Shown one piece after another: positions 1 through 64,000 of a stretch of DNA of 64,000 nucleotides. A program made the translations under genes and the position numbers. The notes under the pieces are model-generated. The model did not search any database and was not told the origin of the DNA. It saw only the letters and a list, made by a program, of their open reading frames with translations. Source of the DNA: Escherichia coli (GTDB lineage: Bacteria; Pseudomonadota; Gammaproteobacteria; Enterobacterales; Enterobacteriaceae); assembly GCF_051903065.1 (NCBI RefSeq), contig NZ_CP178438.1; one strand, 5' to 3'. The number at the start of each line of letters is the position of its first letter. Positions within the stretch are counted from its first letter, which is position 1.

Positions 1-652
1 TGACGATTTTCTCGTTGTGAATGGCCGATAAACCAGGGTTGGGTGACATAGCCGTAATAACGCGTCGGGACATTGCGCGTAAACAAGGTCGGCTGCGTCG
101 AAACGTAAAATCCGGCACGCGAGACATACATCGCCTGTTCAACCATCGACGAGGAGTTGTGCGCTAGTCGCAGCAAGTAACCAACTTCCAGTGCAGCGGT
201 AATTTCATTGTCGAGGCTTTCATTTTCGCGAGACAGGAGATTCCCCTCGCTGACTAATGCATCCGACACGCCATTGACTGGCAGGGTGCGCCGTCGGTTG
301 AGTTCGATTTTCCAGGCGTGCTCGTCGCGATGCTGTTCGAACTCGGTTACAGCATCACGCAGAGAGGTGAAATCCAGTGGCGCTACGAGAGCTTCGCGCA
401 TGCCATTACGCAAAAAGATCAGTTTGTCGACGTTATACTGCAAATGCTTATCGAGCGCGTTGGCTACGTTTTCCAGATGATTACGCTGGCTGGAGATATA
501 GGCATCTTCCAGCACTACCACTTCACGCCAGGTGAGCAAGGTGGAAAAAAGCAATACCACGATAAAGCAGAGATTAACGACATGACCAGGCCCCAGGCGG
601 CGTGCGAGTTTTTTCAACCAGCTCTGGTTTTCCATTTTTGTCTCGTGCTGCA
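1..652 (-). CDS. dgcQ: Diguanylate cyclase DgcQ (YedQ), N-terminal part; gene runs off the window start
   Basis: Minus-strand frame open to position 1; my translation from ATG 632-634 reads [36 protein letters not shown] (TM helix then periplasmic domain). In-frame GTG at 650-652 is an alternative start. Not in the ORF track because it has no stop inside the window. Confidence 0.7.
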
Positions 653-740
653 CCCTGACGACTCCCAACCTGCTTTTTTATGATTCTGGCATAACCTGGC
701 GATAGCGTACCGCAAAACAGCGATAATTTTATAATGGTGG

Positions 741-879
741 CATGATAAGACGCGACAGACATCGATAGTTTTGTTTTATAACGTAGGCATGATAAGACGC
801 GATAGCGTCGCATCAGGCAATTCAGTGCAGACACTGGCACACCCGACCGGATGCGACGTGAGCGCCACATCCGGCCTGG
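741..879. repeat. BIME: cluster of REP (repetitive extragenic palindrome) units
   Basis: Repeated GCATGATAAGACGCG...CGTCGCATCAGGCA and CCGGATGCGACG...CCACATCCGGCC palindromic units typical of E. coli REP elements, between yodC and dgcQ. Confidence 0.6.
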
Positions 880-895
880 TGTTAATGATTCCCTT

Positions 896-1078
896 TCAAA
901 CTTCTTCCACAGGACGACTCCCCTCCCCCGGAACAAGCTCGGTTTCATGAAAAGCTTCCCGCTTGACCCCGTAACCGTCATACCAACGACACTCAACCAT
1001 ACCGCTGGAGTATCCAGTGACAATCATCCGCGGGCCGCCCTCTTTAACCGTAACTTCCTCACTAACCATAAAGCTCAT
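896..1078 (-). CDS. yodC: Small conserved protein YodC (60 aa)
   Basis: 60-aa ORF in the expected position between dgcQ and yedI; SD-like GGAGG upstream. Confidence 0.65.
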   Translation of the reverse strand: MSFMVSEEVTVKEGGPRMIVTGYSSGMVECRWYDGYGVKREAFHETELVPGEGSRPVEEV

Positions 1079-1156
1079 ACTCGCCTCCTTTTTTCGAGTG
1101 AAACTTGTTCACCTTAGTTGAAGATGGCGAATTTTGCATAATAGCCTGTGCGAGTA

Positions 1157-2074
1157 TTAATGTGCCTGACCGCGCATTTTCGCTACGGCTTTCACTCCCA
1201 GCACCACGATGCCGCCGATGATAAATCCAAGAATCAGATTTAAAACAGTCGGTAATATCATCGCCACCACTGCACTTTGCTGCCCGGCGAAATGTTCAAT
1301 CGCGTGATGCAGCGGCGCAATACCATGTACAACAATCCCGCCGCCGACGAGGAACATCGCCAGCGTGCCGACAATCGATAACGCTTTCATCAGCCAGGGC
1401 GCGATAATCAATAACCCTTTACCTAATGCCTGCATCAGCGCGCTGGATTTTTCCGCCAGCCAATACCCCAGGTCATCAATCTTAACGATAACCCCTACCA
1501 GACCGTAGACGCCCACGGTCACTACCAGCGCGATGCCTGAAAGCACCAGCACCTGATTAAGCAACGGCGCTTCGGCCACAATCCCCAGCGTGATGGCGAC
1601 GATTTCCGCAGACAATATAAAATCGGTACGAATCGCCCCTTTTATTTTGTCCTTTTCAAACTTCAGCGGATCCTGTGCCGCCAGCTTCTCCAGACGCTGC
1701 TGGCTCTGCGCCGGATCTTCCTTATGTTTACGCGCCTCCAGCATATGCAGCACTTTCTCTACCCCTTCAAAGCAGAGAAACGCGCCACCGATCATCAACA
1801 GAGGCGTAATCGCCCACGGGATAAACGCACTGATAATCAGCGCCAGTGGCACCAGAATCACTTTATTGATCAGCGATCCTTTCGCCACGCCCCAGACCAC
1901 GGGAAGTTCCCGGTTGGCCCTCACGCCTGAAACTTGTTGCGCATTGAGCGATAAGTCATCCCCTAATACACCGGCGGTTTTCTTCGCCGCCAGTTTGCCC
2001 ATCACGGAGATATCGTCCAGCAGTGTGGCGATATCATCGAGCAACGTCAGTAAACTACTCCCGGCCAAAAGCAT
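1157..2074 (-). CDS. yedI: Inner-membrane protein YedI (DUF808)
   Basis: 305-aa ORF with multiple hydrophobic helices; synteny with yedA/vsr/dcm. Confidence 0.8.
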
Positions 2075-2246
2075 TCCCTCTCATTTTTATTGTTGAAGGG
2101 TGTAAGTATGAAGCAAAAACGGCAGCTCTGACACTTGCTTCACAGGTCAACATTTTTTTAACAATCAAGTGCAATTATATCTCTCGCCAGCAGAATGATT
2201 TTCACGTTTACTATGAACCACCTTTTTATTTCCACCGTGAGGGATT

Positions 2247-3167
2247 ATGCGTTTCCGCCAGTTATTACCGCTTTTTGGCGCGCTGTTTGCGTTGTATATC
2301 ATTTGGGGCTCAACCTATTTTGTCATTCGGATTGGCGTGGAAAGCTGGCCTCCGTTAATGATGGCGGGCGTTCGATTCCTGGCAGCCGGTATTTTATTGC
2401 TGGCATTTTTGCTACTGCGCGGACACAAACTCCCCCCGCTACGTCCGCTGCTCAATGCCGCGCTGATTGGCCTGTTATTGCTGGCTGTCGGTAATGGCAT
2501 GGTGACGGTTGCCGAACATCAAAATGTTCCTTCCGGCATCGCCGCCGTAGTGGTTGCAACCGTGCCCCTTTTTACCCTGTGCTTCAGCCGCCTGTTTGGC
2601 ATTAAAACGCGCAAACTGGAATGGGTGGGTATTGCCATTGGGCTTGCCGGAATCATCATGCTCAATAGCGGTGGAAATTTAAGCGGCAATCCGTGGGGCG
2701 CGATTCTGATTTTAATCGGCTCGATTAGCTGGGCGTTTGGCTCAGTTTATGGCTCGCGCATTACCTTACCTGTAGGGATGATGGCGGGTGCGATTGAGAT
2801 GCTGGCGGCAGGCGTGGTGTTAATGATCGCGTCGATGATTGCGGGTGAAAAACTGACGGCGCTCCCTTCCCTTTCAGGCTTCCTTGCGGTCGGCTATCTG
2901 GCGCTGTTTGGTTCGATTATCGCCATCAACGCTTATATGTATTTAATCCGTAATGTCAGTCCGGCTCTCGCCACCAGCTACGCTTACGTTAACCCGGTGG
3001 TCGCGGTCTTGCTGGGTACGGGACTGGGCGGAGAGACGTTGTCGAAGATTGAATGGCTGGCGCTCGGCGTAATTGTCTTCGCGGTGGTACTGGTCACGTT
3101 GGGAAAATATCTCTTTCCGGCAAAACCCGTAGTTGCGCCAGTTATTCAGGACGCATCAAGCGAGTAA
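2247..3167 (+). CDS. yedA: EamA/DMT-family transporter YedA
   Basis: 306-aa polytopic membrane protein with duplicated EamA-like halves; synteny. Confidence 0.8.
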   Translation: MRFRQLLPLFGALFALYIIWGSTYFVIRIGVESWPPLMMAGVRFLAAGILLLAFLLLRGHKLPPLRPLLNAALIGLLLLAVGNGMVTVAEHQNVPSGIAAVVVATVPLFTLCFSRLFGIKTRKLEWVGIAIGLAGIIMLNSGGNLSGNPWGAILILIGSISWAFGSVYGSRITLPVGMMAGAIEMLAAGVVLMIASMIAGEKLTALPSLSGFLAVGYLALFGSIIAINAYMYLIRNVSPALATSYAYVNPVVAVLLGTGLGGETLSKIEWLALGVIVFAVVLVTLGKYLFPAKPVVAPVIQDASSE

Positions 3168-3626
3168 ATGTATCCCCTGCGTGTCGATCTGCGCGCTGGC
3201 ACCTTCGCCGCAGATCCACTCTTCCAGACGCTCGGTAAGCGCTTCATCCGTCAGCTTCTCGCGCCCACGTAACGCGCACTCCCAGACAATCAATACGCGC
3301 CAGCCGAGTTCCTGCAAGCGACTGATATCGCGGCGATCGCGCTCAACATTTTTACCTATCTTCTCCAGCCAGAACTCGGTTCGAGTCGCAGGCACTTTAA
3401 ACAGATAGCAGTGATGATGGTGCCAGAAGCAGCCGTGGGTAAATATCACGCAACAATATTCATCAACGACAAAATCCGGGCGTCCGGGCAGACTGGCGTC
3501 CTGAACGCGAAACGCCAGGCCCTGCCCGGTTAACAGACTGGCGAGGCGCTTCTCTATCGCCGTATTACGCGTGGCAATCGCGCGCATATTTTTGCTGCGA
3601 GTGGCCTTATCGTGAACGTCGGCCAT
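3156..3626 (-). CDS. vsr: Very-short-patch repair endonuclease Vsr
   Basis: 156 aa beginning [22 protein letters not shown]; start ATG at 3624-3626 lies inside the dcm 3' end (20-bp overlap). The track's 210-aa ORF is an upstream in-frame extension. Confidence 0.9.
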
Positions 3627-5025
3627 GTTGTGCCTCTTGCTGACGCAACGCCACCGCCTGTTTGATTTTTGGCTCAAGCAGTTTTGCCACCGCGGCAAAG
3701 ACCGGCACGACCACCGAGTTACCGAGCTGGCGATAGGCCTGAGTGTCCGAAACCGGAATGCGGAATTTCGCTTCTCCCGGCGCTTCAAAACCCATTAAGC
3801 GCGCACATTCCCGAGGCGTTAACCGACGTGGACGATGTTGCTGATTCAGCGGATCGTCAAAGTCTTTCTCACCCGTGGCCATATCCCAGCCGCGATCGAT
3901 TAAAATTTCCGCGCCATCTTTGTAATAACGCGCAGACAGCGTACGCGTGACGCTTTGCGGATTGTTCGGATAAACCATTCCATAACCGAAGCCGTTACCG
4001 CGCGCCTGATGTTTTTTCGCATAACGATAGAGGTACTTCCACAGCACCGGCGTCAGGATATATTTCGCCTCGACCATCGGGTCCAGCAGCTGCGCCAGCG
4101 TCACTCGCTGTGCAGGGAAACATTCGCTGATATCACGCAGAGTAAAATCGGCTTTCAGATTAAGATCGCGACGAAAACCCACCAGCACGATGCGTTCACG
4201 GTGCTGCGGCAGGAAATGTTTACCATCGATGATTTTCGGATCGTCCGGCCCGTTATCTTCTGCATCAGCCACGTCATAGCCCAGTTCGTCCAGCGTCTGC
4301 ATGATGATGCGGAACGTTTTTCCTTTATCGTGACTTTTCAGGTTTTTGACGTTTTCGAGCACAAACATCGCCGGACGACGCGCGTCGATAATACGCACCA
4401 CATCAAAGAACAGCGTGCCCTGGGTATCGCAGGCAAAACCGTGCGCCCGCCCGAGCGAGTTCTTTTTCGATACGCCAGCCAGCGAAAATGGCTGACAAGG
4501 GAAACCGGCCAGTAAAACATCGTGTTCAGGAATGTGTTGACGAATATGTTCCGCCGCCGCCTCATCACTCACGCCTTCTTTATGGCTGAGGGTGATGTCG
4601 CGGATATCTTCATTAAAATGATGCGTCGCCGGGTCGCAATAATGATTGGCTTTATAAGTGCGTACCGCATGTTTGTTCCATTCGCTGGTAAACACGCACT
4701 GTCCGCCAATCGATTCAAAACCGCGACGGATGCCGCCAATTCCGGCAAATAGATCGATAAAGCGAAACGCATAATGCGGATGATGTGCCGGTGGTTTGGG
4801 TAACAACGTTTGCAGATGGGCGAACTCTTTCTCACTTAAACGGTGCCATGCCGAGTCATTCGCCAGCGCACGTTTTAAAATTGCCGCGCTCCAGTGATTC
4901 TCACCCACACCATTAAGCTGCGCCACCAGCGTTTTAACATCATAAATTTGCAGCAGTTTCTCCAGCATTGCCTGTGCGGCATTCCCGGTGCTGTATGAAT
5001 CGGTTACTGATATATTTTCCTGCAT
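3607..5025 (-). CDS. dcm: DNA-cytosine methyltransferase Dcm (CCWGG)
   Basis: 472 aa with C5-MTase motifs DLFAGIGG (motif I) and GFPCQPFS (motif IV catalytic Cys). Confidence 0.92.
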
Positions 5026-5091
5026 AGATTTAACCGGCCATCTGAGATGGTCGACAGGTTAACATAATTACAGCCATTTAGGGCCACGCGC

Positions 5092-5787
5092 TCAGCCCGC
5101 GGGTGAAAACGCATCTATCACCTTGTGATCGACACCTTCATTCTCCCCCGCCAGTTCGGCACTGAGCTTCGCCATAAACTCGACTAAAAATTGCGCGTTG
5201 TGCTGCGCCAGCTGCTTGCCTCTTGCGGTTTGCATGGTTTGCGGTAGCTTCAGCAACTTAGTCTGGAAATGATCCAGCGCGTAGCGTTTATCATCAAGCG
5301 GGCGATGCTGTGCGAACGGATCTTCACCATCAAACAGCGCCATGCCCAATGCCCCTGAAACGGCAAACACGCGCGCCAGGCCAATCGCCCCCAGGGCTTC
5401 CAGCCGATCCGCATCCTGGACGATTTTAGCTTCCGTTGTTAAGGGGGCGATTTGCGCGCTGAAACTGTGAGCGGCAATGGCATGACAAACGGCCTCGATT
5501 TTCTCCGCCGGAAATTGCTCGAACTCTTCACGGAGCAGGCGACGCGTCTCTTCTGCCGCCAGGATTGAAGAACGCTGCCGTTGCGGATGATTTTTCGCCA
5601 GACTCACAATATCGTGGAAATAACAGGCGGTTAAAATCACCAGCATATCGACGTCATCATCTGCCGCCAGCTTCTGTGCCGTAGCCCAGACGCGGCGAAA
5701 ATGACACACGTCATGGGCCGCGTCCTGGTGCTGATGATGGTTTTTCAACCAGTTTTCGAACTGTGCCTGCCAGTGTTGTAAGTCCAT
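5092..5787 (-). CDS. yedJ: HD-domain phosphohydrolase YedJ
   Basis: 231-aa ORF; synteny downstream of dcm. Confidence 0.75.
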
Positions 5788-5826
5788 ACGCGCTCCGTTG
5801 CCAAAGAGTCGCCACCTTAGCAGTTT

Positions 5827-6210
5827 TTATTCATAGCGTCTGCTACGTGCGGGACGAGGTCGGGTGTACCAGGCAATGCTGCCTAACAATGCCCCGACCA
5901 GAGCCATAAATAAAAATCCGACCAGTGCCCCTAACCACTTTCCCGCGGTAGAGCCTAAATCGCTTTCAAATCCCGACACGGGGGCATCGGGGATCCGGCT
6001 CATCACCCAGATGTAACGCGCCATTGCCCAGACGAAATAGCCACACCATGTATAGAAAGCCCACAAAGCCAGTTTGCCGCCAGGGCTGCGAGAGAGTCTC
6101 TCTTCCATCTTTGTCGAACCGTATTCCATTTTGAGATAACCCGGAAAATTCAGACTTAGTACTATTATGTGATAAAAGTCACATTTTTCCACATTGAATG
6201 AGCCAGTCAA
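5827..6210 (-). CDS. yedR: Small inner-membrane protein YedR
   Basis: 127-aa ORF with two hydrophobic helices; exact start uncertain. Confidence 0.6.
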   Translation of the reverse strand: MTGSFNVEKCDFYHIIVLSLNFPGYLKMEYGSTKMEERLSRSPGGKLALWAFYTWCGYFVWAMARYIWVMSRIPDAPVSGFESDLGSTAGKWLGALVGFLFMALVGALLGSIAWYTRPRPARSRRYE

Positions 6211-6355
6211 GACTCAATCATTTTTTGAACAAATAGATAAATTTTGCGCAACGGCAGTGAATACAGGAAAAATCGTTTTGAGCGATTTTATTTATCTTTG
6301 ATATCGGCTTTATTAATTCATTTAATCAATATATTAGCACTGAATACAATTATAC

Positions 6356-6446
6356 CTTTTTATTTTTCTGTGTCATGATGCCTCCGTTATTAGCCTTTTA
6401 TCGTCTTGTTTATATTTTTTGGGCCGGCATGATGCCGGCTTTTTTT
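6356..6446 (+). ncRNA. rseX: Putative RseX small RNA (yedR-yedS intergenic)
   Basis: Intrinsic terminator GCCGGCA-TGA-TGCCGGC plus T7 ending at 6446; RseX is known to lie between yedR and yedS. The 5' end is an estimate. Confidence 0.4.
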
Positions 6447-6757
6447 ATGCCTTCATTAATGTGCGCGTGATCACACCAGCCGTTTAGCGCAACAATCATT
6501 GATACCCCCTATCTTTCCGCTCAACTCATAACATATTGATATGCATTTATAATCTTCATGAATGCTTATATTTAGAATTCATAATTCTGAATTATATTAA
6601 ATAGATTGGAAACATTTTGAAATCTTTTAAATATATTTGTTACATGTAATCCTTAAAATAAAATGAACTTCATAGAATAGTATCCAAATGTGCTTTTTTT
6701 TGGATAACGGCACTTATTGATATATTCATGAAGATTATAATCACAAGGGAATACATA

Positions 6758-7945
6758 ATGAAAAGAAAAGTTCTGGCAATGCTGGTCCCGGCGTTATTAG
6801 TTGCTGGCGCAGCAAATGCGGCTGAAATTTATAATAAAGATGGCAATAAACTGGATTTGTACGGAAAAGTAGCGGGCCTGCACTACTTCTCTGATGATGC
6901 TGGCAGCGATGGCGACATGTCATATGCCCGTATCGGTTTCAAAGGTGAAACTCAGATCGCTGACCAATTCACTGGTTATGGTCAGTGGGAATTTAACATT
7001 GGCGCAAACGGTCCTGAAAGCGACAAGGGTAATACCGCAACGCGTCTGGCATTTGCAGGTTTCGGCTTTGGTCAGAATGGTACTTTCGACTATGGTCGTA
7101 ACTACGGTGTCGTATATGACGTAGAAGCATGGACCGATATGCTGCCAGAATTTGGTGGCGATACCTATGCTGGCGCTGACAACTTCATGAACGGTCGTGC
7201 TAATGGTGTTGCAACCTACCGTAACAATGGCTTCTTTGGTCAGGTCGATGGCCTGAACTTTGCTCTGCAATATCAGGGTAATAATGAAGATGATGGATTA
7301 TTCGGTCAGGAAGGTTCTGGTAACGGTAATGGCCGTAAGTTAGCTAAAGAGAACGGCGACGGCTTCGGTATGTCCACTTCCTATGACTTCGACTTCGGTT
7401 TAAGTCTGGGTGCTGCATATTCTAACTCTGACCGTACCGACAATCAGGTTCACAAAGGTACTCATAACACTCGTTATGGAGATCGCTTCGATGCAACTGC
7501 TGGCGGTGAAACAGCAGAAGCATGGACCGTTGGTGCTAAATACGACGCTAATAACGTTTACTTAGCAGCTATGTATGCTGAAACCCGTAACATGACTGGT
7601 TACGGTGATGCTGATGCCATCGCTAACAAAACCCAAAACTTTGAAGTTGTTGCTCAGTATCAGTTCGACTTTGGTCTGCGCCCGTCCATCGCTTACCTGC
7701 AATCTAAAGGTAAGGATTTAGGCGGTGTAAATAGTGATAACTTCGACAGCCAGGGTAATCATCACTACACCAACAAAGATCTGGTTAAATATGTTGATAT
7801 TGGTATGACCTACTACTTCAACAAAAACATGTCCACCTATGTTGATTACAAAATCAACCTGCTGGACAACGACGACGACTTCTACAAAGAAAACGGCATC
7901 GCTACCGATGATATCGTTGCTGTGGGCTTAGTCTACCAGTTCTAA
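6758..7945 (+). CDS. yedS: Outer-membrane general porin (OmpC/OmpF family), intact YedS-type
   Basis: Signal peptide [21 protein letters not shown], porin N-terminus [16 protein letters not shown] and C-terminal ...VGLVYQF; RBS AAGGGA 8 nt upstream of ATG 6758. The track's ORF starts at an upstream ATG (6728). Confidence 0.8.
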
Positions 7946-7987
7946 TCAGCCAACTCGCTGCGGCGTGTTACTGTAAAACTGAACACT

Positions 7988-8026
7988 AGCCTGAGTTCGT
8001 CCCTCATCGAACTCAGGCTTTTTTAT
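7988..8026 (+). terminator. Intrinsic terminator of yedS
   Basis: AGCCTGAGTTCG...CGAACTCAGGCT 12-bp stem followed by TTTTTTATT. Confidence 0.65.
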
Positions 8027-8537
8027 TGACATTTCATCTCCCTCTGCGGCACACGCAATTGCCAAAGCATATCGATACACCACCTTACCCTGCCCCTCCT
8101 GGCACAATATCTTCTACCAGCTACTCTTCCAGCCAACACCCCAAATACATTTCTTTATGAATTAATCCGCAACAAACACACTTCCCATATAGAAATATTT
8201 GCAAAAATAGTGCATGAAAAAAGCTTTTTCTCTGCCAATCCTGGATATAAATATTCATCAGCACCACAATATTCCACAGCACTAAATCTCTCCCCGCCAC
8301 CCCGTACCTCTGATAATGGTCTAAAATCATTGAGGCCACTTGCGACGACGTTGCTCAATAAGGAAAATTTGGCGTGAATAATATTCAACACCAGTGCAGC
8401 ATCATCATTACATACTTACACCCGCCGACTACCGCTTTCGATATATTGACTCAATTTTCCAGCCTGGTTAAAAATAGCGACCAGCTCAGTCGCAAATATA
8501 GTGACTACCCTAACTAAGCAACAATAAGGAATACACT

Positions 8538-9389
8538 ATGACTGTTCAAACAAGTAAAAATCCGCAGGTCGATATTGCTGAAGATAATGCATTCTTCCCT
8601 TCAGAATATTCGCTTAGCCAATATACCAGTCCTGTCTCTGATCTTGATGGCGTGGACTATCCAAAACCTTATCGCGGTAAACATAAAATTCTGGTGATCG
8701 CCGCGGACGAACGTTATTTGCCGACCGATAACGGAAAACTGTTCTCGACCGGTAACCATCCGATTGAAACGTTGCTGCCGTTGTATCATCTCCATGCTGC
8801 AGGTTTCGAATTCGAAGTGGCGACCATTTCCGGTCTGATGACCAAGTTTGAATACTGGGCTATGCCGCACAAAGATGAAAAAGTAATGCCATTCTTTGAG
8901 CAGCATAAATCGTTGTTCCGCAATCCGAAGAAACTCGCGGATGTTGTCGCCAGCCTCAACGCTGATAGCGAATATGCAGCAATCTTTGTTCCTGGTGGTC
9001 ATGGCGCACTTATTGGTTTACCTGAAAGCCAGGACGTAGCTGCCGCTTTACAGTGGGCAATCAAAAATGACCGTTTTGTTATCTCCCTTTGCCACGGCCC
9101 GGCGGCTTTTCTGGCGCTTCGCCACGGCGATAACCCACTGAATGGTTATTCCATTTGCGCATTCCCAGACGCCGCAGACAAACAAACGCCAGAGATTGGC
9201 TATATGCCGGGTCATCTCACCTGGTACTTCGGCGAAGAGCTGAAGAAAATGGGCATGAACATTATTAATGACGACATCACCGGGCGAGTACATAAGGACC
9301 GTAAAGTTCTCACCGGCGACAGTCCTTTCGCAGCGAATGCGTTGGGTAAACTGGCGGCGCAGGAAATGCTGGCAGCTTACGCGGGTTAA
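8538..9389 (+). CDS. hchA: Hsp31 glyoxalase / protein deglycase HchA (DJ-1/PfpI family)
   Basis: 283 aa; recognised sequence MTVQTSKNPQVDIAEDNAFFPSEYSLSQYTSP... Confidence 0.9.
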   Translation: MTVQTSKNPQVDIAEDNAFFPSEYSLSQYTSPVSDLDGVDYPKPYRGKHKILVIAADERYLPTDNGKLFSTGNHPIETLLPLYHLHAAGFEFEVATISGLMTKFEYWAMPHKDEKVMPFFEQHKSLFRNPKKLADVVASLNADSEYAAIFVPGGHGALIGLPESQDVAAALQWAIKNDRFVISLCHGPAAFLALRHGDNPLNGYSICAFPDAADKQTPEIGYMPGHLTWYFGEELKKMGMNIINDDITGRVHKDRKVLTGDSPFAANALGKLAAQEMLAAYAG

Positions 9390-9424
9390 TCCCTGTTACG
9401 TTTGAATGTAAGCGCATAATCAAT

Positions 9425-9465
9425 CGCAGCCGCGTTAGTATTCACGACGTGGCTGCGTTTTTTCA
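9425..9465 (+). terminator. Hairpin plus T-run between convergent hchA and hprS
   Basis: CGCAGCC...GGCTGCG stem followed by TTTTTT. Confidence 0.45.
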
Positions 9466-9496
9466 CGGTTAATTTATGGCGTACTGAAGCCCTATG

Positions 9497-10855
9497 TTAA
9501 TTTCTTTGCGGCAACGTAATCCGGAACACATTATGCTTATTGAGATAGTGATACGTAGCACTTCCCCCATGTAATTCGGCAATCGCTTTGACTAAAGAAA
9601 GGCCTAGTCCCTGACCTACGGAATGACGCGAATTATCTCCCCGCCAAAATCTACGGAAGAGTTTTTCAGGCTCATTAATTTTCGTTCCAGGGCTGGCGAT
9701 ATCAATATTAAGATAGCTGTTGGTATCAAGAAAACTGGTTATATGAATACGCGATTTTTCTGGCGAATATCGAATAGCGTTAACAATAAGATTCGATAAC
9801 ATTCGTTGCAGTAAAATTTTATCCGCAAAGATTTGCTGATTGCACTCGACCTTAAAGCAAATCTCTTTCTCGTCTGAAAGATATTCAAGATAGTCCAACA
9901 AATTTTCGACTTCCTTATTGAGAGAAAGCGAGTCCAGTTTCACCAAAACATTGTTTTTATCTGCCCTGGCAAGAAACAGTATGTTCTCTGTTAACCGCGA
10001 AATATTTTCCAGTTCTTCAATGTTACCGGCAATTGTTTTTTGATATTCAGCGATACTTCTGGTTTGACTGAGCGTAACCTGATTCTGACCCAGTAATGCA
10101 TTAATTGGCGTTCTAAGTTCATGAGCGAGATCGTCAGCAAACTGACTTAGACGCTCAAAATCTTTGACTAAAGCATGATGCATTTTATTCAACGCCTGCC
10201 CAAGAGGTTTTAGTTCTCTCGGTAATGCGCTAACCTCAACAGGCTCCCGGCTATCGTTATAATTCAGCGCTTCCGTTACACCACTCAACTTTTTGATCTC
10301 TCGTAACCCCGTTCGGATTAACAGCGGACTTAATACTGAGCACAGTATAATGGCGACAATGCAAATTATAATGCTATTGATTTTATACTGTTCAAGCATG
10401 TTATGTCTGGCTGAAGCCAATTTAGCCACAGTAACCGTTAATGATGGCGAAACTTCATCAATATTAATTCGTAAAGCATCTATCTCTGTATCATTAATAA
10501 TGCTTCTGTAAATGCCAGCTGCGCTGATTGTCTCACTAGCAGGTATGTTATTTAACATGCCATCACTGACATTTGTCCGGTTAACAATTTTATTGATGCT
10601 ATCACCATGAATGATCAAGATATCCTGACTAACATCCATCATCCGGTTAAAGTACACAGGTAACGTATCTGGATTTACCCCATCAATTAACAACTGCTTG
10701 ATCTGTGCTGTCCGGTTAATGAGTGTTGTATCATCGCGCCATTTCAACTCACTTGCCAGGCCATTATAGAGAGTCCAGACAATTCCGGCGCCAGCAACAG
10801 ACAGCAGCAATATAAAAAGCAAGGTTAAACGGACGGTTATAGATAATCTTTTCAT
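9497..10855 (-). CDS. hprS: Sensor histidine kinase HprS (YedV)
   Basis: 452 aa; two TM segments, HisKA motif AHELRTPINAL, C-terminal ATPase G-boxes; stop overlaps hprR. Confidence 0.85.
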   Translation of the reverse strand: MKRLSITVRLTLLFILLLSVAGAGIVWTLYNGLASELKWRDDTTLINRTAQIKQLLIDGVNPDTLPVYFNRMMDVSQDILIIHGDSINKIVNRTNVSDGMLNNIPASETISAAGIYRSIINDTEIDALRINIDEVSPSLTVTVAKLASARHNMLEQYKINSIIICIVAIILCSVLSPLLIRTGLREIKKLSGVTEALNYNDSREPVEVSALPRELKPLGQALNKMHHALVKDFERLSQFADDLAHELRTPINALLGQNQVTLSQTRSIAEYQKTIAGNIEELENISRLTENILFLARADKNNVLVKLDSLSLNKEVENLLDYLEYLSDEKEICFKVECNQQIFADKILLQRMLSNLIVNAIRYSPEKSRIHITSFLDTNSYLNIDIASPGTKINEPEKLFRRFWRGDNSRHSVGQGLGLSLVKAIAELHGGSATYHYLNKHNVFRITLPQRN

Positions 10856-11526
10856 TATTTTTTTACCGCTACGAATGAATAGCCCATCCCCCGGATTGTA
10901 GCGATTAGCTTCTCAGGAAAAGGATCATCAACTTTTGCGCGGAGCCTGCGAATGGCAACATCCACCGTATTGGTATCACTATCAAAGTTGATTCCCCAAA
11001 TTTCACTCGCAATAACCGTTCTGGGTATAATTTCGCCAGCTCTGGAGGCCAGTAGCCAAAGTAACTGAAACTCCTTGCGCGTCAGTGTAATACTGATATT
11101 GTCCCTGCTCACACTTTGACTAACAGAGTCCATTCTTAAGCCGCTGATTTCTAATGTTGAATTCAAAGCGTGATGTTGCCTTAATTGTGCCCGAACCCTT
11201 GCCAGCAACTCAGAAAATGAAAAAGGTTTTACCAGATAATCATTTGCTCCACTGTCCAGCCCTCTGACTCTGTCATCGACAGAATCCCTTGCAGTAAGGC
11301 AAATAACAGGGGTTTGCTTTGCCGTTCTTAACGTTTGTAAGATCTGCCAGCCATCCATACCCGGAAGCATAATATCCAGAATGATCAATGCATAATCATC
11401 CTTCAGCGCAAGATAAAGCCCATCTCTGCCATCAGAAACGGCATCAATGACATAACCCGCTTCGGAAAGCCCCTGCGTTACCCACTCCTGGGTCCTTTGA
11501 TTATCTTCAATAAGTAAAATCTTCAT
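10855..11526 (-). CDS. hprR: OmpR-family response regulator HprR (YedW)
   Basis: 223 aa from MKILLIEDNQRTQEW (ATG 11524-11526); receiver domain plus winged-helix. The track's ORF is extended upstream. Confidence 0.85.
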   Translation of the reverse strand: MKILLIEDNQRTQEWVTQGLSEAGYVIDAVSDGRDGLYLALKDDYALIILDIMLPGMDGWQILQTLRTAKQTPVICLTARDSVDDRVRGLDSGANDYLVKPFSFSELLARVRAQLRQHHALNSTLEISGLRMDSVSQSVSRDNISITLTRKEFQLLWLLASRAGEIIPRTVIASEIWGINFDSDTNTVDVAIRRLRAKVDDPFPEKLIATIRGMGYSFVAVKK

Positions 11527-11571
11527 GAAAATAATATGCCATAAATCATATGTTATAGAAACAGCCTGGTT

Positions 11572-11589
11572 CATTACAAAATTGTAATG
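11572..11589. promoter_or_regulatory. Perfect palindrome CATTACAAAATTGTAATG in the hprR / hiuH divergent promoter region; candidate HprR (CusR-like) box
   Basis: 18-bp inverted repeat read directly from the sequence, between the divergent hprR and hiuH starts. Confidence 0.5.
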
Positions 11590-11658
11590 CTGCTGTAAGG
11601 TTACCCTGGACGCTTTTTCGCTATCCTCAAAACTCATTCACATGACAAGGATATAAAC

Positions 11659-12072
11659 ATGTTAAAGCGTTATTTAGTACTCTCGGTAGCAACGGCAGCA
11701 TTTTTATTACCTTCTTTGGTTAATGCCGCACAACAAAACATTCTTAGCGTGCACATTTTGAACCAGCAAACAGGAAAACCCGCTGCTGACGTGACAGTCA
11801 CTCTTGAAAAGAAGGCGGATAACGGCTGGTTACAACTTAATACCGCCAAAACAGATAAGGATGGACGAATTAAGGCACTGTGGCCCGAGCAAACTGCAAC
11901 TACGGGCGATTACCGTGTCGTATTTAAAACCGGGGACTATTTCAAGAAACAAAATCTTGAAAGTTTCTTCCCTGAGATCCCCGTTGAATTTCATATTAAT
12001 AAAGTGAACGAGCATTATCATGTGCCTTTATTACTTAGCCAATATGGGTATTCAACCTATCGTGGCAGTTAA
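11659..12072 (+). CDS. hiuH: 5-hydroxyisourate hydrolase (transthyretin-like) HiuH (YedX)
   Basis: 137 aa with signal peptide; C-terminal YRGS tetrapeptide typical of HIU hydrolases. Confidence 0.85.
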
Positions 12073-12174
12073 TGCATAAATATGTAAAAGCAGATCTCTG
12101 CTACTGTTAGGGAGGACACTCCCTGACAGATTAACAGTAAACGGCTCTTGCTGGCTAACGACAAAAAAGTGTGA

Positions 12175-13185
<1,011 letters not shown>

Positions 13186-13821
13186 ATGCGTCTGACAGCA
13201 AAACAGGTGACATGGCTGAAAGTTTGCCTGCATCTTGCCGGATTGTTGCCGTTTCTCTGGCTGGTCTGGGCGATCAATCACGGTGGACTGGGTGCCGATC
13301 CGGTGAAAGATATTCAGCATTTTACCGGTCGCACTGCACTGAAATTTTTGCTGGCGACCTTGTTAATCACACCTCTGGCACGCTACGCAAAACAGCCGTT
13401 ATTGATACGCACACGCCGCCTGTTAGGCTTATGGTGCTTTGCCTGGGCGACACTGCATTTAACCAGTTACGCATTGCTGGAGCTGGGCGTGAATAATCTG
13501 GCGTTATTAGGCAAGGAGTTAATTACCCGGCCTTATTTAACGTTAGGAATTATCAGCTGGGTTATTTTGCTTGCTTTAGCGTTTACTTCAACCCAGGCGA
13601 TGCAGCGAAAACTCGGCAAGCACTGGCAACAGTTGCATAATTTCGTCTATCTTGTCGCGATCCTGACCCCAATACATTATCTGTGGTCAGTGAAGATTAT
13701 TTCACCGCAGCCGCTCATCTACGCTGGGCTGGCTGTACTGCTTTTAGCCTTACGGTATAAGAAGTTGCGTTCCCTTTTTAACCGGTTACGCAAGCAGGTT
13801 CACAACAAATTATCTGTATAA
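13186..13821 (+). CDS. msrQ: Heme-binding membrane partner MsrQ (YedZ)
   Basis: 211-aa polytopic membrane protein starting 1 nt after the msrP stop. Confidence 0.9.
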
Positions 13822-13854
13822 CTTCATATTGCCGACAAAGTACGCGTTATCCCT

Positions 13855-13888
13855 GCCGGATGTGGCGCGAGCGCCCTATCCGGCCTAC
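13855..13888. repeat. REP element
   Basis: GCCGGATGTGGCGCGAGCGCCCTATCCGGCCTAC matches the canonical REP palindrome. Confidence 0.65.
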
Positions 13889-14022
13889 GCAGATCACATC
13901 AGGTTATGTTTCGTTTGTCATCAACCTCAAATTATCAACATAATTCATTTTATTTCAATAAGATAGATAAGTACACCTGAGAAAACTATGCTCTCATCTC
14001 CTAAGAGTTGTTGCATTTTGTC

Positions 14023-14043
14023 ATATGTTACAATATAACATTA
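14023..14043. promoter_or_regulatory. Zur box upstream of zinT
   Basis: ATGTTACAATATAACAT palindrome (ATGTTA/TAACAT arms) about 35 bp upstream of the zinT start; matches the Zur consensus core TGTTATAnTATAACA. Confidence 0.6.
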
Positions 14044-14077
14044 CACATCATATACAATGACTCTGGAGGAAACTGTT

Positions 14078-14728
14078 TTGGCGATTCGTCTTCACAAACT
14101 GGCTGTTGCTTTAGGTGTCTTTATTGTTAGCGCTCCTGCCTTTTCGCATGGTCATCACTCACACGGCAAACCCTTAACAGAGGTCGAACAAAAAGCTGCT
14201 AATGGTGTTTTTGATGATGCCAATGTACAAAACCGAACGCTCAGTGACTGGGATGGAGTCTGGCAATCCGTTTATCCTTTACTGCAAAGTGGCAAACTTG
14301 ACCCCGTCTTTCAGAAGAAAGCGGATGCAGATAAAACTAAAACATTTGCTGAAATTAAAGATTATTATCACAAAGGTTATGCAACAGATATCGAGATGAT
14401 TGGCATTGAGGACGGCATTGTTGAATTCCATAGAAATAATGAAACAACATCCTGTAAATATGATTACGATGGATACAAAATACTCACCTATAAATCAGGC
14501 AAGAAAGGCGTTCGTTACTTATTCGAATGTAAAGATCCTGAAAGCAAAGCCCCTAAATATATACAATTTAGCGATCATATAATTGCACCACGAAAATCAT
14601 CTCATTTTCACATTTTTATGGGTAATGATTCACAGCAATCTTTATTAAATGAAATGGAAAACTGGCCAACGTATTATCCATATCAGTTGAGTAGCGAAGA
14701 AGTGGTCGAGGAAATGATGTCTCATTGA
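14078..14728 (+). CDS. zinT: Periplasmic zinc/metal-binding protein ZinT (YodA)
   Basis: His-rich HGHHSHG after the signal peptide. Start called at TTG 14078 ([13 protein letters not shown]) with GGAGGA 8 nt upstream; an in-frame ATG at 14057 is the alternative. Confidence 0.8.
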
Positions 14729-15070
14729 GTATTCTCATGATAACGCCTCGATGCCGCTTTAGTAAGTCATCATAACTGCCACTGGTCCATCCACAAACGC
14801 CACTGAACGCAAGCTAGCTACAGACACGCTCATCACTATGACGTGTCTGTATATTAATAAGCTAACCCGCATTGAGTTAACCAATAACGGATTCCATACA
14901 CAATACGGCCAACAGAGAAAGATACCTGTGCTCACGCCATTGCTTATATTGGCTGGTTACAATGTGCACTATCAATTTTTTAAATAACAAATTCTTAAAA
15001 CCACATCTGTATAAGGAATTTTTAAGGTTCGTGGGATAGCTTGACTGTGAAAATCACAGGAGCTACAAAA

Positions 15071-15601
15071 ATGAACCGATTCTCAAAAACTCAAATTTAT
15101 TTACATTGGATAACGCTGCTTTTCGTTGCAATAACCTATGCCGCGATGGAACTCCGTGGCTGGTTTCCTAAAGGTAGTAGTACTTATCTGCTAATGCGAG
15201 AAACACATTACAATGCGGGTATATTCGTTTGGGTGTTAATGTTTTCACGCCTGATTATAAAACACCGTTATAGTGATCCTTCTATTGTGCCACCGCCACC
15301 TGCCTGGCAAATGAAAGCGGCTTCGCTAATGCACATCATGCTTTATATAACCTTCCTTGCACTTCCTCTGCTGGGGATTGCTTTGATGGCTTACAGTGGA
15401 AAATCGTGGAGTTTCCTTGGTTTCAATGTGTCTCCCTTTGTTACCCCAAACAGCGAAATTAAAGCACTGATAAAAAATATTCACGAAACCTGGGCAAATA
15501 TAGGCTACTTTTTAATCGCAGCTCACGCTGGCGCAGCACTCTTTCATCACTACATTCAGAAAGATAATACTCTGTTACGAATGATGCCTCGCCGCAAATA
15601 A
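15071..15601 (+). CDS. yodB: Cytochrome b561 family protein YodB
   Basis: 176 aa from MNRFSKTQIYLHW; four TM helices with conserved His; AGGAGC RBS upstream. Confidence 0.8.
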   Translation: MNRFSKTQIYLHWITLLFVAITYAAMELRGWFPKGSSTYLLMRETHYNAGIFVWVLMFSRLIIKHRYSDPSIVPPPPAWQMKAASLMHIMLYITFLALPLLGIALMAYSGKSWSFLGFNVSPFVTPNSEIKALIKNIHETWANIGYFLIAAHAGAALFHHYIQKDNTLLRMMPRRK

Positions 15602-16170
15602 GTCGATCCCCTGACAAGGAAATGTGAACCATGGACATCAACGCGTCATAAATGTTTACGCAAGTGCACAATGCACCCTTTCCACTATCAACAAGGAGGA
15701 GCAGAAACTGTGTAAATCGTACAATGGTAAGACTTATCAAAAATACAGGTTAATTTTGGTATTTAAACCTTTTTTACTTGTTAGTATGATACAAAGGCTT
15801 TCAAAAAAGCTGGGAAATTCAACAACTCTTGGAAATTATGGACTTTGTCCCGCGGCTTTAATCTGACGGCCGCGTTCCTTTTTTGACTCAATTATTGACC
15901 CCTTCTCTACGCAACTTCAGTTCCCACCACCAACTTTGCGGCAGTTTCATAGGATGAATGTCTAAAAGAATAATGGTGAGCGATAAGAAAACGACTGAAT
16001 AACTGCACATTTTCGCTCGAAAGCTTCCTGTCAGATCCATAGCGAATCAAGTGCTGAATGTCACAGTATCGAATAGAAAACAGTGACGATCTAACCCTTC
16101 AAGAATATTCTACGATTGTTCTGTTTAGGAAAAGCAAGGCGGGAAGTCGGGAGATAAGTCATTGATAAAG

Positions 16171-16260
16171 TGGCGGAGAGAGGGGGATTTGAACCCCCGG
16201 TAGAGTTGCCCCTACTCCGGTTTTCGAGACCGGTCCGTTCAGCCGCTCCGGCATCTCTCC
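16171..16260 (-). tRNA. serU: tRNA-Ser (serU)
   Basis: Reverse complement reads GGAGAGATGCCGGAGCGGCTGAACGGACCGGTCTCGAAAACCGGAGTAGGGGCAACTCTACCGGGGGTTCAAATCCCCCTCTCTCCGCCA; long variable arm; CCA encoded. Confidence 0.9.
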
Positions 16261-16353
16261 GTTCAGATGGTTGCCATGATGCCAGGAAATTTGGCATTTT
16301 AACAGTCCCTGTCCGTGCAATTTTGTTCAAGTGACGAGTTTGCGAGCAAAACG

Positions 16354-17151
16354 ATGATTAAGTGGCCCTGGAAAGTACAAGAATCAGCACATCAAACTGC
16401 CCTTCCCTGGCAGGAAGCACTATCGATCCCCCTTTTAACATGTCTGACGGAACAGGAACAAAGCAAATTAGTCACTCTTGCCGAACGTTTTTTACAGCAA
16501 AAGCGGCTTGTTCCTTTACAGGGCTTTGAACTGGATTCATTAAGAAGCTGCCGGATAGCACTTCTATTTTGCCTACCCGTTTTGGAGTTAGGACTGGAAT
16601 GGCTGGATGGTTTTCATGAAGTCTTAATTTATCCTGCGCCATTTGTGGTCGATGATGAATGGGAAGACGATATCGGTCTGGTGCATAACCAACGTATTGT
16701 TCAGTCAGGTCAGAGCTGGCAGCAAGGGCCTATCGTTTTGAACTGGTTGGATATACAAGATTCTTTTGATGCTTCTGGTTTTAACCTGATTATTCATGAA
16801 GTCGCTCATAAGCTGGACACCCGTAACGGCGATCGCGCCAGCGGAGTTCCCTTTATTCCGTTGCGTGAGGTTGCTGGCTGGGAACACGATCTTCATGCTG
16901 CAATGAACAACATTCAGGAAGAAATCGAATTGGTTGGCGAGAATGCGGCGAGCATTGATGCTTATGCTGCCAGTGATCCTGCTGAATGTTTTGCCGTACT
17001 TTCTGAATATTTCTTTAGCGCCCCAGAACTTTTTGCTCCTCGTTTCCCTTCATTGTGGCAACGTTTCTGCCAATTTTATCAACAAGATCCTTTGCTGAGA
17101 CTGCATCACGCTAATGATACAGACTCGTTTTCGGCGACGAATGTTCATTAA
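16354..17151 (+). CDS. mtfA: Mlc-titration factor / zinc aminopeptidase MtfA (YeeI)
   Basis: 265 aa from MIKWPWKVQ; HEVAHKLD zinc-binding HExxH motif. Confidence 0.85.
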
Positions 17152-17204
17152 TTAACAACTTTGCAGATTAATTAACCAATTGAAATGACTTATGAAATTT
17201 AGTG

Positions 17205-17233
17205 TTGACAGACAAGGTACCGCTAAGTAATAT
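17205..17233 (+). promoter_or_regulatory. sigma70 promoter of asnT (TTGACA-17bp-TAATAT, GC-rich discriminator)
   Basis: -35 TTGACA 17205-17210, -10 TAATAT 17228-17233, then GCGCCCC; the same architecture precedes asnW, asnU and asnV. Confidence 0.65.
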
Positions 17234-17251
17234 GCGCCCCGTTCACACGAT

Positions 17252-17327
17252 TCCTCTGTAGTTCAGTCGGTAGAACGGCGGACTGTTAATCCGTATGTCA
17301 CTGGTTCGAGTCCAGTCAGAGGAGCCA
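17252..17327 (+). tRNA. asnT: tRNA-Asn (GUU)
   Basis: TCCTCTGTAGTTCAGTCGGTAGAACGGCGGACTGTTAATCCGTATGTCACTGGTTCGAGTCCAGTCAGAGGAGCCA. Confidence 0.95.
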
Positions 17328-17413
17328 AATTCTAAAAATTCGCTTCTTAGCGCAATGTCACTGACCTTAATTGAGCATTGTTTTTCAACGGATAGCGGGT
17401 TTTGACATCTTAA

Positions 17414-17446
17414 GCGCCCTCGACCTTTATGGTTGAGGGCGTTTTG
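17414..17446 (+). terminator. Intrinsic terminator after asnT
   Basis: CGCCCTCGACC...GGTTGAGGGCG stem plus TTTTG. Confidence 0.6.
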
Positions 17447-17637
17447 CTATGGCGCCATCACCATTTTCCCCTCGATTATAAAACTTGAGTAATTCAGTAG
17501 TCTCCCCTCTTGCAACTCACACCCAAAACTGCCTAACGAAAAGTTATTAATTTTCAATCATATTGCTATCAGGATTTACATTTTTTCGCTGTGCTAGAAA
17601 GGGCGCATTTATGTTAGCTCGTTCAGGGAAGGTAAGC

Positions 17638-25620
<7,983 letters not shown>

Positions 25621-25641
25621 TTTTCCGTTATAATTTCATAA

Positions 25642-25670
25642 AGAGTGCTCCATTCGGGGCACTCTTTTTT
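25642..25670. terminator. Bidirectional intrinsic terminator between convergent yeeJ and yeeL
   Basis: AGAGTGC-(10 nt)-GCACTCT followed by TTTTTT, with A-rich sequence on the other side. Confidence 0.65.
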
Positions 25671-25881
25671 ACATTCCCTCTATAGAGCTTGCTCTTCTCT
25701 CACCGAAAATGAATAAATAAAAATGCGATACCGCCAGATTCGCGTTCGGTGTGACTATGATCGTATCCGGTGAGTACAGCTTTGATCCAAAGGCTGGTTT
25801 TCTGTGATGATTGACCAGCCTCAGAGTATTGATGACACCACCGTTCATAACAGATCGGCATTACTATGCATAAGTACTGTC

Positions 25882-26934
25882 TCATATTCTCGCCAAAACA
25901 CTTTTTAATGCCTTTGCGAATTCATCCAGACTTATATTGTCAATTTTTTGCCCAACGACGACTGACTCCGAAACATCGGCCATTGCGGGCCATCGCGTTT
26001 TGTAATCAGCATAAATTGCAACAACGGGGGTATTATAGGCACTTGCCATATGTAATATTGAGGTGTCAGGAGTTATTGCGATATAAGCATCTTTTATGAT
26101 TGCTGCTGAACGTTTAATCGAGGGTGATAAGGATAAACGGTAGACATTATTATAACAATCCACTAATACCCTGGCTTTATCTTCCCCTTTTGGTCCATGA
26201 ACGATCACTATTGGTATATCTGTTTCACTTTGAATTTTTTCTATTAGATTTTCTGCAATCGATAGTGAAAATGTACGATCCTGCGAGCTACCTTCTAAAT
26301 TAAGCGCAATGTAAGATCCTAACGATCGCATTTCCTCGCGCACCTCATCGAGTACATCCTCACTTAGTGGCAATTCATATATTGGCCTGACTGCCGGAAA
26401 ACCCGCCTCACGCATCATAAATGCCCATGTCATGGGTACGGGAGCCCGGAGATTCTGATCCATCCGGGACGCGTTCTTACACACAGGGGAATAGCACTTC
26501 ATGGTTAAACCAACAACCTGAAAATTCGTTTTTGCTTTCAACTGACTGATAAATAACATCGTTTTCAGGTTCTTTTTACGCATCGCCTCTATACAAAGAT
26601 CCGGAGTACCGTATTGCTGTGTTATGTTCTTCGCTAAATCTTTTATTTCTTTTAATGTTGCGTGATCCTGCATAGTCATTGTGACTAATGTTAATTTAGT
26701 CTGTTCAAGTTTGAGCGCATTAAAGACTTCTAAATTAATTGTCGACGTAACAATTAATAGATGCTTAATTTTATGCAATTCAAGCGCCCGAATAACAGGA
26801 AAGATGGCCATAGCATCGCCAATCTGATCGGGAATATGGATGACAACAAAGTCTGTTTTTTCAATATTGAAATTATAAGCTTTATAATCGTAGTAACTAA
26901 ATGCAATACGTCTCAACAATGATACTAAAAACAT
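25882..26934 (-). CDS. yeeL: GT9-family (ADP-heptose heptosyltransferase-like) glycosyltransferase YeeL, apparently intact
   Basis: 350 aa from ATG 26934 (MFLVSLLRR...). C-terminal motif ITPDTSILHMASAYNTPVVAIYADYKTRWPA resembles the GT9 signature (D-S/T-G..H-L/M-A..G.P.V.L/I-F/Y). Low GC. Confidence 0.7.
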   Translation of the reverse strand: MFLVSLLRRIAFSYYDYKAYNFNIEKTDFVVIHIPDQIGDAMAIFPVIRALELHKIKHLLIVTSTINLEVFNALKLEQTKLTLVTMTMQDHATLKEIKDLAKNITQQYGTPDLCIEAMRKKNLKTMLFISQLKAKTNFQVVGLTMKCYSPVCKNASRMDQNLRAPVPMTWAFMMREAGFPAVRPIYELPLSEDVLDEVREEMRSLGSYIALNLEGSSQDRTFSLSIAENLIEKIQSETDIPIVIVHGPKGEDKARVLVDCYNNVYRLSLSPSIKRSAAIIKDAYIAITPDTSILHMASAYNTPVVAIYADYKTRWPAMADVSESVVVGQKIDNISLDEFAKALKSVLARI

Positions 26935-27248
26935 AACTAACCTCGCCTCCCTACTGGTTATAATGCAATGCAGTCTATCAGAATCATCAGGGTGCAATTT
27001 TGTGCATATGCGGACTTTTATGTTTCATATCTCGAACCTGTGGGGCCTCTGCTTAATCCTTAAACAACACCAGCAACTCCTGCGCTTTCATCTTCCAGCG
27101 AATTTTTCATGTTGCTGCTCATCAGCCATAAAATCATTTGCAGATGCGCTCTGTCGAGGTAGTCTCATAAGGTTCGTTTATAGATCGACGGCAATGTGAG
27201 TTACCTTTTCCATACTAATTATAAAAAGACAGTACAAACAGGATCATT

Positions 27249-28565
27249 ATGGACTCCACGCTCATCTCCACTCGTCCCGATGAAAGGACGGTTTCGTTAA
27301 GTCGCGCCCGACGAGCTGCGTTAGGCAGTTTCGCTGGTGCCGTCGTCGACTGGTATGATTTTTTACTCTATGGCATCACCGCCGCACTGGTGTTTAATCG
27401 CGAGTTTTTCCCGCAAGTAAGCCCGGCGATGGGAACGCTCGCCGCATTTGCTACCTTTGGCGTCGGATTCCTTTTCCGTCCGCTCGGCGGTGTCATTTTC
27501 GGTCACTTTGGCGACCGACTGGGACGTAAGCACATGTTAATGCTGACCGTCTGGATGATGGGTATCGCGACAGCCTTGATTGGTATTCTTCCTTCATTCT
27601 CGACCATTGGGTGGTGGGCACCTATTTTACTGGTGACGCTGCGTGCCATTCAGGGATTTGCCGTCGGCGGCGAATGGGGAGGCGCGGCGTTGCTTTCCGT
27701 TGAAAGTGCACCGAAAAATAAAAAAGCCTTTTACAGTAGCGGTGTACAAGTTGGCTACGGTGTAGGTTTACTGCTTTCAACCGGACTGGTTTCATTGATC
27801 AGTATGATGACGACTGACGAACAGTTTTTAAGCTGGGGCTGGCGTATTCCTTTCCTGTTTAGCATCGTACTGGTACTGGGAGCATTGTGGGTGCGCAATG
27901 GCATGGAGGAGTCCGCGGAATTCGAACAACAGCAACATAATCAAGCGGCCGCGAAAAAACGCATCCCGGTTATCGAAGCTCTGTTACGACATCCCGGTGC
28001 TTTCCTGAAGATTATTGCGCTACGACTGTGCGAATTGCTGACGATGTACATCGTTACTGCCTTTGCACTTAATTATTCAACCCAGAATATGGGGCTACCG
28101 CGCGAACTTTTCCTTAATATTGGTTTGCTGGTAGGTGGATTAAGCTGCCTGACAATTCCCTGTTTTGCCTGGCTTGCCGATCGTTTTGGTCGCCGCAGGG
28201 TTTATATCACAGGCGCGTTGATCGGAACGTTGAGCGCATTTCCTTTCTTTATGGCGCTTGAAGCACAATCTATTTTCTGGATAGTTTTCTTCTCCATAAT
28301 GCTGGCAAACATTGCGCATGACATGGTGGTGTGTGTGCAACAACCGATGTTTACCGAAATGTTTGGTGCCAGTTATCGCTATAGTGGCGCTGGAGTCGGT
28401 TATCAGGTTGCCAGTGTGGTTGGCGGAGGATTTACACCTTTTATTGCCGCTGCACTCATCACTTACTTTGCCGGGAACTGGCATAGCGTCGCCATTTATT
28501 TGCTGGCTGGATGTCTGATTTCTGCAATAACCGCTTTGTTGATGAAAGACAATCAACGCGCTTGA
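27249..28565 (+). CDS. shiA: MFS shikimate transporter ShiA
   Basis: 438-aa 12-TM MFS protein; synteny with amn. Confidence 0.9.
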   Translation: MDSTLISTRPDERTVSLSRARRAALGSFAGAVVDWYDFLLYGITAALVFNREFFPQVSPAMGTLAAFATFGVGFLFRPLGGVIFGHFGDRLGRKHMLMLTVWMMGIATALIGILPSFSTIGWWAPILLVTLRAIQGFAVGGEWGGAALLSVESAPKNKKAFYSSGVQVGYGVGLLLSTGLVSLISMMTTDEQFLSWGWRIPFLFSIVLVLGALWVRNGMEESAEFEQQQHNQAAAKKRIPVIEALLRHPGAFLKIIALRLCELLTMYIVTAFALNYSTQNMGLPRELFLNIGLLVGGLSCLTIPCFAWLADRFGRRRVYITGALIGTLSAFPFFMALEAQSIFWIVFFSIMLANIAHDMVVCVQQPMFTEMFGASYRYSGAGVGYQVASVVGGGFTPFIAAALITYFAGNWHSVAIYLLAGCLISAITALLMKDNQRA

Positions 28566-28571
28566 TAGCCT

Positions 28572-28607
28572 GGCGAAGATCATCCGATCTTCGCCTTACA
28601 CTTTTGT
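28572..28607 (+). terminator. Hairpin after shiA
   Basis: GGCGAAGATC-ATCC-GATCTTCGCC 10-bp stem; downstream is only moderately T-rich. Confidence 0.45.
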
Positions 28608-28666
28608 TTCACATTTCTGTGACATACTATCGGATGTGCGGTAATTGTATGGAACAGGAGACACAC

Positions 28667-30121
28667 ATGAATAATAAGGGCTCCGGTCTGACCCCAGCTC
28701 AGGCACTGGATAAACTCGACGCGCTGTATGAGCAATCTGTAGTCGCATTACGCAACGCCATTGGCAACTATATTACAAGTGGCGAATTACCTGATGAAAA
28801 CGCCCGCAAACAAGGTCTTTTTGTCTATCCATCACTGACCGTAACCTGGGATGGTAGCACAACCAATCCCCCTAAAACGCGCGCATTTGGTCGTTTTACT
28901 CACGCAGGCAGCTACACCACCACGATTACTCGCCCTACTCTCTTTCGTTCGTATCTCAATGAACAACTTACGTTGCTGTATCAGGATTATGGTGCGCATA
29001 TCTCGGTGCAACCCTCGCAGCATGAAATCCCTTATCCTTATGTCATCGATGGCTCTGAATTGACACTTGATCGCTCAATGAGCGCTGGGTTAACTCGCTA
29101 TTTCCCGACAACAGAACTGGCGCAAATTGGCGATGAAACTGCAGACGGCATTTATCATCCAACTGAATTCTCCCCGCTATCGCATTTTGATGCGCGCCGC
29201 GTCGATTTTTCCCTCGCGCGGTTGCGCCATTATACCGGTACGCCAGTTGAACATTTTCAGCCGTTCGTCTTGTTTACCAACTACACACGTTATGTGGATG
29301 AATTCGTTCGTTGGGGATGCAGCCAGATCCTCGATCCTGATAGTCCCTACATTGCCCTTTCTTGTGCTGGCGGGAACTGGATCACCGCCGAAACCGAAGC
29401 GCCAGAAGAAGCCATTTCCGACCTTGCATGGAAAAAACACCAGATGCCCGCGTGGCATTTAATTACCGCCGATGGTCAGGGTATTACTCTGGTGAATATT
29501 GGCGTGGGACCGTCAAATGCTAAAACCATCTGCGATCATCTGGCAGTACTACGCCCGGATGTCTGGTTGATGATTGGTCACTGTGGTGGCTTACGTGAAA
29601 GCCAGGCCATTGGCGATTATGTACTTGCACATGCTTATTTACGCGATGATCACGTTCTTGATGCGGTTCTGCCGCCCGATATTCCTATTCCAAGCATTGC
29701 TGAAGTGCAACGTGCGCTTTATGACGCCACCAAGCTGGTGAGCGGCAGGCCCGGTGAGGAAGTCAAACAGCGGCTACGTACTGGCACTGTGGTAACCACA
29801 GATGACAGGAACTGGGAATTACGTTACTCAGCTTCTGCACTTCGTTTTAACTTAAGCCGGGCCGTAGCAATTGATATGGAAAGTGCAACCATTGCCGCGC
29901 AAGGATATCGTTTCCGCGTGCCATACGGGACACTACTGTGTGTTTCAGATAAACCGTTGCATGGCGAGATTAAACTTCCCGGCCAGGCTAACCGTTTTTA
30001 TGAAGGTGCTATTTCCGAACACCTGCAAATTGGCATTAGGGCGATCGATTTGCTGCGCGCAGAAGGCGACCGACTGCATTCACGTAAATTACGAACCTTT
30101 AATGAGCCGCCGTTCCGATAA
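28667..30121 (+). CDS. amn: AMP nucleosidase Amn
   Basis: 484 aa from ATG 28667 (MNNKGSGLTPAQALDKLDALYEQS); the track's ORF is extended upstream. Confidence 0.9.
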   Translation: MNNKGSGLTPAQALDKLDALYEQSVVALRNAIGNYITSGELPDENARKQGLFVYPSLTVTWDGSTTNPPKTRAFGRFTHAGSYTTTITRPTLFRSYLNEQLTLLYQDYGAHISVQPSQHEIPYPYVIDGSELTLDRSMSAGLTRYFPTTELAQIGDETADGIYHPTEFSPLSHFDARRVDFSLARLRHYTGTPVEHFQPFVLFTNYTRYVDEFVRWGCSQILDPDSPYIALSCAGGNWITAETEAPEEAISDLAWKKHQMPAWHLITADGQGITLVNIGVGPSNAKTICDHLAVLRPDVWLMIGHCGGLRESQAIGDYVLAHAYLRDDHVLDAVLPPDIPIPSIAEVQRALYDATKLVSGRPGEEVKQRLRTGTVVTTDDRNWELRYSASALRFNLSRAVAIDMESATIAAQGYRFRVPYGTLLCVSDKPLHGEIKLPGQANRFYEGAISEHLQIGIRAIDLLRAEGDRLHSRKLRTFNEPPFR

Positions 30122-30182
30122 TAAGTTCTGAACCTTCTTATCAAAAATAGATGTGAAGGATTAAGTAAGACATCTGGCAAAT

Positions 30183-30208
30183 AGCCCGCAATAAACGCGG
30201 GCTGTTTG
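30183..30208 (+). terminator. Hairpin after amn
   Basis: AGCCCGC-(7 nt)-GCGGGCT followed by GTTTG. Confidence 0.5.
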
Positions 30209-30463
30209 CTTCCTTGGGCGGATACGAGTTTTATTATCGTCTTAATGATTTCCACATATTAAAAGCAAGTATGCTTTCAAAACACAATTATAAAAAATCC
30301 CACCAACAATATAAGTTTTTATAAAATTAAATATAAGATTATGACTTTAGAATATTTTTATTTCTAATAGACGAGATTTTTCCTGTTATGATATAATATG
30401 CCGAATTAACACATGTTAACGATTTACCAGTAATGTAAATAAATTTTCGAGGAGATCATTCCA

Positions 30464-31180
30464 GTGGGACGTAAATGGGCCAATATTGTTGCTAAAAAAA
30501 CGGCTAAAGACGGTGCAACGTCTAAAATTTATGCAAAATTCGGTGTAGAAATCTATGCTGCTGCTAAACAAGGTGAACCCGATCCAGAATTAAACACATC
30601 TTTAAAATTCGTTATTGAACGTGCAAAACAGGCACAAGTTCCAAAGCACGTTATTGATAAAGCAATTGATAAAGCCAAAGGCGGCGGAGATGAAACATTC
30701 GTGCAGGGCCGTTATGAAGGCTTTGGCCCTAATGGCTCAATGATTATCGCCGAGACATTGACTTCAAATGTTAACCGTACGATTGCTAACGTTCGCACAA
30801 TTTTCAATAAAAAAGGCGGCAATATCGGAGCGGCAGGTTCTGTCAGCTATATGTTTGACAATACGGGTGTGATTGTATTTAAAGGATCAGACCCTGACCA
30901 TATTTTTGAAATTTTACTTGAAGCTGAAGTTGATGTTCGTGATGTGACTGAAGAAGAAGGTAACATTGTTATTTATACTGAACCTACTGACCTTCATAAA
31001 GGAATCGCGGCTCTAAAAGCAGCTGGAATCACTGAGTTCTCAACAACAGAATTAGAAATGATTGCTCAATCAGAAGTTGAGCTTTCCCCAGAAGATTTAG
31101 AAATCTTTGAAGGGCTTGTTGATGCCCTTGAAGATGACGACGATGTACAAAAAGTTTATCATAACGTCGCAAATCTCTAA
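30464..31180 (+). CDS. yeeN: YebC/PmpR-family transcriptional regulator YeeN
   Basis: 238 aa, GTG start with GAGGAG RBS; YebC-family N-terminus [11 protein letters not shown]; markedly AT-rich gene. Confidence 0.85.
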
Positions 31181-31627
31181 TTATCTTTTAAAGAAATCTG
31201 TCTTTATGGCAGATTTCTTTAATCTCATATAATCCTTATAAAAAATATAATGTTCAACTCGTCATATTGCTTATAAAAATTCCCCCAGAGAAATAATATT
31301 TATTAAAATTCCAGGTCTTCTTTTTCTGATTACAGAAGGCAAGTGGTAATTACGTATAGTTTCCCGATAAAGACGCGACAGCAACATCCCGCATAAGGCA
31401 TTGTTCTCTTTATCTTTGTACGGTACTTCATGGAACAGAGATTTTGACCTTGCGAATCGTGATGTCTGTTGGGGAGGGCAATTTGCTCACTGAAGCGTGA
31501 GGCTCGATTAAGCGCACGAAACACAGATATCAAAAAACCCGGTCGCTTTCTACAAGGTAACCGGGTAAAAATAATTTTTATTTTTTAACTGCTCTGAGAC
31601 TCATAAAGATGCCTCAAAACTAAAATT

Positions 31628-31703
31628 TGGCTCCTCTGACTGGACTCGAACCAGTGACATACGGATTAACAGTCCGCCGTTCTACCGACTGAACTACAGA
31701 GGA
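31628..31703 (-). tRNA. asnW: tRNA-Asn (GUU)
   Basis: Reverse complement is identical to asnT. Upstream on the minus strand: TTGACA (rc of 31745-31750) and TAATAT (rc of 31722-31727). Confidence 0.95.
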
Positions 31704-31803
31704 ATCGTGAGAACGAGGCGAATATTAGCGATGCCCACCCACAATGTCAAAGCCTGTTTTTTAAATTTGAAATCGTTTGCTGAAATAATCTGCATTTTGT
31801 CGT

Positions 31804-33291
31804 TTATTCCGACACAACTGGCTTTTTCTCACACTTTTGCGGCTCGGATCGAGGGTATTTCCATAGCCAACGTCCAGTAACCATTCGCCAGTAAAACAGC
31901 ACGGCCCGCACAGCCCAGTCGGCAAACATTCCCATCCAGACACCAACCACACCCCAGCCAAGCATGATTCCCAGCACATAACCGACTACAACCCGACAAC
32001 CCCACATGCTCAACATAGAAACCCACATAGCGTAACGGGCGTCACGAGCCCCCTTAAATCCAGCGGGTAGCACCCATGAGGCGGACCAAATAGGCATAAA
32101 TAAAGCATTTAGCCAAATCAGAATCACAACGACATGTTTAACCTGTGGATCCTGGGTGTAAAACGATGCCATAACCCCGGCAAAGGGAGCCGTTAGCCAG
32201 GCGATGGCCGTTAATCCAAGAGTGGAAAGCCAGAACACATGCCGCAACTGAATCTCTGCTTGCGCTATCTGCCCTACCCCCAACCTTCGGCCTGTAATGA
32301 TCGTAGAAGCAGAGCCGAGCGCACTTCCGGGTAAGTTGATAAGAGCCGCAATTGAAAACGCGATAAAATTTCCGGCAATAACACTGGTCCCCATCCCGGC
32401 AACGAACATTTGGGTTAATAACCGACCACTGGTAAATAACACTGATTCGACACTCGCTGGAATACCAATCCCCATGACTTCCCAGATAATGCTAAAATTC
32501 AGCGGTTTAAAATAGCTCTTTAACGAAATCCTTAGCGCAGGATTAAAACCAATCGCCAGCACCCACAAAATTGCAACTGCGCCAATATAACGAGAAATGG
32601 TTAAACCCAACCCAGCCCCGACAAATCCCAGTCCCGGCCAGGAGAAAAGGCCGTAAATCAATATGCCGCTAATAATAATATTAAGAATATTCAGGCTACC
32701 GTTAATCAGTAGCGGTATTTTCGTATTCCCTGCACCACGAAGTGCCCCGCTACCAATTAGAGTGATGGCAGCTGCTGGATAACTGAGTACCGTCAGCTCC
32801 AGATAAGTCAACGCCAGTGCTTTAACTTCTGTCGTGGCATCACCCGCGACGAAATCAATAATTTGTTCGCCAAAATGATGAATAAGCGTTGCCAACAGTA
32901 CGGCAAACAACGTCATGATCACCAATGACTGCCGCGTCGCCACCCTCGCTCGTCGTCGATCCCGCTTACCGAGACTAAATGCCACAACGACAGTAGTACC
33001 AAGATCGATAGCAGCAAAAAAAGCCATAATGACCATATTGAAGCTGTCCGCCAATCCCACGCCGGCCATCGCATCTTTTCCCAGCCAGCTGACCAGAAAA
33101 GTGCTCAGGACACCCATCAACAGGACACAGGCATTCTCCATGAAGATAGGAACAGCAAGCGGGGTTATCTCGCGCCAGAACAACACTTTGTAGCTCTTGC
33201 GTTTAGCGTGCCAGCGAGTGCCGTGAACAACCTGGCGTAAAGCAGAGGAGATATTCAAAGCCGACCTTAATTGCAAAAAGTGAAACCACAT
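31804..33291 (-). CDS. yeeO: MATE-family efflux transporter YeeO
   Basis: 495 aa from ATG at 33289-33291 (MWFHFLQLRS...); 12 predicted TM helices. The track's ORF extends to a TTG at 33444 that abuts asnU, which is unlikely to be the true start. Confidence 0.8.
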   Translation of the reverse strand: MWFHFLQLRSALNISSALRQVVHGTRWHAKRKSYKVLFWREITPLAVPIFMENACVLLMGVLSTFLVSWLGKDAMAGVGLADSFNMVIMAFFAAIDLGTTVVVAFSLGKRDRRRARVATRQSLVIMTLFAVLLATLIHHFGEQIIDFVAGDATTEVKALALTYLELTVLSYPAAAITLIGSGALRGAGNTKIPLLINGSLNILNIIISGILIYGLFSWPGLGFVGAGLGLTISRYIGAVAILWVLAIGFNPALRISLKSYFKPLNFSIIWEVMGIGIPASVESVLFTSGRLLTQMFVAGMGTSVIAGNFIAFSIAALINLPGSALGSASTIITGRRLGVGQIAQAEIQLRHVFWLSTLGLTAIAWLTAPFAGVMASFYTQDPQVKHVVVILIWLNALFMPIWSASWVLPAGFKGARDARYAMWVSMLSMWGCRVVVGYVLGIMLGWGVVGVWMGMFADWAVRAVLFYWRMVTGRWLWKYPRSEPQKCEKKPVVSE

Positions 33292-33407
33292 TTCAAATAA
33301 TGAGGGAGAATCAGCAAAGCTGCAAAGATTTTCGCCAACAAATTGTCTGCAAATGCAACAAACTGTTGATAGAAACGGCAAACAGTTGGGGAATTTAAAA
33401 ATCGGGT

Positions 33408-33435
33408 TTGACAAAAGATTTTTCGCCGTTAAGAT
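33408..33435 (+). promoter_or_regulatory. sigma70 promoter of asnU (TTGACA-16bp-TAAGAT)
   Basis: -35 TTGACA 33408-33413, -10 TAAGAT 33430-33435, tRNA begins 33452. Confidence 0.55.
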
Positions 33436-33451
33436 GTGCCTCAACAGCGAT

Positions 33452-33527
33452 TCCTCTGTAGTTCAGTCGGTAGAACGGCGGACTGTTAATCCGTATGTCA
33501 CTGGTTCGAGTCCAGTCAGAGGAGCCA
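33452..33527 (+). tRNA. asnU: tRNA-Asn (GUU)
   Basis: Identical 76-nt sequence to asnT. Confidence 0.95.
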
Positions 33528-33536
33528 AATTTCTGA

Positions 33537-33564
33537 AAAGCCCGCTTTTATAGCGGGCTTTTTG
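33537..33564. terminator. Bidirectional terminator between asnU and cbl
   Basis: AAAGCCCGC-TTTTAT-AGCGGGCTTTTT. Confidence 0.65.
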
Positions 33565-34515
33565 CTATATCTGATAATCAATTTCCTCTTCACTGTTTTC
33601 CATCACCTGCCGCTTGATATCCTCAACTGAAAGTCCTGCATTACAAAGTTCCAGAAAGCGCCAGACATAGTTACGCTGAAGTTGTCCTCGCTTCAGTCCC
33701 AACCAGACAGTATTAGCATCAAAAAGATGCCGCGTATCCAGGCGGATTAAATTCTTTTCCTCTTGTTCACCGCTGGATTGTTCGGCAACTATTCCGATCC
33801 CAAGCCCAAGAGCAACATAGGTTTTAATGACATCAGAATCCTGCGCACTTAATACAATATCTGCCAGCAAACCTTTGCGGGCAAATGCGTCATCAATACG
33901 TGAGCGCCCCGTAATCCCCTGTCGGTAAGTGATTAACGGCCACTTCGCTATTGATTCCAGCGTCAATGGTGTAATTTGCGTCAAGGGATGATCGAGTGGA
34001 ACAAGCAAACTATGGTGCCAACGAAACCACGGGAAGGCGACGAGCTGCGGGTCATTACTCAAACGCTCGCTGGCGATACCAATATCAGCTTCACCATTAT
34101 GCAACAACGTCGCAATTTCCTGTGGCGTCCCCTGGATTAGCTCGAGCCGAACCTCCGGGAAAAGTTCGCGAAAAGCTTTAATGACCTCTGGCAAGCTATA
34201 ACGTGCCTGAGTATGCGTCGTTGCAATAGTGAGAACGCCAGACGTATCGTTGGTAAACAGGTCTGCAAGCCGACGAACATTACTGGCTTCATTGAGAATA
34301 CGTTCTGCAATGACCAGTAATGCTTTGCCCGGTTCAGTCATGCCCAGCAGTCGCTTACCTCGTCGAACAAATATTTCGATGCCAAGTTCATCCTCCAGTT
34401 CCCGAATATGACGGCTGACGCCTGACTGTGAGGTAAAAAGCATATTCGCAACCTCTGTCAGGTTGTAATCCTGACGTGCAGCCTCGCGGATTATCTTTAG
34501 TTGTTGGAAATTCAC
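33565..34515 (-). CDS. cbl: LysR-family regulator Cbl (sulfonate-sulfur utilisation)
   Basis: 316 aa; N-terminal HTH (MNFQQLKIIREAARQ...); CysB-like; synteny with nac. Confidence 0.85.
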   Translation of the reverse strand: MNFQQLKIIREAARQDYNLTEVANMLFTSQSGVSRHIRELEDELGIEIFVRRGKRLLGMTEPGKALLVIAERILNEASNVRRLADLFTNDTSGVLTIATTHTQARYSLPEVIKAFRELFPEVRLELIQGTPQEIATLLHNGEADIGIASERLSNDPQLVAFPWFRWHHSLLVPLDHPLTQITPLTLESIAKWPLITYRQGITGRSRIDDAFARKGLLADIVLSAQDSDVIKTYVALGLGIGIVAEQSSGEQEEKNLIRLDTRHLFDANTVWLGLKRGQLQRNYVWRFLELCNAGLSVEDIKRQVMENSEEEIDYQI

Positions 34516-34616
34516 GGTAAACTCCGGGCAGTTCAGATTTCCCGTTATTGTTAAAGTCTAATGCCCGGCATAACAAATAATAAAAACCCGCATCTTATTC
34601 CATCCCGATATAACGC

Positions 34617-35534
34617 TTAGCTCACCAATTGCCACTGCCTTTTTTCCATCACTGGAGAACTAATCACTGACATTAACAACTCTTTCACTGCCTGTGCCTG
34701 TGGTGACAAGTTCGCTCTGGCGGGTAAATTTAATGACAAAGAGAGACTCATGGAAGGAGTGGTAATGCGTGACATCCACCCGTTTACTGCGCCACATAAC
34801 GAACGCGCGGCCGATTCAGGTAATACTGCAACGCCCATGCCGCTGGCAATCGCTGCGGTAAGCGTGGCAATAGACTCAATTTCACCAATGACTTTTGCCG
34901 TGAGTCGCCGTAGGGAAAACGCCTCATCAACACGAAGTCTAACAGCGCTGTAATCACTGGGGAGAAAGAGGTTCATTTGTGCAATAGCATTAACATCAAC
35001 GCTTTGCCCCGGGCAATCTTGAGTTCCTACCAGGAAAAGATCTTCTTTCAGCAAAGCCTGACTGGATACCCCAGCCACAGGGGAATGCTCATAAATCACC
35101 GCCATATCGAGTTGGTGATTTATCAGTTTTTCGTTAAGCACTGCACCGCTATTTTCATGAAGATAGATAACGATCTCCGGGAATTCAGCGCGAACCGCCT
35201 GTAATAAGGGCATGGTGATGGATGACGCAGCGGTTCCTGGCGCAAAGCCAATCGAGACTTGCCCCGATAATGCCTGACCAACGTTATGCACCGCCAGTTG
35301 GGCCTGCTCACACTGACGTAAAATGGCCCGCGCATGGGTATAGAGAATTTTTCCGGCGTCTGTTGGCGTAACGCCCCGTTTTGTGCGAATCAAAAGTTGT
35401 TGATTTAACTCACCTTCCAGTGTGGCAACCTGCTGGCTGAGCGCTGGTTGTGCGATATGCAATACTTCAGCAGCCTGAGTCAGGCTACCAATATCTACAA
35501 TTTTTACGAAGTATTTCAGGCGTCTGAAGTTCAT
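34617..35534 (-). CDS. nac: Nitrogen assimilation control protein Nac (LysR family)
   Basis: 305 aa from MNFRRLKYFVKIVDIGSLTQAAEVLHIAQPALSQQV (ATG 35532-35534). Confidence 0.9.
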   Translation of the reverse strand: MNFRRLKYFVKIVDIGSLTQAAEVLHIAQPALSQQVATLEGELNQQLLIRTKRGVTPTDAGKILYTHARAILRQCEQAQLAVHNVGQALSGQVSIGFAPGTAASSITMPLLQAVRAEFPEIVIYLHENSGAVLNEKLINHQLDMAVIYEHSPVAGVSSQALLKEDLFLVGTQDCPGQSVDVNAIAQMNLFLPSDYSAVRLRVDEAFSLRRLTAKVIGEIESIATLTAAIASGMGVAVLPESAARSLCGAVNGWMSRITTPSMSLSLSLNLPARANLSPQAQAVKELLMSVISSPVMEKRQWQLVS

Positions 35535-35589
35535 GTTGCCTCCGGTTTTTAAGAATCGGCCCAAGTGCCGCCATTACTTACAACCAGAT

Positions 35590-35605
35590 TGCAAGATGCT
35601 TGCCA
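35590..35605 (-). promoter_or_regulatory. sigma54 (-24/-12) promoter of nac
   Basis: Minus strand reads TGGCAAGCATCTTGCA, matching TGGCAC-N5-TTGCA, about 55 bp upstream of the nac ATG. Confidence 0.6.
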
Positions 35606-35722
35606 GTTTTATTTTGGCGTTGATGTACAAGCTAACCAACTGTCAAATAAGAGATTATGATAGATTCGTCATTTGCTCCTTTAATCAGCTGTCGCGTTCC
35701 CCTGCCCTATAAAAGGAGGGTA

Positions 35723-35739
35723 TGCACCACGATGGTTCA
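35723..35739. promoter_or_regulatory. Candidate NtrC binding site upstream of the nac sigma54 promoter
   Basis: TGCACCACGATGGTTCA versus consensus TGCACCA-N3-TGGTGCA, about 125 bp upstream of the -24 element. Confidence 0.5.
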
Positions 35740-35860
35740 TTACCCAATAAGATTGAAAGCTCACCACTTTGTTGAAATTGACAGCAAACAAACAAAAAAA
35801 TGCATTTCACCCTTTGACATCACCATGCACTGCCATTAATATGCGCCCCGTTCACACGAT

Positions 35861-35936
35861 TCCTCTGTAGTTCAGTCGGTAGAACGGCGGACTGTTAATC
35901 CGTATGTCACTGGTTCGAGTCCAGTCAGAGGAGCCA
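35861..35936 (+). tRNA. asnV: tRNA-Asn (GUU)
   Basis: Identical 76-nt sequence; preceded by TTGACA (35814-35819), 17 bp, TAATAT (35837-35842). Confidence 0.95.
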
Positions 35937-35941
35937 AATTC

Positions 35942-35970
35942 AAAAAAGCCTGCTTTCTAGCAGGCTTTTT
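35942..35970. terminator. Bidirectional terminator between asnV and ldtA
   Basis: AAAAAAGCCTGC-TTTCTA-GCAGGCTTTTT. Confidence 0.65.
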
Positions 35971-35991
35971 GCTTTCTAATTACCAACGCTC

Positions 35992-36927
35992 TTAAAACAT
36001 CTGTCTTGAACCAGAACTAATTTGCACAGGCATTCCCGATCGACGTTGCAACGCAGCATTTGCGCGATTCACATCAACTTCTTGCCCGTTGATAAACGCC
36101 CGCAAAGATGGGGTTACCGGCAATGGCACTTTTCGGTCAGACTCATATTCTGCACGATTGCGCGACAACGGCTCATGAACTTCCAGCCAGTTCGAGCCAT
36201 CTGGTTCAGTGGTGTATTTTACTGGCTGGTCGATAATTTGCACACGCGTCCCAACAGGAACATTATCAAACAGATATTTGATATCGTCATTGCGCAGACG
36301 AATACAGCCCTGACTTACCCGAAGTCCAATACCAAAATTGGCATTGGTACCGTGGATGGCATACAACCTGCCAATATAAATCGCGTACAGCCCCATGGGA
36401 TTATCGGGCCCCGCAGGAACAAATGCGGGCAAACTCTCCCCTCGTTTCGCATATTCGCGCCGAGTGTTCGGCGTTGGCGTCCAGGTTGGAGCTTCTTGTT
36501 TACGTTCAACGGTAGTCACCCAGTTACGCGGGGTTTCTCGCCCAGCCTGGCCGATACCAATAGGAAAGACTTCCACAGTATTACTGTCTGGCGGGTAGTA
36601 ATAAAGACGCATCTCAGCGACGTTAACCACAATCCCTTTACGAACAGTGGCGGGCAAAATCAGTTGCTGCGGAATGGTGAGTTGTGAGCCGGACTTCGGC
36701 AAGAAAACATCAACGCCCGGGTTCGCTTCCAGCATGTTACTTAACCCTTGCCCGTATTGTGCGGCAAAAGTCTCCAGCGGCTGGGTATTGTGATCAGGAA
36801 CAGTTACAGTAAGCGACTGCCCCACTAAACGGCTACCCTCTGGAGGTAATGGATAAGTTACCGCCAGGCTAGTATGGCTGGCAAAAAGCAGAGCAAATGA
36901 GCAAAGAATATTTACACGACGCATCAT
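35992..36927 (-). CDS. ldtA: L,D-transpeptidase LdtA (ErfK)
   Basis: About 310 aa with signal peptide and YkuD-type catalytic region (...HGT...SQGCIRL...). Confidence 0.85.
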
Positions 36928-36988
36928 GTCCCTTTCCTATGTCGCGAAAGCTATCCGTTAAGTATAGCTTTTATCAGACTTTTCGTTT

Positions 36989-38068
36989 TTAACTGTTCAA
37001 ATCAGAAGTCGTATTCCCCGGTAGAACAATATTACTGGCAGCAAGTTCGCCCATGTTGTTATATATCGCACAGGCAGCTTCGATGATGGGCATCGCCAGA
37101 GCTGCGCCACTCCCCTCACCTAAACGCATCTCCATATCGAGATAAGGCTCCAGCCCCAAATGCGACAGCGCTATACGCGCCCCTTTTTCTGCCGACAGGT
37201 GAGAAGGAATGAGATACGGTTTGATTGCAGGAGACATCTGGCAGGCTGCGAGCGCAGCAGCATAAGAAAGAAATCCATCCAGCAACACGGGTAAACCGCA
37301 GGAAGCAGCGCCTAACATCACGCCAGCCATTCCGACCAAATCAAATCCACCCACTTTTGCCAGAACATCAACGCCATCCTGCGGATTTGGTTGATTCAAC
37401 GTAATCGCCCGGCGCACAACATCAATTTTATTAGCCAGTTTATCTGTCGGCAGGTTTGCGCCAATCCCAACCACTTCTTCAGGATCCCGGCCAGTGATTG
37501 TGCTGACTATTGCTGCTGCCGGTGTCGTGTTTGCCATCCCCAGTTCACCTACACCAAACAGCGTGACACCATTTTTTGCCAGCTCCCGCGTATAACATAT
37601 GACGTCCAAAAGCAACTTTTCAGCCTGACGGCGACTCATTGCCGGAGCTGAAGCAATATTGCCGCTACCTCGTGCGACACGCATGTTGATAAGTCCGGGG
37701 ATAGGCTCAGCACTATCAATACCAACATCAACTACGTGGACGTTAGCGCCCGCTTGTGCTGCCAGCACACACACGCCGGTTGTTCCGCGGGTCATATTTT
37801 CAGCCTGAATGGCTGTCACTTCTTTTGGGGAAATAGCGACCCCTTCCTCCCAGACGCCGTGATCGGCACACATAACCAGTACCGCTTTTTTGCCCACATG
37901 CGGTATGCCATTCAACCCCGGCATTCCCGCCAGTTGTATGGCAAGCGCCTCCAGCCTTCCCAGGCTACCAACAGGTTTGAGTAACCCGTCAATATGCCGT
38001 TGTGCACGCGACATAGCGGCAGGATCGATAGCAGGGATCGTATTCAGTAAATCGGCAAGTGTTTGCAT
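36989..38068 (-). CDS. cobT: Nicotinate-nucleotide--dimethylbenzimidazole phosphoribosyltransferase CobT
   Basis: 359 aa; recognised CobT sequence and synteny. Confidence 0.9.
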
Positions 38069-38079
38069 GTCACGTCTCT

Positions 38080-38823
38080 TTATAGCAGTGCCAGCAGGAA
38101 GACCAGTTCACCAAGCTCTATAGCAGCTCCCAGCGTATCGCCGGTTTGCCCGCCCAGCGTACGTTTGAGAAGCTGACCGAGGATGAAAATCGCCACCATC
38201 GTCACCACCATAGCAGCCACACCATGCATACCCGGCAATAATACGGCAGCAAAAATAGCGGCTAAGCCGAGTGTGACGCAGGTTTGTCGCCCATCAATTT
38301 TGCCAATGAACACATTGCCAAGCCCTTCTTCCCGGGCATAACGATGACGATACATCAATAATGCGGCAGTCCCGCGGCTGACCGCACATGCTGCCGCCAG
38401 CGATGCAAGGATCGGTTCGCCACGCAGAGCCAACTCGCTTAACACCAGAATCTTTGCCAGTACAACAAAAATCAATGCCAGACCGCCGTGGGTGCCTAAA
38501 CGGCTATCACGCATGATTTCCAACATGCGATCGCGGCTACGTGCAGAAAATACACCATCACAGGTATCGGCGAGGCCGTCCAGGTGGAATCCCCCGGTCA
38601 TCAGCGCCAGCACAAGTACGCTAAACAGTGCCGCCAGTGGTACGCCACACCATGCCTGCAGCACCATGAAGACCAGCCCGCTAATCGCGCCAAGCAATAA
38701 TCCAATTAAAGGAAAAGTAATAATACCGCGAGAATAATGCTCGAAATCCAGTCCCTGGGACCAGCGACGCGGTACAGGCAGACGCGTAATAAATGAGAGC
38801 ATCGCCCAAAATAATTTACTCAT
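38080..38823 (-). CDS. cobS: Cobalamin (5'-phosphate) synthase CobS
   Basis: 247 aa from [11 protein letters not shown] (ATG 38821-38823), overlapping the cobU stop as ATGA; polytopic membrane protein. Confidence 0.9.
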
Positions 38824-39365
38824 TTGATTTTTACTCCAATACCCGAAACCACCAGCCATACTTCATTAGCCGCAGCGGCCAGCTGCTGATTTACCCGCCC
38901 GGCAATATCACGAAAATGACGTGCCAGACGACTCTCCGGCACAATCCCCATTCCCACTTCGTTAGTCACTAATACAACCTTTGCGGGGCAACGTTGGCAG
39001 GCAGCAATCAACGACTGAATCTCAGCATTAATCGCCTGTTCCAGCGCCTGATAATCCCATTCATCAGGGTCTTTATCGCCGCCATAATCAAACAACAGAT
39101 TAGTCACCATTGTGGTAACGCATTCCAGCAACACAGCCTCATGCGGGTTAATGTCTGCATGAATTAATTGATCAAGATGTTGCCAGCGCTCCACTGTGTG
39201 CCAGTGCGCCGGGCGGCCTTGCCGATGATGTTCTATCCGTGCAGCCATCTCATCATCAAGGATTTGTGAGGTGGCGATATACAGAACCTGTGAAGAATCC
39301 CCAATAAGCGCCTCTGCATGGCGACTCTTCCCGCTCCGTGCGCCCCCCGTCACCAAAATCATCAT
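38820..39365 (-). CDS. cobU: Adenosylcobinamide kinase / adenosylcobinamide-phosphate guanylyltransferase CobU
   Basis: 181 aa; P-loop GGARSGKS at the N-terminus. Confidence 0.9.
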
Positions 39366-39498
39366 ACCGACTCCTGATTCAATTGTATGATGGTATTCAT
39401 TGAACAGAACAATGGATCCCCCACCGTTGCTGACCGCAAAACATTTACGCGATTAATACTGCGCGTAATATAATTAAAAATCCAGCATTCTCAATCCA

Positions 39499-39858
39499 TT
39501 ACGAAAGAAGATGGCATTGTGGAATAGCCAGACTTCCTCGTGTTAACGTCCGACAAAATGCGTCATTGACAGCGGTTTCTCTGGAATGACAGATTTCATT
39601 CAGATAATGGATTAATGCTACAGCCCCACCAGCCGGACCAGTCAGTAAACGGGCATTGTGTTCTGCAATCAAAATTACCGTCGTTCCCTCAGAATGAGCG
39701 AGCCATTCTGGTACGGATATCTCGCTTTCAGCTGCTATCAATAGCTGCACTGAATAATCGCTATACGCATCTGATAATGATTGCACAGACCCACCGTTAA
39801 GAGGCTGGAAATCTTGCTGCCAGTCCTCACGGATAAAACCGCAGCCTCTACAGTGCAT
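39499..39858 (-). pseudogene. Orphan ORF immediately upstream of cobU; possible remnant of a lost cbi/cob gene (identity unverified)
   Basis: 119-aa ORF with no recognisable start context. It sits where Salmonella carries cbiP directly upstream of cobU. Confidence 0.3.
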
Positions 39859-40133
39859 TGTTGGTCAGTGCCTGCGAAGCAGACATTATCGCGCTGGTGC
39901 TTAATGCGGACGCACCGTGGTCACCTTTTTCGCCTGGCTTTATCTCGTCAATGAATCGTCCGATCATTGGAGTAGTCACCAAAGCAGATTTAGCCAGCAT
40001 GGAAGAAATATCTTTGGTGAAAGTTTGGTTACGGGAAGCTGGATCGCACAACGTGTTAGTAACCAGTGCGGTTAATAACAATAGAGTTGCAGAACTTTTT
40101 GCCTTGCTTCATACAGAAGATGTCTGTCGCTAA
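39858..40133 (+). pseudogene. C-terminal fragment of a EutP/PduV-family small GTPase (gene remnant)
   Basis: 91-aa ORF lacking the N-terminal P-loop but containing [11 protein letters not shown] (G4-like TKxD motif) in the arrangement seen in EutP/PduV proteins; no RBS. Confidence 0.4.
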
Positions 40134-40233
40134 TTTCGATAGGTTATCAGATGGGAATGATGACTGTGATACACAGAAAAGAATCAATGAGCAATGAGGG
40201 TTGCCGGGCAACCCTCATTGAATAAAACAGGAA

Positions 40234-40563
40234 TTACTTCGCTTCGCCGTTTTTCATTTCGCCCATAGCTTTCAGCTTCTTGGAGATATCGCGGCGTTCT
40301 TTGGAGAGCTCGGCATTTTTGATGATGTAATCGTCAACGCGATCTTCATAGTCACCTTTCATGCTAGCGATGATGCCCTGGATTGCTTCAACGCTCATCC
40401 CCGGCTTGATGTAATCACTCAGGTTGTCCAGCAACAGGACGCGCTTCTGGTTGTCACGGATCTTTTTCTCAACGTCCTGAATTTCACGTTGCAGTTTGTT
40501 CTTACGACGGAACAGACGAACAAATTCCAGTACGTCCTGGAATGAAGGCTTGGTAGTTTCCAT
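40234..40563 (-). CDS. yeeX: DUF496 protein YeeX
   Basis: 109 aa from [41 protein letters not shown]. Confidence 0.85.
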
Positions 40564-40734
40564 TTTTATACCCCTGATAATGTGAGAGTCGGATTCGTTT
40601 AAGCAACCGCTATTCGTTAGGGCCAACATTACTCATAGCTGCCGCAGATGACAATGCTTTTATCCCTTTTCACTATCATACCCTTTATCCTTGCTGAATC
40701 GAAGCAGCAGCAAGATGATTCTGAAGTTCAGGAA

Positions 40735-41793
40735 TTATTTGCGCAAGGCCCGGCAAATCAGATTCGATAGCAACTCAAGCTGATGTGCCGTTTCCATGTT
40801 CAGCCACACATAACCATAGATTGGTGTTTCCACAACCTTCAGGTCATGGTGGTTATTGAGCAACTGACGCAGCTCTTCCACAGCATCGTTCAATTTTTCC
40901 GTATTGGCAAAAACCGGCTGCGGATTACCTTCGTACAGCGCATGAACAAGGCTCAGCAGTATTTGCTGCATCATGTGCTGGGTATCACGAAGTTTTTGCG
41001 CGTTCAATAACACGAAATGGCTGGGGCGCGTGGCCCAGTACGCATTGATTTGCAACTCCAGCATACAAACCAGATTGCGATTAATGGTCTGGATACCTTC
41101 ATATATCGATTTTGGAATACGAGTTTCTTTGCTGGCGGGCGCAATCAGCCCACGCATTTTCACGGCATCGGTCAAGAGTTTTTGTAGATGGCTTTCCAGA
41201 CGTGGGCGTTCGAGTAAGTTCGGTGAGAATGCAGATTGATAGACCCGATTATACTCGGTCAGACTTTTCGCCAGTTGAATACGCCAGTGGATGAACGCCC
41301 GTTGTGGCCAGATACCGGTAAACAACATTGCCAGTAAAGAGCCGAGGATCACATCGCCGCTTCGCCATAACGCCGTATCAATTTCACCTGTCGGGGAACC
41401 CACAACAATTGCCAGCGTCACCCCAATCAATAATCCTTGATACGGTTTCTTGCCCAGCGCCAGCCAACCGCAAAGAAACATAGCCGCCGCGCACCAGACT
41501 AACATCAGCGGTAACGAAATTAACTCCAGTTGCAGAGCGATAAGACCTAAAATCGAACCCAACACCGTACCGCCAATACGTTCGAAGGCGCGAGGGACAA
41601 CGTTACCCCAGAACGAGATTGGCCCCATAATCACCACCATGGTGACCAGCGGCCAGGTGCTTTCCGGGATAGTAAACAGGCGGATAATGAGAAAAGTGAG
41701 CAGGAATGCCAGCGCGACCCGAGTACCATGCACAATGCGGTAATGGCGGTATACCCGGATTTCAAACGGGCTTAATGACTTATCGGCACGCAC
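40735..41793 (-). CDS. yeeA: Inner-membrane protein YeeA (FUSC-like)
   Basis: 352 aa with N-terminal TM bundle and soluble C-terminal domain; synteny. Confidence 0.8.
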   Translation of the reverse strand: MRADKSLSPFEIRVYRHYRIVHGTRVALAFLLTFLIIRLFTIPESTWPLVTMVVIMGPISFWGNVVPRAFERIGGTVLGSILGLIALQLELISLPLMLVWCAAAMFLCGWLALGKKPYQGLLIGVTLAIVVGSPTGEIDTALWRSGDVILGSLLAMLFTGIWPQRAFIHWRIQLAKSLTEYNRVYQSAFSPNLLERPRLESHLQKLLTDAVKMRGLIAPASKETRIPKSIYEGIQTINRNLVCMLELQINAYWATRPSHFVLLNAQKLRDTQHMMQQILLSLVHALYEGNPQPVFANTEKLNDAVEELRQLLNNHHDLKVVETPIYGYVWLNMETAHQLELLSNLICRALRK

Positions 41794-41991
41794 GCAGAAA
41801 CTCCGTAATGAAGATTAAAAGCGCTCATAACTCATCTGTCGGCCAGAAGGCGCGCCTCTGAATTATCCGACGGACAAACCGGGAACAGTGTAATTTCCCG
41901 GCAGGAGCGAAAAAATTGAAAGGCGCATCTTACTCTTTTCGCTTTCAAAAAAAAGAGTGGTCATCGCGTTAACACACCGCCCTGAGATGAA

Positions 41992-42465
41992 TTAGTGATG
42001 TTTTGGCTGCACAGCAACATACATTTCGATATCCCAGTACCCATCTTCCGCGCCATTGTTCAAATAAACCTCGAAGCAGGGCTTTGGTAACATTTCATAA
42101 GCACTGTCCTGCAAGAGGCTATTAAAGAACTGATACCAGGGTTTAGCAAAATCATCACCGACTACACGAGCTACCGCCACCGCATACTGACCACCTGAAA
42201 TTTCTGTCAGAATGACGCCCTCACTGTTTTCGGGAAGCGTAAAGTAACCCGGCACCGTCACGACGGTGTCGCAGCGTAATTTTTCGGCGGGTGTTTCATC
42301 TGGATTGTCGTAATAGACAGCAACCCACTCCTTCGGCACAATATTTTTACTATCTACCCACATCATCAACTGCTCAAAACCTTTCTTTACCGTCTGTTCC
42401 CACGGGCCAACGAGATGGAAACCTGCAACGGTACGTTTATCTTCCTGCTTAATCTCGTAGTTCAT
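41992..42465 (-). CDS. sbmC: DNA gyrase inhibitor SbmC (GyrI)
   Basis: 157 aa; recognised sequence; LexA box immediately upstream. Confidence 0.9.
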
Positions 42466-42479
42466 GACGCCTCCATTAA

Positions 42480-42499
42480 TACTGTTTTTATATACAGTA
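42480..42499. promoter_or_regulatory. LexA (SOS) box in the sbmC promoter
   Basis: TACTGTTTTTATATACAGTA, a perfect CTGT-N8-ACAG palindrome 15 bp upstream of the sbmC ATG. Confidence 0.75.
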
Positions 42500-42583
42500 T
42501 AGTTGCAATATTAAAACCACAAGGAATGAGTGTTGATTATGCGAGCAGACTCGCACTCCTGCCAGTCTGCTGCAAAAGAAAGG

Positions 42584-43756
42584 TCAGGCCTTATGGTGGA
42601 AATAATCACTCAGGCGAGAAAACATGCTGCCTTCCCCGACAGATTCCAGGGTAACCAGCGGCCAGTGCGCCACCTGTTTATCACGGTCGTAAAGTTCAAT
42701 TTCCCCTACCCGCTGATGGGCGCTAATTGGCGCGGTGAGCTCTTTACCATCAAGGGTATATTTGGCTTTGATATGTGGAATTTCGGCTTTCGGTAGTACC
42801 ATCCAGAACTCTTGTTCTGTTCCCAGGGCGATATTTTCTTTATCGCCATACCAGATGCGTTCCGTACCGACCTTTTTCCCACGGTGCAAAATTTGCACCG
42901 TAGTAAAGTTTTGTTGCCCCCAACGCAGTAATTTTCTTGCCTCTTCCTCACGACCTTTTGCGCTGTCAGCCCCCATTACCACTGCAATGAGACGACGCTG
43001 CCCATCTACAGCCGAAGCAATGAGATTAAACCCGGCACCAGAAGTATGACCCGTTTTCAGGCCGTCAATATTCATGGTTTTATCCCACAATAACCCGTTA
43101 CGGTTTTGCTGGGTGATACCGTTCCAGGTGAGACTTTTCTCACTGTACATATGATAAAACTCGGGCTCGCCGTGGATGATAGCGCGAGAAAGCACAGCTA
43201 AATCATAAGCCGAGCTATGCTGGCCAGGTGCATCCAGACCATGCACTGTTTCAAAATGCGTATCCTTGAGATGCAGCTTCTCGGCATAGTTGTTCATCAT
43301 TTCAACAAACTGCCGTTGCCCACCGGCAATATAGTCAGCCAGAGCAACACAAGCGTCATTTCCGGAATCAACAATTAAACCACGGCTTAAATCACGTACC
43401 GATACGCGATCGCCCTCTTTCAAAAACATCAGTGAAGAACCGACAAACACCGGATTATCTTTCGCCCACGCATCGCGCCCCACGGTGACAATATCGTCTG
43501 GCGTAATGCGATGACTATCGATAGCACGATCCACGACATAGCCCGTCATCAGCTTTGTCAGGCTGGCGGGATTGCGCTGTTGATGCTCATTACCCGCGGT
43601 GAGGATCTGTCCGGTGGTGTAATCCATCAGTACCCAGGACCCGGCATGAATCTCTGGAGGCTGAGGTGAAAAAGGAATGTTTTCCGCCGCAAAACCAGAC
43701 GATAAGTTAAAAACGAACAAAGAAGCAGCAATAATAAGACGGCGTTTCAACAGCAA
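42584..43756 (-). CDS. dacD: D-alanyl-D-alanine carboxypeptidase DacD (PBP6b)
   Basis: About 388 aa with signal peptide and SLTK (SxxK) active-site motif. Confidence 0.9.
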   Translation of the reverse strand: MLLKRRLIIAASLFVFNLSSGFAAENIPFSPQPPEIHAGSWVLMDYTTGQILTAGNEHQQRNPASLTKLMTGYVVDRAIDSHRITPDDIVTVGRDAWAKDNPVFVGSSLMFLKEGDRVSVRDLSRGLIVDSGNDACVALADYIAGGQRQFVEMMNNYAEKLHLKDTHFETVHGLDAPGQHSSAYDLAVLSRAIIHGEPEFYHMYSEKSLTWNGITQQNRNGLLWDKTMNIDGLKTGHTSGAGFNLIASAVDGQRRLIAVVMGADSAKGREEEARKLLRWGQQNFTTVQILHRGKKVGTERIWYGDKENIALGTEQEFWMVLPKAEIPHIKAKYTLDGKELTAPISAHQRVGEIELYDRDKQVAHWPLVTLESVGEGSMFSRLSDYFHHKA

Positions 43757-43958
43757 ACCCTCAGGAGTTTCAAATAGCTGTTCTTTTTACGGAAATACTT
43801 ATGAACTGGCTGGAATAAAGTGCAAGAAAATGTGACTACTCTCTCATTTTTATCTGACATGATCTGTTGCCACTCGCTGCCAAATTGTGGCGCTAAAGCT
43901 GATTAGCACGGTGATATTTGATACTCTGGCAGACAGCAGAAATAACGGATTTAACCTA

Positions 43959-45386
43959 ATGATGAATGACGGTAAGCAACAATCTACCTTTTTGTTTCAC
44001 GATTACGAAACCTTTGGCACGCACCCCGCGTTAGATCGCCCTGCACAGTTCGCAGCCATTCGCACCGATAGCGAATTCAATGTCATCGGCGAACCCGAAG
44101 TCTTTTACTGCAAGCCCGCTGATGACTATTTACCCCAGCCAGGAGCAGTATTAATTACCGGTATTACCCCGCAGGAAGCACGGGCGAAAGGAGAAAACGA
44201 AGCCGCGTTTGCCGCCCGTATTCACTCGCTTTTTACCGTACCGAAGACCTGTATTCTGGGCTACAACAATGTGCGTTTCGACGACGAAGTCACACGCAAC
44301 GTTTTTTATCGTAATTTCTACGATCCTTACGCCTGGAGCTGGCAGCATGATAACTCGCGCTGGGATTTACTGGATGTTATGCGTGCCTGTTATGCCCTGC
44401 GCCCGGAAGGAATAAACTGGCCTGAAAATGATGACGGTCTACCGAGCTTTCGCCTTGAGCATTTAACCAAAGCGAATGGTATTGAACATAGCAACGCCCA
44501 CGATGCGATGGCTGATGTGTACGCCACTATTGCGATGGCAAAGCTGGTAAAAACGCGTCAGCCACGCCTGTTTGATTATCTCTTTACCCATCGCAATAAA
44601 CACAAACTGATGGCGTTGATTGATGTTCCGCAGATGAAACCCCTGGTTCACGTTTCCGGAATGTTTGGGGCATGGCGCGGCAATACCAGCTGGGTGGCAC
44701 CGCTGGCGTGGCATCCTGAAAATCGCAATGCCGTAATTATGGTGGATTTGGCAGGAGACATTTCGCCATTACTGGAACTGGATAGCGACACATTGCGCGA
44801 GCGTTTATATACCGCAAAAGCCGATCTTGGCGATAACGCCGCCGTTCCGGTTAAGCTGGTGCATATCAATAAATGTCCGGTGCTGGCCCAGGCGAATACG
44901 CTACGCCCGGAAGATGCCGACCGACTGGGAATTAATCGTCAGCATTGCCTCGATAACCTGAAAATTCTGCGTGAAAATCCGCAAGTGCGCGAAAAAGTGG
45001 TGGCGATATTCGCGGAAGCCGAACCGTTTACGCCTTCAGATAACGTGGATGCACAGCTTTATAACGGCTTTTTCAGTGACGCCGATCGTGCAGCAATGAA
45101 AATTGTGCTGGAAACCGAGCCACGTAATTTACCGGCACTGGATATCACTTTTGTTGATAAACGAATTGAAAAACTGTTGTTCAATTATCGGGCGCGCAAC
45201 TTCCCGGGGACGCTGGATTATGCCGAGCAGCAACGCTGGCTGGAGCACCGCCGCCAGGTATTCACACCCGAGTTTTTACAAGGCTATGCAGAAGAGATTC
45301 AGATGCTGGCGCAGCAGTATGCCGACGATAAAGAAAAAGTGGCGCTGTTAAAAGCGCTTTGGCAGTACGCGGAAGAGATCGTCTAG
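43959..45386 (+). CDS. sbcB: Exodeoxyribonuclease I SbcB
   Basis: 475 aa from MMNDGKQQSTFLFHDYETFG (DnaQ-like exonuclease motif); the track's ORF is extended upstream. Confidence 0.92.
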   Translation: MMNDGKQQSTFLFHDYETFGTHPALDRPAQFAAIRTDSEFNVIGEPEVFYCKPADDYLPQPGAVLITGITPQEARAKGENEAAFAARIHSLFTVPKTCILGYNNVRFDDEVTRNVFYRNFYDPYAWSWQHDNSRWDLLDVMRACYALRPEGINWPENDDGLPSFRLEHLTKANGIEHSNAHDAMADVYATIAMAKLVKTRQPRLFDYLFTHRNKHKLMALIDVPQMKPLVHVSGMFGAWRGNTSWVAPLAWHPENRNAVIMVDLAGDISPLLELDSDTLRERLYTAKADLGDNAAVPVKLVHINKCPVLAQANTLRPEDADRLGINRQHCLDNLKILRENPQVREKVVAIFAEAEPFTPSDNVDAQLYNGFFSDADRAAMKIVLETEPRNLPALDITFVDKRIEKLLFNYRARNFPGTLDYAEQQRWLEHRRQVFTPEFLQGYAEEIQMLAQQYADDKEKVALLKALWQYAEEIV

Positions 45387-45392
45387 TTTGAA

Positions 45393-45417
45393 GCCTCCGC
45401 CGCTGATACGGCGGAGG
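45393..45417. terminator. GC-rich hairpin between convergent sbcB and yeeD
   Basis: CCTCCGCCG-CTGATA-CGGCGGAGG; no clear U-tract. Confidence 0.4.
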
Positions 45418-45428
45418 ACAATGTTGGG

Positions 45429-45656
45429 TCAGGCTTTTTGAACGGTGATGCTCCACGCAGCATCGCCAATCTGCTGATAATCGGTGATGGCATGTCCTTC
45501 TTCTGCCGCCCACTGTGGGATTGCTTCAGTTGCCTGGGTGCAATCAAACTCAATTACCAACTCATCGCCGCTGGCCATTTCTGCCAGTGCTGCTTTTGCT
45601 TCTATGAGCGGAAACGGACAGACCTGCGTCACCACATCCAGCTTTTTAATCGCCAT
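45429..45656 (-). CDS. yeeD: TusA-like sulfurtransferase YeeD
   Basis: 75 aa with CPFP (CPxP) motif at the N-terminus. Confidence 0.85.
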   Translation of the reverse strand: MAIKKLDVVTQVCPFPLIEAKAALAEMASGDELVIEFDCTQATEAIPQWAAEEGHAITDYQQIGDAAWSITVQKA

Positions 45657-45669
45657 CTTTACACCTTAC

Positions 45670-46728
45670 TTAATTTGCCGCAGCAGTTGCCAGTCGCGCC
45701 TTACGCTGCGGTCGAACATACACAAGCCAGGACGCAGTCCAGACTCCGAGAATCATAAATACAAGGCCAATCCAGCCCTGCCAGGTCATCATTGCAGTCA
45801 TAACCAGTCCATTACCGATAGAGCAACCACCTGCAATACTGGCACCGAAGCCCATCAGTACACCACCTAACCCGCTACGTACTGTTGTTTGTGCATCAGC
45901 TGCGCGAACGCGGAACTCACGGCTCGCTTTGGCTGCAATAAATGACCCCACGAAGATCCCTAACACCAGGAAAACGCCCCAGTTAATGTATTTCACGTCA
46001 CCCGCGACCAGAAATTGCAGAATATTGGCCGTTGGGGAAGTGATTCCTAACCCAAACATGCGTCCGGTTGCTTCACTCAGGGGCCAGGCTAAAAGCGCAA
46101 TCAAACCGATGAGTACAGCAGTGACAAAGGGATGCCAGCGTTTTTCAAACAGAATATGAGCGATCCCGGTTCGGCGCGGCGGTAAAGTCGCGACTTTCAG
46201 TTTTGGCTTCTTCAACTCTTTCATCACCACCCAGAGCGTTATCACCAGCAAAACGGCGACCAACGGCCACACAGACAAATTAAAAGTCTCAGCAATAGAG
46301 TTATGTTCAGTAGTGTAGTGCTGCAAGGTTTGATTTAAACCACTGGCATGTGGAGAACGCATCACCGCACTCATCACCATATAAGTGAAAAGCGCGATCC
46401 AACTGCCGATCAATCCCTCACCCGCGCGATACCAGGTCCCGGTGGCACATCCACCCGCCAGAACAATTCCCAGCCCGAAGATATACCCACCTATAACAGT
46501 ACCAAGCCACGGGAACGCCCCGGCTTCGTAAGTCAGTAGGCCCGCCTGAATTAACGCAAAAACCCCCACGCTTTGTACCGAAATTGCAATCAGCAGGGCG
46601 TAAAACATGCGATTATTTTTCGCGATATACATATCGCGAAAACCACCTGTCAGGCAAAAACGCCCACGCTGCATGACAAATCCCAGCAGAGCACCACAAA
46701 TTAGCCCGCTTAATATCATTGAAAACAT
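45670..46728 (-). CDS. yeeE: YeeE/YedE-family membrane transporter (thiosulfate uptake)
   Basis: 352-aa polytopic membrane protein directly upstream of yeeD. Confidence 0.85.
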   Translation of the reverse strand: MFSMILSGLICGALLGFVMQRGRFCLTGGFRDMYIAKNNRMFYALLIAISVQSVGVFALIQAGLLTYEAGAFPWLGTVIGGYIFGLGIVLAGGCATGTWYRAGEGLIGSWIALFTYMVMSAVMRSPHASGLNQTLQHYTTEHNSIAETFNLSVWPLVAVLLVITLWVVMKELKKPKLKVATLPPRRTGIAHILFEKRWHPFVTAVLIGLIALLAWPLSEATGRMFGLGITSPTANILQFLVAGDVKYINWGVFLVLGIFVGSFIAAKASREFRVRAADAQTTVRSGLGGVLMGFGASIAGGCSIGNGLVMTAMMTWQGWIGLVFMILGVWTASWLVYVRPQRKARLATAAAN

Positions 46729-46906
46729 AAATTAATTAACCAGATGAATGTTAATGAGGAAATTATTCATGACTGGTGGAATGCAGACCAATAACCAAAT
46801 TCTCTAAATTAGAACAAATGGTTATTAATGAGGATTTCGATAAAAAAGAATAAAAAAACCGGAGCCAAATGTTCATTCGACTCCGGTTGATTATTAGAAA
46901 AGATGA

Positions 46907-48265
46907 TTATGCTACGTCTTCGTACTGCGGAACCGGGTTACGGAAGCTCTTGGTGACGCAAGCCAGGTAAATCAGACCGATAGCAGCCCAGATCAGACCC
47001 AGAACCATTGAGCTTTCTTCCAGGTTAACCCACAGTGCACCAACGGTCAGCGCACCACACATCGGCAGGAACAGATACTGGAAGTGATCTTTCAGCGTCT
47101 TATTACGCTTCTCACGGATCCAGAACTGCGAGATGACCGACAGGTTAACGAAGGTAAACGCCACCAGCGCACCAAAGTTGATCAGCGCCGTAGCCATTAC
47201 CAGGTCGAAGTTGATTGCCAGCAAGGCAATCGCGCCAACCAGGATGATGTTCATCGCCGGAGTACGCCATTTCGGGTGTACATAACCGAAGAAGCTTTTC
47301 GGGAACACGCCGTCACGACCCATTACGTACATCAGACGCGCTACGCCTGCGTGCGCCGCCATACCGGACGCCAGTACGGTAATGGTGGAGAAGATCAGCG
47401 CGCCAACCTGGAACGCTTTACCCGCAACGTACAGCATAATTTCAGGCTGTGACGCATCCGGATCTTTAAAGCGAGAGATATCCGGGAAGTACAGCTGCAG
47501 GAAGTAAGTTGCAAAGATGAAGATCATGCCGCCAATCAGCGCGGTAAGGAAAATCGCACGCGGGATCACGCGCTCTGCATCTTTGGTTTCTTCCGACAGG
47601 TTGCTGATGCCGTCAAAGCCGGTAAAGGAGAAGCACAGGATTGTCGCCCCGGTAATCATCGGGATAACATGCGCATCGCCAGACCAGAATGGACGAGTGC
47701 TCGCCAGCGTACCAGCGCCTTCACCTTCAAATACGCCATAAACAACCATGCCCAGAATCACCGCGATCAGCACTACCTGCAACACGACGATTACAGTGTT
47801 GAAGTTCGCTACGGATTTCAGACTACGCAGGTTAAAGGCGGTCATAAAGGCCACCAGCGCCACCACAAACATCCACGATGGGATGGAAGGCACCAGAGCT
47901 TCAAAATAGATTTTCGCCAGCAGAATGTTGATCATCGGCGCGAACAGATAGTCGAGCAGAGAAGACCAACCCACCATAAAGCCGACAGTCGGGCTAATGG
48001 ATTTCTGGGCGTAAGTATATGCAGAGCCAGCAGAAGGATAGCGGCGAACCAGCTTCCCGTAGCTCAGAGCCGTAAACAGGATCGCAATCAATGCGAACGC
48101 ATAGGCTGTCGGCACATGACCATCCGTGAGGCCTGAAACGATACCAAAAGTATCAAACAGCGTCATCGGCTGCATATAGGCAAGACCCATCATTACAACC
48201 GGAACTAACGTAAGCGTTTTACGCAATTCCACGCGAGAGGTGTTTGGAGTAACGTTATGCGACAT
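46907..48265 (-). CDS. plaP: APC-family putrescine importer PlaP (YeeF)
   Basis: About 452 aa from [16 protein letters not shown]; 12 TM helices; AAGGAG RBS. Confidence 0.85.
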
Positions 48266-48317
48266 GGTCATTCTCCTTTACGGTGATAACCGTCGCGTAA
48301 GCAAAAAATTGCCCCAT
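48255..48317 (-). CDS. yoeI: 20-codon upstream small ORF overlapping the plaP start (YoeI-like; [20 protein letters not shown])
   Basis: My own translation: ATG at 48315-48317 to TAA at 48255-48257 on the minus strand. It contains the plaP RBS and start codon in another frame. Sequence agrees with my recollection of the K-12 small protein YoeI. Confidence 0.5.
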
Positions 48318-48413
48318 TTTTTTGGATTCCTCAGCGACAACAACTGTCGATTTTTAGTAAATATCTATCCGGTACGAAGCCCGGCCTCTTGGTATGAATG
48401 ATTGGTTTGAAGC

Positions 48414-48450
48414 AAAAAATAACCGACGCTGATGAAACGTCGGTTTTTAG
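48414..48450. terminator. Bidirectional intrinsic terminator downstream of yeeY
   Basis: AAAAAAT-AACCGACG-CTGATGAAA-CGTCGGTT-TTTAG. Confidence 0.55.
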
Positions 48451-48531
48451 TCATTTTTTGACAGCGGCGCATTGTGCCTAAATGGGGGGGAAATGACAAG
48501 AGAATGAGAGGCTTGTCATAATAATTTTTCT

Positions 48532-49461
48532 TTAAATGGCTGATTTTCCGTCATCAGATTTTGCATAAACACCGGCGATCGCACTATTTGCTAAAATTTC
48601 ATCCCGCCACCAGCCGCTGGCAAGCCCTGCGGTCTGTTCATTCCAGCCAATCCAGACGGGTTCAAAGAGAGTTTGGGCGACCACTTTCTTCTCGATTAAC
48701 GCGCCACTATCGAGAAAACGTTGCGCCAGATAACGGGGTAAATAGCCGCAGCCGAGGCCGCTAATTTGCAGCTCCAGCTTGGTTTTAAAATCGAAAACGG
48801 TAATGGCTTCTTGTTCGTCGAGAAGTTGTGAGGCCGTAGAAGCGCCTGCCTGCGCAGTGTCCCCCACCACAATCGCCCGATATCGCTTAATGATACGACG
48901 GTTTAACGGCTCTTCTTCCTGGGCTAACGGATGATGAGGCGCGACCGCAAAGACTTGTTCCAGATCGCCCAACCGCGAGAAACCAAACTCACTGGAAGAT
49001 GGTGGCTCATGCATCGCGCCAACAATAATATCCGCTCGCCCCTGAGTCAGGGCATCCCATGAACCACCGAGTACGCCATTGATAAACTTCAGGCGCGTCA
49101 CGCTATGATGTTGATAAAAAGCTTCAATGAGTGGCGCAAGCAGAGAAAAAGGAAACGTGTCGTCCACGCCAATCACCAGTTCGTTTTCCCAGCCTTCATG
49201 CAGTTTGATCGCCTGCTTTTCCAGTTCCCGCACGGTATGCAGAACTTCCCGCCCTTTCTCTAATAACATTTTTCCGGTGCGGGTGAATTTAGCGCGGTGA
49301 CCGCTACGATCAAGCAATTGAATATTAAGGTCGCTTTCCAGCTTGTGAACGGTGTAACTCAGAGCGGACGGCGTCTTGTAGAGTTTGGCCGACGCCGCCG
49401 CAAAACTGCCTTCTTTTTCTAAGGCATCGAGGATCATCAACACATCCAGCAGTGGTTTCAT
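48532..49461 (-). CDS. yeeY: LysR-family transcriptional regulator YeeY
   Basis: 309 aa from MKPLLDVLMILDALEKEGSFAAASAKLYKTPSALSYTV (HTH). Confidence 0.8.
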   Translation of the reverse strand: MKPLLDVLMILDALEKEGSFAAASAKLYKTPSALSYTVHKLESDLNIQLLDRSGHRAKFTRTGKMLLEKGREVLHTVRELEKQAIKLHEGWENELVIGVDDTFPFSLLAPLIEAFYQHHSVTRLKFINGVLGGSWDALTQGRADIIVGAMHEPPSSSEFGFSRLGDLEQVFAVAPHHPLAQEEEPLNRRIIKRYRAIVVGDTAQAGASTASQLLDEQEAITVFDFKTKLELQISGLGCGYLPRYLAQRFLDSGALIEKKVVAQTLFEPVWIGWNEQTAGLASGWWRDEILANSAIAGVYAKSDDGKSAI

Positions 49462-49506
49462 ACACGCCCCCTTGCAGTGCATGCGGCGTCCTGCTGGCGT
49501 GATCGT

Positions 49507-50331
49507 TTACTCCAGCGGCATTACCAGCGGATCGGGATACTGGTATTCAAACCCCAGTTCATTACAAATCCGACTGCCATCAATAATCTTACCTTTGCCG
49601 CTGTCCAGACTATTTCTGAACTGCGGAGGTTCCAGCCCCAGTAAACGGGCCATCTGCGGATAGAAAACATTACGCGCAGGGTGAGCTGGCGCACATATAT
49701 TATAGATGTGTCCGCCTTTAGGTGCCTGTAACAACAGAGTGATAGCGCCAATAACATCTTCTAAATGGACTAAATTAACACCATGTTCACCATCAGGCGC
49801 AGTTTTTCCGGCAAAGAAGCGTCCGGGATGACGTCCCGGTCCGACCAGCCCCGCAAGACGCAGAATATCGACCGAAGTACCGGGTAAATTGTGCAGCCAG
49901 TCTTCGAGTTCTTCTAATACTCGTCCACTGTTGGTCACCGGATTACGCGGGGTGGTTTCTTTCACCGTGCCTTGCGCGTCGCCATAGACAGACGTTGAGC
50001 TGGTAAAAATAATGCGGGGAATACGATGGGCCAGCGCGCTATCCACTAACTCTTGTACCGCTTGTAAATAGAACTCATCGCCGGGGCCGCTACGACGTGC
50101 CGGAAGCGTAATGACCAGGGCGTCGGCATCCATCAGGGCATCCAGATCGTCAGAATCGCAAACTAACTCAGGCTCCATGCGAAGCAGATAGCTATCAATG
50201 CCACTCATTCGGGCCGCTTCGACACCATCTTGTGTGGTTTTACTCCCGGTGACTTGCCAGCCTCGCGCTGAAAGTGACATCGCCAGCGGCATGCCTAACC
50301 ACCCTAACCCGACAATTGCGACCTTTTTCAT
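49507..50331 (-). CDS. yeeZ: NAD-dependent epimerase/dehydratase-like protein YeeZ
   Basis: 274 aa; Rossmann N-terminus MKKVAIVGLGWLG. Confidence 0.8.
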   Translation of the reverse strand: MKKVAIVGLGWLGMPLAMSLSARGWQVTGSKTTQDGVEAARMSGIDSYLLRMEPELVCDSDDLDALMDADALVITLPARRSGPGDEFYLQAVQELVDSALAHRIPRIIFTSSTSVYGDAQGTVKETTPRNPVTNSGRVLEELEDWLHNLPGTSVDILRLAGLVGPGRHPGRFFAGKTAPDGEHGVNLVHLEDVIGAITLLLQAPKGGHIYNICAPAHPARNVFYPQMARLLGLEPPQFRNSLDSGKGKIIDGSRICNELGFEYQYPDPLVMPLE

Positions 50332-50435
50332 CCGTTATCTCCTGATACACCTTAGATCTATAAGGCTACGCTAGCGTATCAAAACTGACAATTCATTCTA
50401 TGAATGAAATCGAAACGGTTAGCAAATATACCATT

Positions 50436-50535
50436 GCCTGATGCGCTCCGCTTATCAGTCCTACAAAAACTTCAATATATTGAATTTACGCAACATTTGT
50501 AGACCAGATAAGGCATTCACGCCGCATCCGGCAGG
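50436..50535. repeat. BIME (two inverted REP units) between yeeZ and hisL
   Basis: GCCTGATGCGCTCCGCTTATCAGTCCTAC ... GTAGACCAGATAAGGCATTCACGCCGCATCCGGCAGG. Confidence 0.6.
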
Positions 50536-50757
50536 AACAAAGCCCACTTTAGTTACAGAACACAATGTTCTTGAGGGTTTTAAAGACATATTTTCACGAT
50601 TACTTCTCTAACGTAGTCACTCCAGGCCCCCACCTTTCCCCGCTCATTCATTAAACAAATCCATTGCCATAAAATATATAAAAAAGCCCTTGCTTTCTAA
50701 CGTGAAAGTGGTTTAGGTTAAAAGACATCAGTTGAATAAACATTCACAGAGACTTTT

Positions 50758-50808
50758 ATGACACGCGTTCAATTTAAACACCACCATCATCACCATCATC
50801 CTGACTAG
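50758..50808 (+). CDS. hisL: his operon leader peptide HisL (MTRVQFKHHHHHHHPD)
   Basis: 16 codons with seven consecutive His codons. Confidence 0.95.
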   Translation: MTRVQFKHHHHHHHPD

Positions 50809-50870
50809 TCTTTCAGGCGATGTGTGCTGGAAGACATTCAGATCTTCCAGTGGTGCATGAACGCATGAGA

Positions 50871-50907
50871 AAGCCCCCGGAAGATCACCTTCCGGGGGCT
50901 TTTTTAT
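50871..50907 (+). terminator. his attenuator terminator
   Basis: AAGCCCCCGGAAG-ATCAC-CTTCCGGGGGCTT followed by TTTTTATT, directly upstream of hisG. Confidence 0.85.
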
Positions 50908-50953
50908 TGCGCGATTGATAACGGTTCAGACAGGTTTAAAGAGGAATAAGAAA

Positions 50954-51853
50954 ATGACAGACAACACTCGTTTACGCATAGCTATGCAGAAATCCGGCCG
51001 TTTAAGTGATGACTCACGTGAATTGCTGGCGCGCTGTGGCATTAAAATCAATCTTCACACCCAGCGCCTGATCGCGATGGCAGAAAACATGCCGATTGAT
51101 ATTCTGCGCGTGCGTGACGACGACATTCCCGGTCTGGTAATGGATGGCGTGGTAGACCTTGGGATTATCGGCGAAAACGTGCTGGAAGAAGAACTGCTTA
51201 ACCGCCGCGCCCAGGGTGAAGATCCGCGCTACTTTACCCTGCGTCGTCTGGATTTCGGCGGCTGCCGACTTTCACTGGCAACGCCGGTTGATGAAGCCTG
51301 GGACGGCCCGCTCTCCTTAAACGGTAAACGTATCGCCACCTCTTATCCTCACCTGCTCAAGCGTTATCTCGACCAGAAAGGCATCTCTTTTAAATCCTGC
51401 TTACTGAACGGTTCTGTTGAAGTCGCCCCGCGTGCCGGACTGGCGGATGCGATTTGCGATCTGGTTTCCACCGGTGCCACGCTGGAAGCAAACGGCCTGC
51501 GCGAAGTCGAAGTTATCTACCGCTCGAAAGCCTGCCTGATACAACGCGATGGCGAAATGGAAGAATCCAAACAGCAACTGATCGACAAACTGCTGACCCG
51601 TATTCAGGGCGTGATCCAGGCGCGCGAATCAAAATACATCATGATGCACGCACCGACCGAACGTCTGGATGAAGTCATCGCCCTGCTGCCAGGTGCCGAA
51701 CGCCCAACCATTCTGCCGCTGGCGGGTGACCAACAGCGCGTAGCGATGCACATGGTCAGTAGCGAAACCCTGTTCTGGGAAACGATGGAAAAACTGAAAG
51801 CGCTGGGAGCCAGTTCAATCCTGGTCCTGCCGATTGAGAAGATGATGGAGTGA
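50954..51853 (+). CDS. hisG: ATP phosphoribosyltransferase HisG
   Basis: 299 aa from [17 protein letters not shown]. Confidence 0.95.
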
Positions 51854-51858
51854 TCGCC

Positions 51859-54229
<2,371 letters not shown>

Positions 54230-54230
<1 letters not shown>

Positions 54231-55296
54231 TGAGTCAGAAGTATCTTTTTATCGATCGCGATGGAACCCTGATTAGCGAACCGCCGAGTGATTTTCAGGT
54301 GGACCGTTTTGACAAACTCGCCTTTGAACCGGGCGTGATCCCGGAGCTACTGAAGCTGCAAAAAGCGGGCTACAAGCTGGTGATGATCACTAATCAGGAT
54401 GGTCTGGGAACACAAAGTTTCCCGCAGGCAGATTTCGATGGCCCGCACAACCTGATGATGCAGATCTTCACCTCGCAAGGCGTGCAGTTTGATGAAGTGC
54501 TGATTTGTCCGCACCTGCCCGCCGATGAGTGCGACTGCCGTAAGCCGAAAGTGAAACTGGTGGAAGGTTACCTCGCTGAGCAAGCGATGGATCGTGCCAA
54601 CAGTTATGTGATTGGCGATCGCGCGACCGATATTCAACTGGCGGAAAACATGGGCATTAATGGTTTACGCTATGACCGCGAAACCCTGAACTGGCCAATG
54701 ATTGGCGAGCAACTCACCAGACGTGATCGTTACGCCCACGTGTTGCGCAACACCAAAGAGACGCAGATTGACGTCCAGGTGTGGCTGGATCGTGAAGGTG
54801 GCAGCAAGATTAACACCGGCGTTGGCTTCTTTGATCACATGCTGGATCAGATCGCCACCCACGGCGGTTTCCGCATGGAAATCAACGTCAAAGGCGACCT
54901 CTATATCGACGATCACCACACCGTCGAAGATACCGGTCTGGCGCTGGGCGAAGCATTAAAAATCGCCCTCGGCGACAAACGCGGTATTTGCCGCTTCGGT
55001 TTTGTGCTGCCGATGGACGAATGCCTTGCCCGCTGCGCGCTGGATATCTCTGGTCGCCCGCACCTGGAATATAAAGCTGAATTTACCTACCAGCGCGTGG
55101 GCGATCTCAGCACTGAAATGATCGAGCACTTCTTCCGTTCGCTCTCATACACCATGGGCGTGACGTTGCACCTGAAAACCAAAGGTAAAAACGATCACCA
55201 CCGTGTAGAGAGCCTGTTCAAAGCCTTTGGTCGCACCCTGCGCCAGGCCATCCGCGTGGAAGGCGACACCCTGCCCTCGTCGAAAGGAGTGCTGTA

Positions 55297-55297
<1 letters not shown>
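54230..55297 (+). CDS. hisB: Bifunctional histidinol-phosphatase / imidazoleglycerol-phosphate dehydratase HisB
   Basis: 355 aa from [13 protein letters not shown]. Confidence 0.95.
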
Positions 55298-57375
<2,078 letters not shown>

Positions 57376-57382
<7 letters not shown>

Positions 57383-57987
57383 CAGAACAACAACGCCGCG
57401 AACTGGACTGGGAAAAAACCGACGGACTGATGCCGGTGATTGTGCAACACGCGGTATCCGGTGAAGTGTTAATGCTGGGCTATATGAACCCGGAAGCTCT
57501 GGACAAAACCATCGAAAGCGGCAAAGTCACCTTTTTCTCCCGCACTAAACAGCGACTGTGGACCAAAGGCGAAACGTCGGGCAATTTCCTCAATGTGGTG
57601 AGTATTGCCCCGGACTGCGACAACGACACGTTACTGGTACTGGCGAATCCCATCGGCCCAACCTGCCACAAAGGCACCAGCAGCTGTTTCGGCGACACCG
57701 CTCACCAGTGGCTGTTCCTTTATCAACTGGAACAACTGCTCGCCGAACGTAAATCTGCCGACCCGGAAACCTCCTACACCGCCAAACTGTATGCCAGCGG
57801 CACCAAGCGCATTGCGCAGAAAGTGGGTGAAGAAGGCGTGGAAACCGCACTGGCAGCAACGGTACATGACCGCTTTGAGCTGACCAACGAGGCATCTGAC
57901 TTGATGTATCACCTGCTGGTGCTGTTGCAGGATCAGGATCTGGATTTAACGACGGTAATTGAGAACCTGCGTAAACGGCATCAGTGA
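57376..57987 (+). CDS. hisI: Bifunctional PR-AMP cyclohydrolase / PR-ATP pyrophosphatase HisI
   Basis: 203 aa. Confidence 0.95.
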
Positions 57988-58028
57988 GTTGCGGGGTAAG
58001 TGGATGCGATGTTGTTGTCGCATCCGGC

Positions 58029-58070
58029 AAAAAAAACGGGCAAGGTGTCACCACCCTGCCCGTTTTCTTT
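58029..58070. terminator. Bidirectional terminator between hisI and wzzB
   Basis: AAAAAAAACGGGCAAGGTG-(loop)-CACCCTGCCCGTTTTCTTT. Confidence 0.8.
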
Positions 58071-58083
58071 AAAACCGAAAAGA

Positions 58084-59064
58084 TTATTTCGCGTTGTAGT
58101 TGCGTAGAGCATTACGCCCCAGCACAATCCCCGCGCCAACCATGCCGCCCAGCAGCATCGCCAGAATCAAGGTGATTGCCTTTTTCGGACTATCGCGACG
58201 AATAGGTAACGTCGGTTTCATCACATAACGGTAAGCATGAATATCAAGATCATCAACTTTTAAGCTTTCGATATCCAGCAGGTTTTGACGAGTCTGATAG
58301 TAGTTTGGCGAGAACACCAACGGACGGGTCGCCTCATGCTTAATCATCGACTCCAGCGCTTCGCTCCCCAAAAGGAACAACGTATCTTGCGTGATATCTT
58401 CGCCAGTCTGTTGAATTTGCGGTTTTGTCACCTGCGCCTGATTCGCATACTGCAACGCTTCCTGAATCTGACGGATACGCAGATCTTTCTGCTCTTGCGC
58501 GACTACTTCCTGAGTTCTTAAAGAGTCCTGCAAGTTTTTCATACGCAGCGCGATGTTGTCTTTCAGGTCTTTTTCCAGCTCTACGTTTACCTGGTCGTCA
58601 ACTTGCTGGATATACTTCGCCAGCTGCTTCTGAGCACCTTCAGGTGTTTCACCAACATAAGACACCGCTAAAGGTAATGACTGATTTTTAACGGTAGGCT
58701 CAATGGTCAGCTTTTCTGCTTCTTCCTGGTTATCCAGCGTTTCCGCTAATGCTGAGAATGCAGTGCTGTAACGTCCGATAAGCGAAGCCTGAATGTCGGA
58801 GACTTTCGGTACAGCCGGACCGTAAATCACATTCATCGCGTTGGTATAACCAGCGATTTGCCCCACATCAGGTTGAGTAACGATAGCTGTGGAAGTCCAC
58901 TTTTCTTTGGCAACGGCCAGATACCCTATAGCCAGGGCAATAGCCACAATGACAGAGATGATAATTGTCATCTTGCCGCGCCACAACTGCACCAGTAAAT
59001 CAATCAAATCAATCTGTTCCGGGTCATGGTTTTGCCCAGAAACATTATTATTTTCTACTCTCAT
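58084..59064 (-). CDS. wzzB: O-antigen chain-length determinant WzzB (Cld)
   Basis: About 326 aa from MRVENNNVSGQNHDPEQIDLIDLL; two TM helices flanking a periplasmic coiled-coil domain. Confidence 0.9.
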   Translation of the reverse strand: MRVENNNVSGQNHDPEQIDLIDLLVQLWRGKMTIIISVIVAIALAIGYLAVAKEKWTSTAIVTQPDVGQIAGYTNAMNVIYGPAVPKVSDIQASLIGRYSTAFSALAETLDNQEEAEKLTIEPTVKNQSLPLAVSYVGETPEGAQKQLAKYIQQVDDQVNVELEKDLKDNIALRMKNLQDSLRTQEVVAQEQKDLRIRQIQEALQYANQAQVTKPQIQQTGEDITQDTLFLLGSEALESMIKHEATRPLVFSPNYYQTRQNLLDIESLKVDDLDIHAYRYVMKPTLPIRRDSPKKAITLILAMLLGGMVGAGIVLGRNALRNYNAK

Positions 59065-59210
59065 CATTACCCTAACGGACGAAATAATTTTAAGTCGCCA
59101 TAGTTTAGCGATAATCGCCATGAATGCTATAGGATAAATGATAAAAATAATGAATTATTACAAAGGGAACATAAGAGAATCAGGGCGAAAATCGCCCTGA
59201 TAACAGGATG

Positions 59211-60377
59211 TTAGTCACTGCCAAAGAGATCGCGGGTGTAGACTTTGTCTGCCACATCCTTAAGCTCTTCTGCCATACGGTTGGAAATAATGACGTCGGC
59301 TTGTTGTTTGAAGGTGGCGAGATCTCGTTCCAGGCGAGAGTTGAAGAATGAGTCTTCTTTCATCACCGGCTCGTATATGATCACTTCAACGCCTTTCGCC
59401 TTGATACGTTTCATAATCCCCTGAATGGAAGACGCACGGAAGTTATCTGACCCGCTCTTCATAATCAGACGATAAATACCCACCACTTGCGGCTTGCGTG
59501 ACAAAATGGCATCGGCAATAAAATCTTTACGTGTGCGGTTAGCATCGACAATTGCCGAAATCAGGTTATTCGGCACAGACTGGTAGTTCGCCAGTAACTG
59601 CTTGGTATCTTTCGGCAGACAATAACCACCATAACCAAACGACGGATTGTTGTAATGGTTGCCAATACGCGGATCGAGACAAACGCCTTCGATAATCTGG
59701 CGAGTATTCAGACCTAAACTTTCTGCATAGCTATCCAGTTCATTAAAGTATGCTACGCGCATCGCCAGATAGGTATTAGCGAAAAGTTTAATCGCTTCTG
59801 CTTCAGTGGAGTCGGTAAACAGTGTAGGGATATTTTGCTTAATCGCGCCTTCCTGTAACAACGCAGCAAAACGTTCTGCGCGTTCTGAACGCTCACCAAT
59901 GACAATACGTGAAGGATGGAGATTATCGTAAAGGGCTTTACCTTCACGGAGAAATTCCGGAGAGAAAATAAGGTTATCGATACCCAGACGTTCTTTAATT
60001 GATTTGGTGAAACCTACCGGAATTGTAGATTTAATCACCATTACCGCGTTGGGATTAATTTCTGTCACATCACGGATGACCGCTTCCACGCTTGAGGTAT
60101 TAAAATAATTTGTTTTCGGATCATAATCGGTAGGCGTGGCAATAATAACGTAATCGGCATTTTTATACGCGTCATACTTATCTGTCGTAGCGCGGAAATT
60201 GAGATCTTTAGTCGCCAGATACTCTTCAATCTCCTTATCAACAATCGGTGACTGCTTCTTGTTAAGCATGTCCACTTTGGCCTGAACGATATCCAGTGCA
60301 ACCACTTCGTGGTTTTGCGCAATCAGAATACCATTTGAAAGACCAACATAACCTGTTCCTGAAATTGTTATTTTCAT
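59211..60377 (-). CDS. ugd: UDP-glucose 6-dehydrogenase Ugd
   Basis: 388 aa from [16 protein letters not shown] (NAD-binding Rossmann motif). Confidence 0.92.
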
Positions 60378-60625
60378 TAGCTCTGACTTCTTCCGGTTAA
60401 ACATTTAGAGTGGTCATTAATCCACCACCACAGCTTCATCTACTGCGGGATTTTTAACGCTGATGTAGATGAACTGTCAAGGCAGCGATCCTGCTGTGCG
60501 ACTCTGTATTATATCGCTTTTTTAACCATTAATTATAAAAAAAGGCCATAACCTGCCGCTTTGTATAATAAAAAAGCCCGAAGGGTTTCTCCGGGCCTTG
60601 CATTGATTAATTGATTTAAATCAGA

Positions 60626-62032
60626 TTAATCCAGCCATTCGGTATGGAACACACCTTCTTTATCAATGCGCTTATAAGTATGTGCACCGAAATAGTCACG
60701 CTGTGCCTGGATCAGGTTCGCAGGCAGAACTGCGGCGCGGTAGCTGTCATAATAGGCAACCGCAGCGGCGAAGGTCGGAACCGGGATACCGTTCTGTACC
60801 GCATAAGCGACGACATCGCGCAGCGCCTGCTGGTAGTCATCGGCAATTTGCTTGAAGTACGGAGCCAGCAGCAGGTTAGCGATCTGCGGATTTTCGGCGT
60901 ATGCATCGGTGATTTTCTGCAGGAACTGCGCACGGATGATGCAACCAGCACGGAAAATCTTCGCGATTTCGCCGTAGTTCAGATCCCAGTTGTACTCTTC
61001 AGACGCAGCACGCAGCTGAGAGAAGCCCTGAGCGTAAGAAACGATTTTGCCCAGATACAGCGCACGACGAACTTTTTCGATGAACTCAGCCTTGTCGCCT
61101 GCTGGCTGTGCTTGCGGGCCAGAGAGAACTTTAGATGCGGCAACACGCTGATCTTTCAGAGAAGAGATATAACGTGCAAACACAGACTCGGTAATCAGCG
61201 ACAGCGGTTCGCCGAGATCCAGTGCGCTCTGGCTGGTCCATTTACCGGTACCTTTGTTAGCCGCTTCATCCAGGATCACATCAACCAGGTAGTTACCGTC
61301 TTCATCTTTTTTGGTGAAGATATCTTTGGTGATGTCGATCAGGTAGCTGCTCAGTTCACCGTTATTCCACTCGGTAAAGGTCTGCGCCAGTTCTTCGTTG
61401 GTGAGGTTCAGGCCACCTTTAAGCAGAGAATAGGCTTCAGCAATCAGCTGCATATCGCCGTATTCAATACCGTTGTGAACCATCTTCACATAGTGACCTG
61501 CACCATCGGCACCAATATAGGTAACGCATGGCTCACCGTCTTCAGCTACTGCGGCGATTTTGGTCAGGATCGGTGCAACCAGTTCATAGGCTTCTTTCTG
61601 CCCACCAGGCATAATGGAAGGACCTTTCAGCGCACCTTCTTCACCGCCGGAAACACCGGTACCAATGAAGTTAAAGCCTTCTGCAGAAAGCTCACGGTTA
61701 CGACGAATGGTGTCCTGGAAGAAGGTGTTACCGCCATCAATGATGATGTCACCTTTATCGAGATATGGTTTGAGGGAATCAATAGCAGCATCCGTGCCTG
61801 CACCTGCTTTCACCATTAACAGGATGCGACGAGGCGTTTCCAGAGATTCAACAAACTCTTTCACCGTATAGTAAGGAACCAGTTTCTTGCCTGGATTTTC
61901 GGCAATCACTTCTTCCGTTTTCTCACGGGAACGGTTGAAAATAGAGACGGTATAACCACGGCTTTCGATGTTGAGCGCAAGGTTGCGCCCCATCACTGCC
62001 ATACCGACGACGCCGATCTGTTGCTTTGACAT
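60626..62032 (-). CDS. gnd: 6-phosphogluconate dehydrogenase (decarboxylating) Gnd
   Basis: 468 aa from [27 protein letters not shown]. Confidence 0.95.
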
Positions 62033-62169
62033 TGTTTACTCCTGTCAGGGGGTTACCGCGGGATTTGACGGTTAAAAAGGATAACAGATATAAAATAAGA
62101 CATGCAATAAATGAATGATAGACTCAATTATTATCAATGTTTTAAAATTAAACAAATAGAGTTAAACTC

Positions 62170-62916
62170 TTAAGCGTGTTTTCTTAATGCACGCTGGATA
62201 TAATGCAGAAAATAATACATTGCCTTTACATATCCAAAACCAAGATAATAACGGTAAAACTCCCATTGCGATTTTATTATTTTTATCTTATTCGATGATA
62301 AACTTAAATGACCTTCGCGATAAAATGCTAGGTTTTTATTTAGGCAGTGGGCATAATCTATTTTTTGCAGGATTATTAGCCATAATGCCATATCTTGACG
62401 CTTTCGTATGAGTGGCATATATACTTTACCCACAACTTCCGTGTCATAAATTGCAGTAAGGCATCCGATAACATTGGATTTCAGTAAAGAAGAAAAATCG
62501 ACTTTTGATGGGGGCAGAATATCTTTTTTAATATTACCATATGCATCAATTTTACTATATGCAGTATAAGTAAGGGCGTAGCCATTCATAATCATATAAT
62601 TAATCTGCTCTTTTAGTTTATCGGGTGCCCATAGATCATCACTATCTAAAAAAGCCAAAAATCGTCCACTAGACTCTTTTATTGAGTTGTTTCTTGCTGC
62701 GCCTGCGCCTTTATTTTTATCTGAAACAAAAAGTTTTATCCTGTCATCTTGCTCAACAAATTCTTTAACTATCTGACAAGTTCTATCTGTTGAGCAGTCA
62801 TCAGTAATTAACAACTCCCAATTAGAATATGTTTGTTCTATTACCGATTTTATACTTTCCTTAATTGTGAATTCAGAATTATAACTGGGCATAATAATTG
62901 ACACAAGATAATCCAT
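62170..62916 (-). CDS. GT2-family glycosyltransferase (O-antigen cluster, gnd-proximal)
   Basis: 248 aa from MDYLVSIIMPSYNSEFTIKESIKSV with DxD-like DSDD motif; very low GC. Confidence 0.8.
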   Translation of the reverse strand: MDYLVSIIMPSYNSEFTIKESIKSVIEQTYSNWELLITDDCSTDRTCQIVKEFVEQDDRIKLFVSDKNKGAGAARNNSIKESSGRFLAFLDSDDLWAPDKLKEQINYMIMNGYALTYTAYSKIDAYGNIKKDILPPSKVDFSSLLKSNVIGCLTAIYDTEVVGKVYMPLIRKRQDMALWLIILQKIDYAHCLNKNLAFYREGHLSLSSNKIKIIKSQWEFYRYYLGFGYVKAMYYFLHYIQRALRKHA

Positions 62917-62918
62917 TA

Positions 62919-63950
62919 TTATTTCCTCCCTTTATTTTGATCGTAGCCTTTCGGGTTTTTTATTTGCCAATTCCAAGAATCTCGTAGCATATCCTCTAAA
63001 TTTAATTTGGCTGACCAACCGAGTTCATTGAAGGCTAACATTGGATCAGACCAACATTCTGCTATATCTCCATCTCGCCTTGATATAACACACTTATTTA
63101 TTTTTCTAGCTATAATTCTCTCGAAAGTATCAACCAACTCTAATACTGAATATCCTTTACCTGTACCTAAATTATATATCCTGATAGAATTTTCTTTAAA
63201 CTCTGCATTCAAAGCAGCAATATGTCCATCGGCAAGATCCATAACATGAATAAAATCCCGAACTCCATATCCGTCCCTGGTAGGATAATCATTCCCAAAT
63301 ATTTTCAATGAATCTAATTCGCCTATAGCAACCTTAGTGAGATATGGTACAAGATTATTAGGAATCCCATTCGGAGCCTCACCTATCATTCCACTGGGAT
63401 GTGCTCCTACCGGATTAAAGTATCGTAATGAAATAATATCAAAACCATAATTTGCTTTCGCAAAATCACAAAGGATTTGTTCTGCCATTAATTTCGAAGT
63501 GCCATAAGGATTTGTTGTACCACCTACTTTACATTTTTCATTTAATGGAATTTGTTCAGGCTCACCATAAACCGTTGCAGAAGAACTAAAAATAATTTTC
63601 TTGGCTTTGCTATTTATCATAGCACTAAGGACACTAATTGTTCCCTGAACATTATTATTATAATATTCAAGAGGCCTACTGATTGACTCAGAAACAGATT
63701 TCAACCCAGCAAAATGAATGACCGCATCAATATCTTTATTAATAATTACTTCGTGTAATAATTCTGTGTTAAGTATATCCATTTCGATAAAGCAAATGCT
63801 TTTTTGCGTGATATTCTCTACACGCTTAATTACCTCAGATGAAGAATTAACCAAATTATCCACAACAGTAATTTCATTTTCATTTTCTAATAAGCGAAGT
63901 ACCGTATGCGAACCAATATAACCAGCCCCACCTGTTACTAGGATATTCAT
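62919..63950 (-). CDS. NAD-dependent UDP-sugar 4-epimerase (GalE/Gne family), O-antigen cluster
   Basis: 343 aa; N-terminal MNILVTGGAGYIGSH, catalytic YxxxK (PYGTSK); very low GC. Confidence 0.85.
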   Translation of the reverse strand: MNILVTGGAGYIGSHTVLRLLENENEITVVDNLVNSSSEVIKRVENITQKSICFIEMDILNTELLHEVIINKDIDAVIHFAGLKSVSESISRPLEYYNNNVQGTISVLSAMINSKAKKIIFSSSATVYGEPEQIPLNEKCKVGGTTNPYGTSKLMAEQILCDFAKANYGFDIISLRYFNPVGAHPSGMIGEAPNGIPNNLVPYLTKVAIGELDSLKIFGNDYPTRDGYGVRDFIHVMDLADGHIAALNAEFKENSIRIYNLGTGKGYSVLELVDTFERIIARKINKCVISRRDGDIAECWSDPMLAFNELGWSAKLNLEDMLRDSWNWQIKNPKGYDQNKGRK

Positions 63951-64000
63951 ATTACTCCTTACGATATCGCATGATAATTTTTCTTTTAATTCTCTCTAAA

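Follow-up and report, generated by a model that had tools for sequence, protein, structure and literature searches.

Where vsr starts within the 3′ end of dcm in Escherichia coli, and how the two genes are arranged across Enterobacteriaceae

A methylase that creates a mutational hotspot and is physically coupled to its own repair nuclease has been a textbook case since the early 1990s. The genes are dcm and vsr, and the question raised by the present locus is at which codon vsr begins and how its expression is related to that of dcm. We examine it in a 64,000-nt stretch of the Escherichia coli contig NZ_CP178438.1 (assembly GCF_051903065.1), called the window in what follows. The original prediction for this DNA held that the ORF track over-extends vsr to 210 aa, and that the gene is a 156-aa frame starting at 3626, inside the 3′ end of dcm and in a different frame, with a 20-bp overlap. 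The mechanical ORF list indeed gives vsr as 3156..3788, 210 aa from a TTG start, and the overlap can be read off the sequence with exact coordinates. The features concerned are as follows.

2247..3167, plus strand: yedA, convergent with vsr.
3156..3626, minus strand: vsr CDS, 156 aa, 471 nt (ATG 3626..3624, TGA 3158..3156), for the very-short-patch T:G mismatch endonuclease.
3607..3626, minus strand: dcm/vsr overlap, 20 nt, ATGGCCGACGTTCACGATAA, with vsr in the +1 frame.
3633..3638, minus strand: vsr Shine-Dalgarno (SD) element AAGAGG, within the dcm codons Gln-Glu-Ala and 6 nt before the ATG.
3627..3788, minus strand: spurious 54-codon 5′ extension of the 210-aa ORF, outside vsr, where the dcm 3′ end is read in its +1 frame.
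3607..5025, minus strand: dcm CDS, 472 aa, 1419 nt (ATG 5025..5023, TAA 3609..3607), for the CCWGG DNA cytosine-5 methyltransferase.

Since (5025-3626) mod 3 is 1, vsr is in the +1 frame of dcm, and the A of its start codon is the second base of the dcm His codon CAT. On the dcm side the overlap takes in the last two nucleotides of that codon, the codons Gly-Arg-Arg-Ser-Arg and the stop; on the vsr side it takes in codons 1–6 and two nucleotides of codon 7. The vsr ATG at 3626 is 17 nt ahead of the dcm stop codon, the overlap being 20 nt with the stop counted. The only in-frame starts in the 5′ extension are the TTG codons at 3788, 3698 and 3677. We regard it as nearly certain that the window holds the E. 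coli dcm-vsr operon junction, with vsr read from ATG 3626 in the +1 frame by SD-directed initiation on a bicistronic mRNA. The junction is the textbook E. coli arrangement, already known, and nothing about it is new here.

Both proteins are readily recognized. Dcm matches the NCBIfam model NF007772 (‘DNA cytosine methylase’) at 949.3 bits against a cut-off of 710, residues 1–469 aligning with positions 1–471 of the 472 in the model, and it contains the Pfam domains PF00145 (259.6 bits) and, at the N-terminus, PF18284 (72.1 bits). GFPCQPFS and LENVKNL can be read in its translation; we take these to be the Pro-Cys motif IV and the Glu-Asn-Val motif VI of C5-methyltransferases. Given its 98% nucleotide identity to K-12 dcm, the gene probably encodes an enzyme that methylates the second C of CCWGG.

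For Vsr, the whole 210-aa ORF was used as the query, so that a match could extend upstream of 3626. The TIGR00632 vsr model matches at 178.2 bits (cut-off 97.85) over ORF residues 55–172 and model positions 1–119, its match beginning at ORF residue 55, which is Met1 of the 156-aa Vsr; Pfam PF03852 matches at 128.1 bits (cut-off 27) over ORF residues 56–128. Alignment to the characterized Vsr agrees: PDB chain 1CW0_A (155 aa, ADVHDK…) corresponds to ORF residues 56–210 (E = 5.6e-104, 153/155 identical), which is the 156-aa frame minus its Met. The solved E. coli structures 1CW0, 1VSR and 1ODG share 99% identity with the protein, and no Vsr structure or family model reaches upstream of ORF residue 55. 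The literature gives the catalytic residues of Vsr as Asp51, His69 and Asp97, together with Thr63, His64 and Gln42, and the DNA-intercalating residues as Phe67 and Trp68 (PMC4081097, PMC2677866). Counted from the Met at 3626, Gln42, Asp51, Thr63, His64, Phe67, Trp68, His69 and Asp97 all fall at their published positions, and those numbers match a start at 3626 only. With 99% identity to the characterized enzyme, this Vsr would be expected to nick 5′ of the T in T:G mismatches within CTWGG/CCWGG.

The junction was then compared across species. We retrieved 80 loci, one level being the species, from across Enterobacteriaceae, each with a gene for a close relative of Vsr, and analysed every junction; with the window these make 81 loci. 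The vsr start codon is ATG at 74 loci and GTG at 7, and the synteny yedJ-dcm-vsr-yedA is found at 55 of the 81. An overlap of vsr with a dcm-like gene upstream is present at 57 loci; it measures 20 nt at 49 of them, the window among these, 17 nt at 4, 14 nt at 2 and 35 nt at 2. All 57 overlap lengths equal 2 mod 3, so that the frame relation of the two genes is constant; kept at every overlapping locus together with the ATG or GTG start, this relation is more than chance.

The 49 loci with a 20-nt overlap allow the two frames to be compared over the same bases. In the vsr frame, mean consensus identity is 0.60 for the 54 codons that precede the ATG and 0.94 for the 21 codons that begin with it, with residues 3–5 and 7–17 invariant. 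In the dcm frame it is 0.86 upstream of the vsr ATG and drops to 0.68 within the overlap, where the Vsr frame is more constrained than the Dcm tail (D3, V4 and H5 are invariant, against the Dcm mean of 0.68). From these identities we infer that the ATG at 3626 is the exact point at which constraint changes over from dcm to the vsr frame. Conserved Vsr residues upstream of 3626, which the original prediction had named as the observation that would count against it, are absent among the 49 species.

A start farther upstream, at the in-frame TTG 3788, 3698 or 3677, would yield a product of 210, 180 or 173 aa. In the window no stop interrupts this frame over the 54 codons ahead of 3626, and TTG 3698 has a GGUGG element with an SD energy of -5.8 kcal/mol, equal to that of ATG 3626. 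The structures and family models, however, begin only at ORF residue 55 or 56, and the extension is unconserved (the 0.60 above), the constraint over the same bases being that of the dcm frame (0.86). Stops interrupt the vsr frame upstream of the ATG in 22 of the 49 loci, and in two Salmonella enterica subspecies TAG is the codon directly before the vsr ATG. RefSeq and K-12 annotation both give 156 aa, the only length that the published numbering fits; for a 100%-identical genome, RefSeq PGAP calls a 471-nt vsr with the same 20-nt overlap with dcm. The upstream TTG starts are essentially refuted by conservation, stops, models and annotation, and we allow them next to no probability.

The other candidate is the in-frame ATG at 3587 (Met14), 13 codons downstream, which would leave vsr without a true overlap with dcm. 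Truncated Vsr does fold and crystallize, since 1VSR and 1ODG are without about 20 N-terminal residues. This ATG has no upstream SD, though (+1.1 kcal/mol), and Vsr residues 3–5 and 7–13 are invariant in the 49 species even though only codons 1–6 overlap dcm; this shows the N-terminal codons to be translated and under selection. Moreover, Vsr without residues 1–14 has diminished endonuclease and repair activity and has lost its stimulation by MutL (PMC2715241). On these three grounds, absent SD, invariant N-terminal residues and the defect of the truncated protein, ATG 3587 was rejected as the vsr start, for which it is very improbable.

Finally, a +1 shift by some ribosomes within the overlap might join Dcm and Vsr in a single fusion protein, given that the vsr frame lies at +1 to dcm and stays open through the junction in the window. 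Inspection of CAUGGCCGACGUUCACGAUAA revealed no slippery or RF2-type shift motif, and the conserved ATG or GTG with an SD at the junction indicates initiation and not shifting. The vsr start is, furthermore, unchanged in loci without dcm: Vsr has the homologous Met as its first residue also when dcm is missing or set apart. No such fusion is reported in the literature consulted on dcm and vsr. With nothing in its support, a fusion product seems to us hardly credible.

A 156-aa vsr from 3626 is thus where structures, family models, RefSeq and K-12 annotation and cross-species conservation agree, as the original prediction had it. Nothing contrary to the proposed identity and start site was seen, although the PDB chains are of recombinant protein and so do not alone prove the native N-terminus. 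As a matter of quality control, the mechanical 210-aa ORF call is wrong and the 156-aa annotation right.

Initiation at 3626 has a plausible signal. The vsr SD:anti-SD duplex, at -5.8 kcal/mol, ranks in the best 6.2% of all positions from 3200 to 5000, against -0.9 kcal/mol for TTG 3788 and the unfavourable value of ATG 3587 given above. In the SD alignment, column 51 is an invariant G and column 52 an A conserved to at least 90%; the GAG core of the SD is the dcm Glu codon, which is 96% conserved.

The mechanism that we propose for the locus would run as follows. Dcm would methylate the inner cytosine of CCWGG, deamination of the resulting 5-methylcytosine would produce a T:G mismatch, and Vsr would nick 5′ of the T, a short repair patch restoring the C. 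Translation of vsr would take place off the dcm-vsr bicistronic mRNA by way of the AAGAGG SD inside the final codons of dcm. With no gap between the genes, production of Vsr would be tied to dcm transcription and, according to the literature, to dcm translation as well, so that a cell making the mutagenic methyl mark would also make the repair enzyme.

Efficient Vsr synthesis is said, after the work of Dar & Bhagwat, to require translation of the upstream dcm sequence. That dcm partially overlaps vsr has been described (PMC4444293), and PMC12907096 places the two genes in a single co-transcribed operon. Vsr activity is lost as well in dcm-6, an allele with a nonsense mutation in codon 45 (PMC4444293, citing Dar & Bhagwat 1993). 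To the extent of these sources, the ‘classic coupling’ of methylase and repair nuclease in the original prediction is borne out. The identities, coordinates, start codon, frame relation and SD, and the evolutionary conservation of the arrangement, are established by the present analysis; co-transcription and the dependence of Vsr on upstream dcm translation are taken from the literature, with which the sequence (no intergenic space, internal SD) is consistent.

Several forms of coupling may be considered. Termination-reinitiation is possible, ribosomes re-engaging after the stop 17 nt past the AUG, and so is plain SD-driven initiation on the shared mRNA; a further possible way is that ribosomes translating dcm merely keep the vsr site accessible. 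Alternatively, Rho-dependent polarity and not translational coupling could account for the missing Vsr activity of dcm-6. Conserved mRNA structure that masks the vsr ribosome-binding site was rejected as the basis of coupling. For a 130-nt segment at the junction, folding of the single E. coli sequence gives no gain in stability over shuffles (z = -0.53), and RNAalifold over 49 species predicts no pairing over the vsr SD or start. When the E. coli hairpin is followed across the 49-species alignment, 64.5% of cells are paired against 64.0% in shuffles, and slid controls equal its covariation score. A model of structure unmasking is unsupported because no conserved structure occludes the site.

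Species in which the two genes are parted are informative about dcm and vsr alike. Cedecea and Buttiauxella sp. B2 have gaps of 12 and 35 nt between dcm and vsr and no overlap. In Cedecea and Buttiauxella, Dcm ends about 12 residues sooner (…KKR), and vsr then follows a short gap or an inserted gene; this suggests that the E. coli Dcm tail may largely be a read-through of the vsr initiation region. Several Buttiauxella species have the inserted gene. In the locus of Buttiauxella agrestis (L051) it is an opposite-strand ORF of 172 aa at 1685-2203, with a hydrophobic, signal-peptide-like N-terminus; Dcm there ends …KLAAKKR, and Vsr begins from the homologous Met behind its own SD, GGAGGGAG. Similar gaps between dcm and vsr occur in loci L054, L060 and L067.

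In 17 of the 80 species loci no complete dcm stands beside the intact vsr. Twelve of these have the order yedJ-vsr-yedA, with vsr 11–19 nt past the yedJ stop and a strong SD; yedJ-vsr without dcm is found in Kosakonia, Phytobacter, Enterobacter sp. kpr-6 and others. The vsr ATG is at about position 2501 in each of the dcm-less loci L019, L033, L037, L043, L049, L057, L069, L070, L073, L074, L077 and L081. Escherichia sp. MOD1-EC7003 (L002) and Klebsiella indica (L025) have remnants of dcm only, an indication that dcm was lost and not gained.

These loci also bear on whether vsr might be expressed independently of dcm, from an internal promoter or by autonomous SD initiation or both, the overlap then being compact packing only. 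The SD is reasonably strong and is hidden by no conserved structure; in Buttiauxella the opposite-strand gene parts vsr from dcm, and the vsr of Kosakonia and Phytobacter stands without dcm, which would mean that vsr can be expressed with no dcm ahead of it. Against this stand the loss of Vsr activity through the dcm-6 nonsense mutation and the reported co-transcription of the two genes. A consensus scan for sigma-70-like promoters found none in 2900-5900, a weak argument in that the dcm promoter escapes the scan as well. At loci that lack dcm, the 11–19 nt between the yedJ stop and vsr leave no room for a promoter of its own, and the 20-nt geometry is kept in 49 of the 57 overlapping loci. 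Independent expression is on balance unlikely, and SD-directed initiation on the dcm-vsr mRNA is the reading that we retain.

Relaxed selection on vsr where dcm is missing was tried as an expectation and rejected, for no sign of decay was seen. The ratio of Vsr to YedA identity is 0.97 without dcm against 0.95 with it (p = 0.08). Vsr proteins without an adjacent dcm keep the catalytic, Zn-site and intercalating residues, save for T63A and F67Y in two loci each.

The comparisons invite a broader proposal, which we put forward tentatively and think rather less likely to be true than false: that the last dozen or so dcm codons would be mainly the vsr initiation region and N-terminal coding sequence, and that dcm has been lost repeatedly while vsr was kept. 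The tail would mainly serve vsr because the Dcm tail is variable, Vsr residues 3–5 are invariant and Dcm ends earlier in Cedecea and Buttiauxella. If the proposal is true, Vsr would have selective value apart from its neighbouring Dcm, through an unlinked methylase or a Dcm-independent role. The catalogue of Enterobacteriaceae that keep vsr without an adjacent dcm bears on functions of Vsr beyond the cleanup after Dcm.

Other features of the neighbourhood deserve mention. The 3′ ends of vsr (minus strand) and yedA (plus strand) overlap by 12 bp at 3156-3167, as they also do in K-12 and in the RefSeq genome of 100% identity, and because they overlap there is no intergenic terminator between the two genes. 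At 3568-3594 (plus strand) is a terminator-like hairpin, with a 7-bp stem containing 5 GC pairs and a T-rich tail, antisense to vsr codons 14–20; it could terminate read-through transcripts from yedA, or could be a by-product of highly conserved coding sequence. Farther along, an intact 395-aa porin gene is found at 6758-7945 (plus strand; the mechanical ORF runs from 6728); in the identical genome NZ_AP045789 it bears the annotation ‘porin OmpC’. Flanked by drpB and hchA, it occupies the place of the yedS pseudogene of K-12.

Among complete E. coli genomes the locus is nearly universal. A 2-kb region of the window was matched by megablast in 5367 of 5426 genomes, and the junction is present, with annotated dcm plus vsr, in 5319 of the 5426; dcm, vsr, yedA and yedJ are annotated in 12 of 12 records among the matches listed. 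The 2-kb dcm-vsr query has no match in 59 of the 5426 genomes and the 100-nt junction none in 107; the genomes without a match presumably represent lineages without the locus. Identity of at least 99% over window positions 3100-5100 is found in only 6 of the 5367 genomes, and the window belongs to a somewhat less common E. coli lineage.

In E. coli K-12 MG1655, dcm (b1961) and vsr (b1960) at NC_000913.3 2030448..2032317 (vsr 2030448..2030918, dcm 2030899..2032317) are the same genes in the same order, with the same strand relation and of the same lengths, with the 20-nt overlap and the +1 frame. Seventy nucleotides around the junction are identical. The chromosomal context yedA / vsr-dcm-yedJ is present in the window, and the K-12 neighbours are the same (yedI, yedA, vsr, dcm, yedJ and drpB). 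Compared with K-12, the window has 8 nucleotide differences in vsr, which give D21N and R58C in Vsr, and 26 in dcm (98.2% identity), which give Q234K and F434L in Dcm. Cys58 is unique to the window among 77 Vsr sequences (the window and 76 orthologues), residue 58 being R in 43, Q in 28, H in 3, D in 2 and C in 1; Asn21 occurs in 3 of the 77. The structure 1CW0, of the full-length protein with DNA, starts at Ala2 of the protein read from 3626, and the window Vsr differs from it at N21 and C58. 1VSR and 1ODG are of N-terminally truncated Vsr, and the catalytic, intercalating and Zn-site residues are all present in the window Vsr.

The dcm-vsr pairs of Salmonella, Citrobacter, Enterobacter, Klebsiella, Lelliottia and other Enterobacteriaceae have the same arrangement with a conserved Vsr N-terminus, while the length of the overlap varies. 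More distant is VsrA/ScmA of Caulobacter, where an enzyme of the same family follows the same logic of repairing the damage due to a solitary cytosine methylase; its genes are on opposite sides of the chromosome (PMC12907096), whereas those of the window physically overlap.

Follow-up and report, generated by a model that had tools for sequence, protein, structure and literature searches.

The rseX small RNA gene and the adjacent intact porin gene yedS in a segment of the Escherichia coli chromosome

A 64,000-nt stretch of Escherichia coli DNA (hereafter the window) carries the small RNA gene rseX on its plus strand at 6357..6446. The gene is already known, and this is a re-identification at its known locus in a common allele; we found no evidence against it. 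Taking gene identity and mechanism together, the best overall explanation, which we hold with high confidence, is as follows. rseX would be an independent plus-strand unit for a trans-acting sRNA, embedded in the AT-rich, H-NS-silenced tract between drpB and yedS. Its transcription probably begins at 6357, with a possible additional or even predominant start at 6386, and should stop at an intrinsic terminator at 6421..6446. The U-tail and a U/A-rich spacer would make up the Hfq-binding type of module, and the single-stranded seed (nt 28–50) would pair with the Shine-Dalgarno regions of ompA and ompC, leading to blocked translation and then to mRNA decay, with the terminator loop serving a separate, published role in fepA repression. 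The RNA would normally be silent and appear once silencing by H-NS and StpA is lifted. Past the terminator, yedS would be expressed from a conserved promoter of its own, and the seed most likely does not target it.

The 91-nt RseX lowers OmpA and OmpC (PMC7648144). RseX has been shown to be an Hfq-binding RNA that is silenced by H-NS with StpA as a backup, natively undetectable until then, and fimB and ihfB are further targets (PMC8313858). Repression of fepA needs the terminator loop of RseX, apparently without pairing (PMC11979758), and over-expression of RseX relieves the need for the sigma-E pathway (PMC8313858, PMC1804206). In the present study, we addressed the identity, boundaries, terminator, seed conservation, predicted pairing and synteny of the window copy; Hfq binding, repression of ompA, ompC, fimB, ihfB and fepA, and H-NS silencing are taken from the literature, and we infer that the copy in the window strain behaves like the K-12 copy. 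The additions made here are incremental leads, namely, a spared neighbor, a conserved linkage, diverged orthologs and a possible seed-first short form.

Identity and boundaries of rseX

When the whole window was searched with all Rfam families, RF01401 (rseX) matched the plus strand at 6357..6446 with 96.7 bits (E = 4.9e-12). The gathering score of this family is 50, and the match covers model positions 1–94 of 94. The first-pass annotation had proposed an RseX-like sRNA here and had suggested alignment with the Rfam model, and the full-length match bears it out. It had placed the element at 6356–6446, of which the 3′ end (6446) stands, whereas the true 5′ end lies one base later, at 6357. These ends are those of the annotated ~91-nt form, the curated MG1655 ncRNA rseX (b4603, 2033649..2033739); the copy in the window is 90 nt long because its U-tail has 7 U, not 8. 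The window and MG1655 loci align end to end with 98% identity and share the gene order drpB (also yedR; 5827..6129, minus strand), rseX (plus strand) and yedS (6758..7945, plus strand).

Compared with K-12 RseX, the locus, strand, 5′ and 3′ ends, seed, and terminator stem and loop are all identical. Three differences fall within the RNA: U at nt 9 (A in K-12), C at nt 26 (U in K-12) and the tail of 7 U (8 in K-12). Both nt 9 and nt 26 are outside the seed, and nt 26 is within a hypervariable stretch. One more change is found at −13 of the upstream rseX promoter, and yedS, a pseudogene in K-12, is intact in the window.

A consensus terminator scan and the predicted fold both gave the intrinsic terminator at 6421..6446 on the plus strand, with a stem of 9 bp (6421..6441, 6 G-C pairs), the 3-nt loop UGA and a U7 tail. 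The GC stem plus seven T that had been pointed out on the plus strand of the yedR–yedS gap is present as GCCGGCA (6423..6429), TGCCGGC (6433..6439) and the T-run at 6440..6446. The scan found no further terminator-like site on either strand between 5800 and 6900. It had also been noted that there is no ORF to terminate here, and indeed the nearby plus-strand ORFs are only mechanical ones (44 and 31 aa, no Pfam match) and drpB lies on the opposite strand.

The downstream porin gene had likewise been described correctly as intact: yedS, of the ompS1 type, encodes 395 aa with a full-length Porin_1 domain (residues 27–395, E = 2e-141). In the near-identical strain ECNB21-M121, PGAP mislabels the intact gene as "ompC: porin OmpC", and rseX was left unannotated by RefSeq/PGAP in all the RefSeq matches inspected. 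Porin and sRNA counts taken from PGAP annotation are misleading in both respects. The window differs from ECNB21-M121 by 8 single bases in the first 26 kb; from ~26204 onward the two are out of register, probably through an insertion or deletion, and the ECNB21-M121 counterpart is an Ig-like-domain pseudogene upstream of a glycosyltransferase gene disrupted by IS903B.

Seven other Rfam matches were obtained in the window, at 16174..16260, 17252..17324, 31631..31703, 33452..33524, 35861..35933, 48412..48486 and 50784..50907. They comprise four identical tRNA genes (tRNA-Asn in ECNB21-M121), one longer tRNA (tRNA-Ser), the sRNA STnc240 (68.2 bits) and the his operon leader (131.6 bits), and are what this part of the E. 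coli chromosome ordinarily carries.

Parts of the RNA and a candidate short form

The seed of RseX, nt 28–50 (CCGTTATTAGCCTTTTATCGTCT; 6384..6406, plus strand), varies little or not at all across the range from E. coli to Citrobacter amalonaticus. An alignment of Escherichia species and C. amalonaticus showed nt 29–50 to be invariant, and the seed core CGTTATTAGCCTTTT is found exactly in Kluyvera and Pseudocitrobacter. By ortholog alignment, the hypervariable stretch consists of nt 24–29 (6380..6385, plus strand; GCCTCC here), which has a different sequence in almost every species and is 6–7 nt long. On the other side of the seed, the U/A-rich spacer at 6407..6420 (plus strand) precedes the terminator and is unpaired in the predicted fold. 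A U/A-rich spacer, a terminator and a U-tail form the usual Hfq-binding module of such RNAs.

For the 6357 start, a −10 hexamer TACAAT can be read at −12..−7 (6345..6350, plus strand), with a weak −35. It is retained with variation in Escherichia and becomes TACGAA in C. amalonaticus. A sigma-70 promoter of rseX has 5′ RACE support, according to PMC8313858, where Douchin 2006 is cited for it.

A second putative promoter lies inside the annotated RNA. The box TGTCATGAT (6371..6379, plus strand) is a 5′ element held invariant in 12 orthologs at TG, A2, A5 and T6 (12/12), while the remaining positions vary; as DNA, it could be an extended −10 element (TG-n-hexamer) for a start at 6386. All 12 orthologs show TG-n-[C/A]A..AT, then 6–7 variable nt, and then the invariant G(+1)TTATTAGCCTTTT. 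On the basis of this conservation pattern and a published start, we consider a candidate short RseX of ~61 nt (6386..6446, plus strand) that would begin with the seed. The conserved RseX would then be this seed-first RNA, made from the internal extended −10 promoter, a reading to which we give somewhat less than an even chance. It would further imply that the annotated 5′ 29 nt are promoter DNA and that the 91-nt form arises from an extra, Escherichia-specific upstream promoter, and the combination carries the same, not quite even, weight.

Several observations favor the ~61-nt RNA. Public 5′-end RNA-seq data place an rseX start at MG1655 2033678 (PMC7967276, Supplementary Table S1 and text), which equals RseX nt 30 and window position 6386. 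Within nt 12–29, only positions 15, 16, 19, 22 and 23 are invariant among the 12 orthologs; for a +1 at nt 30, these are the TG at −15/−14, the A at −11, and the A and T at −8/−7. The chance of 5 invariant positions among 18 including the four key ones is 0.0016. The hypervariable spacer of 6–7 nt follows, and invariance resumes exactly at G30. The 5′ stem of the Rfam model (nt 14–38) can form in the predicted fold of the window sequence; among the 12 orthologs, its stem-loop shows no covariation and 6 of 6 variant cells break pairs, so that these sequences lend no support to the secondary structure published for the 5′ half. If the short reading is right, the hypervariable "loop" of the Rfam hairpin would be the spacer that separates the −10 element from the start. 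The upstream −10 hexamer lacks its final T in C. amalonaticus. Seed-first architecture is also common among Hfq-dependent sRNAs, which we count in favor of the ~61-nt RNA.

On the other side, delta-hns northerns show 91-nt and ~75-nt forms with nt 12–38, and thus the upstream promoter works (PMC8313858). Predictions of the published fimB and ihfB interactions used full-length RseX, which has an accessible "region 1" at its 5′ end. Moreover, the 5′ end at nt 30 could be a processing site, and CATGAT is a weak −10 hexamer. A start at nt 30 was not found in the Cappable-seq supplement (Ettwiller 2016). The northern probe of PMC8313858 (nt 12–38) would be blind to the short form because that RNA would start at nt 30. 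If the conserved RNA does start there, earlier northern probes covering nt 12–38 missed the main species, which could help to explain why native RseX was undetectable for two decades.

The same stretch has features on the opposite strand. A strong sigma-70-like site, ATGACA-16-TATAAT (11/12), lies on the minus strand at 6376..6349, antisense to the 5′ end of rseX; it overlaps the rseX promoter, and its hexamers coincide with conserved rseX elements. We rejected it as the drpB promoter, as the mapped drpB starts are at window positions 6157 and 6177, where they match promoter-like sites at 6191..6164 and 6210..6183. The start table examined (Supplementary Table S1 of PMC7967276) has no mapped start for the 6376..6349 site. 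In addition, the reverse complement of RseX nt 16–29 (window 6372..6385) is GGAGGCATCATGAC, a perfect Shine-Dalgarno sequence plus ATG, and long RseX therefore resembles an anti-ribosome-binding-site. In the window allele, GGAGGCATCATGAC opens a minus-strand ORF of 8 codons (MTQKNKKV), which we treated as chance, the stretch being hypervariable between species.

Predicted targets and the status of yedS

Pairing was predicted using an IntaRNA-like local scorer, which combines hybridization and opening energies for interactions of up to 30 nt; unrestricted duplex folding of RseX with its targets gave meaningless full-length duplexes and was set aside for the local search. With K-12 target sequences, RseX nt 37–50 are predicted to pair with ompA −21..−7 (−13 kcal/mol) and nt 25–44 with ompC −28..+1 (−12 to −14 kcal/mol), in both cases covering the Shine-Dalgarno sequence. 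The invariant seed alone ranked ompA 2nd and ompC 3rd of 52 translation-start regions. The whole-RNA scores were only moderately better than those of shuffled RseX, with 9 of 60 shuffles as good for ompA and 6 of 60 for ompC. The predicted pairing with ompA and ompC agrees with the published mechanism.

The strongest predicted whole-RNA pairing was found elsewhere in the window. The start region of sbmC (~42452..42479, minus strand; UUAAUGGAGGCGUCAUGA...) is complementary to RseX nt 8–34 over ~25 pairs, including an unbroken run of 15 that covers the Shine-Dalgarno sequence and the AUG, with a score of −21.7 kcal/mol (−18.5 kcal/mol with the K-12 allele). It was the best of 50 gene starts, and none of 60 shuffles was as good. 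We rejected it as a conserved interaction, since it needs the hypervariable nt 23–28 (GCCUCC); for the same reason, it would be allele-specific at best and confined to the long RNA form. A literature search found nothing on RseX–sbmC pairing.

YedS is reported to affect carbapenem susceptibility, and with yedS intact in this strain, whether the adjacent RNA acts on it is a fair clinical question. The first-pass annotation had asked whether yedS is also a target of RseX, which would mean that RseX represses its neighbor by pairing with the yedS 5′ UTR. This reading is not without grounds: yedS belongs to the OmpC/OmpF porin family and ompC is an RseX target, a bulged A/U-rich duplex can be drawn between RseX nt 5–33 and yedS −14..+15 (−9.0 kcal/mol at best), and yedS mRNA falls 2.5-fold on sigma-E induction (PMC2731931). 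The pairing prediction, which is computational and of limited sensitivity, gave no support. By whole-RNA pairing yedS ranked 25th of 50 gene starts, and 34 of 60 dinucleotide-shuffled RseX sequences paired with it equally well or better. With the seed alone, yedS came 43rd of 52, followed by its orthologs from E. albertii (44th) and C. amalonaticus (45th), as against 2nd and 3rd for ompA and ompC. The yedS leader is nearly invariant across genera and carries no complement of the seed.

Warner et al. 2013 reportedly described control of YedS by MicF and MicF–yedS pairing, and we used this pair as a positive control for the scorer. The scorer missed it (−5.1 kcal/mol, with 37 of 40 shuffles scoring equally well), so it may yield false negatives, and its negatives are weak evidence. 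Weighing both sides, we consider repression of yedS by RseX improbable: yedS is most likely not a target of the RseX seed, and as far as sequence can answer, RseX probably does not touch it. The drop of yedS mRNA on sigma-E induction suggests that yedS is probably under some sRNA control, by other sRNAs. We also tried the idea that rseX derives from a porin 5′ end, as the RseX core and the yedS signal-peptide codons share CGTTATTAG; 14 of 500 shuffles reach this match, and it was put down to chance.

A separate promoter for yedS appears to lie beyond the rseX terminator. By cross-genus alignment, the putative promoter and leader at 6608..6757 (plus strand) are nearly invariant, and the ~150 nt before the start codon are almost unchanged from E. 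coli to C. amalonaticus and better conserved than the flanks of rseX, whereas the first ~160 nt past the rseX terminator diverge freely. This region contains the promoter-like sequence TTGTTA-16-TAAAAT (6637..6664, plus strand) and the OmpR-C1-like 11-mer ACATTTTGAAA (6612..6622), an exact match to the OmpR C1 box region that precedes ompC. ACATTTTGAAA has the same orientation as in ompC and a similar distance, and it is weak evidence taken alone, as 18 of 300 shuffles reach an 11-mer. Inverted repeats are also nested in the ~150-nt stretch; RNA folding predicted no special structure for the leader at 6671..6790 (z = −0.1). The entire drpB–yedS gap (628 bp) has 24–36% GC, compared with ~50% in the flanks, and because this holds throughout, it can be regarded as one tract of the H-NS-bound kind.

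These features bear on another possible role of the element, as a leader or attenuator of yedS in which transcripts initiated at the rseX promoter would continue past a regulated terminator into the porin gene. rseX does precede yedS in tandem on the same strand, at a distance of about 311 nt, this order and the ~310-nt spacing are kept in Escherichia and C. amalonaticus, and RNA-seq of "RseX and surrounding areas" rises together in hns mutants (PMC8313858). However, the terminator is strong (9 bp, 6 G-C, U7), no anti-terminator is conserved, the sole candidate (nt 22–26) falling within the hypervariable stretch, and beyond the terminator lies a promoter-like region belonging to yedS itself, nearly invariant and carrying the OmpR-C1-like box; these three points argue against a leader. 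In addition, sequence divergence is unconstrained in the first half of the spacer, the porin and the AT-rich gap persist in several genera that have no recognizable rseX, and RseX acts in trans from plasmids (PMC11979758, PMC7648144, PMC8313858). We therefore regard a leader function as very improbable.

Finally, that the element is a chance hairpin and T-run in an AT-rich spacer, or else a tiny coding gene (ORF 6375..6470, 31 aa), can practically be dismissed in view of the covariance-model match (E = 4.9e-12) and the cross-species conservation. The hairpin alone is no evidence for a gene because the terminator scan gives 1 site where shuffles give 1.0 ± 1.0, and the 90 nt do not fold with unusual stability (z = −1.5); what stands above chance is the covariance-model match and the conservation at the same locus. 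The overlapping ORF encodes 31 hydrophobic codons and was rejected as a gene: it lacks a Shine-Dalgarno sequence, matches no Pfam family, reaches its stop codon only past the terminator and spans the hypervariable stretch, and a 7-nt insertion in C. amalonaticus breaks the frame further along.

Distribution of rseX and comparison with known systems

The rseX stretch is present at the same locus in 4,876–4,898 of 5,426 complete E. coli genomes, and the window allele (≥99%) occurs in 1,076 complete E. coli genomes, including O157:H7. The presence of RseX varies within E. coli and Shigella through secondary losses (PMC3318445). Among the ~10% of E. coli without rseX, strain EC0026B (L015, locus 3310..4305) is one example of joint loss of rseX and the porin gene, in which an IS1 element stands in place of rseX, yedS and the 5′ portion of hchA.

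Species-representative genomes were scanned for the exact pattern, and an Rfam check of the results gave RF01401-confirmed copies in E. albertii, E. whittamii, two other Escherichia species, two E. coli clusters and C. amalonaticus. A betaproteobacterial MAG matched the search pattern and not the Rfam model, and was treated as chance. The exact-pattern scan found no Salmonella among the species representatives, and no DrpB homologue was named Salmonella; a Salmonella RF01401 hit has been reported (PMC3632133). Loci from other genera were fetched via DrpB homologues, and the E. fergusonii rseX obtained in this way scores above the gathering threshold. The order drpB–rseX–Porin_1 was seen wherever the flanks were readable, in E. 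coli, E. albertii, E. whittamii, E. fergusonii and C. amalonaticus and, for the diverged copies described below, in Kluyvera and Pseudocitrobacter.

A Porin_1 gene divergent from drpB across an AT-rich gap of 546–707 nt was found in E. fergusonii, Klebsiella aerogenes, Atlantibacter, Pseudocitrobacter, Kluyvera, Phytobacter and one further lineage, and was absent in Lelliottia. Over these DrpB-fetched loci, Rfam at E ≤ 1 detected rseX in E. fergusonii only. A profile built from the Escherichia alignment gave weak matches in Kluyvera (E = 1.7e-4) and Pseudocitrobacter (E = 8e-4). Both have the core CGTTATTAGCCTTTT on the porin strand within the drpB–porin gap and, 40–55 nt further on, an unrelated 12-bp terminator with U8; the TG-n-hexamer box is present, and the predicted fold has the same layout as RseX. 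We regard these as diverged rseX relatives, located on the minus strand at 3552..3659 of the Kluyvera locus (L022) and 3587..3704 of the Pseudocitrobacter locus (L021) and missed by RF01401 at E ≤ 1. With these relatives, which share the seed and differ in the terminator, the family is somewhat wider than Rfam detects. In the Phytobacter locus (L023), a terminator occupies the corresponding position and the 5′ box is similar, without the seed. Neither Rfam at E ≤ 1 nor the profile found a recognizable rseX in K. aerogenes, Atlantibacter or the one further lineage, and RseX RNA without the porin was never seen among the loci examined. On this sampling of loci, the porin is older or more widespread than the RseX RNA.

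A bolder reading, which in its entirety we consider rather unlikely, is that rseX and yedS form an old "porin-swap" cassette, jointly silenced by H-NS. Once silencing is lifted, YedS would be made from its own OmpR-type promoter, and a ~61-nt seed-first RseX from the promoter at 6371..6379 would remove OmpC and OmpA and spare YedS. The annotated 5′ third of RseX would then be promoter DNA rather than functional RNA, and the family, extending beyond Rfam to Kluyvera and Pseudocitrobacter, would conserve the promoter and seed with a replaceable terminator. It is only the conjunction of these points that we grade in this way.

RseX can be compared with other sRNAs that act on outer-membrane proteins. 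RybB and MicA are like RseX in Hfq-dependent repression of ompC and ompA. They are sigma-E-dependent, whereas RseX is sigma-E independent (PMC1804206), silent under standard conditions and narrowly distributed. In the pairs MicF/ompC and MicC/ompN, the sRNA represses a porin other than its neighbor; as with RseX/yedS, the sRNA gene sits beside a porin gene and represses other abundant outer-membrane proteins. Co-regulation of micC with the quiescent ompN has been reported (PMC5745476), and rseX and yedS share one AT-rich tract of the H-NS type. The linkage between rseX and the porin gene is conserved across species, as for micF/ompC, and the RseX seed does not match yedS. By contrast, micF and micC are divergent from their porin neighbors, rseX is in tandem upstream of its own, and there is no sequence relationship. 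The porin itself resembles Salmonella ompS1, which is quiescent, H-NS-silenced and OmpR-dependent and with which yedS was equated in an E. coli study (PMC2731931); the region upstream of yedS is AT-rich and has the OmpR-C1-like 11-mer.

Follow-up and report, generated by a model that had tools for sequence, protein, structure and literature searches.

An intact allele of the porin gene yedS between rseX and hchA in Escherichia coli

The general porins OmpC, OmpF and PhoE share with YedS the Porin_1 domain, the type of signal peptide, the PEFGGD motif, a constriction formed by basic and acidic residues and the C-terminal YQF, but they are encoded at different loci and are only 62-66% identical to it. 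The closest paralogue and structure are OmpN (b1377) and OmpK37 of Klebsiella pneumoniae, respectively, whose barrel and eyelet residues match those of YedS; the L5 and L7 loops are longer in YedS, and ompN lies elsewhere on the chromosome, adjoining uspF/micC. Expression is poor for both OmpN and OmpK37, and OmpS1 of Salmonella is a quiescent porin silenced by H-NS. The likeness of yedS to ompS1 lies in the AT-rich upstream region and in the low expression that is expected for yedS, and the orthology of the two is a literature label. One transcriptome study of E. coli tabulates the gene as "yedS (ompS1)" (PMC2731931), and a Salmonella connection has been mentioned for the rseX-yedS region (PMC8313858). 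In E. coli K-12 MG1655, yedS (b4496, formerly b1964-b1966) is annotated as a pseudogene. A functional YedS was reportedly described by Warner et al. in 2013 (Antimicrob Agents Chemother 57:1935). According to later papers, functional YedS influences how susceptible cells are to carbapenems (PMC4048246, citing Warner et al., 2013) and allowed carbapenem entry in a clinical isolate without OmpC and OmpF (PMC4048246 and PMC8537846, citing Warner et al., 2013). An intact yedS is already known: its sequence is public, it is annotated in RefSeq and, as the citing papers relate, a functional YedS has been published (Warner et al., 2013).

We analysed a stretch of 64,000 nucleotides of E. coli DNA, here called the window, in which the gene order dcm, yedJ, drpB, rseX, yedS, hchA, hprS is the same as in K-12 (Table 1). 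The porin gene has the orientation of K-12 yedS, and rseX stands in the same relative position in K-12, directly upstream of yedS. The comparison of the window gene with K-12 yedS gave 88.8% nucleotide identity at 100% query coverage in a collinear alignment, and the 5' untranslated region and the signal peptide are identical in both. On sequence and position, the window gene is an intact allele of the yedS orthologue b4496. The first-pass annotation of this DNA had called the product a YedS-type porin, a call that is borne out by the place between drpB/rseX and hchA that the gene shares with K-12 yedS.

Table 1. Features of the yedS locus in the window (positions counted from the first nucleotide of the window)
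Feature	Position	Strand	Basis or remark
dcm	3607-5025	-	
yedJ	5092-5787	-	
drpB/yedR	between yedJ and rseX		
rseX small RNA gene	6357..6446	+	Rfam RF01401 over the full model (1-94), 96.7 bits against a gathering cut-off of 50
rseX terminator hairpin	6421-6441	+	terminator scan
AT-rich rseX-yedS intergenic region, presumed promoter/5'UTR	6447..6757	+	28.9% GC vs 48% in the window
CRP-like palindrome TGTGCGCGTGATCACA	6460..6475	-	pattern match; putative site
Candidate sigma-70 promoter TTGTTA-16 nt-TAAAAT	6637..6664	+	9/12 consensus matches, weak
Shine-Dalgarno AAGGGAA for ATG 6758	6745..6751	+	read off the sequence
Signal peptide codons, 21 aa, cleavage after ANA	6758..6820	+	mature PDB chains begin at residue 22
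Mature YedS porin, 374 aa, plus stop	6821..7945	+	Porin_1 and OmpK37 matches
L3 constriction-loop motif PEFGGD, aa 130-135	7145..7162	+	alignment with OmpF, OmpC, PhoE, OmpN
Codon 162 CAG (Gln); TAG in K-12	7241..7243	+	alignment with NC_000913.3
Allele-variable segment, predicted loops L4-L7	7283..7765	+	nucleotide identity to K-12 down to 45-88% (over 7293-7810)
Intrinsic terminator, 12-bp stem (7 G-C pairs), then TTTTTATT	7988..8029	+	terminator scan
hchA	8538-9389	+	

The open reading frame of the gene is uninterrupted on the plus strand over 6728..7945, with 405 codons followed by TAA at 7943-7945, and, since it gives a full-length match to Porin_1, it is not a chance frame. The gene almost certainly begins at the ATG at 6758 and not at the first ATG at 6728, because the former is preceded by AAGGGAA, is the start used in RefSeq and lines up with the starts of OmpC, OmpN and PhoE in the alignment. 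RefSeq places the start there for the gene of strain ECNB21-M121, a 100% match to that of the window (WP_047623682.1), and translation from it yields a precursor of 395 aa. The upstream ATG would add ten residues that have no counterpart in any paralogue, and inspection of the sequence ahead of it found no Shine-Dalgarno motif; the resulting 405-aa form is used by some older GenBank entries. The gene had first been delimited as 6728-7945: the open frame is real, and its start was set 30 nt too far upstream.

The product was matched by Pfam PF00267 (Porin_1) over profile positions 1-337 of 337 (E 2e-141) and by the NCBIfam subfamily model NF007841, "porin OmpC", with 541 bits against a cut-off of 484. 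A sequence search of the PDB gave OmpK37 (6v78, E 1.8e-145) as the closest solved structure, and the PDB chains of OmpK37, OmpK36, OmpC, PhoE and OmpF align end to end with YedS residues 22-395. The mature N-terminus, AEIYNK, fits the family pattern AE(I/V)YNKDGNK, and the C-terminus, ...VGLVYQF, carries a beta-signal that ends in an aromatic Phe. The family-invariant residues are all present, as are the six eyelet residues of OmpF (K16, R42, R82, R132, D113 and E117), whose equivalents in precursor numbering are K37, R58, R96, R147, D127 and E131. That the protein is a complete member of the OmpC/OmpF family, signal peptide and terminal aromatic residue included, is upheld by the Porin_1 match, the alignment with the PDB chains and this C-terminus. 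Amino-acid identity is 72-73% to OmpN, 66% to OmpC and 62% each to OmpF and PhoE.

An AlphaFold (AF2) model of YedS shows about 16 long strands, as in the 16-stranded beta-barrel fold, and predicts residues 3-18 of the signal peptide as a helix. Because the underlying alignment is shallow (16 sequences), the confidence of the model is moderate (mean pLDDT 60, pTM 0.62, loops L3-L5 below 50), and we used it for mapping strands and loops and for identifying the fold, not for pore geometry. With this model, the best Foldseek match was again OmpK37 (TM 0.86, E 3e-40, 63% identity over the structural alignment), and the leading matches OmpK37, OmpK36 and OmpC had TM values of 0.85-0.87 normalised to the target. 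The fraction of rare codons is 3.3% in yedS, compared with 0.8-1.7% in ompC/ompF, 4.2-4.8% in phoE/ompN and 7-20% in the neighbouring genes; the low value is a soft sign of selection for translation.

We therefore consider it very probable (roughly 0.9) that 6758-7945 is an intact yedS allele that codes for a non-specific diffusion porin of the OmpC/OmpF/PhoE/OmpN family. Export of the 395-aa precursor would proceed via Sec, with removal of the 21 residues of the signal peptide behind Ala-Asn-Ala; the mature protein of 374 aa would then be passed to the BAM complex, which would recognise the C-terminal signal ending in Phe. It would fold as a 16-stranded beta-barrel and form trimers, in which L3 with its PEFGGD motif is expected to tuck into the barrel, so that D127/E131 would lie opposite K37/R58/R96/R147 and form a charged constriction. 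Small hydrophilic solutes, including beta-lactams and carbapenems, might diffuse through this constriction, and the long loops L4-L7 would point outward and expose allele-specific sequence to phages, colicins and antibodies. The open frame, the family, the locus, the K-12 lesions, the conserved pore residues and the intact orthologues of other Escherichia species are observed in the sequences, whereas expression and its level, trimer formation, conductance and any receptor role are inferred from the family. The functionality and the change in permeability and receptor repertoire that the first-pass annotation ascribed to the porin are likewise presumed, with one experimental paper in their favour (Warner et al., 2013, through PMC4048246 and PMC8537846).

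The K-12 gene is broken by two lesions. Pairwise alignment with yedS of NC_000913.3 revealed a CAG to TAG change at codon 162 and a deletion of 1 nt near codon 222, which together break the frame into three pieces; the window has neither, and is undeleted at about 7420. The description of K-12 yedS as a split pseudogene in the first-pass annotation agrees with both the b4496 annotation and these two lesions. Comparison of the window gene with OmpK37, OmpN and the E. albertii orthologue revealed no missed internal stop or frameshift, a kind of defect that had been named as one that would overturn the claim of an intact porin. Searches of 5,426 complete E. coli genomes with 35-mers that match only where the lesion itself is present found the TAG lesion in 357 genomes and the deletion in 371. 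Among the matches listed, the carriers are overwhelmingly K-12 laboratory derivatives (DH5alpha, DH10B, JM109, C600, MC4100, J53 and others), which suggests that the lesions hardly occur outside the K-12 lineage. A separate loss of yedS, by insertion of IS1203, is found in an O157:H7 strain.

Compared with K-12 yedS, the window allele is 92-100% identical over the first ~530 nt and 95-100% over the last ~140 nt, and the divergence falls in the segment between. The DNA on either side of the gene, like both ends of the coding sequence, is for the most part at 97-100%. The predicted surface loops there comprise aa 176-199 (L4), 227-247 (L5), 281-286 (L6) and 324-336 (L7). When the K-12 frame is repaired, 46 of the 53 amino-acid differences lie outside the predicted strands, clustered in L4 (there at aa 178-196), L5, L6 and L7, with three more residues in L5, three more in L7 and eight fewer in L6 of the window protein. 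The exact protein of the window occurs on 174 public contigs.

Intact yedS genes of the window's class (class A, see below) were found also in other species. Escherichia sp. E1V33 (97.5% identical to the window) and E. whittamii (95.9%) have the order dcm-yedJ-drpB-rseX-yedS-hchA; E. albertii (94.4%) has yedJ-drpB-rseX-yedS-hchA-hprS, with dcm beyond the fetched stretch; and Citrobacter sedlakii (81%) has dcm-yedJ-drpB-yedS, its fetched locus giving no match to rseX or hchA. A scan with the signal-peptide codons, covering one genome per species, returned only Escherichia, C. sedlakii and two Collinsella MAG contigs, and no Salmonella locus. Since intact, syntenic yedS-type genes are present in other Escherichia and in C. 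sedlakii, an intact gene is apparently both ancestral and usual, and the broken gene of K-12 derived.

The region upstream of yedS offers several elements that might govern its expression. The four other E. coli strains compared match positions 6648-6827 at 100%, save that K-12 is at 98% over 6768-6827. An in-vitro CRP footprint at K-12 position 2033766 has been assigned to yedS (PMC12871828), and the CRP-like palindrome of the window is near-identical to that site and lies at the corresponding position. The candidate promoter would give a 5' untranslated region of ~86 nt; in a consensus scan, the number of sigma-70-like sites upstream of yedS was not above that in shuffled sequences. The 11-mer ACATTTTGAAA (6612-6622) is common to the upstream regions of yedS and ompC. 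The resemblance of this AT-rich region to the OmpR boxes C1-C3 and F1-F3 was no better than that of shuffles, which lends no support to EnvZ/OmpR regulation of the kind seen in ompC/ompF. Downstream, the terminator region is kept at 95-97% in all allele classes described below.

The yedS transcript of K-12 was reported to drop 2.5-fold upon sigma-E induction (PMC2731931), and the expression of functional YedS has been reported as MicF/MarA-dependent (PMC4048246 and PMC8537846, citing Warner et al., 2013). With RNAduplex, however, the 5' 35 nt of MicF against yedS -80..+45 and -100..+60 gave only -11.2 and -11.5 kcal/mol (z +0.5 and +0.6), compared with -27.4 kcal/mol (z about -5) for the control pair MicF-ompF. 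This gives no support for a direct pairing of MicF at the yedS start, and indirect or distal control is possible. The same kind of duplex between RseX and the yedS start was uninformative, as the known target ompC also fell within the shuffles in this low-power test. The rseX gene is reported to be repressed by H-NS/StpA (PMC8313858), and the intergenic region between rseX and yedS is a plausible H-NS target. Taken together, the upstream GC content of 29%, the adjoining H-NS-repressed rseX and the reports on sigma-E, MicF and MarA suggest that the expression of yedS is probably low or conditional.

It might be argued from such data that the gene is intact but effectively silent, that is, repressed by H-NS or otherwise, making no meaningful porin under ordinary circumstances and decaying as it has in K-12. 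The low GC content ahead of the gene, the repression of its neighbour rseX (PMC8313858), the poor expression of its closest relatives OmpN and OmpK37 and the independent losses, by nonsense mutation and frameshift in K-12 and by IS1203 in O157:H7, would all fit this reading. However, intact orthologues have been retained in several Escherichia species and one Citrobacter, the pore residues are strictly conserved while the loops vary, the codon usage resembles that of expressed porins, and carriers of the K-12 lesions are almost all laboratory derivatives. Moreover, a functional YedS has been reported in a clinical isolate (Warner et al., 2013, via PMC4048246). We regard a silent yedS as plausible but less likely than not, and as more credible than the two readings that follow.

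The frame could also be open and the gene nevertheless be a cryptic pseudogene, inactivated by a missense mutation or a promoter defect. This is very improbable, as all family-invariant and eyelet residues are in place, four other strains either equal the window over 6648-6827 or differ from it by at most 2%, exactly this protein is found on 174 contigs, and other Escherichia species have proteins with 94-97.5% identity to it.

That the gene is simply this strain's OmpC, as the NF007841 score above the cut-off and the RefSeq label ompC might suggest, can be dismissed as having next to no likelihood, since it sits between drpB/rseX and hchA and not beside micF/rcsD, where the true ompC is found in K-12 about 280 kb away, since it is nearer to OmpN than to OmpC in identity, and since the median of three matching places per genome marks it as one of several paralogues. 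The name that RefSeq gives to the window-identical gene (ompC, product "porin OmpC") comes from the subfamily model and is no indication of orthology; save for this generic name, the window yedS is correctly annotated in RefSeq.

Beyond the window allele, the locus as a whole shows a pattern of its own. In E. coli, the part that encodes the mature porin comes in four or more classes that have diverged deeply, set between near-identical flanks. The window represents class A; intact porins of the other classes are found in strains M6 (class B, 387 aa), Z22-6 (class C, 357 aa) and STEC306 (class D, 352 aa). The classes span 352-397 aa, and their identity to the window protein and among themselves is only 59-72%, a divergence comparable to that among OmpC, OmpF and PhoE. 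In all of them the signal peptide is identical, and positions 6229-6827, from rseX to the signal-peptide codons, are 92-100% identical; for the promoter region, the 5' untranslated region, the signal-peptide codons and the terminator taken together, identity across E. coli is 93-100%. From the last codons onward (7929-8540) identity is again mostly 90-100%, with 82-90% at 8108-8167; in STEC306 the downstream comparison stops near 8350 at an IS2 element. The PEFGGD motif is replaced by (L/F)VEWGGD in classes C and D, and the eyelet residues are changed in class B. At a query coverage of at least 80%, class A was found in 1,663 genomes, class B in 681, class C in 2,565 and class D in 1,850, the last two counts overlapping through cross-matches at 75% identity. 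Within class A, the window protein is nearer to those of other Escherichia species (94-97.5%) than to the remaining alleles of this class in E. coli (88-90%). The porin had been called an extra one; this does not hold for the population, in which nearly every E. coli has some porin gene at this locus.

Divergent porin segments between near-identical flanks form a cassette-like pattern in the observed sequences. We tentatively propose, as a possibility that falls somewhat short of an even chance, that the yedS locus is a porin "cassette" delimited by recombination, in which selection keeps the polymorphism, with the window carrying the ancestral Escherichia class; the upkeep by selection belongs to the proposal. 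The genome paper on EAEC 042 mentions only an [quoted passage not shown] (PMC2808357). If the proposal holds, a switch of class would alter phage and colicin receptor specificity, antigenicity and permeability while the regulation stays constant. This wider pattern is the most interesting observation made here and deserves a population-genetic study.

For the biology of E. coli, the intact yedS would mean one more route for small hydrophilic antibiotics, above all for carbapenems when OmpC and OmpF are lost, and a further surface protein of possible use to phages, colicins or antibodies. Since yedS is intact in many wild strains, the expectation drawn from K-12 that yedS is a pseudogene is not transferable to them.

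The E. coli yedS locus was found to harbor the mature-porin coding part in four or more intact classes that diverge deeply from one another, as seen when window positions 6830-7928 (class A) were compared with the loci L003, L009 (class C), L010 (class B, strain M6) and L011 (class D). The encoded proteins have sizes of 395-397, 387, 357, and 352 aa and share 59-72% amino acid identity between classes. This variable part is sharply bounded, at about 6830 and 7930 in the window, and its flanks, comprising the promoter, the 5'UTR and the signal peptide on the 5' side and the terminator on the 3' side, are near-identical.

Features located in the window and at the compared yedS loci
Feature	Coordinates	Strand	Remarks
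Class B porin	L010:3531-4694		strain M6
Class C porin	L009:3531-4604		
Class D porin	L011:3531-4589		
rseX small RNA gene	6357-6446	+	Rfam 96.7 bits
CRP-like palindrome TGTGCGCGTGATCACA	6460-6475		rseX-yedS spacer
One tRNA-Ser and four tRNA-Asn genes	16174-16260, 17252-17324, 31631-31703, 33452-33524, 35861-35933		asnT/W/U/V region
yeeJ, giant Ig-like adhesin gene	17638-25620	+	intact, 2,660 codons
Family-9 glycosyltransferase gene	25882-26997	-	intact in the window
STnc240 small RNA	48412-48486	-	68 bits
his operon leader	50784-50907	+	132 bits

The gene for the small RNA RseX lies directly 5' of yedS on the same strand and possesses a terminator of its own. Its conservation among other Escherichia species amounts to 90-93%, whereas the locus of Citrobacter sedlakii yielded no match to it. 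At the K-12 equivalent of the palindrome position a matching in vitro CRP footprint has been reported (PMC12871828).

In E. coli O157:H7 Vac_07.1 (L012, locus 3531-6030) IS1203 has inserted into a class-A yedS gene and splits it, an inactivation that is independent of the K-12 lesions. Escherichia-type yedS-locus porins are also encoded on two short contigs (L020, L021) of a "Collinsella sp." MAG, with a signal peptide identical to that of the Escherichia yedS-locus porins; these almost certainly represent binning contamination.

Strain ECNB21-M121 differs from the window by one base that introduces a premature stop at codon 698 of yeeJ, and by an IS903B element splitting the family-9 glycosyltransferase gene (junction at window 26195-26203), where the 9-bp overlap of two alignment blocks marks the target-site duplication; its genome is otherwise 99.97% identical to the window. 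The four tRNA-Asn genes have identical Rfam scores. K-12 carries CP4-44 among the tRNA genes of this region, whereas no prophage or island genes are annotated between the window's tRNA genes in the closest genome. The same genome carries the his operon, and after it wzzB, ugd, and gnd, in the DNA that corresponds to the window's far end.

With regard to the constriction zone, the class B porin has E58, K95, and V130 in comparison to R42, R82, and E117 in OmpF, and in loop L3 of classes C and D the motif (L/F)VEWGGD replaces PEFGGD. These changes suggest that pore properties differ among alleles of a single locus.

Follow-up and report, generated by a model that had tools for sequence, protein, structure and literature searches.

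The closest described relative of the locus examined here is the HprSR two-component system (YedVW/HypVW) of E. coli K-12, together with its target operon hiuH-msrPQ. In this system, HOCl and related oxidants are sensed by HprS through the periplasmic residues Met72 and Met153, which leads to the phosphorylation of HprR, as described for HOCl/H2O2 in PMC9302797, PMC13064566 and bioRxiv 2021.09.09.459708. Phosphorylated HprR, or its paralogue CusR when phosphorylated after copper, then binds CATTACAA-AA-TTGTAATG in a 132-bp spacer, so that hiuH-msrPQ is activated and hprRS autoregulated. hiuH-msrPQ is reported as tricistronic by RT-PCR (bioRxiv 2021.09.09.459708). The binding of HprR to the hiuH promoter was seen in ChIP and EMSA (PMC13064566), gSELEX peaks were found at cusR/cusC and hprR/hiuH with one recognition sequence for HprR and CusR (PMC8249747), and a YedW/CusR heterodimer was seen by FRET (PMC2586830).

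The paralogous CusRS/cusCFBA system, with its "copper box" (AAAATGACAAnnTTGTCATTTT), and the plasmid sil/pco boxes likewise have a divergent regulator and target and an inverted repeat with a 2-nt centre. HprR and CusR are 51.6% identical, and their cross-binding is documented (PMC8249747). The cusR/cusC box reads AATGACAA-TT-TTGTCATT, in the same architecture as the hprR/hiuH box, and it lies 89 to 72 bp before the cusC ATG, compared with 87 to 70 bp before hiuH for the HprR box. The half-site core AT[G/T]ACAA is common to the HprR box and the Cus/sil/pco boxes, whereas two symmetric positions differ between the hpr and cus half-sites (TTACA versus TGACA, plus the outer base). The two systems also differ in that cusR has a strong Shine-Dalgarno sequence (GGAGG) while hprR has none, and in that the GC3 of cusRS is ordinary (0.60-0.65) while that of hprRS is 0.39-0.42. 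Finally, their sensor domains are unrelated in signal (Cu/Ag for CusS, HOCl for HprS), the 33% identity between HprS and CusS being restricted to the cytoplasmic part.

Outside Escherichia, the same three-gene unit, with hiuH divergent from the response regulator and histidine kinase genes (RR-HK), is found as CopRS-hiuH at the edge of SPI-5 in Salmonella and as the Citrobacter, Pseudescherichia and Intestinirhabdus modules at the galP/sprT site. The Salmonella box lies 69-86 bp before hiuH, in the same place as in E. coli, and the Salmonella HK, RR and HiuH are respectively 54%, 76% and 69% identical to those of E. coli. These modules differ from the E. coli one in their chromosomal sites, in having no msrPQ downstream, in a GC3 near the host level, and in a hybrid box (ATGACA...TGTAAT) where that of E. 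coli is symmetric (ATTACA...TGTAAT). A more remote parallel is the Pseudomonas CopR/CusR/CzcR palindrome (ATTCATnnATGTAAT), which likewise offers one site in a divergent spacer to several paralogous regulators with regulator-specific outputs (PMC11195947); it differs in organisms, signals and half-site details, and has no hiuH or msrPQ target.

The window, meaning the whole stretch of 64,000 nucleotides that was analysed, is part of an E. coli chromosome and differs from E. coli NZ_AP045789.1 at 3 of its 64000 positions. The features on which the following relies are these:

9425-9463, plus strand: intrinsic terminator of hchA, a hairpin (9425-9457) followed by a U-run, at the left edge of the low-GC block
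9497-10855, minus strand: hprS (yedV), annotated as a sensor histidine kinase of 452 aa
10855-11526, minus strand: hprR (yedW), annotated as an OmpR-family response regulator of 223 aa
11527-11658, no strand: divergent hprR/hiuH control region, 132 bp, GC 0.35
11533-11541, minus strand: predicted extended -10 of hprR (TGGCATATT on that strand), whose TG.CA.A.T positions do not vary across 7 genera and keep a constant distance to the start codon
11572-11589, no strand: HprR/CusR box, with arms H1 (11572-11579) and H2 (11582-11589), centred at 11580.5
11594-11601, plus strand: H3, TGTAAGGT, a conserved half-site-like element 5 nt past the box, of putative function
11622-11627, plus strand: predicted hiuH -10 hexamer TATCCT, a TAnnnT-type hexamer at the same position across genera
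11659-12072, plus strand: hiuH (yedX), annotated as a periplasmic transthyretin-like hydrolase
12104-12129, plus strand: hairpin in the hiuH-msrP spacer, a conserved 11-bp stem with no U-tract
12181-13821, plus strand: msrP-msrQ, by annotation

We give a probability of roughly 0.85 to the reading of this locus as HprSR (YedVW) of E. coli with the divergent operon hiuH-msrPQ as its target, taken as a whole with the account of the box, promoters and cassette given below. In a profile search, the hprS product matches the heavy-metal sensor kinase family TIGR01386 (317.7 bits, cut-off 292.55); its residues M72, M73, M100, M153, C165 and H245 are all present, M72 and M153 being invariant across 10 orthologues. 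HprR matches the NCBIfam equivalog NF008567 over its entire length (span 1-223 of 223, 483.3 bits, cut-off 353) and retains D51, while HiuH matches NF011610 (290.9 bits, cut-off 217). The hprR stop and the hprS start overlap (TAATG; junction sequence AAATAATGAAA). The longest open reading frame at hprR, which reaches 11637 and would encode 260 aa, was rejected as the gene, the true start being at 11526. The divergent layout of hprRS and hiuH-msrPQ is found alike in E. albertii, and the likeness to the K-12 system extends to genes, order, functional residues, spacer and box position, with no substantive difference. Indeed, the 132-bp spacer is 100% identical to that of K-12 MG1655, box included, and 3971 of 5416 E. 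coli records have it with an identity of 99% or more; in the coding regions, the identity with most E. coli genomes is 95-99%, which is ordinary allelic variation. The HprSR pair and its operator are well studied and already published, and their re-identification adds nothing new. An Rfam search over 6000-18000 returned only RseX and two tRNAs, none of them inside the hprS-hiuH feature.

The first-pass annotation had described a perfect 18-bp palindrome between the divergent starts, seen as an operator common to HprR and CusR. The position is confirmed: CATTACAAAATTGTAATG lies at 11572-11589, that is, 87 to 70 bp ahead of the hiuH ATG (11659), in the divergent spacer. Its role as a common operator holds as well, since PMC9302797 labels this exact string in the hiuH-hprR spacer "CusR and HprR boxes"; the agreement with the published HprR/CusR (YedW) box is letter for letter, and the distance to the hiuH ATG is equal, both in that source and in bioRxiv 2021.09.09.459708. 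The term palindrome has to be amended to an 8-2-8 inverted repeat: the inverted-repeat search returned two 8-nt arms, 100% complementary and 2 nt (AA) apart, and the reverse complement of the box is CATTACAATTTTGTAATG, the central A9-A10 being non-complementary and unable to self-pair.

A repeat of this kind might also have arisen by chance or be bound by some unrelated factor, with HprR then acting elsewhere in the spacer. Indeed, about one bare 8+2+8 inverted repeat is expected every 64 kb, and the window contains 2 for ~1.2 expected, which is no rarer than chance and led us to drop the idea that the palindrome is significant per se. The significance of the box comes instead from its identity to the published one (16 specified bases, one match) and from its conservation in 25 orthologous spacers. 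Across these spacers, from ~15 genera, the core AT[G/T]ACA-N4-[T/G]GT[A/C]AT is kept, with 1.79 bits per position in H1 and 1.68 in H2, while the flanks have decayed to 0.3-0.5. The AT[G/T]ACA half-sites inverted about a 4-nt centre are also an architecture common to the hprR/hiuH, cusC, sil and pco promoters. Together with the exact published box at its published distance from hiuH, and with the published SELEX, EMSA and ChIP results, which effectively refute it already, this makes the chance explanation extremely improbable, and we take the inverted repeat as the HprR/CusR operator.

The promoters served by this operator were predicted solely from phylogenetic footprints. On the hprR side, TGnCAWAnT is found in most of the 25 aligned spacers. 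Because the last T of this -10 precedes the A of the start codon by 7 nt and a Shine-Dalgarno sequence is lacking, the hprR mRNA, probably transcribed from this extended -10 promoter, is predicted to be leaderless. On the hiuH side, the counterparts of the -10 hexamer in other genera are TATCTT, TATATT, TACATT and TATAAC. The hiuH transcription start (TSS) would lie near 11634, with the centre of the box at about -53.5 and that of H2-H3 at about -43.5; the box would then precede each of the two divergent start points by ~54 bp. Between 11400 and 11800, a sigma-70 promoter scan gave no consensus match, as would be expected of an activator-dependent promoter. A literature search for a leaderless hprR or a mapped hiuH TSS gave nothing relevant.

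Past the box, H3 repeats H2 (TGTAAT) in direct orientation at a spacing of 11 bp, and its consensus, TG[T/A][A/C]AGG, carries 1.61 bits per position over the 25 spacers. The cus promoter has an H3-like repeat at +11 as at hiuH (TTGTCATtttcCTGTCAC at cusC), and this layout is also found in the promoters of silC and pcoE and, more weakly, of pcoA; in the Salmonella and galP/sprT-sited modules, conservation includes H3, the -10 and the extended -10 of the RR. Located one helical turn downstream of the box, H3 would prolong the operator in the direction of hiuH, forming a tandem like that of a Pho box and abutting the -35 position. It could instead be a promoter or RNAP-contact element and no regulator half-site at all; as a -35 hexamer, it is ruled out by the 22-23 bp that separate it from the conserved -10.

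Direct repeats are the usual sites of OmpR/PhoB-family regulators, and in the Pho box such repeats, of 11 bp and in tandem, overlap the -35 region. The H2-H3 tandem of 11 bp (TGTAAT/TGTAAG; TTGTCAT/CTGTCAC at cusC), beside a promoter without a -35 consensus, may be likened to it, with the differences that H1 adds an inverted half-site and that the distance to the -10 is ~12 bp longer than at pstS. In the strongest form of this parallel, hiuH (and cusC) would be activated through H2 and H3, a direct repeat in tandem (TGTAAT-N5-TGTAAG) to which the regulator would bind head-to-tail, like PhoB at Pho boxes, and H1 would serve mainly the leftward hprR promoter or cooperative binding. We consider this rather unlikely. 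H3 is admittedly conserved like the two arms of the box, the +11 repeats of cusC, silC, pcoE and, more weakly, pcoA each fit their own half-site variant, and a centre at about -43.5 would be class II-like. However, the TSS positions from which this centre is counted are themselves predictions, H3 in the Pantoea-type clade (TGACAG) is no direct repeat of its H2 (GGTCAT), and the distant CusR-like loci of Oxalobacteraceae show no consistent or fixed +11 element. Moreover, the literature takes the palindrome as the site, and 4-bp changes inside the palindrome abolish activation at both divergent promoters in Pseudomonas (PMC11195947). We keep the H1-H2 inverted repeat as the regulator site, with H3 as a putative third element.

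The base composition of the locus had also been singled out: hprS and hprR were said to be AT-rich relative to the neighbouring hiuH-msrPQ genes. This stands with respect to msrP and msrQ (GC3 0.537 and 0.552), and hchA (0.493), but not with respect to hiuH, which is as low as the two regulatory genes. Indeed, GC and GC3 are 0.400 and 0.389 in hprS, 0.445 and 0.424 in hprR, and 0.415 and 0.391 in hiuH, which differs neither from hprS (p = 0.95) nor from hprR (p = 0.54), whereas it does differ from msrP in GC3 (p = 0.004). The pooled GC3 of hprS-hprR-hiuH is 0.399 against 0.526 in the immediate flanks (p = 2e-7), with sharp steps at the gene boundaries of the module (p = 0.004-0.005). On the left, GC falls from ~0.50 to 0.42 at the hchA terminator, whose RNA fold has -21.7 kcal/mol (z = -4.7); terminator scans at both module borders made no call, the loop of the hchA terminator exceeding the limit of the scan and being seen by folding. 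The low-GC unit is thus hprS, hprR, the spacer and hiuH (about 9400-12250), not hprRS alone. This corrected unit comprises the regulator and its first target.

The extent of the anomaly is to be read against its surroundings. When 144 ORFs from another 200 kb of this genome serve as the background (mean GC3 0.562, sd 0.067), the z scores are -2.6 for hprS, -2.1 for hprR and -2.55 for hiuH, at the 3rd-4th percentile, so that hprRS is low in GC3 but within the low tail of the genome and not outside it; some core genes elsewhere in the genome are equally low. The window itself has a GC of 0.48 and a mean GC3 of 0.50 (0.56 elsewhere), and a regional AT bias contributes to the low GC3, since 7 of the 54 window genes lie below hprS and the window mean is 0.50. 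Among the low-GC3 neighbours are zinT (0.31), yodB (0.40) and mtfA (0.39). The paralogous cusRS stands at 0.60-0.65. We rejected the idea that the module is AT-rich in every host, as the signature of a single low-GC donor: the mean module-minus-flank GC3 is -0.006, and it is negative in 13 of 28 hosts.

The first-pass annotation drew from the composition an old horizontal acquisition. This gains independent support from the non-syntenic sites, the clades that cross families, the plasmid copies and the normal GC of cusRS, but it is unproven. We find it probable that hprS-hprR-hiuH is a portable three-gene cassette that entered, or was relocated in, the Escherichia ancestor next to msrPQ, which would have brought msrPQ under HprR control by read-through. 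The hiuH/RR-HK module occupies at least 4 distinct chromosomal sites (Escherichia, Salmonella, Citrobacter and others), and hiuH always travels with RR-HK in the other genera examined. In particular, Escherichia, Salmonella and Citrobacter are closely related and otherwise conserved in synteny, and have the module at three different sites. The protein clades extend across families: in Kosakonia and Raoultella, the alleles group with those of Erwiniaceae, with 82-85% identity to Pantoea/Erwinia and just 52-55% to Salmonella/Citrobacter. The identity of HprS is 88% with E. albertii and at most 55% with the next one. Finally, the five-gene block hprS-msrQ is found on conjugative IncF plasmids (11 records; hprS-hiuH is ~93% identical, and a stretch of 4313 bp 89.2%), where the homology has one end exactly at the stop codon of hprS and the other close to that of msrQ. 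The comparative evidence thus depicts a unit that is mobile in Enterobacterales, and an Escherichia-specific linkage to msrPQ that is derived.

The same low GC might have come about by vertical descent, in a part of the chromosome on the terminus side that is AT-rich and where codon selection is weak, the different positions then arising by intragenomic rearrangement and the low identity by fast evolution of the sensor. The whole window is indeed AT-rich, zinT, yodB and mtfA being as low as the module or lower. Within Escherichia, the module is core and syntenic: 5420 of 5426 complete E. coli genomes have the hprSR region, and E. albertii has it at the same site, so that the variable presence among strains that marks an acquired islet was not found. 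Nor are there mobility scars: the search for flanking direct repeats and mobility genes around 9350-12220 gave only short, chance-like matches, the neighbours of the module being hchA and msrP and the nearest tRNAs lying 4 kb or more from it. A donor lineage was not found either, and a literature search for an earlier claim of horizontal transfer of yedVW gave nothing relevant. The Escherichia proteins are somewhat nearer to those of Salmonella/Citrobacter than to the Pantoea type, which agrees with vertical descent combined with fast divergence and translocation, and the distances among the three genera are compatible with the species tree. However, the GC3 steps coincide with the gene boundaries of the module while the adjoining msrPQ and hchA are compositionally ordinary, three close genera have three module sites, transfer within the family is evident in the Erwiniaceae-type alleles of Kosakonia/Raoultella, and the block is carried by IncF plasmids. 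Core orthologues of E. coli and Salmonella are about 90% identical, and the RR (76%) and the HK (54%) fall far under this level. We thus regard purely vertical inheritance as doubtful and retain the portable cassette. The genome scan used two peptide patterns and left E. coli itself, E. fergusonii and E. marmotae unlisted, for which reason we make no claim of absence of the module in any species.

How msrPQ came under this control can be pictured tentatively. A self-contained "sense-and-detoxify" cassette, hprS-hprR-hiuH, with a three-element operator (the H1-H2 palindrome and H3) and a leaderless regulator mRNA, might have landed upstream of resident msrPQ in an Escherichia ancestor; the hiuH terminator would have lost its U-tract and kept its hairpin, read-through would have placed msrPQ under HprR control, and the five-gene block would now be disseminating on IncF plasmids. 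The msrPQ genes are co-transcribed with hiuH yet compositionally ordinary, and they do not adjoin the module in Salmonella, Citrobacter and others. In Salmonella, msrP is not under CopRS-hiuH control (PMC10083560), and CpxR would be used for the same problem. A derived msrPQ linkage fits the rewiring known from experiments, with HprSR in E. coli and CpxRA in Salmonella.

The control-region predictions (third operator element, leaderless hprR mRNA and conserved hiuH-msrP hairpin) could explain both the weaker binding of HprR at its own promoter than at the cus promoter, and the much stronger induction of hiuH than of msrP. The hairpin at 12104-12129 is a candidate for a decayed terminator or an attenuator at the junction between the module and msrPQ. 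A terminator scan of the hiuH-msrP spacer called none, while its fold reaches -36.5 kcal/mol (z = -5.1). E. albertii and the IncF allele preserve the stem, with two pairs changed on both sides from G-C to A-T, and three-gene modules elsewhere end in strong hairpins, which in C. amalonaticus have a U-tract.

The low-GC unit of this locus comprises hprS, hprR and hiuH (yedV, yedW and yedX), which we will call the module. The window differs from the E. coli 23CRST027 chromosome at 3 of 64,000 positions. Of 5426 complete E. coli genomes, 5420 contain the region. The 223-aa product scores 483 bits against the NCBIfam HprR equivalog (cut-off 353) over its full length, HiuH matches its own equivalog, and the HprS kinase matches the heavy-metal-sensor subfamily. 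Asp51 is present in HprR, as are Met72, Met73, Met100, Met153, Cys165 and His245 in HprS. The hprR stop and hprS start overlap in TAATG; a 260-aa ORF reaching 11637 was rejected as the hprR gene. The features are listed below, with genes as annotated and third-codon-position GC (GC3) beside overall GC.

8538-9389, + strand: hchA, GC 0.488, GC3 0.493
9497-10855, - strand: hprS, GC 0.400, GC3 0.389
10855-11526, - strand: hprR, GC 0.445, GC3 0.424
11533-11541, - strand: invariant TGnCAWAnT, here TGGCATATT, final base 7 nt upstream of the A of the hprR ATG
11572-11589: HprR/CusR box, CATTACAAAATTGTAATG
11594-11601: third element (H3), TG[T/A][A/C]AGG, here TGTAAGGT, starting 5 nt past the box
11622-11627: predicted hiuH -10, TATCCT, conserved
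11659-12072, + strand: hiuH, GC 0.415, GC3 0.391
12104-12129: hairpin, 11-bp stem without U-tract
12181-13185, + strand: msrP, GC 0.524, GC3 0.537
13186-13821, + strand: msrQ, GC 0.481, GC3 0.552
downstream of msrQ: zinT and yodB

The first-pass annotation had described hprRS as AT-rich relative to hiuH-msrPQ. The observation is real and holds against msrPQ, but not against hiuH, which is AT-rich too. With 144 long ORFs as background, drawn from a further 200 kb of this genome (mean GC3 0.562, sd 0.067), hprS, hprR and hiuH have z scores of -2.6, -2.1 and -2.55, i.e., the 3rd to 4th percentile, and msrP and msrQ are ordinary. Since hiuH does not differ significantly from either hprS (p = 0.95) or hprR (p = 0.54) and the step between hiuH and msrP is significant (p = 0.004), as is that between hprS and hchA (p = 0.005), the low-GC unit is hprS-hprR-hiuH. 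Its pooled GC3 is 0.399 versus 0.526 for the immediate flanks (p = 2e-7), and in a fine-scale profile the low-GC block extends from about 9400 to 12250. The paralogous cusRS genes have a GC3 of 0.60-0.65. Within the genome, hprRS belong to the low tail without falling outside the range. The window is itself AT-rich, with a GC of 0.48 and a mean GC3 of 0.50; 7 of the 54 genes in it, zinT included, have a GC3 below that of hprS. At 14078-17151, zinT (0.31), yodB (0.40) and mtfA (0.39) match or exceed the module in AT-richness, so that the neighbourhood is a mosaic of low- and normal-GC genes, in which composition is weaker evidence for any single gene.

As to the old horizontal acquisition that had been proposed from this composition, comparative data constitute stronger evidence. 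The divergent arrangement of hiuH and the regulator-kinase pair is conserved as three genes, and its chromosomal sites vary. The unit lies between hchA and msrPQ-zinT in Escherichia, between hpaC and pipD-sopB at the edge of SPI-5 in Salmonella, and between galP and sprT-endA in Citrobacter amalonaticus, C. sedlakii, Pseudescherichia and Intestinirhabdus, with further contexts in Phytobacter, Kosakonia, Raoultella terrigena, Shimwellia, Pantoea, Erwinia and others. HprS homologues are 97-99% identical within E. coli, 94% in E. marmotae and 88% in E. albertii, and identity then falls directly to 55% or less. Protein identity matrices resolve three clades. The HprS of Kosakonia and Raoultella, which are Enterobacteriaceae, is 82-85% identical to that of Pantoea and Erwinia (Erwiniaceae) and 52-55% to that of Salmonella and Citrobacter (Erwiniaceae-type alleles in K. 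cowanii, L032, and R. terrigena, L044, compared with L049 and L051 from Pantoea and Erwinia). These identities indicate transfer within the family, and a Pantoea agglomerans copy (L040) is carried by a 548-kb megaplasmid; both point to horizontal transfer of the module.

In E. coli and E. marmotae, conjugative IncF plasmids carry a five-gene block, hprS-hprR-hiuH-msrP-msrQ (L015 9001-13290, NZ_CP148367.1; L016, CP099183.1), adjoined by a site-specific integrase and ccdAB. It is 89.2% identical to window 9497-13809 over 4313 bp, starting exactly at the hprS stop (9497) and ending about 12 nt short of the msrQ stop; 11 plasmid records show about 93% identity over hprS-hiuH. No earlier statement on these copies or on the GC anomaly was found in the literature.

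Several points speak against an acquisition by Escherichia. Throughout the genus the module belongs to the core and keeps its synteny, a search of its borders turned up neither repeats nor mobility genes, and its proteins are slightly nearer to the Salmonella and Citrobacter versions than to those of Pantoea type, in agreement with the species tree. Its low GC3 (0.32-0.42) is specific to the Escherichia alleles, the mean difference between module and flanks being -0.006 in other hosts. We consider horizontal acquisition reasonable and better supported than before, short of proof, and we give a probability of about 60% to an ancient acquisition or relocation predating the radiation of Escherichia.

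In Providencia rettgeri and P. alcalifaciens (L045-L047), msrP-msrQ directly follow an HprR/HprS-like pair (62% and 36% identity) in the same orientation, without hiuH, and no recognisable box precedes the regulator gene. Here the HprS-type sensor family seems to have become linked to msrPQ independently. In Salmonella, CopRS-hiuH does not control msrP, which is under CpxR (PMC10083560).

The module is controlled from the 132-bp spacer between hprR and hiuH (11527-11658). Its box had been called a perfect 18-bp palindrome, which it is not; a repeat search finds fully complementary 8-nt arms with 2 nt between them, and the reverse complement, CATTACAATTTTGTAATG, differs from the box. Bare 8+2+8 inverted repeats are near expectation in the window (2 observed, about 1.2 expected), so symmetry alone is no evidence. 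The box is real because its string is published verbatim as the "CusR and HprR boxes" of this spacer (PMC9302797), the published YedW box position, counted from the hiuH ATG (11659), falls exactly on 11572-11589, the spacer is 100% identical to that of K-12 MG1655 over its whole length, and both gSELEX (PMC8249747) and, in O157:H7, ChIP and EMSA (PMC13064566) support HprR binding at the hiuH promoter. Among 5416 records, 3971 keep the spacer at 99% identity or more. The earlier reading as an operator common to HprR and its paralogue CusR is thus correct, and not new: both recognise one sequence with unequal affinities (PMC9302797, PMC8249747), and heterodimers are possible (PMC2586830). HprR-P, or CusR-P after copper, binds the box, activating hiuH-msrPQ, described as a single transcript, and autoregulating hprRS (PMC9302797, PMC8249747, PMC13064566, bioRxiv 2021.09.09.459708).

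HprR and CusR are 51.6% identical, and HprS and CusS 33%, in the cytoplasmic part only. The cusR-cusC spacer of the same genome carries AAAATGACAATTTTGTCATTTT (L014 14073-14094), which shares with the HprR box the half-site core AT[G/T]ACAA, the 2-nt centre and the divergent arrangement; it lies 89 to 72 bp upstream of cusC, versus 87 to 70 bp upstream of hiuH for the HprR box. Across 25 orthologous spacers, the core AT[G/T]ACA-N4-[T/G]GT[A/C]AT reaches 1.79 and 1.68 bits per position versus 0.3-0.5 in the flanks. The hprR-proximal arm reads ATTACA only in Escherichia and ATGACA, the CusR-type half, in every other genus compared (window 11575 against L004, L005, L007-L009 and L021-L050); the perfect symmetry of the arms is hence a derived state, owed to a G-to-T change peculiar to Escherichia. 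The IncF box reads CATTACAAAATTGTAATT. In gSELEX, HprR binding is weaker at its own spacer than at that of cus (PMC8249747), a difference that the derived arm may explain.

H3 is conserved on par with the half-sites (1.61 bits per position, 25 spacers). In E. coli, Salmonella and Citrobacter it is a direct repeat of the proximal half-site at 11-bp spacing; a simple direct repeat does not describe the Pantoea-type H3 (TGACAG) or distant CusR-like loci. The cusC promoter (TTGTCATtttcCTGTCAC, L014 14096-14102) has this layout too, as do those of silC and pcoE (L017 408-413 and 18119-18124) and, more weakly, that of pcoA. At 22-23 bp from the conserved -10, H3 is too far to be a -35 hexamer and was rejected as such. 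Tentatively, H3 could be a third regulator contact, forming with the proximal half-site a tandem centred near -43.5 that resembles a Pho box. On the hprR side, TGnCAWAnT keeps its 7-nt distance to the ATG in all genera examined, and no Shine-Dalgarno sequence was found at 11526-11541 (- strand), unlike cusR, which carries GGAGG; hprR is therefore predicted to have an extended -10 promoter and a leaderless mRNA. Given the predicted start points, the box centre would be equidistant from both, at about -53.5 (hiuH) and -54.5 (hprR). Our literature search found neither start-site data for these genes nor a mention of H3.

Where the low-GC module meets msrPQ, a terminator scan of the 108-nt hiuH-msrP spacer called none, and this spacer is strongly structured (-36.5 kcal/mol, z = -5.1). 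E. albertii and the IncF allele keep the stem at 12104-12129, with A-T replacing G-C in two compensatory changes. In other genera, three-gene modules have strong hairpins 3' of hiuH, with a clear U-tract in C. amalonaticus. The hairpin is a candidate decayed terminator or attenuator; a decayed terminator would allow partial read-through into msrP, fitting the copper induction of hiuH (~190-fold) relative to msrP (~13-fold) (PMC9302797).

Two further database matches, L020 (MAG "Collinsella sp.", 1.6-kb contig) and L058 ("Alkalicoccobacillus porphyridii", 265-bp contig), are hprS fragments 97-99% identical to E. coli in assemblies of unrelated genomes, and almost certainly contamination. Elsewhere in the window, the RseX sRNA (Rfam, 96.7 bits; 6357-6446) precedes an intact porin gene of the OmpC family, annotated "ompC" (6758-7945), at the position of the K-12 yedS porin pseudogene.

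Follow-up and report, generated by a model that had tools for sequence, protein, structure and literature searches.

The yodB-serU spacer of Escherichia coli and its candidate prophage-type small-RNA gene

The spacer that separates yodB from serU in E. coli is a non-coding mosaic of three parts, comprising the tail of the yodB cassette, an RNA unit, and the trailer of the serU tRNA gene. With confidence slightly better than even, we favour the explanation that the middle part (15724-15885) is an orphan small-RNA gene of a prophage type. Transcription terminates on opposite strands about 44 bp apart, by an intrinsic terminator at 15884 on the plus strand and by a Rho-dependent terminator near 15928 on the minus strand. 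We lean towards the view that an RNA of about 88 nt is still transcribed independently from the unit. A trans-acting function for this RNA, as would be suggested by analogy, is a more tentative proposal.

Layout of the spacer

Coordinates refer to the window, which is the whole 64,000-nt stretch of contig NZ_CP178438.1 that was analysed. They are converted to the K-12 genome (NC_000913.3) by adding 2027297. The gene order is zinT (14057-14728), yodB (15071-15601), the spacer, serU, mtfA (16354-17151) and asnT. A first-pass annotation of this DNA had described an unexplained spacer of 570 bp between yodB and serU. The placement is borne out, although the length is 569 bp (15602-16170), and the sequence is now partly explained in that its serU-proximal half is a Rho-terminated tRNA trailer and a phage att arm. 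The features discussed below are as follows.

15602-15723, plus strand: yodB 3' UTR, the right-hand tail of the yodB cassette (cassette about 14860-15723)
15724-15761, plus strand: conserved upstream block with palindromic motifs (83% identity to phage copies; family alignments)
15762-15790, plus strand: predicted sigma-70-type promoter (flagged by promoter scan; conserved in the family)
15796-15884, plus strand: predicted RNA of about 88 nt (3' end from Term-seq; putative 5' end from the position of the -10 hexamer)
15796-15811, plus strand: SL1 of the predicted RNA (GGCUUU/AAAGCU)
15812-15839, plus strand: unstructured linker of the predicted RNA
15840-15850, plus strand: SL2 of the predicted RNA (GGACUUUGUCC)
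15851-15874, plus strand: SL3 of the predicted RNA, the terminator hairpin
15875-15884, plus strand: U-tract of the predicted RNA
15775-15886, plus strand: 112-bp segment missing in E. albertii (from alignment; bounded by the direct repeat CCTTTTTT)
15886-16170, minus strand: serU 3' trailer with a Rho-dependent termination region (published peak at 15928)
15893-16232, no strand assigned: 340-bp block shared with the attP region of serU-integrating lambdoid phages (96-97% identity)
16171-16260, minus strand: serU, tRNA-Ser(CGA) (ARAGORN and Rfam)

The spacer is 99.3% identical to that of K-12 MG1655 and is present in 5421 of 5426 complete E. coli genomes. It is full length in 3064 of these 5421, and most of the partial copies begin matching at base 123, which is position 15724. 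RefSeq annotates no feature within the spacer in the listed genomes, and an Rfam scan of the window yields no known RNA family there. Folding at the scale of the whole spacer gives no signal on either strand (z = -0.7 for the plus strand of 15602-15900 and z = -0.5 for the minus strand of 15724-16170).

The boundary at 15724 marks the end of a horizontally variable cassette, of which 15602-15723 forms the 3' UTR tail. This segment holds the AAGGAGG sequence that the first-pass annotation had noticed at 15693-15699, as well as the GTG codon at 15624 that opens an 80-codon frame. It is missing from about 2,350 of 5,421 E. coli genomes (~43%), including B2-type E. coli (L002), and from E. albertii (L010). 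Strain MS8320 lacks yodB and instead carries about 220 bp of other sequence after zinT, which joins the window sequence at 15724, and E. albertii has the same yodB-less arrangement. In yodB-less strains the zinT terminator is intact (-17.1 kcal/mol, with UUUUUUAUUAU). In strains with yodB, the zinT hairpin no longer has its U-tract, which makes read-through plausible.

The promoter-RNA-terminator unit and its family

A GC hairpin followed by a T-run, which the first-pass annotation had placed near 15849-15885, is present. Its stem is formed by CGCGGCT (15851-15857) and GGCCGCG (15868-15874), which enclose a 10-nt loop and are followed by the run TTCCTTTTTT at 15875-15884. The 7-bp stem contains six G-C pairs and one G-U pair, and the hairpin, with its tract UUCCUUUUUU, has an energy of -11.2 kcal/mol. 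The 49-nt hairpin region folds better than expected (z = -2.8), with only one of 200 shuffles folding equally well. A simple terminator scan missed the hairpin because its loop limit was 8 nt.

Published Term-seq data include an RNA 3' end at K-12 position 2043181(+) (Adams et al. 2021, PMC7815308, supplementary file 1). This position corresponds to 15884, the last T of the run, and the published flank matches the hairpin exactly. The earlier suggestion that RNA 3' ends be mapped near 15885 is answered by these data. With a GC-rich stem-loop directly before a U-tract, and an in vivo RNA 3' end in that tract, the hairpin is a working intrinsic terminator. It lies 283 nt past the yodB stop codon and is hence able to end the yodB mRNA. 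The 3' end is classed as 'orphan'. Of the three conditions, two yielded it, and the scores of 2241 and 1864 (PMC7815308) are low values (about 1,900-2,200). Judging from file order, these two conditions are probably LB OD 2.0 and M63, and the end does not appear in the first Term-seq table (LB OD 0.4).

In its GC stem, its U-tract and a 3' end on the last U, the element is like the intrinsic terminators of long 3' UTRs and the sRNAs that share them. Unlike ordinary 3'-UTR terminators, however, it is accompanied by its own conserved predicted promoter 60 nt upstream of the terminator hairpin, and it also occurs as a free-standing unit in phages and plasmids.

The complete unit spans about 160 bp (15724-15885) and consists of an upstream block, a -35 element, a 17-nt spacer, a -10 element, the predicted RNA, and the terminator. 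The upstream block contains the motifs TAAGACTTA (15728-15736) and AAATACAGGTTAATTT (15741-15756), and the phage version of the latter, AAATTAAGGTTAATTT, is a perfect 7-2-7 palindrome. This block exists in two allelic forms that are linked to the presence or absence of yodB. The predicted promoter combines the -35 hexamer TTTAAA (15762-15767) with the -10 hexamer TATGAT (15785-15790). Sites found by the promoter scan were no more numerous than in shuffled sequences. Promoter activity is predicted, and the position of the -10 hexamer places the putative RNA 5' end at about 15796. Taken by itself, the chromosomal copy has an unremarkable fold (z = -1.5; 16 of 200 shuffles fold equally well) and a weak SL1 (-4.2 kcal/mol). 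It scores 71.3 bits with the covariance model of the family described below.

Several published datasets were consulted for this transcript. The Cappable-seq and SMRT-Cappable-seq supplements, whose files are possibly incomplete, list no transcription start at K-12 20430xx-20431xx. The supplements of a 2011 sRNA deep-sequencing study (Shinhara 2011), also possibly incomplete, list no small RNA at the U00096.2 equivalents. A PIRT-seq supplement has no entry for the spacer, and a search of the literature for the RNA sequence as a text string gave no match.

Homologues of the unit reside outside of the serU locus. A 46-bp stretch around the hairpin is also found in a lambdoid phage, the SerU-LTIIb prophage and two plasmids, and phage vB_EcoS-683R6 is one carrier of the homologous unit. 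An exact-pattern scan with this stretch identified 76 viral contigs, and a looser pattern gave at least 120 matches. Over 15728-15884, the window is about 70% identical to a lambdoid prophage element, with identity reaching 83-87% in the blocks 15728-15769 and 15838-15883. The phage-type unit is carried by 236 of 5,426 E. coli genomes, and the chromosomal copy by 5,417 of the 5,426. This RNA family is absent from Rfam.

Members of the family share a common architecture. From 5' to 3', the palindromic upstream block is followed by the -35 element TTTAAA, a 17-nt spacer of varying sequence, and a -10 element (variants TAgTAT, TAaTAT, TATGAT and TAAAAT). The -35 and -10 elements with the invariant 17-nt spacing are found in 33 of 34 aligned family members as well as in the Citrobacter plasmid copy. 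SL1 begins about 6-7 nt past the -10 element and varies in sequence while its pairing is kept. It is followed by an unstructured, A/U-rich linker of 20-28 nt with a lineage-specific sequence, and then by the invariant SL2 (GGACUUUGUCC), the SL3 terminator hairpin and a U-run. In SL2 and the SL3 loop, the sequence itself is conserved, beyond what pairing entails.

Comparative sequence analysis supports the conserved helices. When 18 distinct sequences were aligned with MAFFT, pairing held in 97.9% of cells, versus 40-57% when the 3' partners are slid. Five pairs in this alignment carry compensatory changes, and its covariation score is reached by none of 500 shuffles. Alignment of 30 distinct sequences to the covariance model, which biases this alignment towards the model by construction, yields eight compensatory pairs, and none of 500 shuffles reaches any of five measures. 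Paired cells amount to 94.8-97.9% across the alignments, and the compensatory changes are those of a conserved structure. The model was built on the MAFFT alignment, from which the Salmonella and Citrobacter plasmid copies were left out, and it finds both of these copies at full length (49.8 and 41.6 bits, respectively). Phage members also fold better than shuffled sequences (z = -2.5 and -3.4). The first-pass annotation had listed a structured 3' UTR and an sRNA among its options, and these RNA readings gain support from the working terminator, the conserved promoter-RNA-terminator unit, and the covarying helices.

In prophages, the unit is located between Q or phage tRNA genes and the holin gene, on the strand opposite the late genes. 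No same-strand gene that would need termination lies upstream of it. Downstream come a second SL2-plus-terminator unit and, after that, an STnc100-like terminator in convergent orientation. In the Citrobacter plasmid copy, 88 nt separate the end of the unit from a gene for an HTH protein that follows on the same strand. The unit at serU has the same orientation as that of a prophage integrated at serU (L086), and we infer that it is a remnant of a decayed lambdoid prophage.

Polymorphism within the spacer is lowest in the unit. Among 12 haplotypes, segregating sites number 9 of 38 nt in the upstream block (15724-15761), 0 of 29 nt in the promoter (15762-15790), 2 of 95 nt in the RNA (15791-15885), 29 of 155 nt in 15886-16040, and 6 of 130 nt in 16041-16170. 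One of the two RNA variants is a change private to K-12, and the other lengthens the T-run. The promoter and RNA together (2/124 nt) are significantly depleted in polymorphism relative to their immediate flanks (38/193 nt; Fisher p = 3.7e-7), but not relative to the serU-proximal block (p = 0.28). A 121-bp query over the unit matches at 99% identity or better in 5073 of 5417 genomes, compared to 2846 of 5423 and 4033 of 5405 for two other 121-bp stretches of the spacer. In yodB-less strains, the promoter and transcript are identical to those of the window despite the intact zinT terminator upstream, which argues against conservation merely as the terminator of an upstream gene.

Conservation across Enterobacteriaceae, which the first-pass annotation had named as a check, is found only in a limited sense. 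When 80 MtfA-anchored loci were searched by BLAST with the spacer, E. coli gave the only matches apart from partial ones in E. albertii, although homologues of the unit exist in phages and plasmids. At the inspected loci of other genera, the homology breaks off at the serU 3' end or no more than about 20 bp from it, and the covariance model detects no copy in the scanned loci of other genera. E. albertii lacks the -10 element, the RNA and the terminator. The missing 112-bp segment is bounded in the window by two copies of the CCTTTTTT direct repeat (15768-15775 and 15877-15884). In the phage homologues the flanking and missing parts form one uninterrupted stretch, so that the absence is more simply explained by a deletion in E. 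albertii, and this loss indicates that the unit is dispensable there.

The serU trailer and the phage attachment block

The remainder of the spacer (15886-16170) is the serU trailer with its Rho-dependent terminator. Supplementary file 2 of Adams et al. 2021 (PMC7815308) reports 2043225(-) with a Rho score of 39 and p = 2e-241. The corresponding DirectRNA-seq reads are 7705/24 without bicyclomycin versus 9053/1099 with bicyclomycin (PMC7815308), such that downstream reads rise from 24 to 1099. The site corresponds to position 15928, although the peak position is coarse owing to the use of 800-nt windows. In addition to this read-through on Rho inhibition, the untranslated RNA upstream is C-rich and G-poor, as is typical for Rho-dependent termination. 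On the minus strand, the C:G ratio reaches 1.6 for the 130 nt of trailer next to serU (16041-16170) and is 1.28 when all 243 nt as far as the Rho peak (15928-16170) are counted. The segment 16041-16170 is also the best-conserved part of the trailer in E. albertii (84% identity).

Temperate phages that integrate into tRNA genes carry the 3' part of the target tRNA gene in their attP. The block at 15893-16232 fits this pattern. It is 96-97% identical to sequences of phages ev099, mEp332 and PhiR70_1, and its 340 bp consist of 278 bp of trailer and the 62-bp 3' part of serU. At the SerU-LTIIb junction, an annotated 62-bp partial tRNA abuts the spacer, and the homology with ev099 continues for 116 bp into the prophage arm. 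The identity block thus includes the 3' part of the tRNA and has prophage junctions at it, which identifies it as an att site. The gene serU has been cited as a phage insertion site (PMC8065619). Sharing of this block with the attP of serU phages explains the extra copies present in some genomes.

As for known tRNA attP and attB sites, serU phages carry the 62-bp 3' part of serU, and a partial tRNA is left at prophage junctions. In contrast to known tRNA attP sites, the identity extends for 278 bp beyond the tRNA, which is far more than the rebuilding of the tRNA needs. In addition, about 2 kb, with an AraC-type gene and IS remnants, separate the integrase gene of ev099 from the block. The phages may have taken the block from the chromosome, or the chromosome may retain it as a prophage arm. 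Divergence of the E. albertii orthologue suggests that the att/trailer block is old at this site, and repeated exchange with phage alleles would be in keeping with the high polymorphism of 15886-16040.

Alternative explanations and possible function

A doubtful but possible alternative is that the unit serves as a terminator only. According to this reading, it would stop read-through from yodB or from zinT-yodB, the promoter hexamers and 5' hairpin would be inert prophage relics, and no separate RNA would be made. Conservation would then reflect the need to keep plus-strand transcription from colliding with serU. Several observations are consistent with this. The 3' end was recovered in probable stationary LB and in minimal medium and is missing from exponential LB; given also its low score, it could stem from yodB/zinT read-through alone, for which the zinT hairpin without a U-tract in yodB-carrying strains provides a plausible source. 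The two transcription start supplements (Cappable-seq and SMRT-Cappable-seq) have no entry, the promoter-scan sites do not exceed those in shuffles, and E. albertii deleted the segment. However, a role as terminator leaves unexplained why the -35 and -10 elements and their 17-nt spacing stay invariant in diverged copies from phages and plasmids, why the promoter, SL1 and linker lack polymorphism, and why the unit is retained behind the intact zinT terminator of yodB-less strains. Likewise, the phages have no same-strand upstream gene to terminate.

We consider it quite improbable that the unit is a cis-acting leader or attenuator for a downstream gene, or a protein-binding DNA site of the old prophage. 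The Citrobacter plasmid copy, with its HTH-protein gene on the same strand 88 nt away, would suit a leader. Conservation of SL2 and the SL3 loop in sequence, and not in pairing alone, also speaks for this reading, as do the palindromes upstream of the promoter. At serU and in the prophages, however, only the second terminator unit is found on the same strand past the terminator, the genes there are convergent, and the folds include no alternative antiterminator pairing.

The weakest alternative, and a very improbable one, is translation of a small protein from the 26-codon ORF (ATG 15786) or the 80-codon frame (GTG 15624). Both ORFs exist, the AAGGAGG sequence is present in the region, and the 80-aa frame appears as an annotated hypothetical protein in a small number of E. 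coli records. The 80-codon frame after yodB runs from 15624 to 15866 with a GTG start, as the first-pass annotation had indicated. The 26-codon peptide is also as it had been written, although its ATG is at 15786-15788 rather than at 15787. The description of this ORF as SD-preceded fails, since AAGGAGG ends 86 nt upstream of the ATG and cannot be its Shine-Dalgarno sequence, and no purine-rich stretch precedes the ATG. At the proper distance after AAGGAGG there is only CTG (15708) or a GTG-TAA start-stop (15710-15715). Moreover, the ATG lies inside the conserved -10 hexamer TATGAT, upstream of the predicted RNA start, and a 7-nt indel together with sequence changes breaks the frame in the phage and plasmid homologues. 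The start and SD sequence of the 80-codon frame are missing in about 43% of genomes, and a protein search with the 80-aa frame found no homologue outside E. coli. None of five ORFs, the 80-aa frame among them, has a Pfam match, one Ribo-RET/sORF supplement (Stringer et al. 2021) has no entry at 20429xx-20431xx, and RefSeq annotates no protein here in the listed genomes. The small-protein option is therefore not supported. Minus-strand ORFs at 15888-16040 (50 aa, with a hydrophobic stretch) and 15907-16050 were rejected because they carry stops or many non-synonymous changes among the 12 haplotypes. YodE was also rejected as a resident small protein, as it is encoded elsewhere, in RyeG of prophage CPS-53.

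Under the explanation that we favour, an orphan prophage-type small-RNA gene, the closest known counterparts are the anti-sRNAs AsxR and AgvB of EHEC lambdoid prophages. Convergent sRNA pairs have been described in a prophage 'moron' site downstream of PR', which is the home of AsxR and AgvB (Tree et al. 2014, PMC4104026). Like AsxR and AgvB (RF02703 and RF02702), the phage members of our family occupy the moron site, which lies past Q/PR' and ahead of the lysis genes. They run antisense to the late transcript, and an STnc100-like unit converges with them. The design is also similar in that each has its own promoter (here a predicted one) and combines a variable upstream pairing region with a 3' terminator scaffold whose sequence is conserved. 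Consistent with this arrangement, an Rfam scan of Sakai Sp5 revealed AsxR (88 bits) and STnc100 as a convergent pair.

There are also clear differences. The predicted RNAs of the family are 85-95 nt in length and have an extra 5' hairpin, whereas AsxR and AgvB are 51-60 nt in length with a variable 5' region of 14-18 nt. The conserved 3' region is about 45 nt in the family versus about 42 nt in AsxR/AgvB, and the sequences are unrelated. The copy at serU is single and resides outside of any intact prophage, such that the moron-site comparison is not applicable to it. Identity with AsxR or AgvB was rejected, since the family covariance model gives at most 5 bits on AsxR and there is no Rfam match to either RNA. 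Specifically, Rfam models for these RNAs matched at neither E <= 1 (window, L086 and L087) nor E <= 5 (L166, L088 and L089). The family thus resembles the anti-sRNAs in niche and design without belonging to theirs.

These features suggest the following account of this locus. The RNA gene would descend from an old lambdoid element that had integrated at serU, and nearly every E. coli would have retained it. Transcription from the sigma-70 promoter TTTAAA-17-TATGAT is predicted to begin at about 15796 and to give an RNA of about 88 nt, which would comprise a 5' hairpin, a variable A/U-rich linker that is likely the pairing region, the invariant small hairpin, and the GC-rich terminator. Transcripts end at 15884. 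The same terminator also stops any yodB/zinT read-through before it enters serU in the antisense direction. In the trailer (15886-16170), of which serU phages carry a near-identical attP copy, Rho stops serU read-through. By analogy with prophage moron-site sRNAs, the RNA may base pair in trans.

It is conceivable, though we regard it as speculative, that the ~88-nt RNA still functions in trans as a domesticated prophage sRNA belonging to the E. coli core genome. Its targets could then be host transcripts or sRNAs, in a manner similar to anti-sRNAs, or the late transcripts of incoming homologous phages. The RNA would then be the chromosomal representative of an undescribed family of lambdoid moron-site RNAs with a fixed 3' double-hairpin scaffold and a variable pairing linker. 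A role as a GcvB sponge, through CAACAAC in the linker and the R1 region of GcvB, was rejected because 19% of shuffles equal the duplex of -12.9 kcal/mol, and a search for targets within the window revealed only a low-complexity 12-mer complementarity attributable to chance.

The analysis removes a false small-protein candidate from this region. The att block provides a concrete case of an attP that copies the 3' end of its target tRNA together with the whole Rho-terminated trailer, which bears on tRNA expression after integration and on the shielding of phage genes from read-through. Because the family lacks an Rfam model and has at least 100 occurrences in viral contigs, a single experiment on this locus would serve to annotate many prophages. 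Were the RNA to have a promoter of its own in use, it would be one more conserved, unannotated small RNA of E. coli K-12, present in 5417 of 5426 complete genomes, and would show that a prophage regulatory RNA can outlive its phage.

A second terminator unit and an internal repeat

In phages and on a Salmonella plasmid, the counterpart of the RNA unit at window 15724-15885 is followed directly on its 3ˊ side by a second unit, which comprises an SL2-like element (GGACTTTGTCC), a different terminator hairpin, and a run of seven T nucleotides. This second unit scores approximately 20 bits with the covariance model of the RNA unit family.

Second unit in three homologous loci
L087, 1550-1618
L166, 4183-4251
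L088, 1547-1613

Because the additional terminator lies immediately after the RNA unit, the sequence makes two nested 3ˊ ends possible in these phages and on the plasmid. Some viral contigs (L173 and L095) carry two full RNA units approximately 900 bp apart.

A perfect 9-nt inverted repeat is present at window 15801-15809 and 15878-15886, where TCAAAAAAG in SL1 pairs with CTTTTTTGA at the terminator U-tract. On paper, the 5ˊ A-run could pair with the 3ˊ U-tail of the RNA; the repeat may also have arisen by chance.

Insertions at serU and in the adjoining spacer

Both serU and the yodB-serU spacer (window 15602-16170) are insertion hot spots. The yodB-less, B2-type strain MS8320 carries an island with a tyrosine integrase at serU, and of the 3ˊ end of the tRNA just a 14-nt remnant adjoins the spacer (L002 3448-3461 and onward). 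In strain UTME-3, an IS3 element together with tail genes of a prophage (L003 3110-4363) interrupts the spacer after its base 109 (window ~15710). Among serU-integrating phages, an AraC-family regulator and IS remnants separate the integrase gene from the att block, and the int-attP separation of ~2 kb is unusual.

Location in two serU-integrating phages
L085 (phage ev099), 1451-2194
L084 (phage mEp332), 1001-1753

A transcript 3ˊ end downstream of asnT

A further 'orphan' Term-seq 3ˊ end is located just downstream of asnT at window ~17438 (K-12 2044735, + strand), following the hairpin GCCCTCGACC...GGTTGAGGGC and TTTT. Adams et al. 2021 (PMC7815308) detected it under each of their three conditions.

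The yodB cassette and the zinT terminator

Among complete E. coli genomes, yodB is a presence/absence polymorphism, and B2-type strains and E. albertii lack the cassette. Two allelic forms of the upstream block (15724-15761) are linked to its presence versus absence.

Features of the zinT-yodB region
Window 14860-15723, yodB cassette (~860 bp), in 3,064 of 5,421 complete E. coli genomes
L002 2779-3000 (MS8320) and L010 5254-5483 (E. albertii), zinT-to-RNA unit linker of ~220 bp of other sequence in yodB-less genomes
Window 14822-14848 and L002 2867-2893, zinT terminator hairpin AGACACG...CGTGTCT

A GTG-TAA start-stop pair at window 15710-15715, 10 nt after AAGGAGG, lies in the cassette tail and is absent from yodB-less genomes.

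Directly after the zinT hairpin, yodB-less strains have UUUUUUAUUAU and the window has GUAUAUUAAU. The zinT terminator appears to have lost its U-tract to the yodB cassette, a loss that may allow co-transcription of zinT and yodB.

Follow-up and report, generated by a model that had tools for sequence, protein, structure and literature searches.

The intergenic region between yeeN and asnW in Escherichia coli as a probable composite of non-coding DNA between convergent transcription units

The 447-bp gap that separates yeeN from asnW in Escherichia coli is ordinary composite intergenic DNA, and it probably acts as a non-coding buffer between two convergent transcription units without containing a gene of its own. 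In the window, the 64,000-nucleotide stretch of E. coli DNA analyzed here, yeeN ends at position 31180 and asnW, on the minus strand, has its 3' end at 31628, so that the gap spans 31181-31627. As judged from its sequence, it is composed of four pieces, namely the yeeN hairpin, a relic of a GyrI-like gene, a 57-bp spacer, and the asnW 3' flank. We propose that on the yeeN side a terminator hairpin arrived together with yeeN and is followed by what is left of the promoter and 5' part of a GyrI-like gene, the neighbour of yeeN in a Lactococcus-like donor, and that transcription of the tRNA precursor from the opposite side continues through a structured trailer of ~60 nt into an intrinsic terminator. 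The minority of transcripts reading through this terminator would then cross a moderately conserved block of ~90 nt and the relic before being halted by Rho near where yeeN ends, which would keep the strong tRNA promoter from driving antisense transcription into yeeN. This reading is based on the anatomy of the gap, its homologies, structure-preserving substitutions, frame-breaking indels, and population data obtained here, together with published K-12 data on Rho-limited read-through. The conservation of 31443-31531 counts against regarding the gap as passive DNA, and chimeras from Hfq RIL-seq hint in the same direction. The assignment closes an annotation gap in the much-studied asn-tRNA island hotspot near the pks and HPI sites and has little wider import.

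The first-pass annotation had described the interval between the two genes as about 450 bp of AT-rich DNA without an assigned feature. Its boundaries were recovered exactly, and the interval is unannotated both in this genome and in K-12: no feature is annotated in the gap in the identical RefSeq record NZ_CP019259.1 or in the curated MG1655 genome. The 571-nt stretch 31150-31720 matched E. coli strain 13C1065T at 100%. In an Rfam search carried to E-values up to 10, no family reached its gathering threshold inside the gap, the tRNA alone passing; matches to STnc370 (27 against a threshold of 54) and manA-II (26 against 100) were set aside as sub-threshold chance matches. The gap block is single-copy in each genome, and we know of no resemblance between it and the REP or ERIC consensus. 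The description as AT-rich holds for the gap as a whole, which has 35.6% GC versus 48% for the 64-kb window, but not for all of its parts, since the GC content rises from ~30% beside yeeN to 47.8% in 31443-31534. Likewise, the ~300 bp that had been considered unexplained shrinks to ~57 bp that is still unassigned, as ~150 bp is attributed to the GyrI-like relic and ~185 bp to the asnW 3' flank.

The yeeN product belongs to the YebC/TACO1 family according to Pfam, and we take it to be the YebC_II protein recently tied to the translation of proline-rich proteins. It was 93% identical to its Lactococcus taiwanensis counterpart and 76-79% identical to streptococcal homologues, and the gene, which has 39.7% GC, showed 82.6% nucleotide identity to that of L. 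taiwanensis. By these identities yeeN looks horizontally acquired from a Lactococcus/Streptococcaceae-like donor; a published statement of its transfer from a Lactococcus-like donor was not found in the literature. The yeeN cassette was also present in Citrobacter, Superficieibacter, a Raoultella metagenome-assembled genome (MAG), Kluyvera, and Shimwellia, where it occupies differing genomic contexts with no tRNA nearby and has ~110 nt upstream and 40-160 nt downstream of the gene in common with E. coli. In the window, the cassette covers 30352-31385, including ~110 nt upstream and ~200 nt downstream of yeeN. E. coli yeeN thus appears to sit on a ~1-kb cassette of Lactococcus-like origin to which a stub of its old neighbour is still attached. 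A record titled E. coli SCPM-O-B-8794 carries a yeeN with 91% nucleotide identity to that of E. coli, adjoining an EAL-domain-like gene with no tRNA nearby; this identity and the differing context raise the possibility that the record falls outside E. coli proper.

The hairpin that had been noticed at the yeeN end was located at 31188-31222 on the plus strand. It resembles an intrinsic terminator, with a 15-bp AU-rich stem that includes a perfect 13-nt inverted repeat, a 5-nt loop, and a strong predicted fold (-18.7 kcal/mol, z -7.4). Its tail reads UAAUCUC rather than a clean U-run, the U residues being mostly inside the 3' arm, and a simple terminator scan flagged neither this hairpin nor that of asnW. 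The hairpin is kept beside yeeN in Citrobacter, Superficieibacter, Kluyvera, and Shimwellia and as far as L. taiwanensis. Overlapping it on the plus strand, a consensus scan found a promoter-like site, ATGGCA-16-TATAAT, at 31206-31233 with 10 of 12 matches. Its perfect TATAAT (31228-31233) aligns with a TATAAT upstream of the Lactococcus GyrI-like ORF, and the site is probably the relic promoter of the donor GyrI-like gene, with the TATAAT as the old -10 element.

On the basis of synteny and alignment, ~31236-31385 on the plus strand (right limit approximate) is probably the decayed 5' stub of a GyrI-like (PF06445) gene that was co-transferred with yeeN, corresponding to the promoter and the first ~50 codons. 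In Lactococcus, the gene after yeeN encodes an intact 214-aa GyrI-like protein (PF06445 at 44.5 bits). Three Citrobacter loci (L008, L009, and L010) retain downstream of yeeN a stub of this gene with an in-frame stop, and the L008 stub matches the N-terminus of the Lactococcus GyrI-like protein with a tblastn E-value of 2e-7. The E. coli sequence 31188-31342 is in turn 71.6% identical over 155 nt to the L008 sequence downstream of yeeN (E 7e-13); the similarity to the Citrobacter stretch is firm to ~31342 and weaker, at best suggestive, to ~31385. In-frame translation aligns I-K-I-P-G-L-L-F-L-I-T-E-G-K of E. coli with I-E-I-P-G-L-N-Y-L-M-I-D-G-K of Citrobacter. In Lactococcus, Citrobacter, and E. 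coli alike, the GyrI-like sequence directly follows yeeN, and stops and indels are present in the relic. A direct tblastn search of the E. coli gap with the Lactococcus GyrI-like protein gave no match, and the link runs through the Citrobacter intermediates. Like other gene relics at the edges of acquired cassettes, this one shows synteny with an intact donor gene and near-neutral polymorphism, and its decay is graded: the gene is intact in Lactococcus, reduced to a stop-containing stub in Citrobacter, and hardly recognisable in E. coli. Unlike other gene relics, it has kept only ~50 codons and the promoter region, and its similarity to the donor protein is undetectable. The 57 bp that follow (31386-31442) form a strandless spacer between the relic and the asnW flank that has no assignment by homology; no homology to it was found outside E. 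coli.

The remainder of the gap, 31443-31627, is by alignment an old asnW 3' flank common to Salmonella only. The tRNA-Asn(GTT) gene asnW itself was placed by ARAGORN at 31628-31703 on the minus strand (Rfam tRNA, 72.6 bits), and a consensus scan found a promoter-like site, TTGACA-17-TAATAT, at 31750-31722 on the same strand. Its flank comprises, also on the minus strand, a 3' trailer or external transcribed spacer at 31567-31627 (comprising hairpin 1, 31591-31620, and an AU hairpin, 31567-31585), an intrinsic terminator predicted from sequence and fold at 31532-31566, and a post-terminator block of ~90 bp at 31443-31531 that is conserved with Salmonella and would be transcribed by read-through alone. 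The predicted fold of 31525-31627 on the minus strand has an energy of -29.5 kcal/mol (z -3.9). The terminator has a stem at 31537-31566, whose base consists of six G-C/C-G pairs, and a U6 tract at 31532-31537, 61 nt past the tRNA end, close to the minus-strand stem and U-run that the first-pass annotation had placed at about 31533-31570 and considered able to end asnW. This role is borne out by the position of the stem and U-run directly downstream of the gene and by compensatory changes that keep the stem. Among E. coli strains, the pairing is held via U-A to C-G and wobble changes, with changes on both sides at pairs 82-101, 85-98, and 87-94 of the alignment fold, and Salmonella has the same outer stem and U-run. 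Of the 12 pairs of hairpin 1, two show double compensatory changes between E. coli and Salmonella, and there are several wobble changes besides.

The stretch 31481-31626 was ~74% identical to the Salmonella DNA next to the tRNA-Asn by yeeO, and the alignment extends to ~31443. The post-terminator block alone was 72% identical to Salmonella, compared with 69% for the asnW-yeeO spacer and 35% for yeeO four-fold sites; the small hairpins predicted in this block showed no compensatory changes. A long-trailer unit of ~165 nt follows both tRNA-Asn genes flanking yeeO in Salmonella, and in a Salmonella Abortusequi record filed as a plasmid (L083 2501-2650 and 4562-4709) the long trailer is duplicated and inverted on both sides of yeeO. 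The strand of amn in Salmonella is opposite to that in E. coli and E. albertii. A general inversion of amn between E. coli and its relatives was rejected, as it applies to Salmonella only and E. albertii and the others share the E. coli orientation. The four asn-tRNA trailers in the window are mutually unrelated beyond the tRNA.

Comparison with other relatives suggests how the gap came to separate asnW from its neighbour. In E. albertii, Enterobacter kobei, Pseudescherichia, and Kluyvera, yeeO and tRNA-Asn are followed by a convergent amn, the distance from the tRNA to the amn stop is 43-84 nt, and a short GCCCGC-type terminator resembles those of E. coli asnU and asnV. The E. coli amn terminator, AGCCCGC...GCGGGCT at ~30181-30207, is homologous to the E. 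albertii trailer-terminator that abuts tRNA-Asn (window 30122-30215 versus L091 3556-3760), which implies that E. coli carries an insertion of ~1.42 kb before asnW. We infer that the E. coli lineage gained the segment ~30208-31627, which holds yeeN together with the gap, in a single insertion at the tRNA 3' end. A search allowing up to 3 mismatches in 20 nt detected no repeat of the tRNA 3' end at the far edge of this segment. A decayed attR at ~30206-30232 appeared plausible by eye and was discarded after failing both the 3-mismatch search and a shuffle test.

A variant of this origin, compatible with the main reading and entertained only tentatively, is that 31443-31627 represents the leading end of an old mobile islet integrating at tRNA-Asn genes, the 1.4-kb segment including yeeN being its eroded remnant. 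The inserted DNA precisely fills the interval from the ancestral amn terminator to the 3' end of the tRNA, the trailer is short in relatives that lack the insertion, and the long trailer accompanies both Salmonella tRNA-Asn genes that flank yeeO. Moreover, asn tRNA genes, asnW among them, are known island sites (PMC8209727). In strain MLI106K3 (L087 1377-1924 onward), asnW is occupied by an island that encodes an RHS core protein and a TPR protein, and the sequence ceases to match the window after 16 nt of the tRNA 3' end (31628-31643), the expected direct repeat bounding the island. An islet origin is, however, weakened by the lack of any integrase remnant in the inserted segment and of a significant second tRNA 3'-end copy, local alignment being no better than shuffles, and by the yeeN cassette having no tRNA near it in Citrobacter and other genera. 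Nor was the long trailer found next to integrases in plasmid and phage collections, where the only matches were mis-filed chromosomal pieces of E. coli and Salmonella. Whether or not the inserted segment was once such an islet, the gap resembles the flanks of the pks and HPI tRNA-Asn attachment sites in that it becomes the island-distal flank when asnW is occupied; unlike the occupied pks and HPI sites, asnW of the window is unoccupied and has no repeat copy.

Within E. coli, the asnW-side 308 nt (31320-31627) were present at a coverage of at least 80% in 5397 of 5426 complete genomes, and the full gap with its flanks was present in 5396. Conservation across strains had been proposed at first pass as a check on the gap, and the joint absence of transcription and conservation as grounds for dismissing it; the gap is conserved and K-12 RNA from it has been published, and neither indicates a gene. 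Among seven diverse strains, the mean pairwise difference was 5.3% in the gap versus 1.6% for yeeN and yeeO and 2.1-2.6% for the spacers nearby. The least variable sub-block was 31443-31531 (3.0% versus 5-8% in the other sub-blocks), within-species diversity of 31346-31442 was 5.7%, and the asnW trailer was the most polymorphic sub-block (7.9%). An IS1 element was found at ~31357-31374 in strain 1223, and strain CFIAFB20180511 combines an IS1 with a 154-bp deletion of 31375-31528 that takes the spacer and the post-terminator block. From the diversity, the IS1 insertions, and the deletion, we concluded that most of the gap is close to neutral. Several strains carry IS1A in the gap (these two and also H26 and H27), and CFIAFB20180511 and 1223 additionally have an internal stop that makes yeeO a pseudogene. 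The window allele of 31150-31720 is rare, with 6 records at least 99% identical over 571 nt and most at 90-95%; yeeN of the window is 99% identical to that of K-12 despite this rare gap allele, which fits the recombination-prone asn-tRNA/HPI/pks neighbourhood.

The same strain comparison bears on coding potential. It is extremely improbable that the gap encodes a small protein, be it the 67-codon minus-strand ORF at 31330-31533 or another of the 30-67-codon ORFs that occur on both strands. The first-pass annotation had called the 67-codon ORF low-quality, and rightly so: its TTG start lies inside the terminator U-run with no visible ribosome-binding site, and its frame is not conserved among strains. 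A 1-nt indel in K-12 makes the product diverge after residue ~18 and run to 88 aa. Its first ~18 residues do resemble a Salmonella ORF at the same place, as expected from the 72% nucleotide identity. Since indels shift its frame between strains, we regard the 67-codon ORF as spurious. In addition, a G-run at ~31472-31478 carries 1-, 3-, and 4-nt indels among the seven strains, so that coding of 31443-31531 is ruled out on either strand; the plus-strand ORFs crossing the run also differ. The MG1655 curation lists nothing of this kind. Conserved coding in the gap is refuted, which leaves at most strain-specific translation.

Transcription and 3'-end mapping had also been named as checks, and the parts of the published K-12 data considered here contain both minus-strand read-through and Hfq-bound RNA from the gap. 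The Term-seq list of Adams et al. (2021; PMC7815308), considered here for two of its three conditions, includes a minus-strand 3' end at K-12 2058025(-), 2 nt past the mature tRNA, and lists none at either intrinsic terminator. The missing 3' end at the asnW U-run may reflect rapid processing of the trailer. In supplementary file 2 of the same study, among the entries for this locus, a minus-strand Rho termination region (Rho score 9.3, p 3.7e-37) peaks at K-12 2057519, which corresponds to about window 31125, antisense to the yeeN 3' end, the termination point being imprecise because the call uses 800-nt windows dominated by tRNA reads. The upstream/downstream coverage of this region was 1121/26 without bicyclomycin and 843/182 with bicyclomycin, as measured in K-12 rather than in the window strain (Adams et al., 2021; PMC7815308). 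The bicyclomycin-sensitive drop in coverage indicates that in K-12 some transcripts run past the asnW terminator and on through the gap until Rho halts them. The post-terminator block may contribute to Rho loading. Its minus-strand RNA contains 26 C versus 18 G, compared with 76 C versus 83 G in the whole gap, and this modest C-over-G bias makes a rut reading of 31443-31531 weak. The supplements of the Cappable-seq and SMRT-Cappable-seq studies have no entry at the gap coordinates.

In these respects the gap behaves like other E. coli convergent-gene spacers, with two facing hairpins at the unit ends, and like those with a Rho back-up, in which bicyclomycin-sensitive read-through ends antisense to the neighbouring gene. 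It differs from the usual convergent spacers in its unusual length, which is due to a long tRNA trailer and ~200 bp of decayed DNA of foreign origin between the two terminators. A different use of the shared hairpin, as a bidirectional terminator for a plus-strand small RNA from 31443-31531, is very unlikely. The hairpin does resemble a bidirectional terminator in being preceded by an A-run and followed by T-rich sequence, and a long-range stem of GAUGUCUGU with ACAGAUAUC is predicted on the plus strand, whose G-U pairs would, as we read them, be C-A mismatches on the other strand. However, the plus-strand fold reaches a z of only -2.4, the sequence after the stem reads UAAAAAU rather than a U-run, and K-12 has a mismatch in the long-range stem. 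A consensus scan found no promoter-like site upstream on the plus strand, the conditions covered by the Adams Term-seq list include no plus-strand 3' end here, and homology in the second Salmonella copy ends before any upstream promoter could lie.

The 3'ETS-leuZ RNA is a tRNA 3' external transcribed spacer that sponges the small RNAs RyhB and RybB. By analogy, the asnW 3'ETS (31532-31627, minus strand) could be released as an Hfq-binding RNA that pairs with small RNAs such as OmrB and acts as a sponge or decoy, a possibility that we consider unlikely; that E. coli has in it a second Hfq sponge derived from a tRNA, one that titrates OmrB and possibly OmrA, is slightly less likely still. In both cases the RNA would run from the tRNA 3' end to a U-run terminator; the asnW trailer is structured, ends in a U6 terminator, and has a hairpin 1 that covaries between E. 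coli and Salmonella. Table S1 of Bar et al. (2021; PMC8175672), built on the RIL-seq data of Melamed (2016), lists an 'asnW.yeeN.IGR', whose naming order, as in leuZ.yecA.IGR, points to a minus-strand RNA. In exponential phase, this RNA had 48 chimeric fragments with one partner and was always the second RNA in the chimera, the sRNA-like position that 3'ETS-leuZ also mostly takes, with a U-tract of 6. Its sRNA score was 0.094, compared with a cut-off of 0.1 and with 0.17 for the sponge leuZ.yecA.IGR. In iron limitation, it had 92 fragments, two partners, and an sRNA score of 0.015 (Bar et al., 2021; PMC8175672). The partner medians, 37 interactions and a SIC score of -0.126379, are reproduced by averaging the omrB row (73, 0.747243) with an RNA of a single interaction (1, -1), and this arithmetic on the summary columns suggests OmrB as one of the partners.

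The comparison with 3'ETS-leuZ is unfavourable in several other respects. The 48-92 chimeras are few beside the 5729 of leuZ.yecA.IGR in iron limitation, both sRNA scores fall below the authors' threshold, and the Term-seq conditions listed include no 3' end at the terminator. Unlike 3'ETS-leuZ, the asnW trailer shows neither a stable species nor a convincing pairing site. A CUCUGGG motif at 31285-31291 of the minus-strand RNA matches the OmrA/B 5' end, with seed energies no better than those of random segments. Compared with the best OmrB-seed duplex on the minus-strand RNA (-15.4 kcal/mol in K-12), 73% of 523-nt segments drawn at random from the window did equally well or better. Full-length OmrA/B duplex folding was abandoned, as it produced meaningless long duplexes, and the seed-only analysis was no better than background. 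The high polymorphism of the trailer within E. coli and the absence of asnW from the supplements of a nitrogen-starvation RIL-seq study also argue against a sponge. If real, such a trailer would couple tRNA-Asn transcription to the control of outer-membrane protein and biofilm genes; as a candidate for 3'ETS-type sponge activity, it is the only lead here worth a bench test.

Beyond asnW, a separate DUF5951 ORF (35-59 aa) was observed just upstream of yeeO in other genera (L091 1764-1922, L093 1819-1950, L096 1846-2025, and L100 1814-1921), the E. coli equivalent being 33292-33444 on the minus strand. The long yeeO ORF of the K-12 annotation (546-547 aa) covers the DUF5951 position, and PGAP calls a 495-aa YeeO. 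From these positions, the N-terminal extension of YeeO may be a fused or mis-joined DUF5951 ORF.

Follow-up and report, generated by a model that had tools for sequence, protein, structure and literature searches.

In the window, the 64-kb stretch of Escherichia coli DNA analysed here, the minus strand carries cobT, cobS, cobU, a gap of 868 bp, tmaR (also named yeeX), yeeA and sbmC. The gap spans positions 39366–40233 and is bordered by two intact genes. At its left edge, cobU (38820–39365, minus strand) is a 181-aa ORF with 98.9% identity to the CobU of E. coli O121 and corresponds to cobU in NZ_CP083585.1. At its right edge, tmaR (40234–40563, minus strand) encodes a protein that is 100% identical to TmaR WP_000450409.1. 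E. coli ECNB21-M121 matches a query of 1,001 bp around the gap at 100% identity. In that genome, RefSeq calls cobU, a "hypothetical protein" (the 119-aa ORF described below), an EutP/PduV pseudogene "missing N-terminus", and tmaR.

The gap contains two ORFs whose start codons overlap and diverge. One is on the minus strand (39499–39858, 119 codons, ATG start; RefSeq "hypothetical protein" WP_047623691.1) and the other is on the plus strand (39858–40133, 91 codons, TTG start). No Shine-Dalgarno-like sequence is found upstream of the minus-strand ATG (...CGCAGGCACTGACCAACA-ATG) or of the plus-strand TTG (...CCGCAGCCTCTACAGTGCA-TTG). The preliminary description had reported two back-to-back orphan ORFs without translation signals between cobU and yeeX; its coordinates are exact, and there are no convincing ribosome-binding sites. 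An intact gene with good start signals was looked for as evidence against the reading as remnants, and neither ORF has a Shine-Dalgarno-like sequence. Both starts depend on a single C-to-T difference from intact pduV at position 39858, which makes the minus-strand ATG (39856–39858) and the plus-strand TTG (39858–39860). In the alignment, intact pduV reads GCACTG where the window reads GCATTG. Strain E200086, which has the same deletion, reads GCTCTG at the equivalent position and has no ATG there. We conclude that both orphan ORFs are chance reading frames over pseudogene fragments.

The plus-strand ORF lies within a 3' remnant of pduV that comprises codons 50–147 and the stop codon (39835–40133, plus strand) and is called a pseudogene "missing N-terminus" by RefSeq. 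The ORF matches the Pfam family PF10662 (EutP/PduV GTPase) with an E value of 3.3e-25 over model positions 50–142 of 143. It also matches TIGR02528 (E 2.7e-21) with 76.3 bits, which is below the curated cutoff of 138.35. Both matches agree with the earlier reading of this ORF as the C-terminal two-thirds of a PduV/EutP GTPase. The ORF is a fragment of an EutP/PduV family member and not an intact member. Compared with residues 50–147 of the intact, 147-aa E. coli PduV, the copy in the window has 88.8% identity. This amounts to 11 replacements in 98 residues, compared with identities of 100% for TmaR and 99.7% for YeeA. The remnant shares 71.7% nucleotide identity with Salmonella pduV. In intact E. 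coli PduV, the G1 P-loop GPSQCGKT is at residues 8–15 and DTPG (G3) is at residues 42–45. The window copy begins at residue 50 and contains neither the G1 P-loop (GxxxxGK[ST]) nor G3 (DxxG). The G4 motif ([NT]KxD) is kept as TKAD, within an 11-residue stretch encoded at 39963–39995. Without the P-loop and DTPG, the piece therefore cannot bind or hydrolyse GTP. It is also not encoded in a pdu or eut microcompartment operon and has no start signals of its own; no other pdu gene is present in the 64-kb window.

The minus-strand ORF is chimeric. Its codons 1–7 are antisense to pduV, codons 8 to approximately 93 correspond to cbiG codons 34 to approximately 119, and the remainder is a tail. The cbiG part belongs to a 5' remnant of the cobalt-precorrin-5A hydrolase gene (39519–39839, minus strand), made up of codons 34 to approximately 119 and a diverged tail, as identified by tblastn and profile search. 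In tblastn searches, CbiG residues 34/41–119 of Citrobacter, Salmonella and Klebsiella align to window positions 39837/39819–39601 with E values of 3e-8 to 7e-6. The ORF matches the NCBIfam CbiG model NF004463 at positions 40–125 of 351 with an E value of 1.2e-3 and 18 bits, where the curated cutoff is 546 bits and full-length CbiG is approximately 351 aa. Full-length CbiG is thus not present: only residues 34 to approximately 119 are represented, and the middle and C-terminal (CobE-like) domains are absent. The conserved RVLAPLV stretch of real CbiG is deleted in the remnant. The tail weakly resembles CbiG residues 310–329, with E values of 1.7–3.4 that are not significant. A Pfam search with the 119-aa ORF gives no match even at an E value of 10, so its identity is taken from the NCBIfam match and the Citrobacter and Salmonella tblastn alignments. 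In a protein database search with the same ORF, all matches are short ORFs of Escherichia and Shigella; full-length CbiG is not among them, a result subject to the word-index limit of the search.

The untruncated relatives of this ORF are more clearly related to CbiG. The window sequence is 95.5% identical to residues 34–145 of a 145-aa cbiG' ORF in pdu-positive E. coli. This untruncated ORF matches positions 1–126 of 351 of the CbiG profile with an E value of 1.7e-21. The 144–145-aa database relative of the minus-strand ORF starts with MKTIKPESIALFCL. In tblastn searches, it aligns from residue 1 to residues 112–118 with the cbiG genes of Citrobacter, Salmonella and Klebsiella (E 1e-20 to 1e-24), where the start of cbiG is 8.1 kb upstream of cobU. 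AlphaFold2 predicts an alpha/beta fold for the untruncated, 145-aa relative, with a moderate pLDDT of 72.5. A Foldseek search of the PDB with this model gives only generic Rossmann-like matches (E ≥ 0.01) and does not help to assign the family. Relative to the fold predicted for the 145-aa protein, the minus-strand ORF of the window lacks beta1-alpha1-beta2.

Between the cbiG remnant and cobU, positions 39366–39518 (minus strand) are a dead 3' remnant of cbiP, corresponding to approximately the last 53 codons of the cobyric acid synthase gene. This assignment is based on nucleotide colinearity. The segment is 64–70% identical (E 1e-15 to 3e-24) to the stretch of approximately 150 nt that immediately precedes cobU in Citrobacter, Salmonella and Klebsiella, the 3' end of the 506-aa cbiP of those genera. 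An intact CbiP frame of approximately 506 aa ending just upstream of cobU is not present, as only approximately the last 150 nt are recognisable and these contain two stops and a frameshift. CbiP residues 454–478 align to 39518–39444 with the two stops in frame, and the rest aligns only in another frame. The remnant is mostly outside the minus-strand ORF. CbiP was considered as the source of that ORF and was ruled out, as the CbiP similarity is confined to 39366–39518 and is out of frame. The preliminary description had proposed CbiP for the minus-strand fragment; this is correct for the approximately 150 bp at 39366–39518 and incorrect for the ORF, which is a 5' fragment of cbiG. The cbiP remnant is the best-conserved segment of the gap, with a mean identity of 0.862 across species. 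Between two deletion alleles it is 98.7% identical, compared with 92–96% for the cbiG and pduV remnants.

Following the pduV stop, positions 40134–40192 form a spacer with no recognisable gene remnant in blastn and tblastn searches that included PduW and PduX. PduW and PduX had been put forward as further possible sources of remnants; in tblastn searches of the gap they give chance matches only (E above 0.6), and the pduW-pduX region of Salmonella has no blastn match to the gap. Between the spacer and tmaR, a perfect 13-bp stem-loop is present at 40193–40219, between the convergent pduV remnant and tmaR and approximately 14–16 nt past the tmaR stop. Its centroid energy is −21 kcal/mol and its minimum free energy is −22.3, with a z score of −4.8, and none of 200 shuffled sequences is as stable. 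The stem-loop has no canonical U-tract, and a consensus terminator scan of the gap gives no sites and does not call the hairpin. It probably marks the end of the tmaR transcript. At the same place in Salmonella there is a hairpin of 11 bp with another sequence.

Comparison with pdu-positive E. coli places the three remnants in a single larger locus. In E. coli O121 GTVSS-020, the gene order is cobU, the cbiP tail, the 145-aa cbiG' ORF, a cobalamin riboswitch, pocR, pduF, pduA–pduV and tmaR. The pduV stop in this genome is approximately 100 bp from the tmaR stop, and pduW and pduX are absent. By blastn and direct alignment, window positions 38800–39839 correspond to positions 24949–23910 of pdu-positive E. 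coli O121 (L006) with 98.2% identity, and positions 39835–40700 correspond to L006 positions 6660–5795 with 97.0% identity. The two arms overlap by 5 nt (AAAAC), and the window thus differs from O121 by one deletion of 17,254 bp with endpoints at cbiG' codon 33/34 and pduV codon 49/50. The junction (39831–39839) reads CCTCAC-GGAT-AAAAC-CGCAG. In the intact locus, AAAAC occurs at either side, as microhomology. The preceding GGAT (39831–39834) matches neither arm, and the breakpoint is therefore placed only within 39831–39839. At this junction, E200086 has CGAT instead of GGAT. The preliminary description had recognised the fragments as deletion remnants of cbi and pdu genes, and it was right in kind; the cbiG and pduV homology is far beyond chance. 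It had used Salmonella as the comparator; the appropriate reference is instead pdu-positive E. coli, against which a single 17,254-bp deletion separates the two forms.

The gap is very probably a non-functional, composite deletion scar that was made in at least two stages. The first stage would be old and genus-wide, with deletions in the cbi operon taking out the genes for de novo cobalamin synthesis. These deletions would have left, upstream of cobUST, the B12 riboswitch, a 44-codon cbiA' stub, approximately the first third of cbiG and approximately the last 150 nt of cbiP. The divergent pocR-pduF-pduA–V cluster, ending beside tmaR/yeeX, would have been kept intact at this stage. The second stage would be specific to this allele, a single deletion of 17,254 bp that removed the riboswitch, cbiA', pocR, pduF, pduA–pduU and the P-loop half of pduV. 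What remained would be cbiP' (39366–39518), cbiG' (39519–39839) and pduV' (39835–40133).

The pocR, pduF and pduA–B genes are found together with the same cbiA'/cbiG'/cbiP' scar in E. whittamii, E. albertii, E. marmotae, Escherichia sp. E4736 and strain E69. In these five relatives, the pdu genes were traced through pduC in the two longer loci. Since the sampled Escherichia lineages share both the scar and the pdu cluster, the cbi loss predates their split and the pdu-positive form is the older one. The pdu-positive arrangement is, on this sequence comparison, the likely ancestral state.

Other lineages have lost the pdu genes independently. E1V33 keeps pduV 111–147 and cbiG' 98–140, MOD1-EC7003 keeps pduV 77–147 and cbiG' 85–143, and TW10828 has another, different pair of deletion endpoints. 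In E. coli, pdu has been lost from the cobU-yeeX interval repeatedly and independently, with at least five different endpoint pairs. Because of these repeated losses, the contiguous allele in the window is a derived deletion and not a pristine site. The contiguous, window-type allele occurs in 198 (approximately 3.6%) of 5,426 complete E. coli genomes, and a 121-nt probe that spans the junction detects 137 of these 198. Approximately 645 of the 5,426 (approximately 12%) are pdu-positive. In the remaining genomes, the arms are separated or otherwise truncated. The variable presence of pdu in E. coli is known (PMC9220930). No paper describing the cobU-yeeX scar was found in the literature searched. 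The scar is real, ordinary and already known, in that the remnants are in RefSeq and the presence/absence polymorphism of pdu is established.

The pdu-positive relatives contain a longer form of the cbiG remnant outside the sequence of the window. In all six of the pdu-positive Escherichia lineages compared, the riboswitch is followed by the 44-codon cbiA' stub, a cbiG' ORF of 144–145 codons, and then cobUST. The TGA of cbiA' overlaps the ATG of cbiG' (ATGA), and neither ORF is interrupted in any of the six. The cbiG' frame is open even in E. albertii, which lacks cobT and has an apparently frameshifted cobU.

A codon model of cbiG' gives an omega of 0.54 (2ΔlnL of 16.9 versus omega = 1) and values of 1.2–1.3, which are not significant, in the other two frames; the test uses six taxa only, and three of the six sequences were found via a protein database, which favours open ORFs. 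For the CbiG-homologous codons 1–118, omega is 0.49 (2ΔlnL of 16.3). Identity by codon position is 0.77 at third positions versus 0.85 and 0.875 at first and second positions. In neutral simulations with substitutions only, on the estimated tree and at 0.55 substitutions per nt, all six copies are free of stops in 1 of 5,000 runs. The intact cbiA'/cbiG' leader form may therefore be maintained by selection in these relatives, although the balance of probability is tilted somewhat against this. If it is, its role might be that of a translated leader through which riboswitch-controlled transcription escapes Rho-dependent polarity and extends to cobUST. Alternatively, cbiG' might be a small CbiG-N-domain protein with its own function.

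In the same relatives, codons 27–145, the counterpart of the window ORF, have an omega of 0.60, significantly below 1, and the parent cbiG' ORF may therefore not be fully dead. This does not extend to the window. The leader idea does not rescue the window ORF, which has lost 33 codons together with the riboswitch, cbiA' and the coupling, and a function for the truncated cbiG' copy is highly improbable at best. The open frames in the gap, the RefSeq CDS for the 119-aa ORF and the departure from neutrality of the 144-aa parent ORF in pdu-positive species could be read as signs that the gap holds at least one real small gene, encoding a CbiG-N-like protein of 119 aa, a C-terminal PduV protein of 91 aa, or both. 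This reading is very unlikely. As described above, neither start has a Shine-Dalgarno sequence, the one substitution that made both starts is absent in E200086, the 119-aa ORF has no Pfam match, and the PduV piece is without the motifs needed to bind and hydrolyse GTP. The window ORF is also without its parent's start, translational coupling, riboswitch, promoter and predicted beta1-alpha1-beta2. The Shigella dysenteriae version has a further internal deletion of 23 aa. Under the preferred reading, in which both are chance frames over a scar, the RefSeq 119-aa "hypothetical protein" is best treated as a pseudogene fragment.

The deletion also bears on the expression of cobUST. In pdu-positive O121, the segment deleted from the window includes an annotated cobalamin riboswitch. 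An Rfam scan of 38700–40800 at E values up to 1 gives no match, hence no cobalamin riboswitch or sRNA in the scar. The strain would be unable to use 1,2-propanediol through Pdu, and its cobUST genes would have lost riboswitch and PocR-linked control. Their transcription would then start at a promoter within the scar or come from tmaR read-through. The predicted phenotype is Pdu-negative, with cobinamide salvage (cobUST) kept outside its riboswitch and PocR-linked context.

A pair of sigma-70-like hexamers on the minus strand (39467–39494, TTGAGA-16-TATATT), found by a consensus scan, is a possible cobUST promoter and is located approximately 100 nt upstream of the cobU ATG. It has 10 of 12 consensus matches and is a lead only, as one such site was found versus a shuffle expectation of 1.6. 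The scar might persist because cobUST now uses it as promoter and 5' leader, which would add to the pseudogene reading and not replace it. The position of this site within cbiP', the best-conserved segment of the scar, is consistent with this, as is the shared minus-strand orientation of tmaR, the scar and cobUST. Lawrence and Roth reportedly found, in 1995, several promoters for the cob operon of E. coli, which also counts in its favour. However, shuffled sequence contains promoter-like sites at least as often, conservation of the −10 hexamer does not extend across species, and a leader function would explain only the approximately 150 bp nearest cobU and not cbiG' or pduV'. A role as promoter and leader is thus doubtful. 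The scar itself matters little beyond bookkeeping. Wider interest is limited to the apparently constrained cbiA'/cbiG' translated leader of the pdu-positive relatives.

In K-12, the cobU-yeeX interval contains the same three remnants in the same order and orientation, and RefSeq marks them as partial or as pseudogenes (including a cbiG-derived "cobalamin biosynthesis protein" pseudogene next to IS5). Approximately 12.7 kb of IS5, IS2 and CP4-44 island DNA, with genes disrupted by IS2, separates the fragments in K-12, whereas nothing lies between them in the window and the junction is different. K-12 keeps less of both fragments. Its cbiG' is cut at IS5, and it has a 60-aa PduV' that begins at approximately codon 88, compared with codon 50 in the window. 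This 60-aa fragment, at the end of CP4-44, is yoeF. The left arm of K-12 ends at the equivalent of window position 39670, at IS5, and its right arm begins at the counterpart of 39951, so that 280 bp of the window, the junction among them, are missing from K-12. In tblastn searches with K-12 proteins, no homologs of IS5, IS2, Ag43, YeeR, YeeS, CbeA or CbtA are found in the 64-kb window, which agrees with the earlier statement that IS5 and CP4-44 are present here in K-12 and absent from the window.

The cobU-yeeX interval is a recognised CP4-44 site; K-12 and B carry the island there, and in W and Crooks the site is empty (PMC3032704). With no island genes in the window, the window could be taken for the ancestral, unoccupied site that received IS5 and CP4-44 in K-12. 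This is most unlikely, given that K-12 lacks the 280 bp described above and that in the other sampled Escherichia species the same two fragments flank an intact pdu cluster. In addition, halves of different genes fused head to head are the signature of a deletion and not of an attachment site. Because K-12 keeps less of both fragments, neither the K-12 form nor the window form is a simple insertion or excision product of the other, and the description of the window as an uninterrupted form of the K-12 site does not hold. In a weaker version, K-12 could have arisen from the window allele by insertion and an IS-mediated deletion of flanking sequence.

In Salmonella enterica, the neighbourhood is the same: cobUST borders the region at one end, and yeeX, yeeA, sbmC and dacD border it at the opposite end. 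The homologous pieces have the same order and orientation. The run is cobUST, cbiP...cbiA, pocR, pduF, pduA...X and yeeX. In line with the preliminary description, which placed the cbi and pdu operons of Salmonella between cobU and yeeX, pduV-pduW-pduX adjoins yeeX and the cbi genes adjoin cobU. Salmonella has all 17 cbi genes as well as pduW and pduX, whereas the window has no trace of pduW or pduX. Homologs of PocR, PduF and the other Pdu proteins are likewise not found in the 64-kb window. Salmonella and the window share 72% nucleotide identity for pduV and 30–35% protein identity for the cbiG piece.

The pdu-positive E. coli (among them O121 GTVSS-020 and E24377A) and the pdu-positive Escherichia species have flanks and a cbiP'/cbiG' scar of the same kind as the window, and the arms are 97–98% identical in nucleotide sequence. 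They differ from the window in keeping the B12 riboswitch, the cbiA' leader, the full cbiG' of 144–145 codons, pocR, pduF and pduA–V, all of which the window has lost with the 17,254 bp.

The pdu cluster is lost repeatedly at the cobU-yeeX locus. In addition to the deletion in the window, three more cbiG'-to-pduV deletions are independent and have differing endpoints. These are found in E. coli TW10828 (locus L005, 2748-2754), Escherichia sp. E1V33 (locus L008, about 9200-9850) and Escherichia sp. MOD1-EC7003 (locus L086, about 5140-5530). The window and L092, a second strain with the window's deletion, are 98.7% identical in the cbiP' segment beside cobU (39366-39518). Within 39519-40133, identity is 96.2% in cbiG' and 92.0% in pduV'. 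This pduV' divergence is unusually high for a within-species comparison, and recombination or an old allele are possible explanations.

In pdu-positive Escherichia, a B12 riboswitch is followed, in the direction of cobU, by a cbiA' stub ORF of 44 codons, an ATGA overlap, a cbiG' ORF of 144-145 codons and 133 nt leading to cobU. This cbiA'/cbiG' leader region lies at 23420-24384 of the E. coli O121 locus (L006) and is also present upstream of cobU in the pdu-positive loci L007, L009, L087, L089 and L090. Neither ORF is interrupted in any of the six pdu-positive lineages examined. Across these six lineages, the codon-model selection ratio (omega) of cbiG' is approximately 0.5 and significantly below 1; the two remaining frames of the cbiG' region have omega values of 1.2-1.3. 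The cbiA'/cbiG' ORFs of pdu-positive Escherichia may represent a selected translated leader or a small protein.

In E. albertii GCA_024394735.1 (L087), the cobU region is altered (4435-4958 and downstream). Here cobU is uncalled and has 4 extra nucleotides near codon 10; there is no cobT, and ldtA directly follows cobS. The locus retains an intact pdu cluster and an intact cbiG' ORF. Cobinamide salvage appears to be decaying in this genome of a pdu-positive species.

Some E. coli and E. fergusonii contain a second, divergent PduV type with 69-73% identity to the PduV of the cobU-yeeX locus. Its representatives are P0096 from E. fergusonii and P0077, a 146-aa protein labelled E. coli and found on 51 contigs. 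Their presence is a hint of a separate pdu locus, possibly acquired horizontally.

A stable hairpin is located just beyond the tmaR/yeeX stop codon in both the window (40193-40219) and the Salmonella locus L093 (7615-7639), with no U-tract after the stem in either. The position is common to the two, but the stem sequences differ, with 13 bp in the window compared to 11 bp in Salmonella.
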